A DNA stretch of 40,029 nt from an uncultured Bacilli bacterium (GTDB taxonomy: Bacteria; Bacillota_I; Bacilli_A; RF39; UBA660). The position numbers were made by a program, and so were the translations under genes. The stretch lies in NCBI GenBank assembly GCA_944350145.1, contig CALVOC010000001.1:1-40029 (forward strand). The letters run 5' to 3'. Below are positions 1 to 40,029 of the stretch, piece after piece (within the stretch, counting starts at the first letter, position 1; the number at the start of each line of letters is the position of its first letter). The notes under the pieces were generated by a model. It ran no database searches. It had not been told where the DNA came from and saw only the letters and a program-made list of their open reading frames with translations.

Positions 1-1
1 A

Positions 2-790
2 TTAGAAGGTACTGCTGATACGAAGAACAGAAGTTTACCGATTATTGCTTTACCGACTACTGCCGGAACAGCTGCGGAAGTAACGATTAATTATGTTATT
101 ACCGATGAAGAAAATGTTGTAAAACGAGTATGTGTTGATCCTAATGATATTCCTGTTTTGGCTATTATTGATACAGAACTTATGGCTGATATGCCTAGAT
201 TAACCGCGGCAGCTACTGGTTTAGATGCTTTAACTCATGCTATGGAAGGCTATATTACTAAAGCCCATTGGGAGATGACAGATATGTTCCATTTAAAAAG
301 TATGAGTCTTACTTTTAAAAATTTGGAAAAAGCTGTAAATAAGGATCCTGAAGCAATGGATAAAATGGGACTTAGTGAATATTTAGCTGGAATGGGATTT
401 TCTAATGTTGGATTAGGAATTGTTCATTCTATGGCTCATCAACTTGGAGCAACATACGATGTCGCTCACGGAATTGCTTGTGCTTTGTTTTTACCATATG
501 TTTTAAAATGGAATAGTGAAGTTTGTAAAGAAAGATTTCGCGATATGGCTAATGCATTTGGAATTGATGTACAAGGCAAAAGTGATGACGAGTGTGTAGA
601 TATTGTCGTTGATGCTGTACGGGCGTTAGAAACTAAACTTGGAGTGCCTCAGCACTTAAGTGAAGTAAAAGTGAAAAAAGAAGATTTTAATACATTAGCA
701 TCCAAAGCTTTAGTTGACCCATGTACAGGTGGCAATCCAAGAGAGGTTACTAAAGAAGACATTTTAGCTTTATTAGAAGAAGCATATTAA
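2..790 (+). CDS. iron-containing (group III) alcohol dehydrogenase, 5' end outside window
   Basis: The frame is open from base 2 (LEGTADTKNRSLPIIALPTTAGTAAEV...), so the ORF-track Met at 158 is internal. Fe-ADH motifs GLDALTHAMEGY and GIVHSMAHQLG..HG are present. Stop TAA at 788-790. Confidence 0.85.
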   Translation, partial: LEGTADTKNRSLPIIALPTTAGTAAEVTINYVITDEENVVKRVCVDPNDIPVLAIIDTELMADMPRLTAAATGLDALTHAMEGYITKAHWEMTDMFHLKSMSLTFKNLEKAVNKDPEAMDKMGLSEYLAGMGFSNVGLGIVHSMAHQLGATYDVAHGIACALFLPYVLKWNSEVCKERFRDMANAFGIDVQGKSDDECVDIVVDAVRALETKLGVPQHLSEVKVKKEDFNTLASKALVDPCTGGNPREVTKEDILALLEEAY

Positions 791-809
791 AAAGGAGTGA
801 AGAAGTAAA

Positions 810-1982
810 ATGTTGAAAACAAAAGTTGGCTATAGCGAAAATGCTGATGCTTATGAATCCGGTGTTGAAACAGCAAAAATGGCAAATGTCATTGAAAATC
901 CACAAGTCGGATTGTTCTTTACAAGCTGTGTTCAAGATCAACAAAAATTAATGGAAGGAGCAAAAAGTGTTTTAGGTAATGTTCCAATTATTGGATGTAC
1001 ATCTTCTGCTGCTATTTGTACGCAAGATGGATATCTTAATAAAGAAACTGGATATTCTGGAATGATGTTATTCGGTGGCGACGTTGAAGTTGTAACGGCT
1101 GGAAGTGCTAAGACAGATGAATCACCTCGAGAAATTGGTAGACGTATTGCTCAAGAAGCTGTTGCAAAAGTAAAGGGAACCGATAAAGAACCTGATTTCT
1201 TTTTTATGAGTGCATCTCCTGCTAATGAAGAAGATTACATGAAAGGAATTCAAGATGTTATTGGAAATATTCCTGTTTTTGGCGGAAGTGCTGCTGATAA
1301 TACGGTTGAAGGAAAATGGAGTATTTTAAATGATGGAGAATCTTTCAATGATGGTGTAGTTCTTGCTATATTCTATACAGACGGAAAGATGCAAAATCTT
1401 TATACAGGAGCATATCATGAAACAAATAATGTCGGTGTTATTACTAAAATTAATGGCGATCGTACTTTAGTTGAAATTGATCATGAACCTGCTTTAAAGA
1501 AATATGCTGAATGGACAGGTAAGGATGTTGAATCTTTAAAAGGAAACAATTTACTTACAGAAACTATATGTGCACCTTTAGGTGTAAAAGATCCAATAGG
1601 AAAAGTTGTTGCTGTTCGTCATCCAATGTTTGGTAATGATGATTATTCAATGAATATTGGAGCAAATTTAGCTCTTAATACAGCAGTTATTCAACTTTCA
1701 AATACTCCAGAAGGTATTTTAAAAGCAAATGCTGAAACGATTGAATCTTTAAATAAGTTAATGAATAATGAAGAAAAATCTTATTTCTTAGTTCATTGTG
1801 GTGGACGTCGTTTAGGTCTTGCTTTATCTAAAATTGAAGATCAAATTTATCCTGAAGTAAAGAAAGCTATTCCTGATAAAGAATTTTTAATGGTCTTTAC
1901 ATTTGGAGAATATGGTACAGGAGATCATTCTTCAAATACAGTTGGTGGTTTATCTTTATCTTATACAGGATTTGGAGAGTAA
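810..1982 (+). CDS. stand-alone FIST-domain protein (FIST_N + FIST_C-like)
   Basis: 390 aa. The motifs IIGCTSSAAI and VFGGSAADN resemble the FIST hallmarks GCstaGeI / GGlAgD. AAGGAG RBS upstream. Tightly packed between the ADH and ALDH genes (19-nt and 3-nt gaps). Confidence 0.6.
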   Translation: MLKTKVGYSENADAYESGVETAKMANVIENPQVGLFFTSCVQDQQKLMEGAKSVLGNVPIIGCTSSAAICTQDGYLNKETGYSGMMLFGGDVEVVTAGSAKTDESPREIGRRIAQEAVAKVKGTDKEPDFFFMSASPANEEDYMKGIQDVIGNIPVFGGSAADNTVEGKWSILNDGESFNDGVVLAIFYTDGKMQNLYTGAYHETNNVGVITKINGDRTLVEIDHEPALKKYAEWTGKDVESLKGNNLLTETICAPLGVKDPIGKVVAVRHPMFGNDDYSMNIGANLALNTAVIQLSNTPEGILKANAETIESLNKLMNNEEKSYFLVHCGGRRLGLALSKIEDQIYPEVKKAIPDKEFLMVFTFGEYGTGDHSSNTVGGLSLSYTGFGE

Positions 1983-1985
1983 TCT

Positions 1986-3422
1986 ATGGCAAAGAATTTA
2001 ATCGGCAAGAATTGGTGTGATGCTTCGGATGGAAGAACGATTAAAATTACGAATCCTGCAACAAATGAGCTTATAGATACGGTTCCTGAAAGTAGTAATT
2101 TAGATTGTGATAAAGCAGTAGAGGCTGCTGTGGAAGGTCAAAGAGAATGGGTTAAAAAGCCAATTCATGAACGTGCAAATATTTTGATGAAGTTTGTTTC
2201 TTTAATTGAAGAACATAAGGATGAATTAGCTAAATTATTAAGCGATGAAACTGGAAAACCAATAAGTGAAGCAATTGGCGAGATTGCAAATGTAAGTATT
2301 GGTATTCCTGCATTTTGCGAGATGGCTAAACATGAGTATGGAAAAGTGATTCCTTATGGTCAAGAAAAAGGACAAGAACATACTTTACAATACACTGTTC
2401 AAGCACCTTTAGGTGTTGTAGTGGCAGTTATTCCATTTAATTTTCCAAGTGATTTATTTTGTCAAAAAGTGCCATCTGCTTTGTTAATGGGAAATTCTGT
2501 TATCTTAAAACCTTCAGCTCATAATCCATTAACTTTAACAAAATATGTTGAGTATTTATTAGAGGCTGGAGTTCCAGGTGGAGCTATCAACTTAATTAAT
2601 GGTAGTGGTGGTGAGGCTGTTCAAGCAATGGCCGAGAATCCAAAAGTTGCTTTGGTTTCTTTAACAGGAAGTACTAAAGCAGGAGCTGAAACGATGGCTA
2701 AATGTGCAAAAAATATTACTCATGTTATGTTGGAACTTGGTGGAAATGATGCCTTTATTTTAGATAAAGATGGCGACATAGATTTAGCTGTTGAAGAAAC
2801 AATTTATGGTAGACTATACAATACTGGTCAAGTATGTTGTGCTTCTAAACGTTTTTTAGTTCATAAAGACATTAAAGAAGAATTTGTAACAAAATTAAAA
2901 GAGAGATTAGAGCATATTCCAGTTCGGATGCCAAGCAATCCTGAAGCAAAAATTGGCTGCTTAATTAGCGAGGACGCAGCCAAAAAAGTTGAAGCTCAAG
3001 TAAATGAGACGGTTTCTTTAGGAGCAAAAGTTGTGTTTGGTGGAAGAAGAAAAGGTGCTTTTTATGAACCTACTATTTTAGTGGATGTTACAAAAAGTAT
3101 GCCGGTAGCCAAAGACGAAGAAATTTTTGGACCTGTTATTCCAATTATTGAATTTGATACTATTGATGAAGCAATTAAGATTGCAAATCAATCTAGTTAT
3201 GGATTATGTGGTTGTATTATTTCTAAAAGTCAAAAAACTTGCCAATATGTTGCAGAAAAATTGGAATGTGGCGGTGTCATTATCAATGGTGCTTCATTCT
3301 TTAGATCATTTGAAATGCCATTTGGCGGTTGGAAACATTCTGGTATAGGAAATGAAGGAGTTATGACAACACTTCATGAGATGTCTCGAACTAAAACTAT
3401 TATTTTAAAAAATATTTTATAA
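1986..3422 (+). CDS. NAD(P)+-dependent aldehyde dehydrogenase family protein
   Basis: 478 aa. Contains ELGGNDA (catalytic Glu region), GQVCCASKRF (catalytic Cys) and FGGWKHSGIGNEG. GGAGAG RBS 7 nt upstream. Confidence 0.9.
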   Translation: MAKNLIGKNWCDASDGRTIKITNPATNELIDTVPESSNLDCDKAVEAAVEGQREWVKKPIHERANILMKFVSLIEEHKDELAKLLSDETGKPISEAIGEIANVSIGIPAFCEMAKHEYGKVIPYGQEKGQEHTLQYTVQAPLGVVVAVIPFNFPSDLFCQKVPSALLMGNSVILKPSAHNPLTLTKYVEYLLEAGVPGGAINLINGSGGEAVQAMAENPKVALVSLTGSTKAGAETMAKCAKNITHVMLELGGNDAFILDKDGDIDLAVEETIYGRLYNTGQVCCASKRFLVHKDIKEEFVTKLKERLEHIPVRMPSNPEAKIGCLISEDAAKKVEAQVNETVSLGAKVVFGGRRKGAFYEPTILVDVTKSMPVAKDEEIFGPVIPIIEFDTIDEAIKIANQSSYGLCGCIISKSQKTCQYVAEKLECGGVIINGASFFRSFEMPFGGWKHSGIGNEGVMTTLHEMSRTKTIILKNIL

Positions 3423-3423
3423 A

Positions 3424-3452
3424 AAAGTTGCTTTTTAAAAGCAGCTTTTTTT
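3424..3452 (+). terminator. rho-independent terminator of the ADH-FIST-ALDH operon
   Basis: Hairpin AAGTTGCTTTT/AAAAGCAGCTT followed by a T-run, immediately after the stop codon. Confidence 0.7.
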
Positions 3453-3562
3453 ATGTGAATTTTCTTATTTTGTTTTCTTTTATTTGTTCTGTCAATATGA
3501 CATTCTTTTTTTTTGCATTTCTAAATAGATTGTGATATATTTTACTAGTAGTGATAGAGGGT

Positions 3563-4096
3563 ATGAATATGGATTGGTTAGGAATAAAGGAGTTTTTAAA
3601 GGATTCTTTAAAATTGATTATTTTTTTATTTGTTTTACTATTTATTATGGTATATGTTTTTTCGGTAACTCAGGTTGTCGGAAATTCAATGTCTCCGACA
3701 TTACATGAAGATGAAGTTTTGTTTTTAAACAAGGCTCAGTATCGTTTTTTTGATATTCAACGAGGAGATATTGTTTCTTTAGAATATGCTGATACGAAAT
3801 ATTTAATTAAAAGAATTATTGGGCTTCCAGGAGAAAGTGTAGAAATAAAACAGAATCAAGTGTATATTAATGGGGAACTTTTGGAAGAAACCTATTTAAA
3901 AGATGGTTTGGTTTATCCTGATTTTTCTTTAGAAAATATCGGCTATCAAACGATTCCGGAAAATATGTATTTTGTCTTAGGAGATAACCGAGAAGATTCT
4001 ATGGATAGTAGGGAGATCGGTCTTGTATCTAAAGATCAAATTAAAGGAAAAATTTTTATGCGTTTTTGGCCTATTAATAAAATAAAGTTTTTTTAA
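3563..4096 (+). CDS. lepB: signal peptidase I (S26 family)
   Basis: N-terminal TM segment. GNSMSPTL (catalytic Ser), KRIIGLPGE (catalytic Lys) and GDNREDSMDSR boxes. Start is ambiguous (GTG 3551, ATG 3563 or ATG 3569; GAGGG RBS at about 3557). Confidence 0.9.
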   Translation: MNMDWLGIKEFLKDSLKLIIFLFVLLFIMVYVFSVTQVVGNSMSPTLHEDEVLFLNKAQYRFFDIQRGDIVSLEYADTKYLIKRIIGLPGESVEIKQNQVYINGELLEETYLKDGLVYPDFSLENIGYQTIPENMYFVLGDNREDSMDSREIGLVSKDQIKGKIFMRFWPINKIKFF

Positions 4097-4099
4097 AGT

Positions 4100-4127
4100 A
4101 AAGGAAATGTCAATCCTTTCTTTTTTT
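4100..4127 (+). terminator. rho-independent terminator after lepB
   Basis: AAAGGA-8 nt loop-TCCTTT followed by CTTTTTTT. Confidence 0.7.
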
Positions 4128-4219
4128 ACATAAAATATGGTGTGTATTTGTCATTTTTTGTTGAATTTTGTTGCATTTTGAAGTGTCAATGATATAATAC
4201 AGATGATGGAGGTTATGTT

Positions 4220-7200
4220 ATGGATAAGAAAAAGGCTATAGTAATAGCTGTAGTATTATTTCTGTTGATAGGATTAGGTACTTTCGTATTTGCCAATCCT
4301 AGTGGTGAACGTCTAGACGGAGATGGTACGGATAGTGTTACTGAAATGGATGGTAACAGTGAAGTAGACGATAATAATACGGATGGAGAGGAGGAAACTA
4401 TAGAAGGAGAAGAAGAACCAGCTGAAACTGAAGAAGACGAAGAAGATGGCGATGTTATTCCTGTATATAATGATCAAACAGGAAATTCTCAAAATGGCGG
4501 TTCAAATCAAGGATCTAATAACAACAATAATAATCAAGGTGGATCTCAAGTTGAAGATAATTCTCGTTATCTTGCCGCTTTAGAAGCTTTAGAAAAAGCT
4601 GAAGCATCTTTTTCACAATCTGATTTAGACTATGCAAATAGTTTGATTGATGCTTTAGAGAATAATGGTAATAAAACGGATTTATCTAACAGAGCTGATG
4701 TAGTTCAAAATGTTATTGATGTAGAAACATTAGTAAAGAATTTACAAACAAAGGTAGACGAATCTGAAAATATTACTAATATTAATGATGCGAGAGATTA
4801 TCGAGCAAATGAAGAAATTATTGCTAAGGTAGATGAACTTGCTGCGAGTACTAAAAAAGATGAACTTACTTCCATTTTAAATGATTTAAGCAAAGTATTA
4901 GATGATACCAAAGCTCCTATTATTAGTGGAATTGACAATGGTATTGTTACAGTTTTAGATGTTTCTTTAGCTGTCGATGAAAGTGATGTCAAAGTTTACG
5001 TTAATGGTGAAGAAAAATCTTTAGCTGATTTAACCTTTGATAAAGAAGGAGATTATACAGTTAAAGTTGTTGATAAAGCTTACAATGAAACAACTCTTCA
5101 ATTTGCCATTGATAAGACTGTTCCAGAATTTAATGTCGCAAGTGGTACTCATAGTGATACTGCCATGAATATTGTGGTAACTGATGATCATTTTGCTTCT
5201 ATTCATGTTGTAAATCAAGATACAGGTGATGTAAAAGATTATACGACGAATGAAATCACCTTAGAAGATGAGGCTACTTATCATATTACTGCATATGATA
5301 AAGCAGGTTCTTATAAGGATATTTATGTAGCTATTGATAAAACTGCTCCAACAGTAAATGCGACAGGAACAGGTGTTAATAATTTCTTTAGAGATGAAGA
5401 AGTTACTTTGACTGCATTTGATAAATTCTTAACTGAAGTAACTGTAAATGGTGAAACTTATGGTAAAGAAGAATTTACTTATGTTGGAAATAATGAAAAT
5501 GCTACATTTACAAAAGTATTTACTGAAGAAGGAAAATATGATGTTGTAGCAAAAGATAAATTTGGTCATGAAACAACTTATACATTTGTTATTGATCATA
5601 CTGCTCCAGTATTAAATGGAGTTGTAGATGGCGGTACTTATAAAGAAGCTACATTAGAAATTGTTGAAGAAAATCTTCATACAGCTAAAATTTCTAAAGA
5701 TAGCGAGAAGGCCGAGAACTTTACATCTGGATATAAAGTAAGTGAAAGTGGTACTTATACGGTTACTCTTATTGATAAAGCTTACAATAGACTTGAAGTT
5801 ACTTTTACAATTGATGCAGATGCACCAGTATATAAAGAGCTAGGTCTAGTAAATATTACACATTATATTGAAAATAATAATGGAACAACTAATGATCTTA
5901 AAGTTGCTAATATTGGTGATACTTTGAGAATTATGGTTCGTTTTGATGAAGCTTTAGCAACAAATCCAATGGTAAAAATTGGTGATATGGAACCTAAAGA
6001 AATGCATTTAGATTCTGCATGGGCTTCATATTATTATTGGGCAGATGTTACTTTAACTAAGGACATGAATTTAAGCGATGGTGAGATTGATTTTTCAATT
6101 ACAGAATATGCTGATTCTGTTGGAAATGTTGGAGTAGAATTAAATAAAGAAAATATAAATCATTCTACATATGATGGTGTAAAATTAGATACAACATTGC
6201 CTGTTTTCAATTTCAATAATGGTATGATTACATCAGGTTTTACTGTTGAAGTTACTGAAGAAAATTTTGATTATATGCTTGTAAAACGTTTTGATAACGG
6301 TGAAGAGACGATTGTTACTGATAAAACTTATGAATTAAGTGGAGATGCAGATAATGTTCGCTTTGAAATTACGGCCTATGATAAAGCTGGAAATGTTTCT
6401 GAATATAGAAGTATTTATCTTGATAATCAAGCACCAGTTTTAACGGCTACTGGATTTAATGGAAGTGAAACTTCAGTTGAAAATGGTAAGAGTTATCAAA
6501 GTGTTACTGTAAATATTACAGATGGCAGTTTAAAGAAAGCTGTTCTTGTAAAAGAAGATGGTAGTGAGGAAGTTTTAGCTACTTTTGAAGATAACTATTA
6601 TAACGATAAAATGGTATATGAAGAAACTTTTGATGAAGAAGGAACTTATACTATTAAAGGCGTAGATAGAAATAATCAAGAATCTTCTATAAGTTTTACA
6701 ATTGATAAAACTCCTGCTACAAGAGATTATTCTACCTTATATTTTGAAGAAACCGGAAAGACTGCTTATGACGTTGATGGAAATAAAGCTTACTATATGA
6801 AAAATGGCGATAGTGTTCTTTTTAGAATCGCCTTTCATGAAGAATTAAGAGATGTTCCTACTGTTACAATTGGTGGACAAAATATTGAAATGACTAATAA
6901 AGGTTTATTTGAAAACAATGATGGTGAAAATATTTATGTTTATGAAGGTACTTTCAAAATAGATGAAAATGAAAGTGAAATGCCTGAAGGCAAATTAAAT
7001 ATAGTTTTATCTAACGTTTTCGATTTAGCTGGGAATGAAACTACTGATGAGTTGGTTTTAAATCAAACTCCAACAAGTAATAATCGAGTAATTATTTATG
7101 ATCGTACTGCACCTGTAGTATACGAGAATAATTCTGTTGGTTCTAATGATCATTTTAGTTCTGTTCAATTAAAATTATTTGATCATGAAGGAATTACACA

Positions 7201-8458
7201 TTTTGTTATCAATGGAAAGGATTTTTCAAATAGTCATTCTGGAAAATATATTGATATTAATGGTAATAATATAGTTACTTTCTTAGAAGGAGAGAACACT
7301 ATTGAATTTAGTGATGCTGCTGGAAATAAAACTGTTTATACTTTTGTATTAGATACGACTTCTCCAGTAGTAAATAATATTGTTTTTAAAAATATCGATA
7401 ATTCAGAATATCCATATTTAGCAAAAGCTGGAGATCGTGTATGGTTATATGTAAATGCTAATGAAAAATTAATGCAAGAACCTACTGTTGTTATTGATGG
7501 ACAAGAATTAAAAAAAGTTCAATATGAAAATGGAGATAACTGGGATCAAGATTGGGAAAAATATGTATTTGAATATATTGTTCCTCAAGATGCTTTAGAA
7601 GAAAATATTTCTTTTGAAGTTACAAATATTGTTGATCAAGCTGGTAATACTCTTCATGAAGTTATTAATAATGATGATACTACAGATTATGTTTTAGTAG
7701 ATCGTACTGCACCAGATTTAACTGTTAATACTGTTGTAGATGGAGTATCTACTTCTTCAAATCCTAGTGTTCATACAACAGACTTACATGATTTTCAAGT
7801 TGAAGTAAAATTAAATGGCGAGACTGTACGTACGGATGCTTCTAATGCTGGATCTGATGGTACACATTGGTCTGTTTATGAAATTGGCTATTTAGCTGAT
7901 GGAAATTATACAATTACAGCTAAAGATATTGCTGGAAATGTAAAGACTGTAGAATTTAAATTAGACAGATTAGAAATTGCTGATTCTGTTGTAGGTTCAA
8001 ATTTAATAGATACTACTAAAAATACGATTAATAATTTTAATTCATTTGCTATTAAATTTAATCGTGATTTAACCTTTACAAATTATTCTTCAACTAATGG
8101 ATTTCAAATTGAAATGGAATATAGTGTAGATGGTGGTAAAACTTATAAAAAAGCTGGTACGGTAATTAGTAATTATTGGACTGGTGTTTTAGGAAATAGT
8201 ACAACTACTAAATATGAAGGTTCAACATTTACTGTAAGTGCTGGTTCACCAATTTATTGGAGCGGAACAAAAGTAAAAGAAAGATATCAAGAAATTTATG
8301 ATGCTATTTTAGCTACCGCTGGAACTACTAATACAGTTTATGTTCGAACAATCTTTACTGTTGTTCAACCAACCTATACAAAATCTTTTGTATTAGATCC
8401 TGTAGTTTATTCTGACGGTGGTCAAACTGTTTCACCACGCGGATTAGCTCAATTCTAA
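4220..8458 (+). CDS. 1412-aa secreted/cell-surface protein with about 10 tandem Ig-like modules
   Basis: Signal peptide MDKKKAIVIAVVLFLLIGLGTFVFA|NP, an acidic and N/G-rich linker, then modules each ending in a D-x-T-A-P-V type boundary (IDKTVPEF, IDKTAPTV, IDHTAPVL, IDADAPVY, LDTTLPVF, LDNQAPVL, IDKTPATR, YDRTAPVV, LDTTSPVV, VDRTAPDL). GGAGG RBS. No LPXTG motif or C-terminal TM segment seen. Confidence 0.8.
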   Translation: MDKKKAIVIAVVLFLLIGLGTFVFANPSGERLDGDGTDSVTEMDGNSEVDDNNTDGEEETIEGEEEPAETEEDEEDGDVIPVYNDQTGNSQNGGSNQGSNNNNNNQGGSQVEDNSRYLAALEALEKAEASFSQSDLDYANSLIDALENNGNKTDLSNRADVVQNVIDVETLVKNLQTKVDESENITNINDARDYRANEEIIAKVDELAASTKKDELTSILNDLSKVLDDTKAPIISGIDNGIVTVLDVSLAVDESDVKVYVNGEEKSLADLTFDKEGDYTVKVVDKAYNETTLQFAIDKTVPEFNVASGTHSDTAMNIVVTDDHFASIHVVNQDTGDVKDYTTNEITLEDEATYHITAYDKAGSYKDIYVAIDKTAPTVNATGTGVNNFFRDEEVTLTAFDKFLTEVTVNGETYGKEEFTYVGNNENATFTKVFTEEGKYDVVAKDKFGHETTYTFVIDHTAPVLNGVVDGGTYKEATLEIVEENLHTAKISKDSEKAENFTSGYKVSESGTYTVTLIDKAYNRLEVTFTIDADAPVYKELGLVNITHYIENNNGTTNDLKVANIGDTLRIMVRFDEALATNPMVKIGDMEPKEMHLDSAWASYYYWADVTLTKDMNLSDGEIDFSITEYADSVGNVGVELNKENINHSTYDGVKLDTTLPVFNFNNGMITSGFTVEVTEENFDYMLVKRFDNGEETIVTDKTYELSGDADNVRFEITAYDKAGNVSEYRSIYLDNQAPVLTATGFNGSETSVENGKSYQSVTVNITDGSLKKAVLVKEDGSEEVLATFEDNYYNDKMVYEETFDEEGTYTIKGVDRNNQESSISFTIDKTPATRDYSTLYFEETGKTAYDVDGNKAYYMKNGDSVLFRIAFHEELRDVPTVTIGGQNIEMTNKGLFENNDGENIYVYEGTFKIDENESEMPEGKLNIVLSNVFDLAGNETTDELVLNQTPTSNNRVIIYDRTAPVVYENNSVGSNDHFSSVQLKLFDHEGITHFVINGKDFSNSHSGKYIDINGNNIVTFLEGENTIEFSDAAGNKTVYTFVLDTTSPVVNNIVFKNIDNSEYPYLAKAGDRVWLYVNANEKLMQEPTVVIDGQELKKVQYENGDNWDQDWEKYVFEYIVPQDALEENISFEVTNIVDQAGNTLHEVINNDDTTDYVLVDRTAPDLTVNTVVDGVSTSSNPSVHTTDLHDFQVEVKLNGETVRTDASNAGSDGTHWSVYEIGYLADGNYTITAKDIAGNVKTVEFKLDRLEIADSVVGSNLIDTTKNTINNFNSFAIKFNRDLTFTNYSSTNGFQIEMEYSVDGGKTYKKAGTVISNYWTGVLGNSTTTKYEGSTFTVSAGSPIYWSGTKVKERYQEIYDAILATAGTTNTVYVRTIFTVVQPTYTKSFVLDPVVYSDGGQTVSPRGLAQF

Positions 8459-8464
8459 TTTAAG

Positions 8465-8502
8465 AAAAAATGTCAAAAAACTTTAAAATTTGACATTTTT
8501 TT
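8465..8502 (+). terminator. rho-independent terminator after the surface-protein gene
   Basis: AAAAATGTCAAA ... TTTGACATTTTT stem followed by a T-run. Confidence 0.8.
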
Positions 8503-8539
8503 ATTTGGAATTCTTTTATTTATGCTAAACTATAGGTAG

Positions 8540-8941
8540 GTGATAGAAGTGGCATATATTAAATTTAAAGAATTATCAAAATATTTTGATTTTAAAGAAG
8601 AAATTTCTCCTTCCAATTTGCCTGATTATGCTCGTGAATATGTAAGTGAGAAAGAAAAGATTTTTTTGGGATATAAGAATAGTAAAGATTATGCGGTTTT
8701 TACAGATAAAAAAATGATTTTGTTTGATCGAGATGTATTAGGAGTAAATTATAAAAAGATTCATGTTTTTCCTTATCAATCTATTTCTTCTAGTGCAATT
8801 AATTTTAAACCGGGAAAAGTAGAATTATTATTTAGTTTTAATTCTGGTTATCAACTTCATATTAACTTTATTGGAATGAATCATCAGAAGAAGGAAAACA
8901 TTAAATATATTTATAAAAATATGATGAATGCTTGCATTTAA
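8540..8941 (+). CDS. bacterial PH-domain (YokE-like) protein
   Basis: 133 aa. The pattern DYAVFTDKKMILFDRD....IHVFPYQSISS is typical of the bPH/YokE-like fold. GTG start is uncertain. Confidence 0.5.
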   Translation: MIEVAYIKFKELSKYFDFKEEISPSNLPDYAREYVSEKEKIFLGYKNSKDYAVFTDKKMILFDRDVLGVNYKKIHVFPYQSISSSAINFKPGKVELLFSFNSGYQLHINFIGMNHQKKENIKYIYKNMMNACI

Positions 8942-8948
8942 AAAAAGA

Positions 8949-9412
8949 TTATTCGAAAATAATCTGGCACTTAGATATCTTTTGATATCTTTTTCTTTTT
9001 GTTCGTTCTTTTGTTTCAACGAATAAAAAATCATACACGCTTTCCCATATAGCTAACCAACCTAAAATTAATAAAAATTCGTGAAAAAATTCTATTTGAA
9101 CTCAGTATATTAAGATAAGTAGCAAAATTCCAAAAAGGAAAAGTAGTGTTCGAAAAGTTTTGGCAAACGTATTTCTTATTTTTTCTTATTCTAATTCTGC
9201 TTTAAAATTCGAATGAATTAAATTAGAAATTATTTCTTTTTCTTCTTTGGTATAATTTGTTTTTGAAGAAATATGTATTTCTATATTGTTTTTTGCTGGA
9301 AATCATAAACATTCTTCATAAATAAAAGAGGCCAGTGTGGGATTTAAAGTGTTTTTACTAAAAGGATGATATAGATCTTCTAAAGAATCTAAATTTAATT
9401 TTATTTGTATCA
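8949..9412 (-). pseudogene. decayed small membrane-protein gene (frameshift plus three in-frame stops)
   Basis: The minus strand has an intact TATAAT, a GGTGA RBS and ATG 9412 (MIQIKLNLDSLEDLYHP). The coding-like frame then shifts near 9360 and continues ...FSKNTLNPTLASFIYEECL*FPAKNN..KEEKEIISNLIHSNFKAELE*EKIRNTFAKTFRTLLFLFGILLLILIY*VQIEFFHEFLLILGWLAIWESVYDFLF...IIFE. It ends at a hairpin plus T-run (8946-8965). Confidence 0.45.
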
Positions 9413-9488
9413 TTTTTTTTCACCATATTATATATATCACAGTTTTTACTTTTTTAAAAGTTTAGGTGTGAAAAATTCTTAAGAAGGC

Positions 9489-9517
9489 TTGTAAATTAGG
9501 ATTTTTAATGGTATGAT
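9489..9517 (+). promoter_or_regulatory. sigma-A type promoter of tRNA-Glu
   Basis: TTGTAA - 17 nt - TATGAT. The -10 element ends 17 nt before the tRNA 5' end. Confidence 0.6.
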
Positions 9518-9534
9518 GATAATGTCTTTTTTAT

Positions 9535-9611
9535 GGCCCGTTGGTGAAGCGGTTTAACACATAACCCTCTCAAGGTTACATTCACGAGTTCGAAACTCGT
9601 ACGGGTCACCA
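9535..9611 (+). tRNA. tRNA-Glu (anticodon CUC), CCA encoded
   Basis: Manual cloverleaf fold. Acceptor stem GGCCCGT/ACGGGTC, T-arm ACGAG-TTCGAAA-CTCGT, anticodon arm TAACC-CTCTCAA-GGTTA. The ends closely match my recollection of B. subtilis tRNA-Glu. Confidence 0.9.
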
Positions 9612-9626
9612 AATTTGTTTTATAAG

Positions 9627-9653
9627 TTGGTAGTTATAATACCAATTTTTTTT
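9627..9653 (+). terminator. rho-independent terminator after tRNA-Glu
   Basis: TTGGTA-7 nt-TACCAA followed by T8. Confidence 0.8.
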
Positions 9654-9730
9654 ATGTCAAAAAAGAAAAGAGTTTTTGGAAAATGCTTTTAAAAAAGTTT
9701 CTTTTCGCTTACAATAGTATAGGAAAGTAG

Positions 9731-10396
9731 TTGAAGTATATGAGAATTGCGTTGATAAACGAAAATAGTCAAAAAAAGAAAAATGCGTTTATTTTAGATG
9801 TTTTAGAGAGAGTTGCTATTAAATATGGCCATCAAGTTTTTAATTATGGTGTTAGTGAAGATAAAGATTCTTCAATCGATTATGTTGGAGCTGGATTATT
9901 AGCAGGTATATTGTTAAATAGTCATGCAGTTGATTTTGTGATTACAGGTTGCTCAAGTGGTGAAGGTGTTTTATTAAGTGCAAATGCCATGCCTAATGTT
10001 TACTGTGGCTATATCGGAGATTTAGTCGATGCCAAACTTTTTAATAAAATTAATGGAGGTAATGCTGTATCTATTCCTTTTGGAAAATATTTTGGAACAG
10101 GTGCTGAGTTTTTCTTAGAAAGTATTTTTGAGGCTTTATTTACAACGGAAATGGCAACAGGCTATCCGAGTGAACGAAAGAAGATTCAGGATGCTCAGAG
10201 AAAATGCTTGGAAGAAGTGAAACGTACTTCACAAATTAATATGACTGAAATATTAGAAGAAGTAGATAAAGATTTACTTTATAATATCATTCATAATGAA
10301 TACTTTGAAGAGAATTTTTTTCAATATTCTAGAGATGATGAAATTAGTGAAATTATGAAAGATTTATTCGATGCTTGGATAGATTCTACTTTTTAA
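9731..10396 (+). CDS. RpiB/LacA/LacB-family sugar-phosphate isomerase-like protein with C-terminal extension
   Basis: MRIALINE..., and VDFVITGCSSGEGVLLSANAMPNVYCGY resembles the RpiB active-site segment (GxxxCGTGxGxSIAANK). Alternative start ATG 9740. Confidence 0.6.
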   Translation: MKYMRIALINENSQKKKNAFILDVLERVAIKYGHQVFNYGVSEDKDSSIDYVGAGLLAGILLNSHAVDFVITGCSSGEGVLLSANAMPNVYCGYIGDLVDAKLFNKINGGNAVSIPFGKYFGTGAEFFLESIFEALFTTEMATGYPSERKKIQDAQRKCLEEVKRTSQINMTEILEEVDKDLLYNIIHNEYFEENFFQYSRDDEISEIMKDLFDAWIDSTF

Positions 10397-10400
10397 AATG

Positions 10401-10423
10401 GCTTCCTTTATGGAAGCTTTTTT
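10401..10423 (+). terminator. rho-independent terminator
   Basis: GCTTCC-tttat-GGAAGC followed by T6. Confidence 0.8.
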
Positions 10424-10502
10424 AAAGCTTGTCAAATTGTTGAAAAATAGTAGCAGTTTTATAGAAAAGAATGTATAATGAACTAAGAAAGGAAAAGAGT
10501 TT

Positions 10503-11402
10503 ATGTTAAAAGTTGAACATGTAACAAAATATTATGGGGAAAACAAAGCCGTAGATGATTTGTCTTTTCAAGTTGAAGATGGAAAAATCTTTGGTTTATT
10601 AGGTGTGAATGGAGCTGGTAAAACTACAACATTTCGTATGATTATTGGCCTTTTGGAACCTACTGAAGGAAAAATTACTTTAGATGGTAAACCTATAGAT
10701 TATAGTGTTACTGATACGATTGGTTTTTTAACAGAAGAAAGAAGTTTGCTTACTAAATTGACTGTTAAAGAACAAATCATTTATTATGGTACTTTAAAAG
10801 GAATGAATGAAAAAGAAATTTTGAAACGTTTAGATGAATGGTTAGAAAGATTTCATATAAAGGAATATAAAGATCGGAAGATAAAAGAGTTATCTAAAGG
10901 AAATCAACAAAAAGTTCAATTTATCTCAGCCGTTATTAATAATCCTAAATTGCTTATTTTGGATGAACCTTTTTCAGGCCTTGATCCAATTAATGTCGAA
11001 ATGTTTATGGAAGCGATTCGCGAATTTAAAAAACGCGGTAGTAGCATTATTTTTTCTTCGCATCGAATGGAACATGTTGAAATGTTTTGTGAGAATTTAG
11101 TGATTCTTGTTAAAGGAAAAAGTGTGTTAGAAGGCGAGTTAAAACAAATTAAAAAAGATTATCGGAAGAAAAATATTCACATTAAAGGGAATGTGGATCT
11201 CGATGCTTTAAGAAAGACAAAAGGGGTTCTAGAAGTTATTGAAAATGCTTCTGAAATTATTGTGAAAATAGAAGAGGATTCTTACATTGAAAAAGTGTTT
11301 GATGTCGTGAAAAAAGGAAGCGATATTACAGAATTTTCTGTTGAAGATCCTACCTTAAATGAGATCTTCTTAAGTAAAGTAGGTGAAACATATGAAAAAT
11401 AA
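10503..11402 (+). CDS. ABC transporter ATP-binding protein (ABC-2 / YhaQ-NatA type)
   Basis: Walker A GVNGAGKTT, signature LSKGNQQK, Walker B LLILDEPFSGLD, H-loop SSH. Confidence 0.9.
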   Translation: MLKVEHVTKYYGENKAVDDLSFQVEDGKIFGLLGVNGAGKTTTFRMIIGLLEPTEGKITLDGKPIDYSVTDTIGFLTEERSLLTKLTVKEQIIYYGTLKGMNEKEILKRLDEWLERFHIKEYKDRKIKELSKGNQQKVQFISAVINNPKLLILDEPFSGLDPINVEMFMEAIREFKKRGSSIIFSSHRMEHVEMFCENLVILVKGKSVLEGELKQIKKDYRKKNIHIKGNVDLDALRKTKGVLEVIENASEIIVKIEEDSYIEKVFDVVKKGSDITEFSVEDPTLNEIFLSKVGETYEK

Positions 11403-12711
11403 ATTGAAGTTTTTAACAAAACAAAGTTTGGATAAAAAAATTAAAACTAAATGGTTTAAAGGGGTCAATATTCTACTTTTGGTTTTGTTTGTATTAATTA
11501 TGAATATTGATCGTGTGATTGCCGTTTTTGGAGGAGATTTTGAAAATCAAATTACTGTGTATGTTAAAGATGATGTCAATATTTATGACTCTTTTGCTCC
11601 GGCTTTTGAAGAAGTCGCAGGATCTCTTGGAGAAGCCAAGAACTTTAAATTAGAGAAGACAGAAGAAGATATTGAATCTTTAAAAAGTAGTTTAGAAAAT
11701 GAAAAAGAGAAAATTGTTGTTCATATTTTGCCAGATGAACAAAATTATATGAAAGCTCAGATTTTTTCTTATGATGAGGTTGGTACGATTACTACTCAGT
11801 TAATATCTATGTCTGTGAATAGTGTGAAGTCTTCAGTTGCGGCTAGTGCTAGCGGACTATCTAATGAGCAAATTCTCGCTCTTACTTCGCCCGTTGAAAT
11901 TGAAACGATTTTAACGAATCCGGATGTTGAAAATAAAGAAGGCCAGGATATTGTCGCGGCTGGGGTGATGCTTGTTTTTATTCTTCCATGTTTTTTCCTA
12001 ATCATTATGCTTGTTCAAATGATTGGAGCTGAAGTAAATGATGAAAAATCGACAAGAAGTATGGAAATTATTATTTCTAATGTACCTCCTAAAGTTCACT
12101 TTTTATCCAAGATATTTGCTTCAACTGCTTTTGTAGTTTTACAAGGGTTATTATTAGTTTTATATGGAGGTATTGCTTTAATTGTTCGCAATGTTTTAGG
12201 TGGGGCTGGCTTAGCTGCGGTAAGTGGTGAAGTAACTGGTCAATTAGGAGAAATTTTGAGTTTGGTAAAAGACACAGGTGTCTTTAGTTTATTGTTACAA
12301 GGATTGCCAATTATTCTCGTGTTGTTTATTTTATCTTTTATTGCTTATGCAATTGTCGCAGGTGTTCTTGCGTCTATGACTACAAGCATTGAAGATTTCC
12401 AACAATTACAAACACCTATTATGCTCATTATTTTAGTAGGATATTATTTAGCTATTATGGCGGTTCAATTTGATGGATCTTTATTCATTGAAATTGCTTC
12501 CTATATTCCTATGTTATCTTTCTTAGTTTCTCCAGTCTTATTTATGCTTGGACAAATTTCTATTTGGCAAATGCTTCTTTCCACGGGAATCATGACAGTA
12601 TTTACTTGGTTTATCTTCCGTTATGGATTACGAATTTATAAAGTTGGAATTTTAAATTATTCTTCTTCTAAATTATGGAAAAAGATGTTTAAATCTTTGA
12701 AACAAAAATAG
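11392..12711 (+). CDS. ABC-2 family transporter permease (YhaP/NatB-like)
   Basis: N-terminal TM segment, a large extracytoplasmic loop, then 5-6 TM segments. Overlaps the ATPase stop codon. AGGTG RBS 6 nt before ATG 11392 (the ORF-track GTG 11383 is also possible). Confidence 0.8.
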   Translation: MKNKLKFLTKQSLDKKIKTKWFKGVNILLLVLFVLIMNIDRVIAVFGGDFENQITVYVKDDVNIYDSFAPAFEEVAGSLGEAKNFKLEKTEEDIESLKSSLENEKEKIVVHILPDEQNYMKAQIFSYDEVGTITTQLISMSVNSVKSSVAASASGLSNEQILALTSPVEIETILTNPDVENKEGQDIVAAGVMLVFILPCFFLIIMLVQMIGAEVNDEKSTRSMEIIISNVPPKVHFLSKIFASTAFVVLQGLLLVLYGGIALIVRNVLGGAGLAAVSGEVTGQLGEILSLVKDTGVFSLLLQGLPIILVLFILSFIAYAIVAGVLASMTTSIEDFQQLQTPIMLIILVGYYLAIMAVQFDGSLFIEIASYIPMLSFLVSPVLFMLGQISIWQMLLSTGIMTVFTWFIFRYGLRIYKVGILNYSSSKLWKKMFKSLKQK

Positions 12712-12803
12712 GAAATCTTTTAAAAATAGATTTTCTTTTTTTTGAAAAGGGCTATTCATTTTGAAGAATTTTTAGTATACTTTTAAAGTAGGAGTAGAGT
12801 AGT

Positions 12804-14513
12804 ATGAAAAGAAAAATCATAGTTGGTAGTATTTTATTATTGATTTTTTTGAACTTATCTTTTTTTGTGATTGGATATTTAAGTTATTTAGATCCTAAAC
12901 TTGGCCAATTTCAAATTGAAAGTGTTGTAGAAACGAATAAATTTTTAACTTTAAATGTAACCCCGTCTCTTAATGCTACAAAATATGAAGTAAAAATTAA
13001 AAAAGATGATCAAATCATCTATGAAAAAGAAGAGAGTTCTAATGAAATTTTGTTAGAAAATTTAGAAGCAGAACATAATGATGAATTGGAAATTCAAGTT
13101 TTAGCATTTAATAAAAATAATGAAATTAAAGAGAGTGAGAATACTTATAATTATGTTTATAAAGATGCTAGTTTTGTAAAAGATCAAAATCATTTGGTTT
13201 CTAAAGATCAAGATTTGGTTTTAAATATAGATGGCTTTGATTCTAGTGAGCAATATAGTATACAAGTTTTTTATGGTAAAAAAGTTCTTTATCGAGGAAG
13301 TGTCTTGGAAAGTCAAGCTGTTATTCCTTATGATGCTATAAAAGATTATTCTGGAAGATTAACTGCTGAACTTTATAATAAATCTGGAAGAAAAATTAGT
13401 ACGTTTACTTTTTATTTAAATACACCGATTGTTGGTAAAATGAGTCTTTTAGAACCTATATCTCCTTTTTCTAGTAGGTGGAATGATGTAACGATTTCAT
13501 TTTCAGGAGGAACTAATGCGAATCATTTTTATTTAGAGTTATGGACAGATAGTCAAAAGGTTCAAGAATTCGAAGTTTTTCCTGAGAAAAATCAAATTAT
13601 TTTGCCTGCAAATCTTTTAAATGAGAATACTTTATATCAAGTTGTTTTAAAGGCTGTATATGAAGATTATTTTGAAATTGCAGAGCAACTTTGCTTTGAA
13701 CTTAATGTTGGTAAAAAAGAGACTACTCATCCTGTTTATGTTTCACATAATCCTACTTTTATTCAAAAAGGAACTGAAATTCGTTTGAAAAGTCAAACCG
13801 AAGATGCTACGATTTATTATACATTAGATGGAAGTGATCCTACATCATCTAGTATGGTATATACAAATCCATTGGTTATTTATCAAGATGTTGTTTTAAA
13901 AACATATGCTGTAAGTTCTAACCGATATGATTCGGATATTAATACGTATTCTTTTCAAATTAAAGATAAAACTCCAGTGATTTATTTAAGTCCAAGTAAT
14001 CAATATGATAATTATGGGGTAGAAGGATCTGGCTATACTACCGAGAAGGATATGATGAATAAACTAGCTGATGTGGTTGAAAAATATTTAAAGAATGCCG
14101 GATTTCTTGTTTATCGTAACAATCCTAATGGCGACATTAATGCATGGAATGCTTTTAGTAATGCTGTTGGAGCTGATTTTCATTTAGCTATTCATTCTAA
14201 TGGATCGACAAATCATACCGCTCGTGGTATAGAAATTCATATTGATGATGCTACTTCGGCTTCTTTATCTATCGCGACCAATATTTATGAGAATTTATGG
14301 CAAATCTATCCAGGAAATGCAAATCCTTCCTATAGTCGTGGGGTTAAGTATTCTTATGGCAGTTTGGGAGAGGTAAATGAAGATTATGTTCGTAATGGAG
14401 CTTTAATTGAAGTGGCTTTTCACGATAATATGGAAGATGCTTTGTGGATGGTTCAAAATCTTGAACAAATTGGTCAAAATATTGCAAATTCGATTATTTC
14501 CTATTATAATTAA
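12804..14513 (+). CDS. membrane-anchored N-acetylmuramoyl-L-alanine amidase (Amidase_3) with beta-sandwich and chitobiase/FN3-associated-like domains
   Basis: N-terminal TM segment. ATIYYTLDGSDPTSSS..YTNP (CHB_HEX_C-like). C-terminal SPSNQYDNYG, FHLAIHSNG..ARGIEI and LIEVAFHDN (Amidase_3 zinc and catalytic motifs). Confidence 0.8.
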   Translation: MKRKIIVGSILLLIFLNLSFFVIGYLSYLDPKLGQFQIESVVETNKFLTLNVTPSLNATKYEVKIKKDDQIIYEKEESSNEILLENLEAEHNDELEIQVLAFNKNNEIKESENTYNYVYKDASFVKDQNHLVSKDQDLVLNIDGFDSSEQYSIQVFYGKKVLYRGSVLESQAVIPYDAIKDYSGRLTAELYNKSGRKISTFTFYLNTPIVGKMSLLEPISPFSSRWNDVTISFSGGTNANHFYLELWTDSQKVQEFEVFPEKNQIILPANLLNENTLYQVVLKAVYEDYFEIAEQLCFELNVGKKETTHPVYVSHNPTFIQKGTEIRLKSQTEDATIYYTLDGSDPTSSSMVYTNPLVIYQDVVLKTYAVSSNRYDSDINTYSFQIKDKTPVIYLSPSNQYDNYGVEGSGYTTEKDMMNKLADVVEKYLKNAGFLVYRNNPNGDINAWNAFSNAVGADFHLAIHSNGSTNHTARGIEIHIDDATSASLSIATNIYENLWQIYPGNANPSYSRGVKYSYGSLGEVNEDYVRNGALIEVAFHDNMEDALWMVQNLEQIGQNIANSIISYYN

Positions 14514-14534
14514 GGTATAGAAAGTGAGACTTAT

Positions 14535-15536
14535 ATGAAATATATTACTTTTGCTGTTCCTTGCTATAATTCTGAAAGTTATATGGAACACTGTATTGAA
14601 ACTCTTTTAAAAGGAAAAGAGGATGTTGAAATTATTCTAGTGGATGATGGATCAAAGGATAAGACTGGAGAAATTGCCGATCGTTATCAAGCAAAATATC
14701 CAGATATTATTAAAGTGGTTCATAAAGAAAACGGGGGTCATGGGTCTGGTGTAAATAAAGGTTTAGAACTTGCAACAGGTCTTTATTATAAAGTGGTCGA
14801 TTCAGATGACTGGGTAGATGAAGATGCTCTAATGAGTGTTTTAAAAACGATTAAAAAGTTTCATAAAGAAAAAACTTTAGTGGATATGCTTGTTGTAAAT
14901 TATGTTTATGAAAAAGAAGGAGAGCAAAAGGTTATTCGTTATACGAAAACATTGCCAGAAAATAAAATTTTTACTTGGGATGAAGTTGGAAAATTTAAAA
15001 AAGATGCGTATTTATTAATGCATTCTGTGATTTATCGTACAGAATTTTTAAAAAGTATTGGCTTAAAACTTCCAGAAAAAACATTCTATGTCGATAATAT
15101 TTTTGTCTATTATCCATTGCCATTTATTAAGACAATGTATTATTTAAATGTCGATTTTTATCGTTATTTTATTGGTAGAAGTGATCAATCTGTAAATGAA
15201 AAGGTTATGATTAAACGAATTGATCAACAAATTTTTATTACTAAAACTATGATTGATTTCTTTAATCCATATGATTATTGGGAAACTAATAAGAATTGTG
15301 CAAAATATTTAATTCATTATATTGATATTATGATGAGTGTGTCTTCGATTTTGCTTCAAGTATCTAATACGGATGAAAATCAACATAAAAGAAAAGAGTT
15401 ATGGAAATATTTAAAAGAAAAAAATCGTAAGTTATATAAAACTTGTCGTTTGTCTTTGTCTGGAGCTACTTGTTTACCTAGAGATTTGGCAGTAGCAGGG
15501 TATAGAATTGCTCGTAAAATATATAAATTTAATTAG
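14535..15536 (+). CDS. family 2 glycosyltransferase
   Basis: FAVPCYNSE, VDDGSKD and the DSDDW (DxD) motif. Confidence 0.85.
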   Translation: MKYITFAVPCYNSESYMEHCIETLLKGKEDVEIILVDDGSKDKTGEIADRYQAKYPDIIKVVHKENGGHGSGVNKGLELATGLYYKVVDSDDWVDEDALMSVLKTIKKFHKEKTLVDMLVVNYVYEKEGEQKVIRYTKTLPENKIFTWDEVGKFKKDAYLLMHSVIYRTEFLKSIGLKLPEKTFYVDNIFVYYPLPFIKTMYYLNVDFYRYFIGRSDQSVNEKVMIKRIDQQIFITKTMIDFFNPYDYWETNKNCAKYLIHYIDIMMSVSSILLQVSNTDENQHKRKELWKYLKEKNRKLYKTCRLSLSGATCLPRDLAVAGYRIARKIYKFN

Positions 15537-15544
15537 GTGAAATT

Positions 15545-16393
15545 ATGAATAATGTAGAACGTGATTATGAAAATATTTTGTTGGTTCTTCTTTCTTTATT
15601 AGAGTCCAAAGGATGTGTCTATGTTCATATTCCTCAGTTAAAGAAAGTTATTTTAGAAAATGTTTATGCTCCGGTTTTAAAAAATCATTTGGTAGGATTT
15701 CCAGAAGATTTTTCTCCTTTTTTAAAAGATTTAGAAAAATGCAAATATTTGACAAAGAAAGAAAATATGATCCATGCTTATAACATTACTATTCCTTCAG
15801 AAGTTGCTCAAAAGATTTTAGAAAAGTATCAAAAGAATCCTTATTTATATAAAGCTATTGATGCTTTGGCTTCTTTATATAGCAATCAAGATCCCGTACT
15901 TGCTAAAAATGAGAATTTTCATAAAATGTTTGAAATTGAAGAAAATCGAACAATTCGAAACGGGAAAGATTTTTTCTTGGCTTTCTGTGCTTCTTTAAAG
16001 TCTTTAGGTCTATCTATTTTAGATAATGAAGTTTTTCAAAAAGCTTTCCATTTTTCTTTTGATGATTCTGTAAAACTTAATGAATGGTTAAAGAAAAAAT
16101 TTGAAAAAGATTTTGAAATCACAAATGTGTATACTATTATTTATGAACTTTTAGATTTATCTGGAATTACTTTAAAAAAAGTAGATCCGTTGAATTTGCA
16201 AGATTTGTCTGTTTTAAAACGTTTAGAAAATTTTAATTATGCTTTTGAAATTTATTTAAGTGACGAATCCTTGTTTAAAATTTTAGAATCTTTGTCTGTA
16301 GAAGACCAAAAGACTTTAAAACAAATTTCTTTTAAATATCAAAAAGTAGAACAAGAATATGCTTTAGAAAGTGAACATCCAATTTTAAAATAA
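15545..16393 (+). CDS. hypothetical soluble protein (282 aa)
   Basis: Long ORF with an AGGTGA RBS, 8 nt after the GT2 stop. No motif recognised. Confidence 0.6.
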   Translation: MNNVERDYENILLVLLSLLESKGCVYVHIPQLKKVILENVYAPVLKNHLVGFPEDFSPFLKDLEKCKYLTKKENMIHAYNITIPSEVAQKILEKYQKNPYLYKAIDALASLYSNQDPVLAKNENFHKMFEIEENRTIRNGKDFFLAFCASLKSLGLSILDNEVFQKAFHFSFDDSVKLNEWLKKKFEKDFEITNVYTIIYELLDLSGITLKKVDPLNLQDLSVLKRLENFNYAFEIYLSDESLFKILESLSVEDQKTLKQISFKYQKVEQEYALESEHPILK

Positions 16394-16432
16394 TTGGGTG
16401 TTTTTATTAAAAACCTTTGTTCGTCTTAAAAC

Positions 16433-16461
16433 TTGACAACTTATACGGTGAATGATAGACT
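16433..16461 (+). promoter_or_regulatory. sigma-A promoter of sufS-sufU
   Basis: TTGACA - 17 nt - TAGACT, with TG at the extended -10 position. Confidence 0.55.
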
Positions 16462-16561
16462 TATAAAGAAATTATTTATTTTTGGGTAAATATTATATGC
16501 AAAATATAAAAAAATGAATACATTTATAGTAAGCACAGGAAAACAAGAAAGGAGTGATAAA

Positions 16562-17758
16562 ATGAATCAAACTGACTTTCCCATGTTAAGAGAAGACTTC
16601 ATTTATTTGGATAATGGAGCTACAACATTAAAACCAAAATGTGTTATTGATAAGATTACAGAATATTATGAAAAGTATTCTGCTAATGCTCATCGTGGCG
16701 ATTATGATATTTCTTTTAAAGTAGATCAAGAGTATGAAAAAGCAAGAGAAATTGTGAGAAATTTTATAAATGCAAGATATAAAGAAGAAGTTGTTTTTAC
16801 AAGTGGATCGACACAGTCTTTAAATATGATTGCTAATGGCTTTTTTGGAAAATATTTAGAGGCTGGAGATGAGGTAATACTTTCTCAAAGTGAGCATGCT
16901 TCTAATGTTTTACCTTGGTTTCGTCTTTCACAGGAAAAAGGAGTAGTTATTCGTTATATTCCGTTAGATGATTCTCATTATGTTACTTTAAACAATCTGA
17001 AAAAAGTAGTAACTCCAAATACAAAAGTAATTGCTTTAGCTAGTATTACAAATGTAATTGGGGATGAACGTCCAATGAAAGAAATCTGTGAATTTGCTCA
17101 TCAAAATAATATTTTTGTTGTGATGGATGGAGCTCAAAGTGTGCCTCATCGTAAAACAGATGTACAAGATTTAGATGTTGATTTTTTAGCTTTTTCTGGT
17201 CATAAAATGTGTGGACCAACTGGCATAGGAGTCTTATACGGAAAAAAAGAACTTTTAGAAGAAATGGAGCCTCAAAATCTTGGTGGAGGAATGAATGAGT
17301 CCTTTGATAATCCAAATGAAGTTTATTTAAAAGAACTTCCGACTCGGTTAGAAGCTGGAACACCTAATATTGCAGGAGCTCTTGGTTTAGGAGCAGCGAT
17401 TACCTATTTAGAAAATATTGGAATGAATAAAATTGAAGCTTATGAAAAGAAACTTCGTAAATATGCACTTGAAAAACTTGTTGCTATTCCACATTTAGAC
17501 ATTCTTAATGTTGAATCCGATAGTGGAATTATATCATTTAATGTCGTTGGTGTATTTAGCCAAGATGTGGCTTATTATTTGAATAAATATAAAGTATGTG
17601 TCCGAGCTGGAAATCACTGTGCCAAAATTCTTAAACAAGAAACTGGTGTTCAAAATAGTTTACGAGTAAGCCTTTATTTTTATAATACAGAACAGGATAT
17701 TGATAATTTAGTTGAGTTATTGAGTAATAAAGATAAAATAGTAGAGGAAATGATATAG
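16562..17758 (+). CDS. sufS: cysteine desulfurase, SufS type (class V aminotransferase)
   Basis: GAAAGGAG RBS before ATG 16562 (the ORF-track start at 16514 is probably too long). PLP-Lys motif SGHKMCGPTGIG. Catalytic Cys RAGNHCA. Confidence 0.9.
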   Translation: MNQTDFPMLREDFIYLDNGATTLKPKCVIDKITEYYEKYSANAHRGDYDISFKVDQEYEKAREIVRNFINARYKEEVVFTSGSTQSLNMIANGFFGKYLEAGDEVILSQSEHASNVLPWFRLSQEKGVVIRYIPLDDSHYVTLNNLKKVVTPNTKVIALASITNVIGDERPMKEICEFAHQNNIFVVMDGAQSVPHRKTDVQDLDVDFLAFSGHKMCGPTGIGVLYGKKELLEEMEPQNLGGGMNESFDNPNEVYLKELPTRLEAGTPNIAGALGLGAAITYLENIGMNKIEAYEKKLRKYALEKLVAIPHLDILNVESDSGIISFNVVGVFSQDVAYYLNKYKVCVRAGNHCAKILKQETGVQNSLRVSLYFYNTEQDIDNLVELLSNKDKIVEEMI

Positions 17759-17759
17759 A

Positions 17760-18173
17760 ATGAATAATCGTGAAATTATAATGGAACACTACACCTCTTC
17801 CCCCCATAGAAAAGAACTTGTGCTTTCGGATTATCAAAAAATTGAAGTTCGAAGTAGTCAATGTGTTGATCATCTATTTATTTATGTAAAGATTCAAAAT
17901 GGAAAAATTTCTGATGCATATTTTAATGGGGAAGCTTGTGCGATTGCTACTTCTTCTTGTTCCATTCTTATTGATAATATTTTAAATAAATCTATTGATG
18001 AAGCAAAGAAAATTATAGAAGAATTTGAAAAAATGATTCATGATGAACCTTATTGTGAAGAAATTTTAAAAAATGCAACGGTCTTTAAAGATATTATTCA
18101 TCAAGGAAATAGAAAATCCTGTGCTTATCTTCCTTATCAAGGCTTAAAACAAATATTAAAAGATGAAAGGTAA
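17760..18173 (+). CDS. sufU: SufU-type Fe-S cluster assembly sulfur-transfer protein
   Basis: Conserved SSQCVD, GEACAIATSS and RKSCAYL (the three Cys plus Asp ligand pattern of SufU). Begins 1 nt after the sufS stop. Confidence 0.85.
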   Translation: MNNREIIMEHYTSSPHRKELVLSDYQKIEVRSSQCVDHLFIYVKIQNGKISDAYFNGEACAIATSSCSILIDNILNKSIDEAKKIIEEFEKMIHDEPYCEEILKNATVFKDIIHQGNRKSCAYLPYQGLKQILKDER

Positions 18174-18223
18174 CTTTTGTCTTTTTTTGTCCTTTTAAAG
18201 CATACAATAATATAGGTGGTAAA

Positions 18224-18448
18224 ATGAATTTATCGGATTTACAGCGAAAAGATATTATCAATATAGAAACAGGTAAGAAATTAGGAAAAATTGTCGATGC
18301 TCAAATGAATGAAAGAGGAATGATTGAATTTTTTGTTGTTATGGATCATAAATTTTGGCGATTTTGGAAATCTAGTGGTGAGATTAATGTTACAATTGAT
18401 CAAATTAAAAAGATTGGAACAGATGTTATTTTAGTGAATCAAATTTAA
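18224..18448 (+). CDS. ylmC: YlmC/YmxH-family sporulation protein (PRC-barrel)
   Basis: 74 aa. LSDLQRKDIINIETGKKLGKIVD....IKKIGTDVILV aligns along its whole length with my recollection of B. subtilis YlmC. Confidence 0.85.
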   Translation: MNLSDLQRKDIINIETGKKLGKIVDAQMNERGMIEFFVVMDHKFWRFWKSSGEINVTIDQIKKIGTDVILVNQI

Positions 18449-18547
18449 AATTGAGATAAGAAGGGCTACAAATGGTTCTTCTTTTGTTGTTTTTTTTCTC
18501 GTTTTCGTTTATACTTAGATTATGTAATGTAGAAGAGAGTGGGGTTT

Positions 18548-19183
18548 ATGAACGTCCAGATTGTTCTAACAAGTTATCTTTTAAAATTTATGTTTGGAGA
18601 AAATCCTTTTCAAGATCCTTTTTTACTTTCTAGAGAAGTGATCAAAAAAGCTTATAATGAAGGTTTGTATTTTATTTCTAATGAAAGAACTGTCGATGCT
18701 TTTTTTAGCGAACGAGAAAATGAACGTTTTGGGAACCTATTTGTTTTTGCTGGAATTCCTAGTTTTGAAGATATTTGTTTGAATTTATCTGCTCTTCCTA
18801 AACTTTATGCGATAAAAATTTCTTTGCCTTATGAAGAACTGGTTGATTTTATGCTTTTAATGGATCAAGGCGATATGATTTTATATAAGAATAATGTTCA
18901 GATAAAAAAAGAATATTTAGAAAAGGTTCTTTTAGATCTTTCTTTAGAAAAAGATAAATTGATTTATCAATTGGAAAGCGAGAAAAGGCCAGATATTCCT
19001 TTAGAAGAAGCTTTAACTTTTCTTGTTCATAATGTAAAAAATTATCATTTTGCCATTTCTAATAAACTACATTTTTTAGAAGAAGAATTAAATGCTTTTT
19101 TACAGACTGAAGAAGGATTAAAAAAGATGGAAGATGAAGAAAACTTGCAAATTGTCAAAGAAATTTATGAAGAATTGGTATAA
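18548..19183 (+). CDS. hypothetical protein (about 211 aa)
   Basis: Long ORF; ATG 18548 follows GAAGAGAG. No motif recognised. Ends 12 nt before the ADP-ribosylglycohydrolase gene. Confidence 0.55.
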   Translation: MNVQIVLTSYLLKFMFGENPFQDPFLLSREVIKKAYNEGLYFISNERTVDAFFSERENERFGNLFVFAGIPSFEDICLNLSALPKLYAIKISLPYEELVDFMLLMDQGDMILYKNNVQIKKEYLEKVLLDLSLEKDKLIYQLESEKRPDIPLEEALTFLVHNVKNYHFAISNKLHFLEEELNAFLQTEEGLKKMEDEENLQIVKEIYEELV

Positions 19184-19195
19184 GGATTTGATAAT

Positions 19196-19985
19196 ATGTA
19201 TGGAGCAATTTTTGGAGATTTAGCTGGAAGTATTTATGAATATGATCAGATAAAAAAAGTAAGTCCTGTTGTTTTGCCTAAAAATATTTTTGAAGAGAAA
19301 TCTTTTTTTAGTGATGATACAATTTTAACGATCGCGATTGCAGATGCTATTAATGAAGATCTAGATTATGATAGATCGTTAAGAAAATGGATATTAAAAT
19401 ATCAAACATATCATTCGGATTTTACACCATATTTTTCTTCTTCTTTTTCACCTAGTTTGTTAAAATGGGCTAGAAGTGATAAGGTTGGATGTAGCAAAGG
19501 AAATGGAGCAATGATGAGAATTTCTCCTGTTGGATTTTTATTTGAACAAGAAGAGGAAATTTTTTTTCATGCAAGAGCTGCAACTATGCCATCCCATAAT
19601 TCTTCGCAAGCGATTTTTTCTGCTACTTTGATTGCGTTGATCATTTTTCATTTAAGAAATGGAGTAAGTCTTTCAAAAATTTTTCAAATGTTTCAATTAA
19701 ATCCCCAGTATACACCTTTTAAAAAGTTTAATACGACGTGTTCTGAAACTTTGGAAAATTGTTTATATGTCTTAGCAAGTTCATGTGATTTTGAAAGTGC
19801 TATTCGTAAATCTATTCAAATGGGTGGAGATACAGATACAAATGCTTCTATTGTTGGGGGAATGGCTGAGGCACTTTATGGAATTGAACCCCCAATATAT
19901 TTCTTTTGTCAATGAACGAATTCCTCAAGGATTTATTCAAGTTTTAGAAAAGACAAATTATTATACGAGGAAAAGAAAACCTTAA
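19196..19985 (+). pseudogene. ADP-ribosylglycohydrolase family gene interrupted by a +1 frameshift in a C5 run
   Basis: GDLAGSIYE and GGDTDTNASIVGGMAEALYGIE are ARH hallmarks. The frame breaks at CCCCC 19889-19893. The family-typical C-terminus (QYISFVNERIPQGFIQVLEK...) continues in the next frame, which is ORF 19785..19985. Confidence 0.7.
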
Positions 19986-20025
19986 TCTTTTTTTGTATTC
20001 ATGATATAATGACGTTGGGATATTT

Positions 20026-20520
20026 ATGAAAAAAAAAGAAATATTTATTATTTTTGTTTTGGTTATGTTTGATCAAGGAATTAAATTTTTAATGGAGAAT
20101 CTTCTTTTACATGGAAGAATTGAAATTATTCCAAGTTTTTTTTCTTTGACATGGGTAAAAAATACTGGGGCTGCTTGGAGTTTTTTTGAAAATCAAACGT
20201 TTTTTTTGATTGTCATTAGTTTTCTTTGCTTAATTTTTTTAACTGTTATAAAAAATACCATAAAAGATGGCACTTTAAAATTCTGGGCTATATCTTTATT
20301 GTATGCGGGGATACTTGGAAATTTGATTGATCGAATATTTTTTGGGTATGTAAAAGATTATTTGAGTTTTACTTTATTTCATTATTCTTTTCCTGTTTTT
20401 AATTTAGCAGATACTTTTATTGTTTTAGGAGCTTTTTTATTTGTTATAACTGTTTTAAAGGAGGATAGCTGTCATGGAAAAAATTTTAGTATTAGAAGAA
20501 GAAAGTCAACGAATCGATAA
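20026..20520 (+). CDS. lspA: lipoprotein signal peptidase (signal peptidase II)
   Basis: NTGAAWSF, VKDYL and FNLADTFI (catalytic Asp motifs); 4 TM segments. Confidence 0.9.
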   Translation: MKKKEIFIIFVLVMFDQGIKFLMENLLLHGRIEIIPSFFSLTWVKNTGAAWSFFENQTFFLIVISFLCLIFLTVIKNTIKDGTLKFWAISLLYAGILGNLIDRIFFGYVKDYLSFTLFHYSFPVFNLADTFIVLGAFLFVITVLKEDSCHGKNFSIRRRKSTNR

Positions 20521-21391
20521 ATATTTAAGTGAAAAACTAGAATATTCTCGGGCTTATGTTCAAAAGTTGTTAGATGAAAATTTAATTCAAGTCAATGGTA
20601 AGCTTGTCAAAGCTTCTTATAAAGTGGCTTTAAATGATGAGATTACTATTTTAGGAAATCTTGATGAGGATATGAATGTTACACCGGAAAATATTCCTTT
20701 AGATATTGTTTATGAAGATAATGATGTTTTACTCATTAATAAACCTTCTGGAATGGTGGTTCATCCAGGAAGTGGAAATTATCATCACACTTTAGTAAAT
20801 GCTTTACTTTATTACACCAAGAATTTAAGTGATTGTAATGGGTCAACTAGACCTGGAATTGTGCATCGTATTGATAAAGATACTTCTGGGTTAATTTTGG
20901 TTGCTAAAAATAATCAAGCTCATGCTATTTTAGCAGATGATTTTGCTCATAAGAGAGTTAAAAGAAAATATATCGCATTAGTTAAAGGAATTTTAAAACA
21001 CAATCACATTACCATTGATGCTCCAATTGGTAGAGATCCTTTAAATCGTAAAAAAATGACCGTTATCGACAAAAATAGTAAGAATGCAGTTACCCATATT
21101 ACAGTTTTAAAAAGATATAAAGAATATACATTAGTAGAATGTGAATTAGAAACAGGAAGAACGCATCAAATTCGAGTACATATGGCTTATATTGGTTATC
21201 CAATTTACAATGATCCTGTATATTCTTCTCAAAAGGCTAGTGAATTTGGTCAATTTCTACATTCAAGTGAAATTTCATTTGTGCAACCAATCACTAAACA
21301 AGCTTTGCATTTTGCATGTCCACTTCCTAAAGAATTTCAAACTTTTTTAGAAAAATTGGATCAAGAACTTGTAGAAGAAAAAGGAGAATAG
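20474..21391 (+). CDS. rluD: 23S rRNA pseudouridine synthase, RluA/RluD family
   Basis: S4 domain (RIDKYLSE), HRIDKDTSGL (catalytic Asp) and GRTHQIRVH. Shows the classic lspA-rluD overlap. Confidence 0.9.
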   Translation: MEKILVLEEESQRIDKYLSEKLEYSRAYVQKLLDENLIQVNGKLVKASYKVALNDEITILGNLDEDMNVTPENIPLDIVYEDNDVLLINKPSGMVVHPGSGNYHHTLVNALLYYTKNLSDCNGSTRPGIVHRIDKDTSGLILVAKNNQAHAILADDFAHKRVKRKYIALVKGILKHNHITIDAPIGRDPLNRKKMTVIDKNSKNAVTHITVLKRYKEYTLVECELETGRTHQIRVHMAYIGYPIYNDPVYSSQKASEFGQFLHSSEISFVQPITKQALHFACPLPKEFQTFLEKLDQELVEEKGE

Positions 21392-21682
21392 GGAAAGAGT
21401 GAAAAGAAAATAAGGAGCTTCTAAAATATGGAAGGAATTATTTTCTTTTTTTAAAGCTAAAATTAGGAAAAGGCTATAGCATGTTAAAAAGAAAGAAGAG
21501 CAAACGGTTAAAAAAACTTCTTTAAAATGGAAGCCAAAAATGAGAGTGGATAATATAAAAATACCGTTTGAAAAGACTAAGAATAAAAGATCATTTAAAT
21601 CTTCTTTTTCTAAAAAGGTTTTTGTGATAGGAATGCCTATTAAAAATAAAGTAATGAGGAGAATTATAATTAAAAAAGCCAT
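21347..21682 (-). CDS. small multi-TM membrane protein (about 111 aa)
   Basis: GAAGGTG RBS before Met27 of the ORF-track product (MAFLIIILLITLF...). 3-4 hydrophobic helices. Its 3' end overlaps the rluD 3' end. Confidence 0.5.
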   Translation of the reverse strand: MAFLIIILLITLFLIGIPITKTFLEKEDLNDLLFLVFSNGIFILSTLIFGFHFKEVFLTVCSSFFLTCYSLFLILALKKENNSFHILEAPYFLFTLSLFSFFFYKFLIQFF

Positions 21683-21746
21683 TTTTTCACCTTCTTTACT
21701 AATTGTATGTTTTACGATATAATAATATGTATGGAGGGTGTGTTTT

Positions 21747-22889
21747 ATGGCTGTAACCATGGATAAAAAAGATGAAATGATTATGCGTTTAGTGCATTAT
21801 TTTATTACAGAAGAAAATTATAGTCCAATCGTTGTCAATGGTGTGAAAGATGAAATTTGGCTTCAGAATCAAGAAGGACCTTATAAAATTATTCGCATCA
21901 ATGCCAATTATATACATAATAAAGAACAATATGAATTTGATTTAGCAAAACTTAGAAATGTTATGCGACAAGTAAAGAGAAAAACTTTATCTTGGTCTAT
22001 GAATGCTTTAAATATTTTGCTTGATGTCAATGAAAATGTTGTTTTAGACGAGCAGAAGAATATTGAATCTGTCGCCTTGAAAATAGGTTCGTTAATTAAA
22101 GCCAAACCGGTTTTAGATATTTTTCCAGATATTAATCATAAAATGCTTTTAAATGAAAAAGGTATTGATTTGATGATTGATGTAACTAACGATATTAATC
22201 AAAAAACAGATCGAGAAAATAAAGTTTATGAAAGTATTTTTCGACCTAAAAAAATTGTTGTTACTAATTTGTTAATCGCGATTAATGTTCTTGTGTTTTT
22301 TCTCGTTTTTGTGATGTCTAATGCGAATTTATCGGCTTTGAATTTGCTTCGATTTGGTGGAGTAAATGCTACTTTAGTACAAAATGGAGAAATTTGGCGT
22401 TTAATTACAGGAGGTTTTTTGCACGGTGGAATTTTGCATTTGCTTTTTAATATGTATTCTTTATATATTATTGGAACTCAAATTGAAAATTTTGTTGGCA
22501 AATGGAAATTTTTAGCTATTTATTTTGCCAGTATGATTTCCTCTAGTTTAATGAGTTGTGTTATCAATGATAGTGTTGTCAGTGTCGGTGCTTCGGGAGC
22601 TATTTTTGGTTTATTAGGGGCAATGGTTTATTTCGGATATCATTATCGTTTATATTTAGGAAGTGTTTTAAGGAATCAAATTATTCCTTTGATCTTATTA
22701 AATCTTTTGTTCGGCTTTATGGTTAGTGGAATTGATAATGCTGCCCATTTAGGTGGACTTATTGGTGGATTATTGATTTCTATGGCTTTAGGTGTTCAAA
22801 AAAGAGAAGGAAAACAGAATCGAATTAATGGATTAATTGCTTTCTGTATTTATATTATCTTTTTAGTATATTTATTATTTTGGAGATAA
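21747..22889 (+). CDS. rhomboid-family intramembrane serine protease (YqgP/GluP-like)
   Basis: Cytoplasmic N-terminal domain plus a rhomboid core: HGGILHLLFNM, GASGAIFGLLG (Ser) and AAHLGGLIGG (His). GGAGGG RBS 8 nt before ATG 21747. Confidence 0.85.
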   Translation: MAVTMDKKDEMIMRLVHYFITEENYSPIVVNGVKDEIWLQNQEGPYKIIRINANYIHNKEQYEFDLAKLRNVMRQVKRKTLSWSMNALNILLDVNENVVLDEQKNIESVALKIGSLIKAKPVLDIFPDINHKMLLNEKGIDLMIDVTNDINQKTDRENKVYESIFRPKKIVVTNLLIAINVLVFFLVFVMSNANLSALNLLRFGGVNATLVQNGEIWRLITGGFLHGGILHLLFNMYSLYIIGTQIENFVGKWKFLAIYFASMISSSLMSCVINDSVVSVGASGAIFGLLGAMVYFGYHYRLYLGSVLRNQIIPLILLNLLFGFMVSGIDNAAHLGGLIGGLLISMALGVQKREGKQNRINGLIAFCIYIIFLVYLLFWR

Positions 22890-22898
22890 GTTAAAAAT

Positions 22899-22929
22899 CC
22901 CACCAACCCACTTGACGTGGGGGGGGGGG
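22899..22929. repeat. C-rich/G-rich imperfect hairpin ending in an 11-G homopolymer
   Basis: CCCACCAACCCAC-ttgac-GTGGGGGGGGGGG. The G-run spans 22919-22929. It lies between the rhomboid stop codon and its terminator. Confidence 0.9.
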
Positions 22930-22938
22930 TATTGTGAT

Positions 22939-22971
22939 AAAATTACTATGGAGAATCATAGTAATTTTTTT
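22939..22971 (+). terminator. rho-independent terminator after the rhomboid gene
   Basis: AAAATTACTATG-6 nt-CATAGTAATTTT followed by a T-run. Confidence 0.85.
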
Positions 22972-23038
22972 ATGATTTGATACAATAAGATAAGAATGAA
23001 AATAGAGAAGAATTCCATATTAATAGTAGGTGTTATTC

Positions 23039-25324
23039 ATGAAAAAAATCATTTTAAGTATAATTTTCACTTTTGTTTTGGGAATATGTATTTTATTTAT
23101 GTTTGATCAAAAAGCAAAGGATCTTTCTTTTCATATGGATTCTATAGAACTAGCCATTTATTTAAATGATGAAAAAACTAGCACTATACCTTCAAAGACT
23201 AGTGGGTACTATTATGACCGAGAAAAAACAAGTTGTACCAATGGGGCTTATATTAATTGGGATAGTATTACATGGAGTCCAGTGGTAAATAATGTAACAA
23301 GTTATCCGACAAGATGTGAAATTTTTTTTACGACAACCTATACTGAGGGGATACTAAATGGAATGGATCCTGTGTTAAAAGATGAATTAGTGCCTGTAAC
23401 TATAGATAATAATGGAACAGTTAAAAAAGCCGATTTGGAAAGCAAATGGTATAGTTATGAAGAAAAAAAATGGGCGAATGCTGTTGTTTTAAAAGAGTAT
23501 GATTTATATGATTTATCTAGTAATCATTTTAATGGAAAGCTTATGAATGGAGCGACAATTGTTACGGATAGTTCTGGTAAAAAAGCTATTTCTTTTGATG
23601 GAGTAGATGATTATGTAGATATTGTAGATATTCCAAATACTGTAAATTTTGAAGGTGGATTTACAGTAGAGTTTGAAGCTGTATGGGAAACATTTCATAA
23701 TTTTTCAAGAATCTTTGATTTTAGTGATGAGAAACTTAATTATCAAATTTTTGTTTCAAATAATTATGATAATGGTGATTTTTTAATTGGTGGAAGAATG
23801 GGCGATAAAGCAGATAGTAGCTTAAATACAACGATTACTAATCAAATCAGTTTAAATCAAAAAGCACAGTACAAGTTTGAGTACGTGAAAGAAAATAGTC
23901 AGAATGTTTTAAAATATTATAAAAATGGAAGTTTAATTCAAACAATAAATAAGGGAACATTGAGCAATAAAAATACTTTATATACAAATAATTATTTAGG
24001 AAGAAGTGCGTGGGATGGAAATCCAGGTTCTTTAGATGAATATTTTGATGGCTTGATTTATTCTATAAAAATTACAGATTCTAGTGGAACTCCTATATTG
24101 TGGTATGATTTAAATAATGAGAATACATTAAAAGCTTATACTTATCAAGAAAGTGAGATTATACCAGAAAGTGCTATAGAATCTTATTTTGTATGGATAC
24201 CTAAATATCGTTATCAATTATGGGATCTTGGTAATTATGATAGTTTAACTAGTATAAATACTTCAAAAGTCCATGAAATTCCTATTATTTTTGGAGATTA
24301 TGATACCAGTGATAGTAAAGAAGGAGAATGTACGACTCCGATGAAATCTGGAGAAAGTGGAAATTGTAAAGTAGGAGACTACATGACTCATCCGGCATTT
24401 ATAAGTATTCCAAGTACAGGATTTTGGGTTGGAAAATTTGAAACTGGATATGATGGAGCAACTACAAAAGGAGAAGCTGAACAAAATGTAAATGATTCAA
24501 GTAAAGTCATTATAAAACCAAATGTATATAGTTGGCGAGGAATACAAGTAGCCAATGCTTTTTATACAAGTTACAATTATAAAAGAAACTTAGATAGTCA
24601 TATGATGAAGAATACGGAGTGGGGAGCGGTTGCTTATTTACAGCATAGCAAATATGGATCGAGTTCTAGTGTAAGGATTAATAACGATAAGGATCAAAAA
24701 ACTGGTTTAGCGGCGATTAATGAACCGACGTGTAATTATACTACTACAAATGAATCTTGTAATATTTATTGTACAGATGGCACTTGCAATACTGCTTATC
24801 CTAATAGTGTTTTTGCAAGTACTACTAATAATATAAGTGGGATTTTTGATATGAGTGGAGGAGCCTGGGATTATGTGATGGGAGTTTTAGTGGATGAAGA
24901 TGGTCGTTTAGTAACCGGCAAAAATAGTAAGGATCATTCTGGATTTAATGGTGTTTTTGGGTGCCCTACATGCGACAATGATACAAGTGGATTAACTGAA
25001 TTAACAAATGGGTACGATTGGCCAGAGGAAAAATATTATGATAAATATGTTTATAGTATTTCCAGAGAGGAATATTTTAGAAGAATATTAGGAGATGCAA
25101 CTGCTGAGGCCGGTCCTGGGGGAACTAAAACATATAATGGCCATTTGCGGATGGTTGGAAGTTGGTATGATGATAGTTACTATATGGTTTATAATGAAGC
25201 TTCTTTCTTTTGGCGAGGTGGAGAAAGTGATCATGGAACAGATGCTGGTATATTTTCTAGTGCTTATAGGCAAGGCATTACTAATATCGGTGGAGCCTTT
25301 CGAATTATTCTTACTCCAGTCTAG
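23039..25324 (+). CDS. secreted/membrane-anchored LamG (concanavalin-like) plus FGE-sulfatase/C-type-lectin-like domain protein
   Basis: N-terminal hydrophobic segment. ISFDGVDDYVDI...FTVEFEAVWE..RIFDF (LamG_3-like). C-terminal MKNTEWGAVAYL, GIFDMSGGAWDYV and GGAFRII resemble the SUMF1/FGE fold (tEaEWeyAar, GlyDMsGNvwEW, GFR). Confidence 0.65.
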   Translation: MKKIILSIIFTFVLGICILFMFDQKAKDLSFHMDSIELAIYLNDEKTSTIPSKTSGYYYDREKTSCTNGAYINWDSITWSPVVNNVTSYPTRCEIFFTTTYTEGILNGMDPVLKDELVPVTIDNNGTVKKADLESKWYSYEEKKWANAVVLKEYDLYDLSSNHFNGKLMNGATIVTDSSGKKAISFDGVDDYVDIVDIPNTVNFEGGFTVEFEAVWETFHNFSRIFDFSDEKLNYQIFVSNNYDNGDFLIGGRMGDKADSSLNTTITNQISLNQKAQYKFEYVKENSQNVLKYYKNGSLIQTINKGTLSNKNTLYTNNYLGRSAWDGNPGSLDEYFDGLIYSIKITDSSGTPILWYDLNNENTLKAYTYQESEIIPESAIESYFVWIPKYRYQLWDLGNYDSLTSINTSKVHEIPIIFGDYDTSDSKEGECTTPMKSGESGNCKVGDYMTHPAFISIPSTGFWVGKFETGYDGATTKGEAEQNVNDSSKVIIKPNVYSWRGIQVANAFYTSYNYKRNLDSHMMKNTEWGAVAYLQHSKYGSSSSVRINNDKDQKTGLAAINEPTCNYTTTNESCNIYCTDGTCNTAYPNSVFASTTNNISGIFDMSGGAWDYVMGVLVDEDGRLVTGKNSKDHSGFNGVFGCPTCDNDTSGLTELTNGYDWPEEKYYDKYVYSISREEYFRRILGDATAEAGPGGTKTYNGHLRMVGSWYDDSYYMVYNEASFFWRGGESDHGTDAGIFSSAYRQGITNIGGAFRIILTPV

Positions 25325-25333
25325 ATAAAAATT

Positions 25334-25368
25334 AAAAAAATCAAGAAAATTTTAATTCTTGATTTTTT
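25334..25368. terminator. bidirectional terminator shared by the LamG-protein gene and lexA
   Basis: A7-TCAAGAA-8 nt-TTCTTGA-T6. Confidence 0.8.
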
Positions 25369-25376
25369 AAAGTTTA

Positions 25377-26003
25377 TTAAAAAGTTCGGTATAAGCCAAT
25401 TGCTTTTCCTAAAATAGTTACATTTTTAAAAATGAAAGGGGCCATGGTATCATTTTCTGGTTGTAAGCGAATGTGGTCATCTTCTTTATAAAAGGTTTTT
25501 AGAGTAACTTCGTTTTCTTCAGTCATAGCTACTACAATATCGCCGTTGCGAGCTGTGTTTTGACGTTTGACAATTACATAATCTCCATCATAAATTCCTT
25601 TATTGATCATAGATTCACCACTTACTTCTAAAGTGAAAACTGTTTCATTTTGGGGAATTATAGATGCTGGAAGATTAAAATATTCGTTTGGTCTTTCGAT
25701 TGCTTCAATTGGATTTCCTGCTGTAATTTTTCCAAGTAAAGGAACTTTTACAACATCTTCATCTTGTTCTAAGTATTCGTTATCTACAAGAAGTTCAATT
25801 GTGCGAAATTTATTGCTGGAATTTTTAATTACACCAGCTTCTTTTAATTTATTTAGATGAGCTTGAACCGTTGCAGGGCTTGATAAACCTAGTGCTTGGC
25901 CAATTTCTCTTACAGCTGGAGGATATCCATGTTTTGCAGTATATTTTTTTATATAATCTAAAACGGCGGTTTGCTTTTTTGTCAATTCTTTCTTCTCTTT
26001 CAT
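25377..26003 (-). CDS. lexA: LexA repressor
   Basis: wHTH segment AVREIGQALGLSSPATVQAHLNKLKEAGVI, cleavage site ITAG|NP, catalytic SGESM and the TLK Lys. Confidence 0.95.
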   Translation of the reverse strand: MKEKKELTKKQTAVLDYIKKYTAKHGYPPAVREIGQALGLSSPATVQAHLNKLKEAGVIKNSSNKFRTIELLVDNEYLEQDEDVVKVPLLGKITAGNPIEAIERPNEYFNLPASIIPQNETVFTLEVSGESMINKGIYDGDYVIVKRQNTARNGDIVVAMTEENEVTLKTFYKEDDHIRLQPENDTMAPFIFKNVTILGKAIGLYRTF

Positions 26004-26039
26004 TTCTTAAAATCACTCTCCATAATCATCTTAGCATAG

Positions 26040-26100
26040 GTAATGTAAAATGTCAAACAATTGTTCTTTTCTTTATTGACACGAACAAATGTATTATGGT
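26040..26100. promoter_or_regulatory. divergent SOS control region: two LexA (Cheo-type) boxes overlapping back-to-back promoters
   Basis: Box 1 is cAAACaattGTTCt (26053-26066). It overlaps the lexA promoter -35 on the minus strand (TTGACA-17 nt-TAAGAT). Box 2 is CGAACaaatGTatt (26081-26094). It sits directly after the plus-strand TTGACA (26075-26080), within the spacer before TGgTAAGAT. Confidence 0.7.
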
Positions 26101-26125
26101 AAGATTTATTTGGAAAGAGGGAGTT

Positions 26126-26269
26126 ATGATGGAAAAATTTTTGAAAAGATATGGAATTATTGTTTTACTTTATTTAGTAATTATTTGTGGAGTTCTTCTT
26201 TTAAACGAACGAATAAGATTGCTTAATGAGGTAGAAACAACTAAGGTGGTTCAATATTCGGCAAATTAA
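26126..26269 (+). CDS. 47-aa single-TM protein divergent from lexA (candidate SOS cell-division inhibitor, YneA/SosA-like by position)
   Basis: AGAGGGAG RBS. Product MMEKFLKRYGIIVLLYLVIICGVLLLNERIRLLNEVETTKVVQYSAN. A LexA-boxed promoter lies upstream. The remainder of the 132-aa ORF-track entry is antisense to lexA. Confidence 0.6.
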   Translation: MMEKFLKRYGIIVLLYLVIICGVLLLNERIRLLNEVETTKVVQYSAN

Positions 26270-26337
26270 TTTTTTTCTTTTATTTACTCTAATCAAAAAA
26301 TTTGATATACTTCTATATAGAATAAAGGAGTGAAATC

Positions 26338-28317
26338 ATGAATCAAAGTGATATTCTAGCAGTGAATGAATTAAAGATTTTGTCTTTAGATATTATTGAT
26401 AAAGCGGGAAGTGGAAATCCTGGAATTTGTATGGATATGAGTGCAGTAATGTATACGTTATTTGCGAAAGTTTTAAATGTTTATCCTAAAAATCCTACTT
26501 TTTTTAATCGCGATCGAGTTATTTTATCTTCAGCACATATTTCTCCGTTATATTATGCAATGCTTTATATGGCTGGATATCCTTTAAATAAAGAAGATTT
26601 AATGAATTTTCGTCGACTTAATTCTAGTACTCCAGGAATGCCTGAATTAAACAATCCAGCTGGTGTTGATGCATCTACTGGTGTTGCTGGAGGTGGCGTA
26701 GGTGTTGCTGTTGGGTGTGCTCTTGCCAGAAGATACCTTAATTCTTTAATTCAAAAAGAAGATGAGAAGTTAAATCTTTTAAATTTCACAACATTTTGCT
26801 TTGTAAGTGATGCTGACATGATGAGTGGTGCTTCTGAAGAAGCTTTTAGTTTTGCTGGTGTTCAAAATATAGAAAATTTGATTTTTTTGTATGATGCAAA
26901 TCAAATGACAGCAGAAGGAAGTTTAGAACAAGTATTTCATGAGGATCTTGTAAAAAAATTTCAAAACAAGGGTTTTTATGTTGATTCGTTAAAAGATTCA
27001 GAAAATGTTAAAGAAATCGCTAAGGCGATTGAAGCTGCTAAACGTTCTAAAAAACCTGCATTGATTTTGTTTAAAAATATTATTGGAAAAGGCTCATTTA
27101 ATGAAGGAAAAAATATTGTTCATTCTGGTGTGTTATCTTTTGATGATATTTCCTCTTTAAAAAGAAAGTATAATATATTTTTGCCTCCTTTTGAAATTTC
27201 TAAAGATTCTATTTTACATATTGCAACTCAAATTCAAGAACGTACTGGAAAAATTGAAAAGAAATTTAATGAAATGTTTTCAAGAGCTCAAAATATAAAT
27301 AGTCCATTTTTAAATGGAATTATCCAATTACTTTCAAATGGCAATTTTGTTAGCGATTTTGATTCGGCAAATTATAAAATTAATGATGGGTATCGAGAGC
27401 CTCTTATTGAATCTAATTATAAAATTATGAATTTAATTGCTCCAAGAACGAATTTTTTCATTGGAGGTAGTGCTGGGCTTAGTTTATCTTGTCAGACTTT
27501 ACTTGGTGGGGCTGTTTATATGGATCAAAAGAATCCAACTGCGAAAAATATTCGCTTTGGAATTCGAGAAGAAGCTATGTCTTATATTTTAAATGGAATG
27601 AGTTTGCTTGGTTTAAGAGTATTTGGGTCTACTAAACTTTGTTTTGCTGATGAGTTAAAAAGCGGAATGCGTCTTAGTGCTCTTATGAATATGCCTGTTA
27701 CATATATTTTTACGCACGATAGTATTTATAATAGTGAGGAAGGACCTGTACGCATTCCCATTGAGCAATTAGCTATGATGCGTAGTATTCCAAATTTTGT
27801 TGTGTATCGTCCTGCCGATATTATGGAACTTATGGGAACATGGGAAGCTATTTTGCAAAATTGTAAGCCTTGTGCTCTTGTTATAAGTACAAATAGTATT
27901 CCTAAATTGCCTGGTTCAAATGCTAAAGAAGTGAAAAAAGGTGCTTATATTATAAAACCGGAAGTATCTCGTTTGGATGGCATTTTGATTGCAACTGGAA
28001 GTGAAGTAGTAAGTGCTATGCAAATTGCTTTTGATCTACAAAAAAATGGTTTGGATTTGCGGGTTGTTTCGATGCCTTCTATGGATACTTTCTTAACAAT
28101 GGGAGTAACTTATGAAGAACAAATCTTGCCTAAAAATGTTAAGACCGCGGTGATTGAAGCTGGTAGTAGTTTTGGATGGCATCGCTTTGCAACTAATGAT
28201 GATTTTATTTTGAATATTTCTGATTTTGCTTATTCGGGATATCCATTAGAAGTACTTCAGAAAATGGAATTTGATTATGATAGTTTAAAGATGAAAATAG
28301 AAAGTTTAATGAAATAA
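26338..28317 (+). CDS. tkt: transketolase homologue with degenerate active-site and ThDP motifs
   Basis: Collinear with my recollection of bacterial Tkt over its full length (659 aa): NRDR.ILS, GVDASTG, FGIRE.AM, PVTYIFTHDSI, RPAD, ATGSEV, VVSMPS. However SGHPG is SGNPG, TPGHPE is TPGMPE, GDGxxMEG is SDADMMSG, GEDGPTH is SEEGPVR and (S/T)RQN is STNS. Confidence 0.85.
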   Translation: MNQSDILAVNELKILSLDIIDKAGSGNPGICMDMSAVMYTLFAKVLNVYPKNPTFFNRDRVILSSAHISPLYYAMLYMAGYPLNKEDLMNFRRLNSSTPGMPELNNPAGVDASTGVAGGGVGVAVGCALARRYLNSLIQKEDEKLNLLNFTTFCFVSDADMMSGASEEAFSFAGVQNIENLIFLYDANQMTAEGSLEQVFHEDLVKKFQNKGFYVDSLKDSENVKEIAKAIEAAKRSKKPALILFKNIIGKGSFNEGKNIVHSGVLSFDDISSLKRKYNIFLPPFEISKDSILHIATQIQERTGKIEKKFNEMFSRAQNINSPFLNGIIQLLSNGNFVSDFDSANYKINDGYREPLIESNYKIMNLIAPRTNFFIGGSAGLSLSCQTLLGGAVYMDQKNPTAKNIRFGIREEAMSYILNGMSLLGLRVFGSTKLCFADELKSGMRLSALMNMPVTYIFTHDSIYNSEEGPVRIPIEQLAMMRSIPNFVVYRPADIMELMGTWEAILQNCKPCALVISTNSIPKLPGSNAKEVKKGAYIIKPEVSRLDGILIATGSEVVSAMQIAFDLQKNGLDLRVVSMPSMDTFLTMGVTYEEQILPKNVKTAVIEAGSSFGWHRFATNDDFILNISDFAYSGYPLEVLQKMEFDYDSLKMKIESLMK

Positions 28318-28369
28318 TTCGACATAATTCACGCATTTTATCTGTTATTCTAAAAAAGAGGTGAGATAG

Positions 28370-28795
28370 ATGCGTGTTTTTTATATTTTTCAAATAAAGA
28401 AAGATTTAACTAAGATTACAAAAGAAAATCCTTATACATTATTTCATACGTTGGAAACGATTTATTATCGTGAACCAGATGACATTAAATTGGGATATGT
28501 TTTTTTAAAACAAATTATTGATCCTATACCTATCAAAGAATTAGATGTTCTTTTATTTAAAAGGTATAAAGAAAATTATTTTTATATGAAATATCGAAAT
28601 ATTCATAGTATGCATGATGTTTATCGTAAAGAAAATACCGTTTTAACTTTAAATAAAACTTATTTAAAGTTAGAAACGAATGTTATTAAGCCTAGATTTT
28701 TAGAAGAGTTGCAAAAAAATCACAGTTTATTTGTCTGTGATTTTCAAGAAAAAGATTATTTTTGGTTAGATTCTTTAGAACCATTGCCCATATAA
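28370..28795 (+). CDS. sirA: SirA (YneE)-like sporulation inhibitor of replication
   Basis: 141 aa. MRVFYIFQIKKDL..., IIDPIPI and FVCDFQEKDYFWL parallel B. subtilis SirA as I recall it (MERHYYTYLIKEEF, ITQPIPI, FLAMDFNSKRYGWL). Same position after tkt as in B. subtilis. Confidence 0.55.
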   Translation: MRVFYIFQIKKDLTKITKENPYTLFHTLETIYYREPDDIKLGYVFLKQIIDPIPIKELDVLLFKRYKENYFYMKYRNIHSMHDVYRKENTVLTLNKTYLKLETNVIKPRFLEELQKNHSLFVCDFQEKDYFWLDSLEPLPI

Positions 28796-29886
28796 ATAAT
28801 GGGTTTATTTTGTTTATCGAATAAAGAAGACTTAGAATGAGTGAGTAAATCATAAATTAAAGCAGCCTTTTTTTCTTCTTGATATATTACATCGTCTTTT
28901 AAAACTGCCGTCGGAAGAGTAAATGTCTTTTTCTTTTCCTTTAAATATTGTTTTCCTTTTAATGAAAAGCCAAGTATATGAATGTAAGAGATAGAAATGT
29001 GGGCTTTTTCTTTTGTATGGCCAAGTAAAATATGCATTAACATTCTTCTTAGACGATTGTAGGTATATCGTTTGCTTTTTAATAATGTTAAAAGTTCGTT
29101 AAAAGAATTTGCTTTTGTAATTTCTTTTTTTAATTTGTAATCTAAACCTTCTGTTACATCGATGTAAAGATCTAAGTGTTCATCGGTTAGAATACGATAT
29201 TTCAATAGTTCAAATAGTTTTTGGGTATCTATTGCTTGCCAACTTTCTAAAGATTTGGAAGGTAAGTATGCACTTATATCTTCCATTTTTTCTTTTTTTG
29301 CACGAATGTTTGTTGCACTTATAACGGATTCGCAAGAGGTTGTATCGTGGTAGTCATTTGTTCTTTTTATTGTTTCGATTTCTATTTTATAATGATTTTT
29401 TAAAATTGCTTTGCAATAACTTATTCCAAGAAGATCGTTTGGAGGTAGGGTAGTGTCTAGTTGTAAAGATTGATTAATTCTTTTAGGATAATTGAGATTT
29501 TTTTGAGAATTATTTAAAATAAATTCGCTTTTCACTTGTTCAGAAGCCAATTTCCATAGCATTTCTTTATTGTTTGATTCACTTCCAAAAATTAAAATTT
29601 CAACTTTTAAAGCATTTAATAAAAAAAGACTTTTCTCAGCAAAGGTATCTGCTGATTGAGTTCCGAATAGTGCTGGTAATTCTACTACTATATCCACTTT
29701 ATTTTCTAAAGCCAATTTTGTTTTATCTTCTTTCGATAAAACACTAATTTCGCCTCGTTCTAAAAAATATCCATTTAAAATTAATATAAGCAAAGAGTCT
29801 GGATACTTTTTTTTGATTTCGTTTATATGATATATATGACCGTTGTGAAACGGGTTATATTCAGCAATTATTCCAATGATTTTCAT
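28756..29886 (-). CDS. tmcAL: tRNA(Met) cytidine acetate ligase (YlbM/UPF0348 nucleotidyltransferase)
   Basis: MKIIGIIAEYNPFHNGHIYH (HIGH-like motif). AAAGGAGA RBS 5 nt before ATG 29886. Divergent from yceD-rpmF as in B. subtilis. Confidence 0.8.
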   Translation of the reverse strand: MKIIGIIAEYNPFHNGHIYHINEIKKKYPDSLLILILNGYFLERGEISVLSKEDKTKLALENKVDIVVELPALFGTQSADTFAEKSLFLLNALKVEILIFGSESNNKEMLWKLASEQVKSEFILNNSQKNLNYPKRINQSLQLDTTLPPNDLLGISYCKAILKNHYKIEIETIKRTNDYHDTTSCESVISATNIRAKKEKMEDISAYLPSKSLESWQAIDTQKLFELLKYRILTDEHLDLYIDVTEGLDYKLKKEITKANSFNELLTLLKSKRYTYNRLRRMLMHILLGHTKEKAHISISYIHILGFSLKGKQYLKEKKKTFTLPTAVLKDDVIYQEEKKAALIYDLLTHSKSSLFDKQNKPIIYMGNGSKESNQK

Positions 29887-29952
29887 AGGCATCTCCTTTC
29901 ATTAAGTCTATCATAGATTGAAATTTCTCGCAAATTATACTATAATGAAAGT

Positions 29953-30450
29953 GTGATGTGTATGGAAATAAATTTGAAAGAAGTCCCTATTAGGCCAATA
30001 AGCTATGAAGGAAATGTTGAAATTCCTAAAGAATATTATGAAAAAATGGATATTGTTGACATTCAGAATGTTCATTTGAATTTTGAAATTTTTAAAAATG
30101 CGGATCAAGAAGACGTATTGCATTTGAAAAGTTCGGGCACTTTTATTTTACAAGATGCAAGAGATTTAAAGGAAGTTCCGTATCCTTTTCAGTTTGAATT
30201 TACAGAAAAATTGAATGAAGAAAGTGAAATATGTGGGGGATTTTTAGAAAATTTGCAAAATACACTTGATATTATGGCCATTTTATGGGAAAATATTGTA
30301 CTGGAAAACCCAATTAGTTATACGGTGAGTGATTCTTTAGAAAAGCCTAAAGAAAATGCTGGCTGGAGAATAGTTGGGCAAGAGGATGAAAAAGAAATCG
30401 ATCCTAGACTAGCTCCTTTGGTGGAGCTTCTAAATAAGAAAAAGGAGTGA
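29953..30450 (+). CDS. yceD: YceD/YlbN (DUF177) large-subunit ribosomal accumulation protein
   Basis: C-terminal hallmark EIDPRLAPLVELL. Located immediately upstream of rpmF. Start is uncertain (29953-29962). Confidence 0.8.
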   Translation: MMCMEINLKEVPIRPISYEGNVEIPKEYYEKMDIVDIQNVHLNFEIFKNADQEDVLHLKSSGTFILQDARDLKEVPYPFQFEFTEKLNEESEICGGFLENLQNTLDIMAILWENIVLENPISYTVSDSLEKPKENAGWRIVGQEDEKEIDPRLAPLVELLNKKKE

Positions 30451-30455
30451 GAAAA

Positions 30456-30665
30456 ATGAGACTAAACCTTCAATTATTTGCTGTTCCATTTAGAAGAACT
30501 AGTAAGACAAAGAAAAGAATGCGTCGTACCCATTTAAAAAAAGAAGTAGGAGCAATTAGTACTTGTCCAAAATGTGGAGCAAATTTAAGACCTCATCGTG
30601 CTTGTGCAAAATGTGGATATTATAAAAACGAAGATGTTTTACATATTAAAAAAGAAGAAGAATAA
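30456..30665 (+). CDS. rpmF: 50S ribosomal protein L32 with an 8-residue N-terminal extension
   Basis: AAGGAG RBS 8 nt before ATG 30456. Product MRLNLQLF-AVPFRRTSKTKKRMRRTH... with zinc knuckles CPKCG/CAKCG. Confidence 0.9.
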   Translation: MRLNLQLFAVPFRRTSKTKKRMRRTHLKKEVGAISTCPKCGANLRPHRACAKCGYYKNEDVLHIKKEEE

Positions 30666-30674
30666 TTTTTATGA

Positions 30675-30703
30675 TTGAAATTATAATAAGAATGTATTAT
30701 AAT
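30675..30703 (+). promoter_or_regulatory. sigma-A promoter of tRNA-Arg
   Basis: TTGAAA - 17 nt - TATAAT, ending 10 nt before the tRNA 5' end. Confidence 0.65.
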
Positions 30704-30713
30704 TTCTTTAGAT

Positions 30714-30790
30714 GTCCTGGTAGCTCAGCTGGATAGAGCAATCGCCTTCTAAGCGATCGGTCGTGAGTTCGAATCTCGCCCAGGACACCA
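30714..30790 (+). tRNA. tRNA-Arg (anticodon UCU), CCA encoded
   Basis: Manual cloverleaf fold: GTCCTGG/CCAGGAC acceptor stem, GCTC-AGCTGGATA-GAGC D-arm, ATCGC-CTTCTAA-GCGAT anticodon arm, GTGAG-TTCGAAT-CTCGC T-arm. Confidence 0.9.
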
Positions 30791-30803
30791 TTTCTGTTTA
30801 TTA

Positions 30804-30828
30804 AGTCTCGTGTTTACGAGGCTTTTTT
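30804..30828 (+). terminator. rho-independent terminator after tRNA-Arg
   Basis: AGTCTCGT-gttt-ACGAGGCT followed by T6. Confidence 0.8.
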
Positions 30829-31009
30829 AATAACCTTTAAAAATGACATCTCACGTGCAATATCTCTTCTTATATTAGATTCCTCTCTATTGAAATCGCA
30901 AGGACTTTTGTTGTTGATCAAATATACTCTGTTTTTAAAACCTGTCAATTATTTTAAAATAAAAGAAGGGTGTGGGATTTATTCCATATAATAATTAGTA
31001 TTAATCATT

Positions 31010-32089
31010 ATCATATTTGAAAAAAGTTGACTACAATAATCAACAAATAATAAAAGTTATAACAGGAATTAGAAGGTGTGGAAAATCAAAAGTATAAGAA
31101 ATATATCAAGACTATTTGAAAGATAATGGAGTAAAGAATAATCAAATAATTTCCATAAATTTTGAAGATGCGGATTATGAAGAACTGCAAGATAGAAAAA
31201 ACTATATGCATATATTAAAGCAAAATTGGTTAAAGGAAAAAGACTTATGTATTTTTAGATGAAGTTCAAAATGTAAATGAATTTGAAAAAACAGTAGATA
31301 GCTTATTTATAAATAAAGATGTAGATTTATATATAACTGGTTCAAATGCGTATTTATTATCTTCAGAATTAGCCATATTACTTACAGGAAGATATATTGA
31401 AATAAAAATGTTGCTATTATCCTTTAAAGAGTATGTATCTGCTTTTGAAGATAAAACAGATATATCGAGAAAGTTTAGTAGCTATTTAAGATACAGTTCT
31501 TTCCCTCAGGCAGTAGAATTATACAAAATAAATCCAGAGAATATCAATATGTATATATAAAACAATTTTGTTTAAAGATGTAATGCAGAGAAAAGGAATA
31601 ACGGATAAAAATGTTTTAGAAAGAGTTGCAAAATATTTATACGATAATATAGGAAATAGAACTAGCATGAAAAGCATAAGTGATAATATTGAAGGTTAGA
31701 TAAAAATTCATCATATAATACAGTTTCAAATTATGTAGATGCACTTATGGGTAGCTATTTAATATTTAAAGCTACTAGGTATGACATAAAAAGAAAAGAA
31801 TATTTAAAAACACAAGAAAAACACTATGCGGTAGATATAGGACTAAGATATTATATGTTAGGTCAAGGTTCTGGTAGAGGGACATATTTTAGAAAATGTT
31901 GTGTATCTTGAATTGCTAAGAAGAGGCTATGATGTATATATAGGAAAATATGATGAATTAGAAGTCGATTTTGCTGCTAAAAAGCCAGAAAATACAATTT
32001 ATTACCAAGTTGCATTGACAATAAGAGCAGAAGGTGATGAAGAAAATAAAATTTTAGATAGGGAATTCATGCCTTTAAAGAAAATATAG
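31010..32089 (+). pseudogene. degraded AAA-ATPase gene (AAA_14 + DUF4143 family)
   Basis: Fragments across three frames: IKVITGIRRCGKSK*, IFLDEVQNVNEFEKTVDSLF..DLYITGSNAYLLSSELAILLTGRYIEIKML.LSFKEY, RYDIKRKEYLKTQEKHYAVDIGLRYY, and the C-terminus LELLRRGYDVYIGKYDELEVDFAAK (ORF 31901..32089). Multiple frameshifts and stops; the N-terminus is missing. Confidence 0.75.
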
Positions 32090-32186
32090 GTGCTATTAAA
32101 AATTTTAGAATTATGGATAATTTCTTTCTTGACACAATGTTTACGTGCTGCATGAACTAATTATGTAATTTGTTTCGAAAAAATGC

Positions 32187-32216
32187 TTGACTTAAAAGGA
32201 AAAAAAGTACTATAAT
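32187..32216 (+). promoter_or_regulatory. sigma-A promoter of the ABC exporter operon
   Basis: TTGACT - 18 nt - TATAAT, 45 nt upstream of the start codon. Confidence 0.6.
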
Positions 32217-32261
32217 CCTAAAGTCTATAGAATTTTATATGGAAAAAAGGAGGAAAAAGAT

Positions 32262-34025
32262 ATGGTAAAAAAACTGTCAAAATATGTTAAAGAATATAAA
32301 TCTGCGGCTGTACTTACACCAATTTTTGTGGTTTTAGAAGTTGTCATGGAAGTATTAATTCCTTTTCTGATGGCTAAAATTATTGATGTTGGAATTTATG
32401 GAGGAAATGTTTCTTATATTGTTCAAATGGGTACAATTTTAATTATTTGTGCTATTTTATCTTTAGGTTTTGGAATGCTTTCTGGAAGATTTGCAGCAAA
32501 AGCTAGTTCTGGTTTTGCAAAAAATTTGAGAAAAGCAATGTTTTATAAAGTACAAGATTATTCTTTTGAAAATATCAATAAATTTTCTACGTCTAGTTTG
32601 GTAACTCGAATGACTACAGATGTAACAAATGTTCAAATGGCTTTTCAAATGATTATTCGAATTTTGGTGAGAGGGCCAATCATGATGATTTTTGCTTTAC
32701 TTATGGTGCTTTCTATAAATGTACGTTTATCTTTAATTTTTTTAATTGCCATACCTATTTTAGGAGGTATTTTACTTTTTATTGCTTTAAAGGCTCATCC
32801 AAATTTTGAAAGAGTTTTTAAAAAATATGATTCATTAAATCGCGTTGTTCAAGAAAATGTTTCTGCAATTCGTGTAGTTAAAGCTTATGTTCGTGAAGAT
32901 TATGAAGAAAAAAAGTTTAAAAAAGTAAACGATGAAGTATATGATAATTTTAAACGAGCAGAAAAAATTATTGCTTTTAATAGTCCAGCAATGCAAACAA
33001 CTATTTATACTTGTATTTTGTTTATTTCTTGGATTGGAGCAAATTTAATTGTTGCGGGTTCAATGCAAACTGGGGAATTATCTAGTGTAATTACTTATGC
33101 TTGGCAAATTCTTGCAAGTTTAATGATGCTTTCTATGGTATTTGTGATGATTATTATGGCGACTTCTTCAGCAGAAAGAATTTTAGAAGTTATTGAAGAA
33201 GAACCAACCATAAAAAATAAAAGACAAACGATTAAAGAAGTGAAAGATGGAAGTATTGAATTTAAAAATGTCGATTTTGTCTATAGTGATGAAAAAGATT
33301 CGAATAAATTTGCCTTAAAAAATATCAATTTGAAAATTAAATCTGGTGAAACTATTGGAATTATTGGAGGAACAGGAAGCTCTAAATCTTCTTTGGTTCA
33401 ATTAATTCCTAGATTGTATGATGTTACTCACGGTACTGTTACTGTAGGTGGAGTTGATGTAAAAAAATATGACATTCATGCTTTACGTGATGCAGTATCT
33501 ATGGTTTTACAAAAAAATGTTTTATTTTCAGGAACGATTGCTGAGAATTTGCGTTGGGGAAAGAAAGATGCGACGGATGATGAATTAAAAGAAGCTTGTA
33601 AATTAGCACAGGCAGATAGTTTTATTGAAGAGTTTCCAAGTAAATATGAAACCGTTTTAGATCAAGGAGGAACGAATGTTTCTGGTGGACAAAAACAACG
33701 TATTTGTATTGCTAGAGCTTTATTGAAAAAACCAAAAATTTTAATTTTGGATGATTCAACTAGTGCAGTGGATACTAAAACAGATGCATTTATAAGAAAA
33801 GCATTTAAAGAAAAAATTCCGAATACTACTAAGATTATCATTGCTCAACGTATTAGTTCTGTAGTTGATGCAGATCGTATTATTGTCATGAATAATGGTA
33901 AAATTGATGGTATTGGAACAAATGATGAGTTGTTAAAGACTAATCAAATTTATCGTGAAGTATATAATTCTCAAATGAAGGGAAGTGGAAAAGATGAAGA
34001 AAAAAAATCAAGGAAAAACCATTAA
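32262..34025 (+). CDS. ABC exporter half-transporter (TMD-NBD), subunit with the degenerate Walker B glutamate
   Basis: 6 TM segments plus an NBD. Walker A GGTGSSKSS, signature VSGGQKQR, Walker B ILILDDSTSAVD (Asp in place of the catalytic Glu). Confidence 0.9.
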   Translation: MVKKLSKYVKEYKSAAVLTPIFVVLEVVMEVLIPFLMAKIIDVGIYGGNVSYIVQMGTILIICAILSLGFGMLSGRFAAKASSGFAKNLRKAMFYKVQDYSFENINKFSTSSLVTRMTTDVTNVQMAFQMIIRILVRGPIMMIFALLMVLSINVRLSLIFLIAIPILGGILLFIALKAHPNFERVFKKYDSLNRVVQENVSAIRVVKAYVREDYEEKKFKKVNDEVYDNFKRAEKIIAFNSPAMQTTIYTCILFISWIGANLIVAGSMQTGELSSVITYAWQILASLMMLSMVFVMIIMATSSAERILEVIEEEPTIKNKRQTIKEVKDGSIEFKNVDFVYSDEKDSNKFALKNINLKIKSGETIGIIGGTGSSKSSLVQLIPRLYDVTHGTVTVGGVDVKKYDIHALRDAVSMVLQKNVLFSGTIAENLRWGKKDATDDELKEACKLAQADSFIEEFPSKYETVLDQGGTNVSGGQKQRICIARALLKKPKILILDDSTSAVDTKTDAFIRKAFKEKIPNTTKIIIAQRISSVVDADRIIVMNNGKIDGIGTNDELLKTNQIYREVYNSQMKGSGKDEEKKSRKNH

Positions 34026-35850
34026 AAGATTATTAAAGTACGTTACTAAGAATTTTAAGTTTCAACTTATTGTCGTTTTAATAAGTATTGTTATTAGTGC
34101 TTTAGTAGGAGTTTTAGGAGCTCAGTTTATTAAATATTTGATTGATGATGTCATTACTCCTTTATTACAAAGTGAAGTAAAGGATTTTGCTCCTCTTTTA
34201 CAAATGATTTTTCTTATGGCTATGGTATATGTTCTAGGAGTAATTTGCACTTATGTGTACAATCGTTTAATGATTAATATCTCTCAAGGCGTCTTAAAAG
34301 AAATACGTGAAGAGATGTTTACTCATATGCAAAGTCTTCCGATTCGTTATTTTGATCAAAAAGGTCATGGCGAGATTATGAGTACTTATACAAATGATGT
34401 AGATACTTTAAGACAAATGTTAAGTCAAAGTATTCCTCAGGTATTTTCTTCTCTTGTTTCCATGTTTTCTGTATTAATCGCGATGTTTTATACAAATGTT
34501 TATTTAACTTTTGTTGTTTTAGCTATGGTAGCTTTAATGATTTTTGTTATTAAATATTTAGGAGGAAATAGTTCAAAATATTTTGTTCGTCAACAAGAAG
34601 ATATCGGTCGAGTAAACGGCTATATTGAAGAGATGATGGAAGGACAAAAAGTAGTAAAGGTTTTTAATTATGAAGAGCAAAATAAGCAAGCTTTTGATGC
34701 ATTAAATGATAGTTTATGTGAAAGTATGACAAAAGCGAATATGTTTGCTAATATGCTTATGCCATGTATTATGAATATTGGAAATCTCGGTTATGTTTTA
34801 GTCGCAGTAATCGGAGGAATTTTGTCTGTCAATGGGATTCTTTCTATTGGTAGTATTGCTGCTTTTTTACAATATGTTAAAGCATTTACGAATCCATTAG
34901 GTCAAGTTTCACAGCAAATGAATTCAATTGTTATGGCTTTAGCGGGTGCAGAAAGAATTTTCGAACTTATCGATGAAAAACCTGAAGAAGATAAAGGATA
35001 TGTTACCCTTGTTAATGTGCGAGAAGAGGAAGGACATCTTGTTGAAACAGAGGAAAGAACAGGTTCTTGGGCATGGAGACATAAACATCAAGATGGCAGT
35101 ATCACATATAAAAAATTATGTGGTGAAGTTCTATTTACGGATGTAGAATTTGGTTATACTCCAAACAAGATTGTTTTACACGATATTTCTTTGGTAGCTC
35201 ATGAAGGAGAAAAAGTTTCTTTTGTAGGAGCAACTGGAGCTGGTAAGACTACTATTACCAATTTAATTAATCGTTTTTACGATATTCAAAAAGGAAAAAT
35301 CCGTTATGATGGGATTAATATTGAAAAAATAAAAAAAGAAGATCTTCGTAGATCTTTAGGAATGGTTTTACAAGATACGAGTTTGTTTAGTGGAACCATT
35401 AGAGAAAATATACGGTATGGAAAGCTAGATGCGACGGATGAAGAAGTATATGAGGCAGCTAAACTTGCCAATGCTGATGAATTTATTCGGAATTTGCCAG
35501 ACGGTTATGATACGGTTATCGAAGGAAATGCAGCTTCTATTTCTCAAGGTCAAAGACAGCTTTTATCCATAGCTCGAGCTGCTTTAAACAATCCACCAGT
35601 GCTTATTTTAGATGAAGCAACTTCTAGTATTGATACAAGAACAGAAAAGATTGTTCAAGAAGGTATGGATAAATTAATGAAGGGAAGAACCGTATTTGTT
35701 ATTGCCCATCGTCTTTCTACAATTAAAAATTCAGATTTAATTATGGTATTAGATCATGGTCATATTATTGAACGAGGTACTCATGAAGAATTAATAAAAT
35801 TAAAAGGTACTTACTATGGTTTATATACCGGGGCTATAGAAATGGATTAA
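33994..35850 (+). CDS. ABC exporter half-transporter (TMD-NBD), consensus-site subunit
   Basis: Walker A GATGAGKTT, degenerate signature ISQGQRQL, Walker B LILDEATSSID, H-loop AHR. Overlaps the upstream gene. Alternative start GTG 33985. Confidence 0.9.
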   Translation: MKKKNQGKTIKRLLKYVTKNFKFQLIVVLISIVISALVGVLGAQFIKYLIDDVITPLLQSEVKDFAPLLQMIFLMAMVYVLGVICTYVYNRLMINISQGVLKEIREEMFTHMQSLPIRYFDQKGHGEIMSTYTNDVDTLRQMLSQSIPQVFSSLVSMFSVLIAMFYTNVYLTFVVLAMVALMIFVIKYLGGNSSKYFVRQQEDIGRVNGYIEEMMEGQKVVKVFNYEEQNKQAFDALNDSLCESMTKANMFANMLMPCIMNIGNLGYVLVAVIGGILSVNGILSIGSIAAFLQYVKAFTNPLGQVSQQMNSIVMALAGAERIFELIDEKPEEDKGYVTLVNVREEEGHLVETEERTGSWAWRHKHQDGSITYKKLCGEVLFTDVEFGYTPNKIVLHDISLVAHEGEKVSFVGATGAGKTTITNLINRFYDIQKGKIRYDGINIEKIKKEDLRRSLGMVLQDTSLFSGTIRENIRYGKLDATDEEVYEAAKLANADEFIRNLPDGYDTVIEGNAASISQGQRQLLSIARAALNNPPVLILDEATSSIDTRTEKIVQEGMDKLMKGRTVFVIAHRLSTIKNSDLIMVLDHGHIIERGTHEELIKLKGTYYGLYTGAIEMD

Positions 35851-35926
35851 AATCTATTTCTTTTTTTTGGAAAAAGAGAAAGCTTTCTATATTAACGTTT
35901 GAAACTTGAAGCATTCTGATGTAGGG

Positions 35927-36832
35927 TTATTCAACAAAGGTTACGTTTTCTACATTTAAAGTGTCTTGCATGGATAAAGATATGGAATATTTTACTTCTT
36001 CTTCAATATCTTCTGAGGCTAATCCTTCATAAAGTAATGGACTAAAACTGAGTTTGATTTCACTTTCTAAAATTTCATAATTGGTTAGTTCTGTATTTGC
36101 CGTTAGATAACTAATGAGATTTGTTTTGACATTTGGTTGACTTTTTAATCTTTCGATAATAATTTCTACTTTATCTTTTTCATTATTATCTAATAAAGTA
36201 ACTGGTATGTAATAGGCGATGTTTTGTTCTTTTGCAATATAATAGGTTGTTGTTTTGGTAACGTTTTTTAAATTAGTCAGGTCATAGACTTTATTTACTC
36301 CAATGTCTCTTGTTAATAATGGAGGAAGTTTTTGAGAGGAATTAGGAAGTTTTTCTAAAATTTCTCCTTCTACATATATAATTATTCCATCAATATTTTC
36401 TAATTCTGTTAATGAGTAAACTAAGCATTCTAGCATTTTTTCTTCATATCCTGTCGGAATATTTAAAAACTCTTTGCTAAAATTTATTTTTAAAGTGGTG
36501 TCTTGAATATCTATACTTAATACTTTTGTTCCTTTTGGAATAACTGGTTCAAATACATTTGGAATATAGGCACTTTTCGCATTGTCGATGGTTAAAATTT
36601 CAATAAGTTCTTTGGCTTTATCTAATTGTTTTTCTCCTTGTAAAGAGATGTTTGTACGAGCAACATAGTCTTCTTTATTTAATAGATAGATTGGCGAAGA
36701 TGTTGCTTTGGTATAAGTAATTGTAACATTTTTGATTTCTTCTTCTGTCTTTGGAAAGGTTAAAGTAATTAAAAAAATAAGTAAGGCGAAGGTTGTAATG
36801 ATAAGCTTTCTTTTCGCACAATTTTTAATCAT
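35927..36832 (-). CDS. gerM: GerM-like protein (two GerMN domains) with N-terminal membrane/lipoprotein-type anchor
   Basis: IPKGTKVLSIDIQDTTLKINFSKEFLN....MLECLVYSLTELENIDGIIIYVEGE matches the GerMN pattern. A second repeat lies in the C-terminal half. Confidence 0.7.
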   Translation of the reverse strand: MIKNCAKRKLIITTFALLIFLITLTFPKTEEEIKNVTITYTKATSSPIYLLNKEDYVARTNISLQGEKQLDKAKELIEILTIDNAKSAYIPNVFEPVIPKGTKVLSIDIQDTTLKINFSKEFLNIPTGYEEKMLECLVYSLTELENIDGIIIYVEGEILEKLPNSSQKLPPLLTRDIGVNKVYDLTNLKNVTKTTTYYIAKEQNIAYYIPVTLLDNNEKDKVEIIIERLKSQPNVKTNLISYLTANTELTNYEILESEIKLSFSPLLYEGLASEDIEEEVKYSISLSMQDTLNVENVTFVE

Positions 36833-36878
36833 AAAATCACCTTATTAAAATTTATGTTTTGAAAAGTAAAGTCATTAC

Positions 36879-36905
36879 AAAAAAAGAAAGTTTTTTAGAC
36901 TTTCT
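36879..36905 (-). terminator. rho-independent terminator after gerE
   Basis: Minus strand: AGAAAGT-6 nt-ACTTTCT followed by T7, starting at the gerE stop codon. Confidence 0.7.
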
Positions 36906-37120
36906 TATATAGAAATTTCTCCAAGTCGTAAAAGTTCAACCACAGCACTTGCTCTTCCTTTTACTTCTAATTTTTGCATAGCATTAGAAATATGATTTCT
37001 AACGGTTTTTTCACTAATGTGAAATGTTTGGGCAATTTCTTTGGTTGAATAATTTTGAATTAGTTTTTCAAATATTTCTTTTTCCCTTGTTGTTAATATT
37101 TTTTGCTTCACCAAGATCAT
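36905..37120 (-). CDS. gerE: GerE, LuxR-type sporulation transcription factor
   Basis: LTTREKEIFEKLIQNYSTKEIAQTFHISEKTVRNHISNAMQKLEVKGRASAVVELLRLGEI is near-collinear with my recollection of B. subtilis GerE. I prefer Met at 37120 (AAGGAAAGG upstream), because a SigK-like -10 element sits 2 nt from the longer ORF's ATG at 37144. Confidence 0.9.
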   Translation of the reverse strand: MILVKQKILTTREKEIFEKLIQNYSTKEIAQTFHISEKTVRNHISNAMQKLEVKGRASAVVELLRLGEISI

Positions 37121-37146
37121 CCTTTCCTTTATACGTCTATTCATAG

Positions 37147-37175
37147 TAGTTTATGAGAAAAGATCATTTTGGTTC
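37147..37175 (-). promoter_or_regulatory. candidate SigK-type promoter of gerE
   Basis: Minus strand: gaAC - 16 nt - CATAAACTA. The SigK consensus is AC - 16/17 nt - CATAnnnTA. Confidence 0.4.
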
Positions 37176-37178
37176 TTT

Positions 37179-37685
37179 TTACGCATTTTGAAATTTTACA
37201 GTGATATATTTATCATCATCGAACATTTCACTTACTGTTCTTATAATGTTGTTTGCTAATGCGTTTGAATGTTCTGTACTTGCAATTACTATACTTATTG
37301 TATCATTTTTCATTTTGACAAAACTATCTAGAGAAAAAGTTTCTTTAATTTTCTTTTCGATTTTTTCTTCATCTGTTTTTTTTGCTTGTAAAGCCATTAG
37401 AGAATTGTAGGCATTATTTTTTTCTTCGGTTGTTTTTGTTGTATCTAGTAAAATCGATTGGTAGTTTTCCATTTCTTTTAATACAGCTTCCTCTTCTTCA
37501 ACTCTTAGTGAAACGAGCAAGCTACTTTCTTCTACATCGACATTTACTGGAACAGATGTGGTGTCTGTCGAAGCATTTTCAATAATTTTTTCCAGACTAC
37601 TGTCTTTCATTGTTACATAATAAATAGATAAAACTAATATTAAACTAAAAAGAGTTACAAACCATACACTTTGTTTATTGATCAT
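37179..37685 (-). CDS. spoIIIAH: SpoIIIAH-family protein
   Basis: The N-terminus MINKQSVWFVTLFSLILVLSIYYV parallels B. subtilis SpoIIIAH as I recall it (MLKKQTVWLLTMLSLVVVLSVYY). The C-terminal YscJ/FliF-like part is (EEKNNAYNSLMAL..., ITVKF). GGGAGGA RBS. Confidence 0.75.
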   Translation of the reverse strand: MINKQSVWFVTLFSLILVLSIYYVTMKDSSLEKIIENASTDTTSVPVNVDVEESSLLVSLRVEEEEAVLKEMENYQSILLDTTKTTEEKNNAYNSLMALQAKKTDEEKIEKKIKETFSLDSFVKMKNDTISIVIASTEHSNALANNIIRTVSEMFDDDKYITVKFQNA

Positions 37686-37792
37686 ACATTCTTCCTCCCT
37701 AAGTATCTACCAAACTATATGAATATTACAAAATTTTATTACATGATTTTCCTCAAGCTATGCTATAATAAGAATATAGTGAAGTGAGATTC

Positions 37793-38521
37793 ATGTATCA
37801 ATTGTGTTTGCTTTTTATGAAATTTATATTATTTAGTATGATTGGATATGTGGTCGAGATGATTATGTGTGCCATTGTCGATAAAAAAATTGCCAATCGA
37901 GGTTTTTTTTGTGGGCCAATTATTCCTATATATGGAGTAGGTAGTCTTTTACTTGTATGGCTTTTGTCTCCTTTTAAGGATCATATTCTATTGGTTTTCT
38001 TTTTAAGTATGATTTTGACTACTAGTATTGAATACTTGACTGGATATGTTTTGGAAAAAATTTTTCATAACAAATGGTGGGATTATAGTAAAGAAAAATT
38101 TAATTTGCATGGAAGAATTTGCTTAAAAAACTCCCTTTTGTTTGGTGTTGGTGGACCGATTATTCTCTATTATTTGAATCCTTATATGACAGATTTTTTG
38201 ATTCAATTTAAAAATCAATATTTGATCATCGTAGCTTGTATCATTTTTGTGATTTTTCTTTTGGATGTTATTTATTCTTGTGTTGTTGCCTATAACTTAC
38301 GACATCGTTTAATTGTTGTTGAAGATTTAAAAAACGAAAAACTTATTAAAATTCCTGGTATGCTGGAAAAGATCTTGTTTAAAAGAGTAAAGGGAATGAA
38401 GAAGTTTCCTAAGAGATTATTAAAGGCTTTTCCTTCTTTATGGAAGAGTCATCCTAAAGAATTTGAAATTATGAAAAAAATTGATCAAAAACAAAAATTG
38501 AAAAAAAAGAAGAAAAAATAA
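37793..38521 (+). CDS. polytopic membrane protein, DUF1113 / 'putative ABC-transporter type IV' family, with a poly-Lys tail
   Basis: FSMIGYVVEMIMCAIVDKK..NRGFFCGPIIPIYGVG is the family signature. 5-6 TM segments. Ends KLKKKKKK. Confidence 0.6.
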   Translation: MYQLCLLFMKFILFSMIGYVVEMIMCAIVDKKIANRGFFCGPIIPIYGVGSLLLVWLLSPFKDHILLVFFLSMILTTSIEYLTGYVLEKIFHNKWWDYSKEKFNLHGRICLKNSLLFGVGGPIILYYLNPYMTDFLIQFKNQYLIIVACIIFVIFLLDVIYSCVVAYNLRHRLIVVEDLKNEKLIKIPGMLEKILFKRVKGMKKFPKRLLKAFPSLWKSHPKEFEIMKKIDQKQKLKKKKKK

Positions 38522-38577
38522 AGGAAATTGAACTTTTTTCTTGTATGTATTAGTAGAACAAGAAAGGAGTTTTTTTT

Positions 38578-40029
38578 ATGCGAGTAAAAAAACAATGGGA
38601 TTTAAAAGATTGTGGAGTTGCCTGTCTTTCTTATATTATTGAGTCTTATGGTGGGTATGTAGCTCGGGAAAAATTGAGAGAAGATACCTATACAGATCAA
38701 AAAGGAACAAATGCCTTTTATTTGCAAGAAACTTTAAAAAAATATGGTTTTGATGCTGTTTCTAAAAGATTAGAAATCCAAGATTTAAAAGAATTATCTA
38801 TGCCTGTTATTGGACACTTTGTGTTTGATCATGGATTAGAACATTTTATGGTAATACTTAAAATCAATCGTAATGGAGTTTTGTTAATGGATCCTGCTAT
38901 TGGTAAAAGAAGAATGACTCTTAGAGAATTTAAAAATAGCTGGGATGGCTTTTCTTTATTGGCAGTACCAAGGACTACCATTTTAAAGTTTCCTAAAGAA
39001 AAGCATCTTTTTTTCACTTTAAAAAAGATTTTTCAAACGAAAAGAAATACTTTTCTTCTTCTTTTTTTCTTAAGTTTTCTTCTTTCTTGTTTAACCATTT
39101 TAAATGGCTTTTATTTAAAAATTTCTCTTAGTCAACTTGGAATTTCTTCTTTTTCTTCTTCGTTAAAATATTTATCCTTCTTTTTTCTTGGAATATTGCT
39201 TTTTAAGGCTTTTTTTACTTATTTAAAAAATTATTTTGAATTGTTTTTAAAAAAAGATTTAGATTTGGACTTTATGTATGATTTTTTTAAACATTTATTT
39301 CATTTGCCTTATGTGAAAATAAAAAATTATCAAGAAGGAGAAATTCTTACACGAGTTGATGAAGCTAGGGAGTTAAAAGAGTTTATTGTTTGTTTTCTTT
39401 TAGATTTCTTTTTGAATTTTGGATTATTATTTCTTTCTTTTCTTGTTCTTGGATTTTTAAGTAAAGAATTATTTTTGGTAGTTCTTTTGGCTTTTGCGGT
39501 TTATTTGGGAATTCATTTTCTTTTTGCAAAGAGTTTGTTTTATCTTGTTTTACAGTATATTGAAAATGAAACCATATGGAAAGATGGTGTAGTTGAAGGC
39601 TTAAGGCTTCTTGGAGTTTTTAAACATTTAAATCGAATTTCACAGGGGTTAAATAAAATAGAAGAAGGATTAACTCAGAATATTTATAAAAATCTTAATT
39701 TACAAAAAGAGCAAATAAAAATTCAAGTTATTCAAGAATTTGGTTTAGAATTTTTGAATTTTCTTGTTCTTAGCTATGGCATATATCTCGTAAGTGTTTC
39801 AAAATTATCTTTTTTGGATTTCCTTACTTTTCAAAGTTTATTTATTTATGTCCTTCAACCTATAAAGCAAACGGTGGACCTATTTCCTAAATTTTATTAT
39901 TTAAAGGGTATTGTTTCTAAAATTAATGAGTATTTTTCTTTAAAAGAAGAAGAGGACGGGCAATTTCCAGTAAAACTTGCTAATTTTTCTATCGAATTTA
40001 AACAAGTCTCTTTTGGTTATACTCCAGAT
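38578..40029 (+). CDS. C39-peptidase-domain ABC transporter (bacteriocin/double-glycine peptide processing and export), 3' end outside window
   Basis: Not in the ORF track because there is no stop in the window. AAAGGAG RBS. Product MRVKKQWDLKDCGVACLSYIIESYGG (catalytic Cys), EHFMVILK (His), MDPA (Asp), then the TMD. The frame is open for 484 codons to the window end. Confidence 0.85.
   Translation, partial: MRVKKQWDLKDCGVACLSYIIESYGGYVAREKLREDTYTDQKGTNAFYLQETLKKYGFDAVSKRLEIQDLKELSMPVIGHFVFDHGLEHFMVILKINRNGVLLMDPAIGKRRMTLREFKNSWDGFSLLAVPRTTILKFPKEKHLFFTLKKIFQTKRNTFLLLFFLSFLLSCLTILNGFYLKISLSQLGISSFSSSLKYLSFFFLGILLFKAFFTYLKNYFELFLKKDLDLDFMYDFFKHLFHLPYVKIKNYQEGEILTRVDEARELKEFIVCFLLDFFLNFGLLFLSFLVLGFLSKELFLVVLLAFAVYLGIHFLFAKSLFYLVLQYIENETIWKDGVVEGLRLLGVFKHLNRISQGLNKIEEGLTQNIYKNLNLQKEQIKIQVIQEFGLEFLNFLVLSYGIYLVSVSKLSFLDFLTFQSLFIYVLQPIKQTVDLFPKFYYLKGIVSKINEYFSLKEEEDGQFPVKLANFSIEFKQVSFGYTPD

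Follow-up and report, generated by a model that had tools for sequence, protein, structure and literature searches.

Mammalian TKTL1 and TKTL2, a paralogue or derivative of transketolase, have damaged active sites and are kept by selection, while their catalysis is disputed; TKTL1 is a paralogue in which 38 residues are deleted, and it exists alongside a working TKT. In Escherichia coli, there are hints of second functions for the transketolase TktA, namely MarR binding and chromosome-topology phenotypes. A second point of reference is provided by heterofermentative lactic acid bacteria and bifidobacteria, which use a phosphoketolase (Xfp) pathway and normally keep a working transketolase and/or an oxidative pentose-phosphate branch. 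The searchable literature does not describe a bacterial transketolase pseudoenzyme, and nothing relevant was found there on RF39 plus phosphoketolase. Here, we describe a transketolase (tkt)-like gene within a 40,029-nucleotide stretch of DNA (the window) from an uncultured member of the Bacilli, a small-genome chicken-gut bacterium from a family with genomes of ~1 Mb. A first-pass annotation had proposed that most catalytic and thiamine diphosphate (ThDP) motifs of the encoded protein are substituted and that it is unlikely to be a canonical transketolase.

Genomic context of the tkt-like gene

The tkt-like ORF (26338..28317, + strand) encodes 659 aa and is the sole tkt homologue in the genome. 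The Pfam domains Transketolase_N (PF00456, 1.4e-79), Transket_pyr (PF02779) and Transketolase_C_1 (PF22613) cover it from end to end, and residues 7-654 align with solved Gram-positive transketolases (HMMER, E 1e-128), which agrees with its earlier description as full length and collinear with bacterial Tkt. An intact ORF with a ribosome binding site, in a conserved position between lexA and sirA, had also been reported, and each of these features was found: the Shine-Dalgarno sequence AAAGGAG (26324..26330, +) can be read 7 nt before the ATG, lexA (25377..26003, - strand; LexA_DNA_bind and Peptidase_S24 domains) lies upstream and is divergent from the tkt side, and a SirA-like ORF of 141 aa (28370..28795, +) begins 52 nt downstream, although its match to Pfam SirA, at 26.0 bits, is precisely at the cut-off. 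A promoter-like site (TTTACT-17-TATACT; 26283..26311, +), which is a consensus match only, precedes the tkt-like ORF and a terminator-like hairpin (28786-28804) is found at the end of the SirA-like ORF; the SirA-like gene is probably co-transcribed with the tkt-like gene. A membrane ORF of 47 aa (26126..26269, +) lies between lexA and the tkt-like gene, in the slot of a Bacillus subtilis SOS gene, and a comparable 46-aa gene occupies this intergenic slot at locus L214. An exact GAAC-N4-GTTC LexA box is absent from the window and the divergent promoters carry only imperfect LexA-box words. This order of lexA, small ORF, tkt and sirA-like gene is the same as in Bacillus, and the tkt-like gene is therefore a true tkt orthologue.

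Substituted and retained active-site residues

The active site was analysed using a MAFFT alignment with E. coli TktA alongside HMMER alignments, and residue roles were assigned after PMC4601599; paired residues are given as E. coli > window protein. All seven motif changes listed in the first-pass annotation are real and no indels occur close to any of them: SGHPG>SGNPG (His26>Asn27), TPGHPE>TPGMPE (His100>Met101), TTGPLGQG>STGVAGGG, GDGxxMEG>SDADMMSG, GGSADL>GGSAGL (Asp381>Gly380), GEDGPTHxP>SEEGPVRIP (Asp469>Glu468 and His473>Arg472) and (S/T)RQN>STNS (Arg520>Thr518). Five further changes were identified: Arg358>Ile357, Phe434>Lys433, Tyr440>Glu439, Leu116>Ala117 and Glu160>Ser163. The possibility that catalytic residues are merely shifted was rejected because the motif regions are free of indels, and careful alignment rescued none of the missing His and Arg residues. 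Arg353 (within 'GYRE') was considered as a shifted stand-in for Arg358 and discarded, as sister clades that possess Arg358 have Arg353 too.

These substitutions are common to the whole genus, and their variation was assessed across a clade of 72-78 distinct sequences (residue counts are per 78; all codons are on the + strand). The donor-handling histidines His26, His100 and His473 are gone, while their partner His261 is kept. Asn27 (26416..26418) replaces the catalytic His26 and varies widely (N32/S27/Y11/H4/R4), Met101 (26638..26640) alternates as L/I/M/T across the clade, and Arg472 falls within a stretch (27712..27753) that begins with THDS (His460, 76/78) and continues into SEEGPVRIP. Both arginines of the substrate-phosphate site are lost, to Ile357 (27406..27408; hydrophobic in 77/78) and Thr518 (27889..27891; K44/T17/R15), while Ser384 (E. 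coli Ser385) and His460 (His461) are kept. At Asp469, which recognizes the stereochemistry of a substrate hydroxyl, a conservative change to Glu468 is seen (E54/D19 across the clade), and Asp381 is replaced by Gly380. The aminopyrimidine pocket (Gly114, Leu116, Phe434, Phe437, Tyr440 and His473) retains only Gly115 and Phe436, with Ala117, Lys433, Glu439 and Arg472 at the remaining positions (Lys433...Phe436...Glu439, 27634..27654). Column entropies at substrate positions exceed the mean of 1.05 bits (H26, 1.94; H100, 1.93; S385, 2.89; F434, 2.26), and the lost positions show above-average variability. Other new active-site residues are nearly fixed: Arg/Lys for His473 (70/78), Glu for Tyr440 (70/78), Ala for Leu116 (71/78) and Ser for Glu160 (65/78).

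The Mg-diphosphate ligands are kept as Asp158 (Asp155), Asn188 (Asn185), His67 (His66) and His262 (His261). In the ThDP-Mg2+ anchor GDG-X26-N (S-D158-A...N188; 26809..26901), the flanking glycines are altered (S-D-A), with Asp present in 71/78 sequences and Asn in 77/78. His262, which corresponds to a residue that binds both the diphosphate and the donor substrate, is kept in 74/78 (27121..27123), and D155, N185, H261 and THDS are approximately invariant across the clade. Retention of the cofactor-activating Glu of GIREEAM and of THDS had been noted previously; both Glu411 (27568..27570; E66, D6) and His460 are indeed present. The proposal that most catalytic and ThDP motifs are substituted therefore stands for the substrate and catalytic residues, but not for the activating Glu or the ligands of Mg and diphosphate, which are conserved. 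Judged from these alignments, the substrate site has suffered far more than the cofactor-anchoring site, as the metal and diphosphate ligands are intact within an altered 'ThDP box'.

Selection, fold and family assignment

In close pairs, the dN/dS of the tkt-like gene was 0.039-0.12, compared with 0.09-0.12 for tmcAL and 0.02-0.03 for lexA. The gene is under strong purifying selection. Its constraint equals that on the canonical-like Tkt of sibling genus g80, and the within-genus amino acid divergence of the protein falls between those of Rpe and Xfp. There are 78 distinct intact orthologues of 656-664 aa, with identity down to 58%, and the genome has 29% GC. An AF2 model (pLDDT 94.1) matched the solved transketolases 8R3P, 3M49 and 8R3R with Foldseek TM scores of 0.95-0.96, and the complete three-domain transketolase fold is retained in this predicted structure.

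The protein scored 557 bits against the TIGR00232 equivalog, below the cut-off of 682 (682.25), a threshold that some residue-canonical relatives likewise miss with 600-680 bits. Other ThDP families (DXS, the PDH E1 component and phosphoketolase) were rejected, with 29.7 bits for DXS and 28 bits for AceE against 557 for Tkt, and a separate bona fide Xfp gene is located at G000:C16. A search for a second canonical or split tkt, as suggested in the first-pass annotation, found none in the same genome nor in 22 genomes of the genus; split N-terminal copies occur only in other genera. The lost residues, the sub-threshold score and this lack of another tkt in the genome all bear out the view that a canonical transketolase is unlikely here. 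Loss of residues for the ancestral reaction, alongside purifying selection and an intact predicted fold, is the pattern of a pseudoenzyme, and we infer a putative cofactor-binding pseudoenzyme or scaffold. Public records label these proteins 'transketolase' (e.g. P0081), so metabolic reconstructions of these gut Bacilli, an abundant and uncultured group with small genomes, will wrongly assign them a non-oxidative pentose-phosphate pathway.

Distribution of tkt states and pentose-phosphate supply

Of 151 genomes surveyed across the order, ~109 have a canonical tkt, 16 have a degenerate one and 26 have none. Xfp is encoded in all 42 genomes with a degenerate or absent tkt versus 46/109 in which tkt is good (Fisher p = 9e-13 by genome and 1.4e-7 by genus, not corrected for phylogeny), which means that loss or decay of tkt is confined to phosphoketolase-positive genomes. 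The sole tkt orthologue exists in four states within one family: it may be canonical, lack the phosphate site, lack the catalytic histidines, or have lost its cofactor site or been deleted altogether. A phylogenetic tree showed at least four independent degenerations. The phosphate site goes first, as clade C features R520K and the P0092 type also features R358I, with all histidines intact. Lineages g53, g30, g58 and g63/g93 have lost Glu411, Asn185 and THDS and still encode full-length ORFs, as does a subclade (P0045/49/53/54) inside the clade of the window's genus, while sister clade B likewise keeps the ORF without cofactor ligands. This recurrent degeneration with full-length ORFs argues that retention of the ORF does not generally require catalysis. 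In the most degenerate lineages (g53 and g30), dS is saturated and the apparent dN/dS of 0.3-0.5 is informative only as a value below 1.

The idea that the scaffold is retained to partner the neighboring SirA-like protein was also considered and is not supported: the SirA-like profile matches 126/151 genomes, including 22 of the 26 that lack tkt, and the SirA-like gene of g30 is unlinked from its degenerate tkt.

No 6PGD was found in any of the 151 genomes of the order; the genus has no oxidative pentose-phosphate branch, and transaldolase is absent from all 41 of its genomes, where Rpe (39/41) and RpiB (40/41) are nearly universal. Relative G109, which has no Tkt, encodes DeoA/B/C/D and has kept Rpe, RpiB and Xfp; on this gene content, its pentose branch is predicted to work without tkt. 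Gene complements indicate a putative salvage-fed RpiB-Rpe-phosphoketolase branch instead of the non-oxidative pentose-phosphate pathway. In two genomes of the genus (G000 and G019), tblastn with E. coli DeoA/B/C, XylB, AraA/B/D, UlaA/D/E/F and RbsB/D gave no match, and DeoD (purine nucleoside phosphorylase) is present in G019 but not in G000. These two genomes lack phosphopentomutase, xylulokinase and an arabinose or ascorbate route, and the only alternative source of pentose phosphates found was a PfkB kinase that distantly resembles ribokinase (110 bits versus a cut-off of 300), is conserved in the genus and could supply ribose 5-phosphate (R5P). This outcome means that the metabolic argument does not separate a dead transketolase from one that is weak but needed. 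Two observations run against a dead enzyme: in this genus, selection acts on Glu411 and on every Mg-diphosphate ligand, as in a working ThDP enzyme, and, without an oxidative branch and transaldolase, a weak transketolase could make anabolic pentose phosphates.

Interpretation

The reading that we favor, at roughly even odds (probability about 0.5), is that the protein is a former transketolase that was released from its original task by the phosphoketolase route and kept for a non-transketolase role in which the Mg-diphosphate site is probably used. A family of gut Bacilli with genomes of ~1 Mb would have gained or kept phosphoketolase, and RpiB, Rpe and Xfp would connect pentose phosphates to glycolysis and acetyl-phosphate, bypassing transketolase. 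Selection for transketolase catalysis would then have been relaxed. In some genera tkt would have been deleted, while elsewhere, including in the window's genus, the phosphate-binding arginines (Arg358 and Arg520) and the residues that handle the donor ketose (His26, His100, His473 and Asp381) would have been replaced and allowed to drift. What was retained may be a second role that is independent of transketolase chemistry and, in this genus, probably employs the Mg2+-diphosphate anchor (Asp158, Asn188, His67 and His262) together with Glu411. Since this anchor and Glu411 are probably still in use, binding of ThDP, or of a comparable diphosphate ligand, has most likely been retained.

The best-placed alternative, although an unlikely one, is a neofunctionalised ThDP enzyme acting on small or non-phosphorylated substrates (e.g. 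glycolaldehyde, hydroxypyruvate or free ketoses), for which the phosphate-binding arginines and several histidines would be dispensable. The conservation of Asp155, Asn185, His66, His261, Glu411 and His461 in the clade is consistent with this, as are the fixed new residues at 473, 440, 116 and 160, and the loss of the phosphate site before the histidines resembles an initial change in specificity. However, positions 26, 100, 385 and 434 drift at about 2 bits and were never re-fixed, sister clade B and a subclade within the same clade dispense with the cofactor ligands, and no transporter or pathway gene that hints at a substrate is conserved among the neighbors.

It is also improbable that the protein is a slow transketolase, in which the residues for efficiency decayed while a minimal ThDP core was kept because a low anabolic flux to R5P suffices. 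This would fit its status as the only tkt of genome and genus, the presence of Rpe and RpiB without 6PGD (and without DeoB in G000 or G019), the conserved ThDP core and a constraint as strong as that on the g80 enzyme. Set against this are the joint loss of at least six residues and the disappearance of both phosphate-binding arginines. Mutagenesis in yeast and E. coli has shown that each such residue, mutated alone, costs 10- to 100-fold or more in activity, and PDB entries 1AY0, 5I51, 5I5G and 5HGX, which are among the Foldseek matches, are such transketolase mutants. Moreover, the 26 tkt-less relatives survive, and the ribokinase-like kinase could provide R5P.

A further, doubtful, proposal is that the scaffold has turned to another ligand, as a sensor of a cofactor or metabolite or as a new ThDP-type catalyst. 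Each of its parts is tentative: that the anchor and Glu411 were kept for this purpose, that the aminopyrimidine pocket was re-lined by the conserved charged residues Lys433, Glu439 and Arg472, and, equally speculatively, that the sugar-phosphate channel became free to drift. If this were true, a housekeeping enzyme made redundant by phosphoketolase would have given rise to the protein, which would then have been maintained throughout a genus-level radiation of gut Bacilli.

A functionless decaying gene or an assembly artefact is very improbable and effectively ruled out: although catalytic positions vary and relatives dispense with tkt, the dN/dS values, the 78 intact orthologues and the confident fold prediction oppose decay, as do, weakly, two ~230-nt metatranscriptome contigs that fall within the ORF, while recovery of the same sequence from many independent chicken-gut metagenomes (at least 10 studies) shows that it is not an artefact.

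Returning to the former transketolase with a retained role, strong purifying selection on the only transketolase copy, if that copy is dead or repurposed, implies a second function of the transketolase scaffold, and these proteins would permit that function to be studied apart from catalysis.

Comparison with known systems

The gene shares its orthologous locus, domain composition and length with canonical transketolases (E. coli TktA; 8R3R, 3M49, 8R3P and 4C7V), to which the protein has 31-36% identity (TM 0.95, rmsd 1.9 A), and it has the same Asp/Asn metal ligands, His66/His261, Glu411 and THDS. Unlike these enzymes, it has replacements at His26, His100, His473, Arg358, Arg520, Asp381, Phe434, Tyr440, Leu116 and Glu160, falls below the NCBIfam equivalog cut-off, and has substrate-site positions that evolve freely. 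TKTL1 is altered beside a working enzyme and by deletion, whereas here a sole bacterial orthologue is altered by point substitutions only. The closest counterparts are degenerate Tkt proteins of sibling lineages (clade B/g86, g53, g30, g58 and g63/g93), which belong to the same family and locus and have full-length ORFs in phosphoketolase-positive genomes. These have degenerated further (Asn185>Thr and His261>Tyr, with g53, g30 and g58 also lacking Glu411 and THDS), whereas the window's genus retains the cofactor-anchoring residues. At the pathway level, the combination of Xfp, Rpe and RpiB is comparable to that of heterofermentative lactic acid bacteria and bifidobacteria in that Xfp offers a way out of the pentose-phosphate pool that does not need transketolase, but, unlike in those organisms, tkt has degenerated or disappeared and there is neither 6PGD nor transaldolase.

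An intact transketolase orthologue in a lexA/sirA-type locus

The transketolase-like (tkt-like) ORF (26338..28317, + strand, 659 aa) is preceded by a strong Shine-Dalgarno sequence (AAAGGAG, 7 nt upstream) and is covered end-to-end by the profiles Transketolase_N (1.4e-79), Transket_pyr and Transketolase_C_1, while solved Gram-positive transketolases match its product at E 1e-128 to 1e-120. A divergent lexA lies upstream, and a SirA-like ORF of 141 aa (28370-28795; Pfam SirA score 26.0 bits, equal to the cut-off), followed by a terminator-like hairpin, starts 52 nt downstream, which is the B. subtilis-type lexA/tkt/sirA arrangement. The intact ORF, ribosome-binding site and flanking genes described in a first-pass annotation of the sequence alone were all recovered. 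The source genome is a 1.15 Mb metagenome-assembled genome (MAG; 73% complete, 29% GC) of an uncultured chicken-gut Bacilli member, and the same stretch was found again in metagenomes from at least 10 studies. Two ~230-nt contigs inside the ORF (0-1 mismatches) from two chicken-gut metatranscriptomes provide weak evidence of expression.

Searching the whole database yielded homologues of graded similarity. Exactly one orthologue (58-93% identity, no stops) was present in each of 22 of the 24 other genomes of the same genus, the two without a match being 66-67% complete, and no second tkt, canonical or split, was found in the window's own genome. Nei-Gojobori dN/dS values of 0.039-0.12 in the closest pairs (0.054 at dS 0.68 between the window and locus L003) reveal strong purifying selection; values at the same loci were 0.09-0.12 for tmcAL, 0.02-0.03 for lexA and 0.016-0.06 for the SirA-like gene. 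Between the window's genome and a second genome of the genus (G019), the tkt-like proteins are 61% identical, between Rpe (51%) and the phosphoketolase Xfp (72%). The fold is intact: an AlphaFold2 model built from an 83-sequence alignment (pLDDT 94.1, pTM 0.93) superposes on Gram-positive transketolases in Foldseek with TM 0.95-0.96 and rmsd 1.9 A. The structures matched include 1AY0, 5I51, 5I5G and 5HGX, which are mutant transketolase structures. The tkt-like gene is a functional gene.

Other ORFs of the window were noted. In the interval separating lexA from the tkt-like gene, a 47-aa membrane ORF (26126-26269) is preceded by promoter-like sites arranged back to back (region 26028-26269), with imperfect LexA-box-like words, AAACAATTGTTC at 26055-26066 and CGAACAAATGTAT at 26082-26094; exact GAAC-N4-GTTC does not occur in the window. 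It is possibly an SOS-induced small protein, and the same slot holds a 46-aa ORF in a relative (L214) from clade C of the tree described below. A 764-aa secreted or membrane-anchored ORF (23030-25324) has no Pfam match, and its central segment (MKSGESGNCKVGDYMTHPAFISIPS...) recurs elsewhere in the genome, in a 320-aa ORF on a different contig (C12:20037-20999).

Loss and retention of active-site residues

Every motif substitution listed in the first-pass annotation was confirmed when the protein was aligned to 8R3R and 3HYL with HMMER and to E. coli TktA (NC_000913.3; numbering used throughout) with MAFFT. No indels lie near any motif, and the cofactor-activating Glu411 is retained. The replacements comprise His26>Asn, His100>Met, Leu116>Ala and Glu160>Ser, followed by Arg358>Ile, Asp381>Gly, Phe434>Lys, Tyr440>Glu, Asp469>Glu, His473>Arg and Arg520>Thr, and His66, Asp155, Asn185, His261, Ser385, Phe437 and His461 are also kept. 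Arg353 (in 'GYRE') coexists with Arg358 in clades that retain the latter, and so is not Arg358 in a shifted position. When residues were classed according to the L. salivarius transketolase structure (PMC4601599), the diphosphate and metal ligands were intact except for Gly>Ala at a backbone-acting position, four of seven substrate residues were replaced (His, Arg and Arg lost outright, and a conservative Asp>Glu), and four of seven pyrimidine-pocket residues were replaced.

Clade-wide conservation was assessed over 72-78 distinct sequences, whose alignment columns average 1.05 bits of entropy. His26 (1.94 bits; N/S/Y/H/R), His100 (1.93; L/I/M/T), Ser385 (2.89), Phe434 (2.26), Arg358 (1.36) and Arg520 (1.42) are all more variable than average. 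Asp155 (71/78), Asn185 (77/78), His261 (74/78), Glu165 (78/78) and His461 (76/78) are near-fixed, position 411 is Glu in 66/78 and Asp in 6/78, and several replacements are themselves fixed: His473>Arg/Lys (70/78), Tyr440>Glu (70/78), Leu116>Ala (71/78) and Glu160>Ser (65/78). With substrate columns variable, ligands near-fixed and pocket replacements fixed, the sugar-phosphate channel has been released, the Mg-diphosphate anchor held and the pyrimidine pocket remodelled.

The protein scores 557 bits on the NCBI transketolase equivalog model, below the 682-bit cut-off. In yeast and E. coli mutagenesis, each single loss of this kind costs one to two orders of magnitude. Because both phosphate arginines, three histidines and Asp381 are lost together, canonical sugar-phosphate transketolase activity would be gone or negligible, in line with the first-pass view that this is unlikely to be a canonical transketolase.

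Recurrent degeneration in phosphoketolase-positive genomes

The order was surveyed through an evenly drawn set of 151 genomes (>=92% complete, almost all from one family of ~1 Mb genomes). Xfp (~788 aa) was detected in 88 of these and in 38 of 41 genus genomes (E ~1e-170). A tkt at or above 682 bits occurs in 91 genomes (34 Xfp+, 57 Xfp-), one of 600-682 bits in 18 (12 Xfp+, 6 Xfp-; residue-canonical in those inspected, such as genus g80), a degenerate tkt (<600 bits) in 16 (all Xfp+) and no match in 26 (all Xfp+). Loss or degeneration of tkt is recurrent and confined to Xfp+ genomes (26/26 tkt-less and 16/16 degenerate versus 46/109 with good tkt; Fisher p = 9e-13, counting genomes as independent regardless of kinship; by genus 26/26 versus 27/60, p = 1.4e-7, likewise ignoring kinship).

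The degenerate group comprises the window's genus, genera g53, g30, g58 and g86, and some members of g69, g93 and g43. Homologues from g53, g30 and g58 (G142:C13:26665-28596, G128:C8:32849-34747 and G107:C3:65879-67750, as genome:contig:positions; loci L043-L046, L059 and L060) remain full length (640-660 aa, 300-400 bits), with nearly every cofactor and catalytic motif lost, even Glu411, Asn185, His261 and THDS. In some genera with canonical tkt, an extra 282-aa ORF matches the transketolase N-terminal half only, like a split-type subunit (G134:C2:40983-41750, G168:C21:10319-11083 and G185:C1:37290-38066, the last with an internal TAA).

In a maximum-likelihood tree, the family's Tkt proteins are monophyletic and the window's clade (A) is sister to a degenerate clade (B) with support 100. 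Both are nested within a grade (C) with all histidines present and R520K, P0092-type sequences also having R358I; clade C forms the stem that gave rise to the degenerate clades, and shares the window's slot (lexA/small ORF/tkt/SirA-like/YneF-like). This implies that the phosphate site was lost first in the A/B lineage. Since g30, g63+g93, g53+g58 and g69 are placed apart from A/B, the tree points to four or more separate degenerations. One subclade of A (P0045/49/53/54) additionally lacks Asp155, His261 and Glu411. Clade C proteins (P0092-P0120; loci L212-L215), which keep the histidines and ThDP residues with Arg520>Lys and in some cases Arg358>Ile/Asn, may be active enzymes that recognise phosphate differently.

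Gene neighbourhood

Conserved tkt-sirA adjacency raised the idea that the SirA-like protein is a partner of the tkt-like protein. The data do not support this: a profile of 12 SirA-like proteins detected the gene in 126/151 genomes, including 22 of the 26 tkt-less ones, and g30 carries it unlinked to its degenerate tkt. Comparison of neighbourhoods found no other conserved neighbour hinting at function. The SirA-like gene is itself very strongly conserved; it usually comes directly behind tkt, and a YneF-like gene is often next in line. In gut Bacilli of this genome size (~1 Mb), which presumably do not form spores, one would not expect a DnaA inhibitor specific to sporulation.

The xfp and tkt-like genes are separated by only 3-5 kb in several species of the genus (G019:C1:92673-101424, G006:C22 and G021:C21), with a GH30 glycosidase gene and mscL in between in G019; in the window's genome the two are on separate contigs.

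Pentose-phosphate and cofactor supply

The enzyme complement, Xfp included, suggests how the need for transketolase might have lapsed. Rpe and RpiB are present in 39 and 40 of the 41 genus genomes, transaldolase in none of the 41, and 6-phosphogluconate dehydrogenase in none of the 151 genomes of the order. Nearly every genus genome also has a second PF02502 match (~210-250 aa) alongside the normal 150-aa RpiB; in the window, a LacAB_rpiB-like domain (55 bits) forms the N-terminal part of a 221-aa ORF (9731-10396). Two genomes were rebuilt from fetched regions. The tkt-less relative G109 keeps Rpe, RpiB and Xfp and has DeoA/B/C/D, so nucleoside ribose would feed its pentose branch. In G019, DeoD is present and DeoB was not found. 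A ribokinase-like PfkB kinase adjoining pyruvate phosphate dikinase is conserved in the genus (G000:C13:3674-4645 in the window's genome and G019:C1:71290-72261, 68% identical) and absent from G109; its best model is TIGR02152 (ribokinase; 110 bits, cut-off 300), with weaker matches to ribose-1-phosphate kinases.

ThDP is evidently available in the genus, because Xfp and a PFOR-like protein, both nearly universal there, require it, despite the absence of a TPK_catalytic (thiamine pyrophosphokinase) domain from the 41 genomes.

Discussion

Since the ORF persists even in lineages from which the entire cofactor site has gone, it would be retained for a role independent of transketolase chemistry. 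Given continued selection on the Mg-diphosphate ligands and Glu411 in the window's genus, binding of ThDP or a related ligand by its protein is probably preserved. We put the probability that it is retained for a non-transketolase role, as a cofactor-binding pseudoenzyme or scaffold, at about 0.5. The same selection would suit a novel ThDP-dependent reaction with non-phosphorylated substrates, a tentative alternative that we consider unlikely, and would equally suit a slow residual transketolase serving anabolic pentose supply only. The latter, which ranks next and is also improbable, gains from the lack of 6-phosphogluconate dehydrogenase and DeoB in the genus, although the presence of the ribokinase-like kinase and of relatives lacking tkt speaks against it. 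Gene decay or artefact is very hard to credit for a single, stop-free orthologue under purifying selection.

Neither a bacterial transketolase pseudoenzyme nor the present pathway layout in RF39-like Bacilli turned up in full-text literature searches. The sequence-level finding is solid and surprising for specialists in ThDP enzymes and pseudoenzymes, and matters for metabolic reconstruction of gut MAGs. The closest known analogy is mammalian TKTL1; it is, however, a paralogue that accompanies a functioning TKT, and in the present case the sole orthologue is affected.
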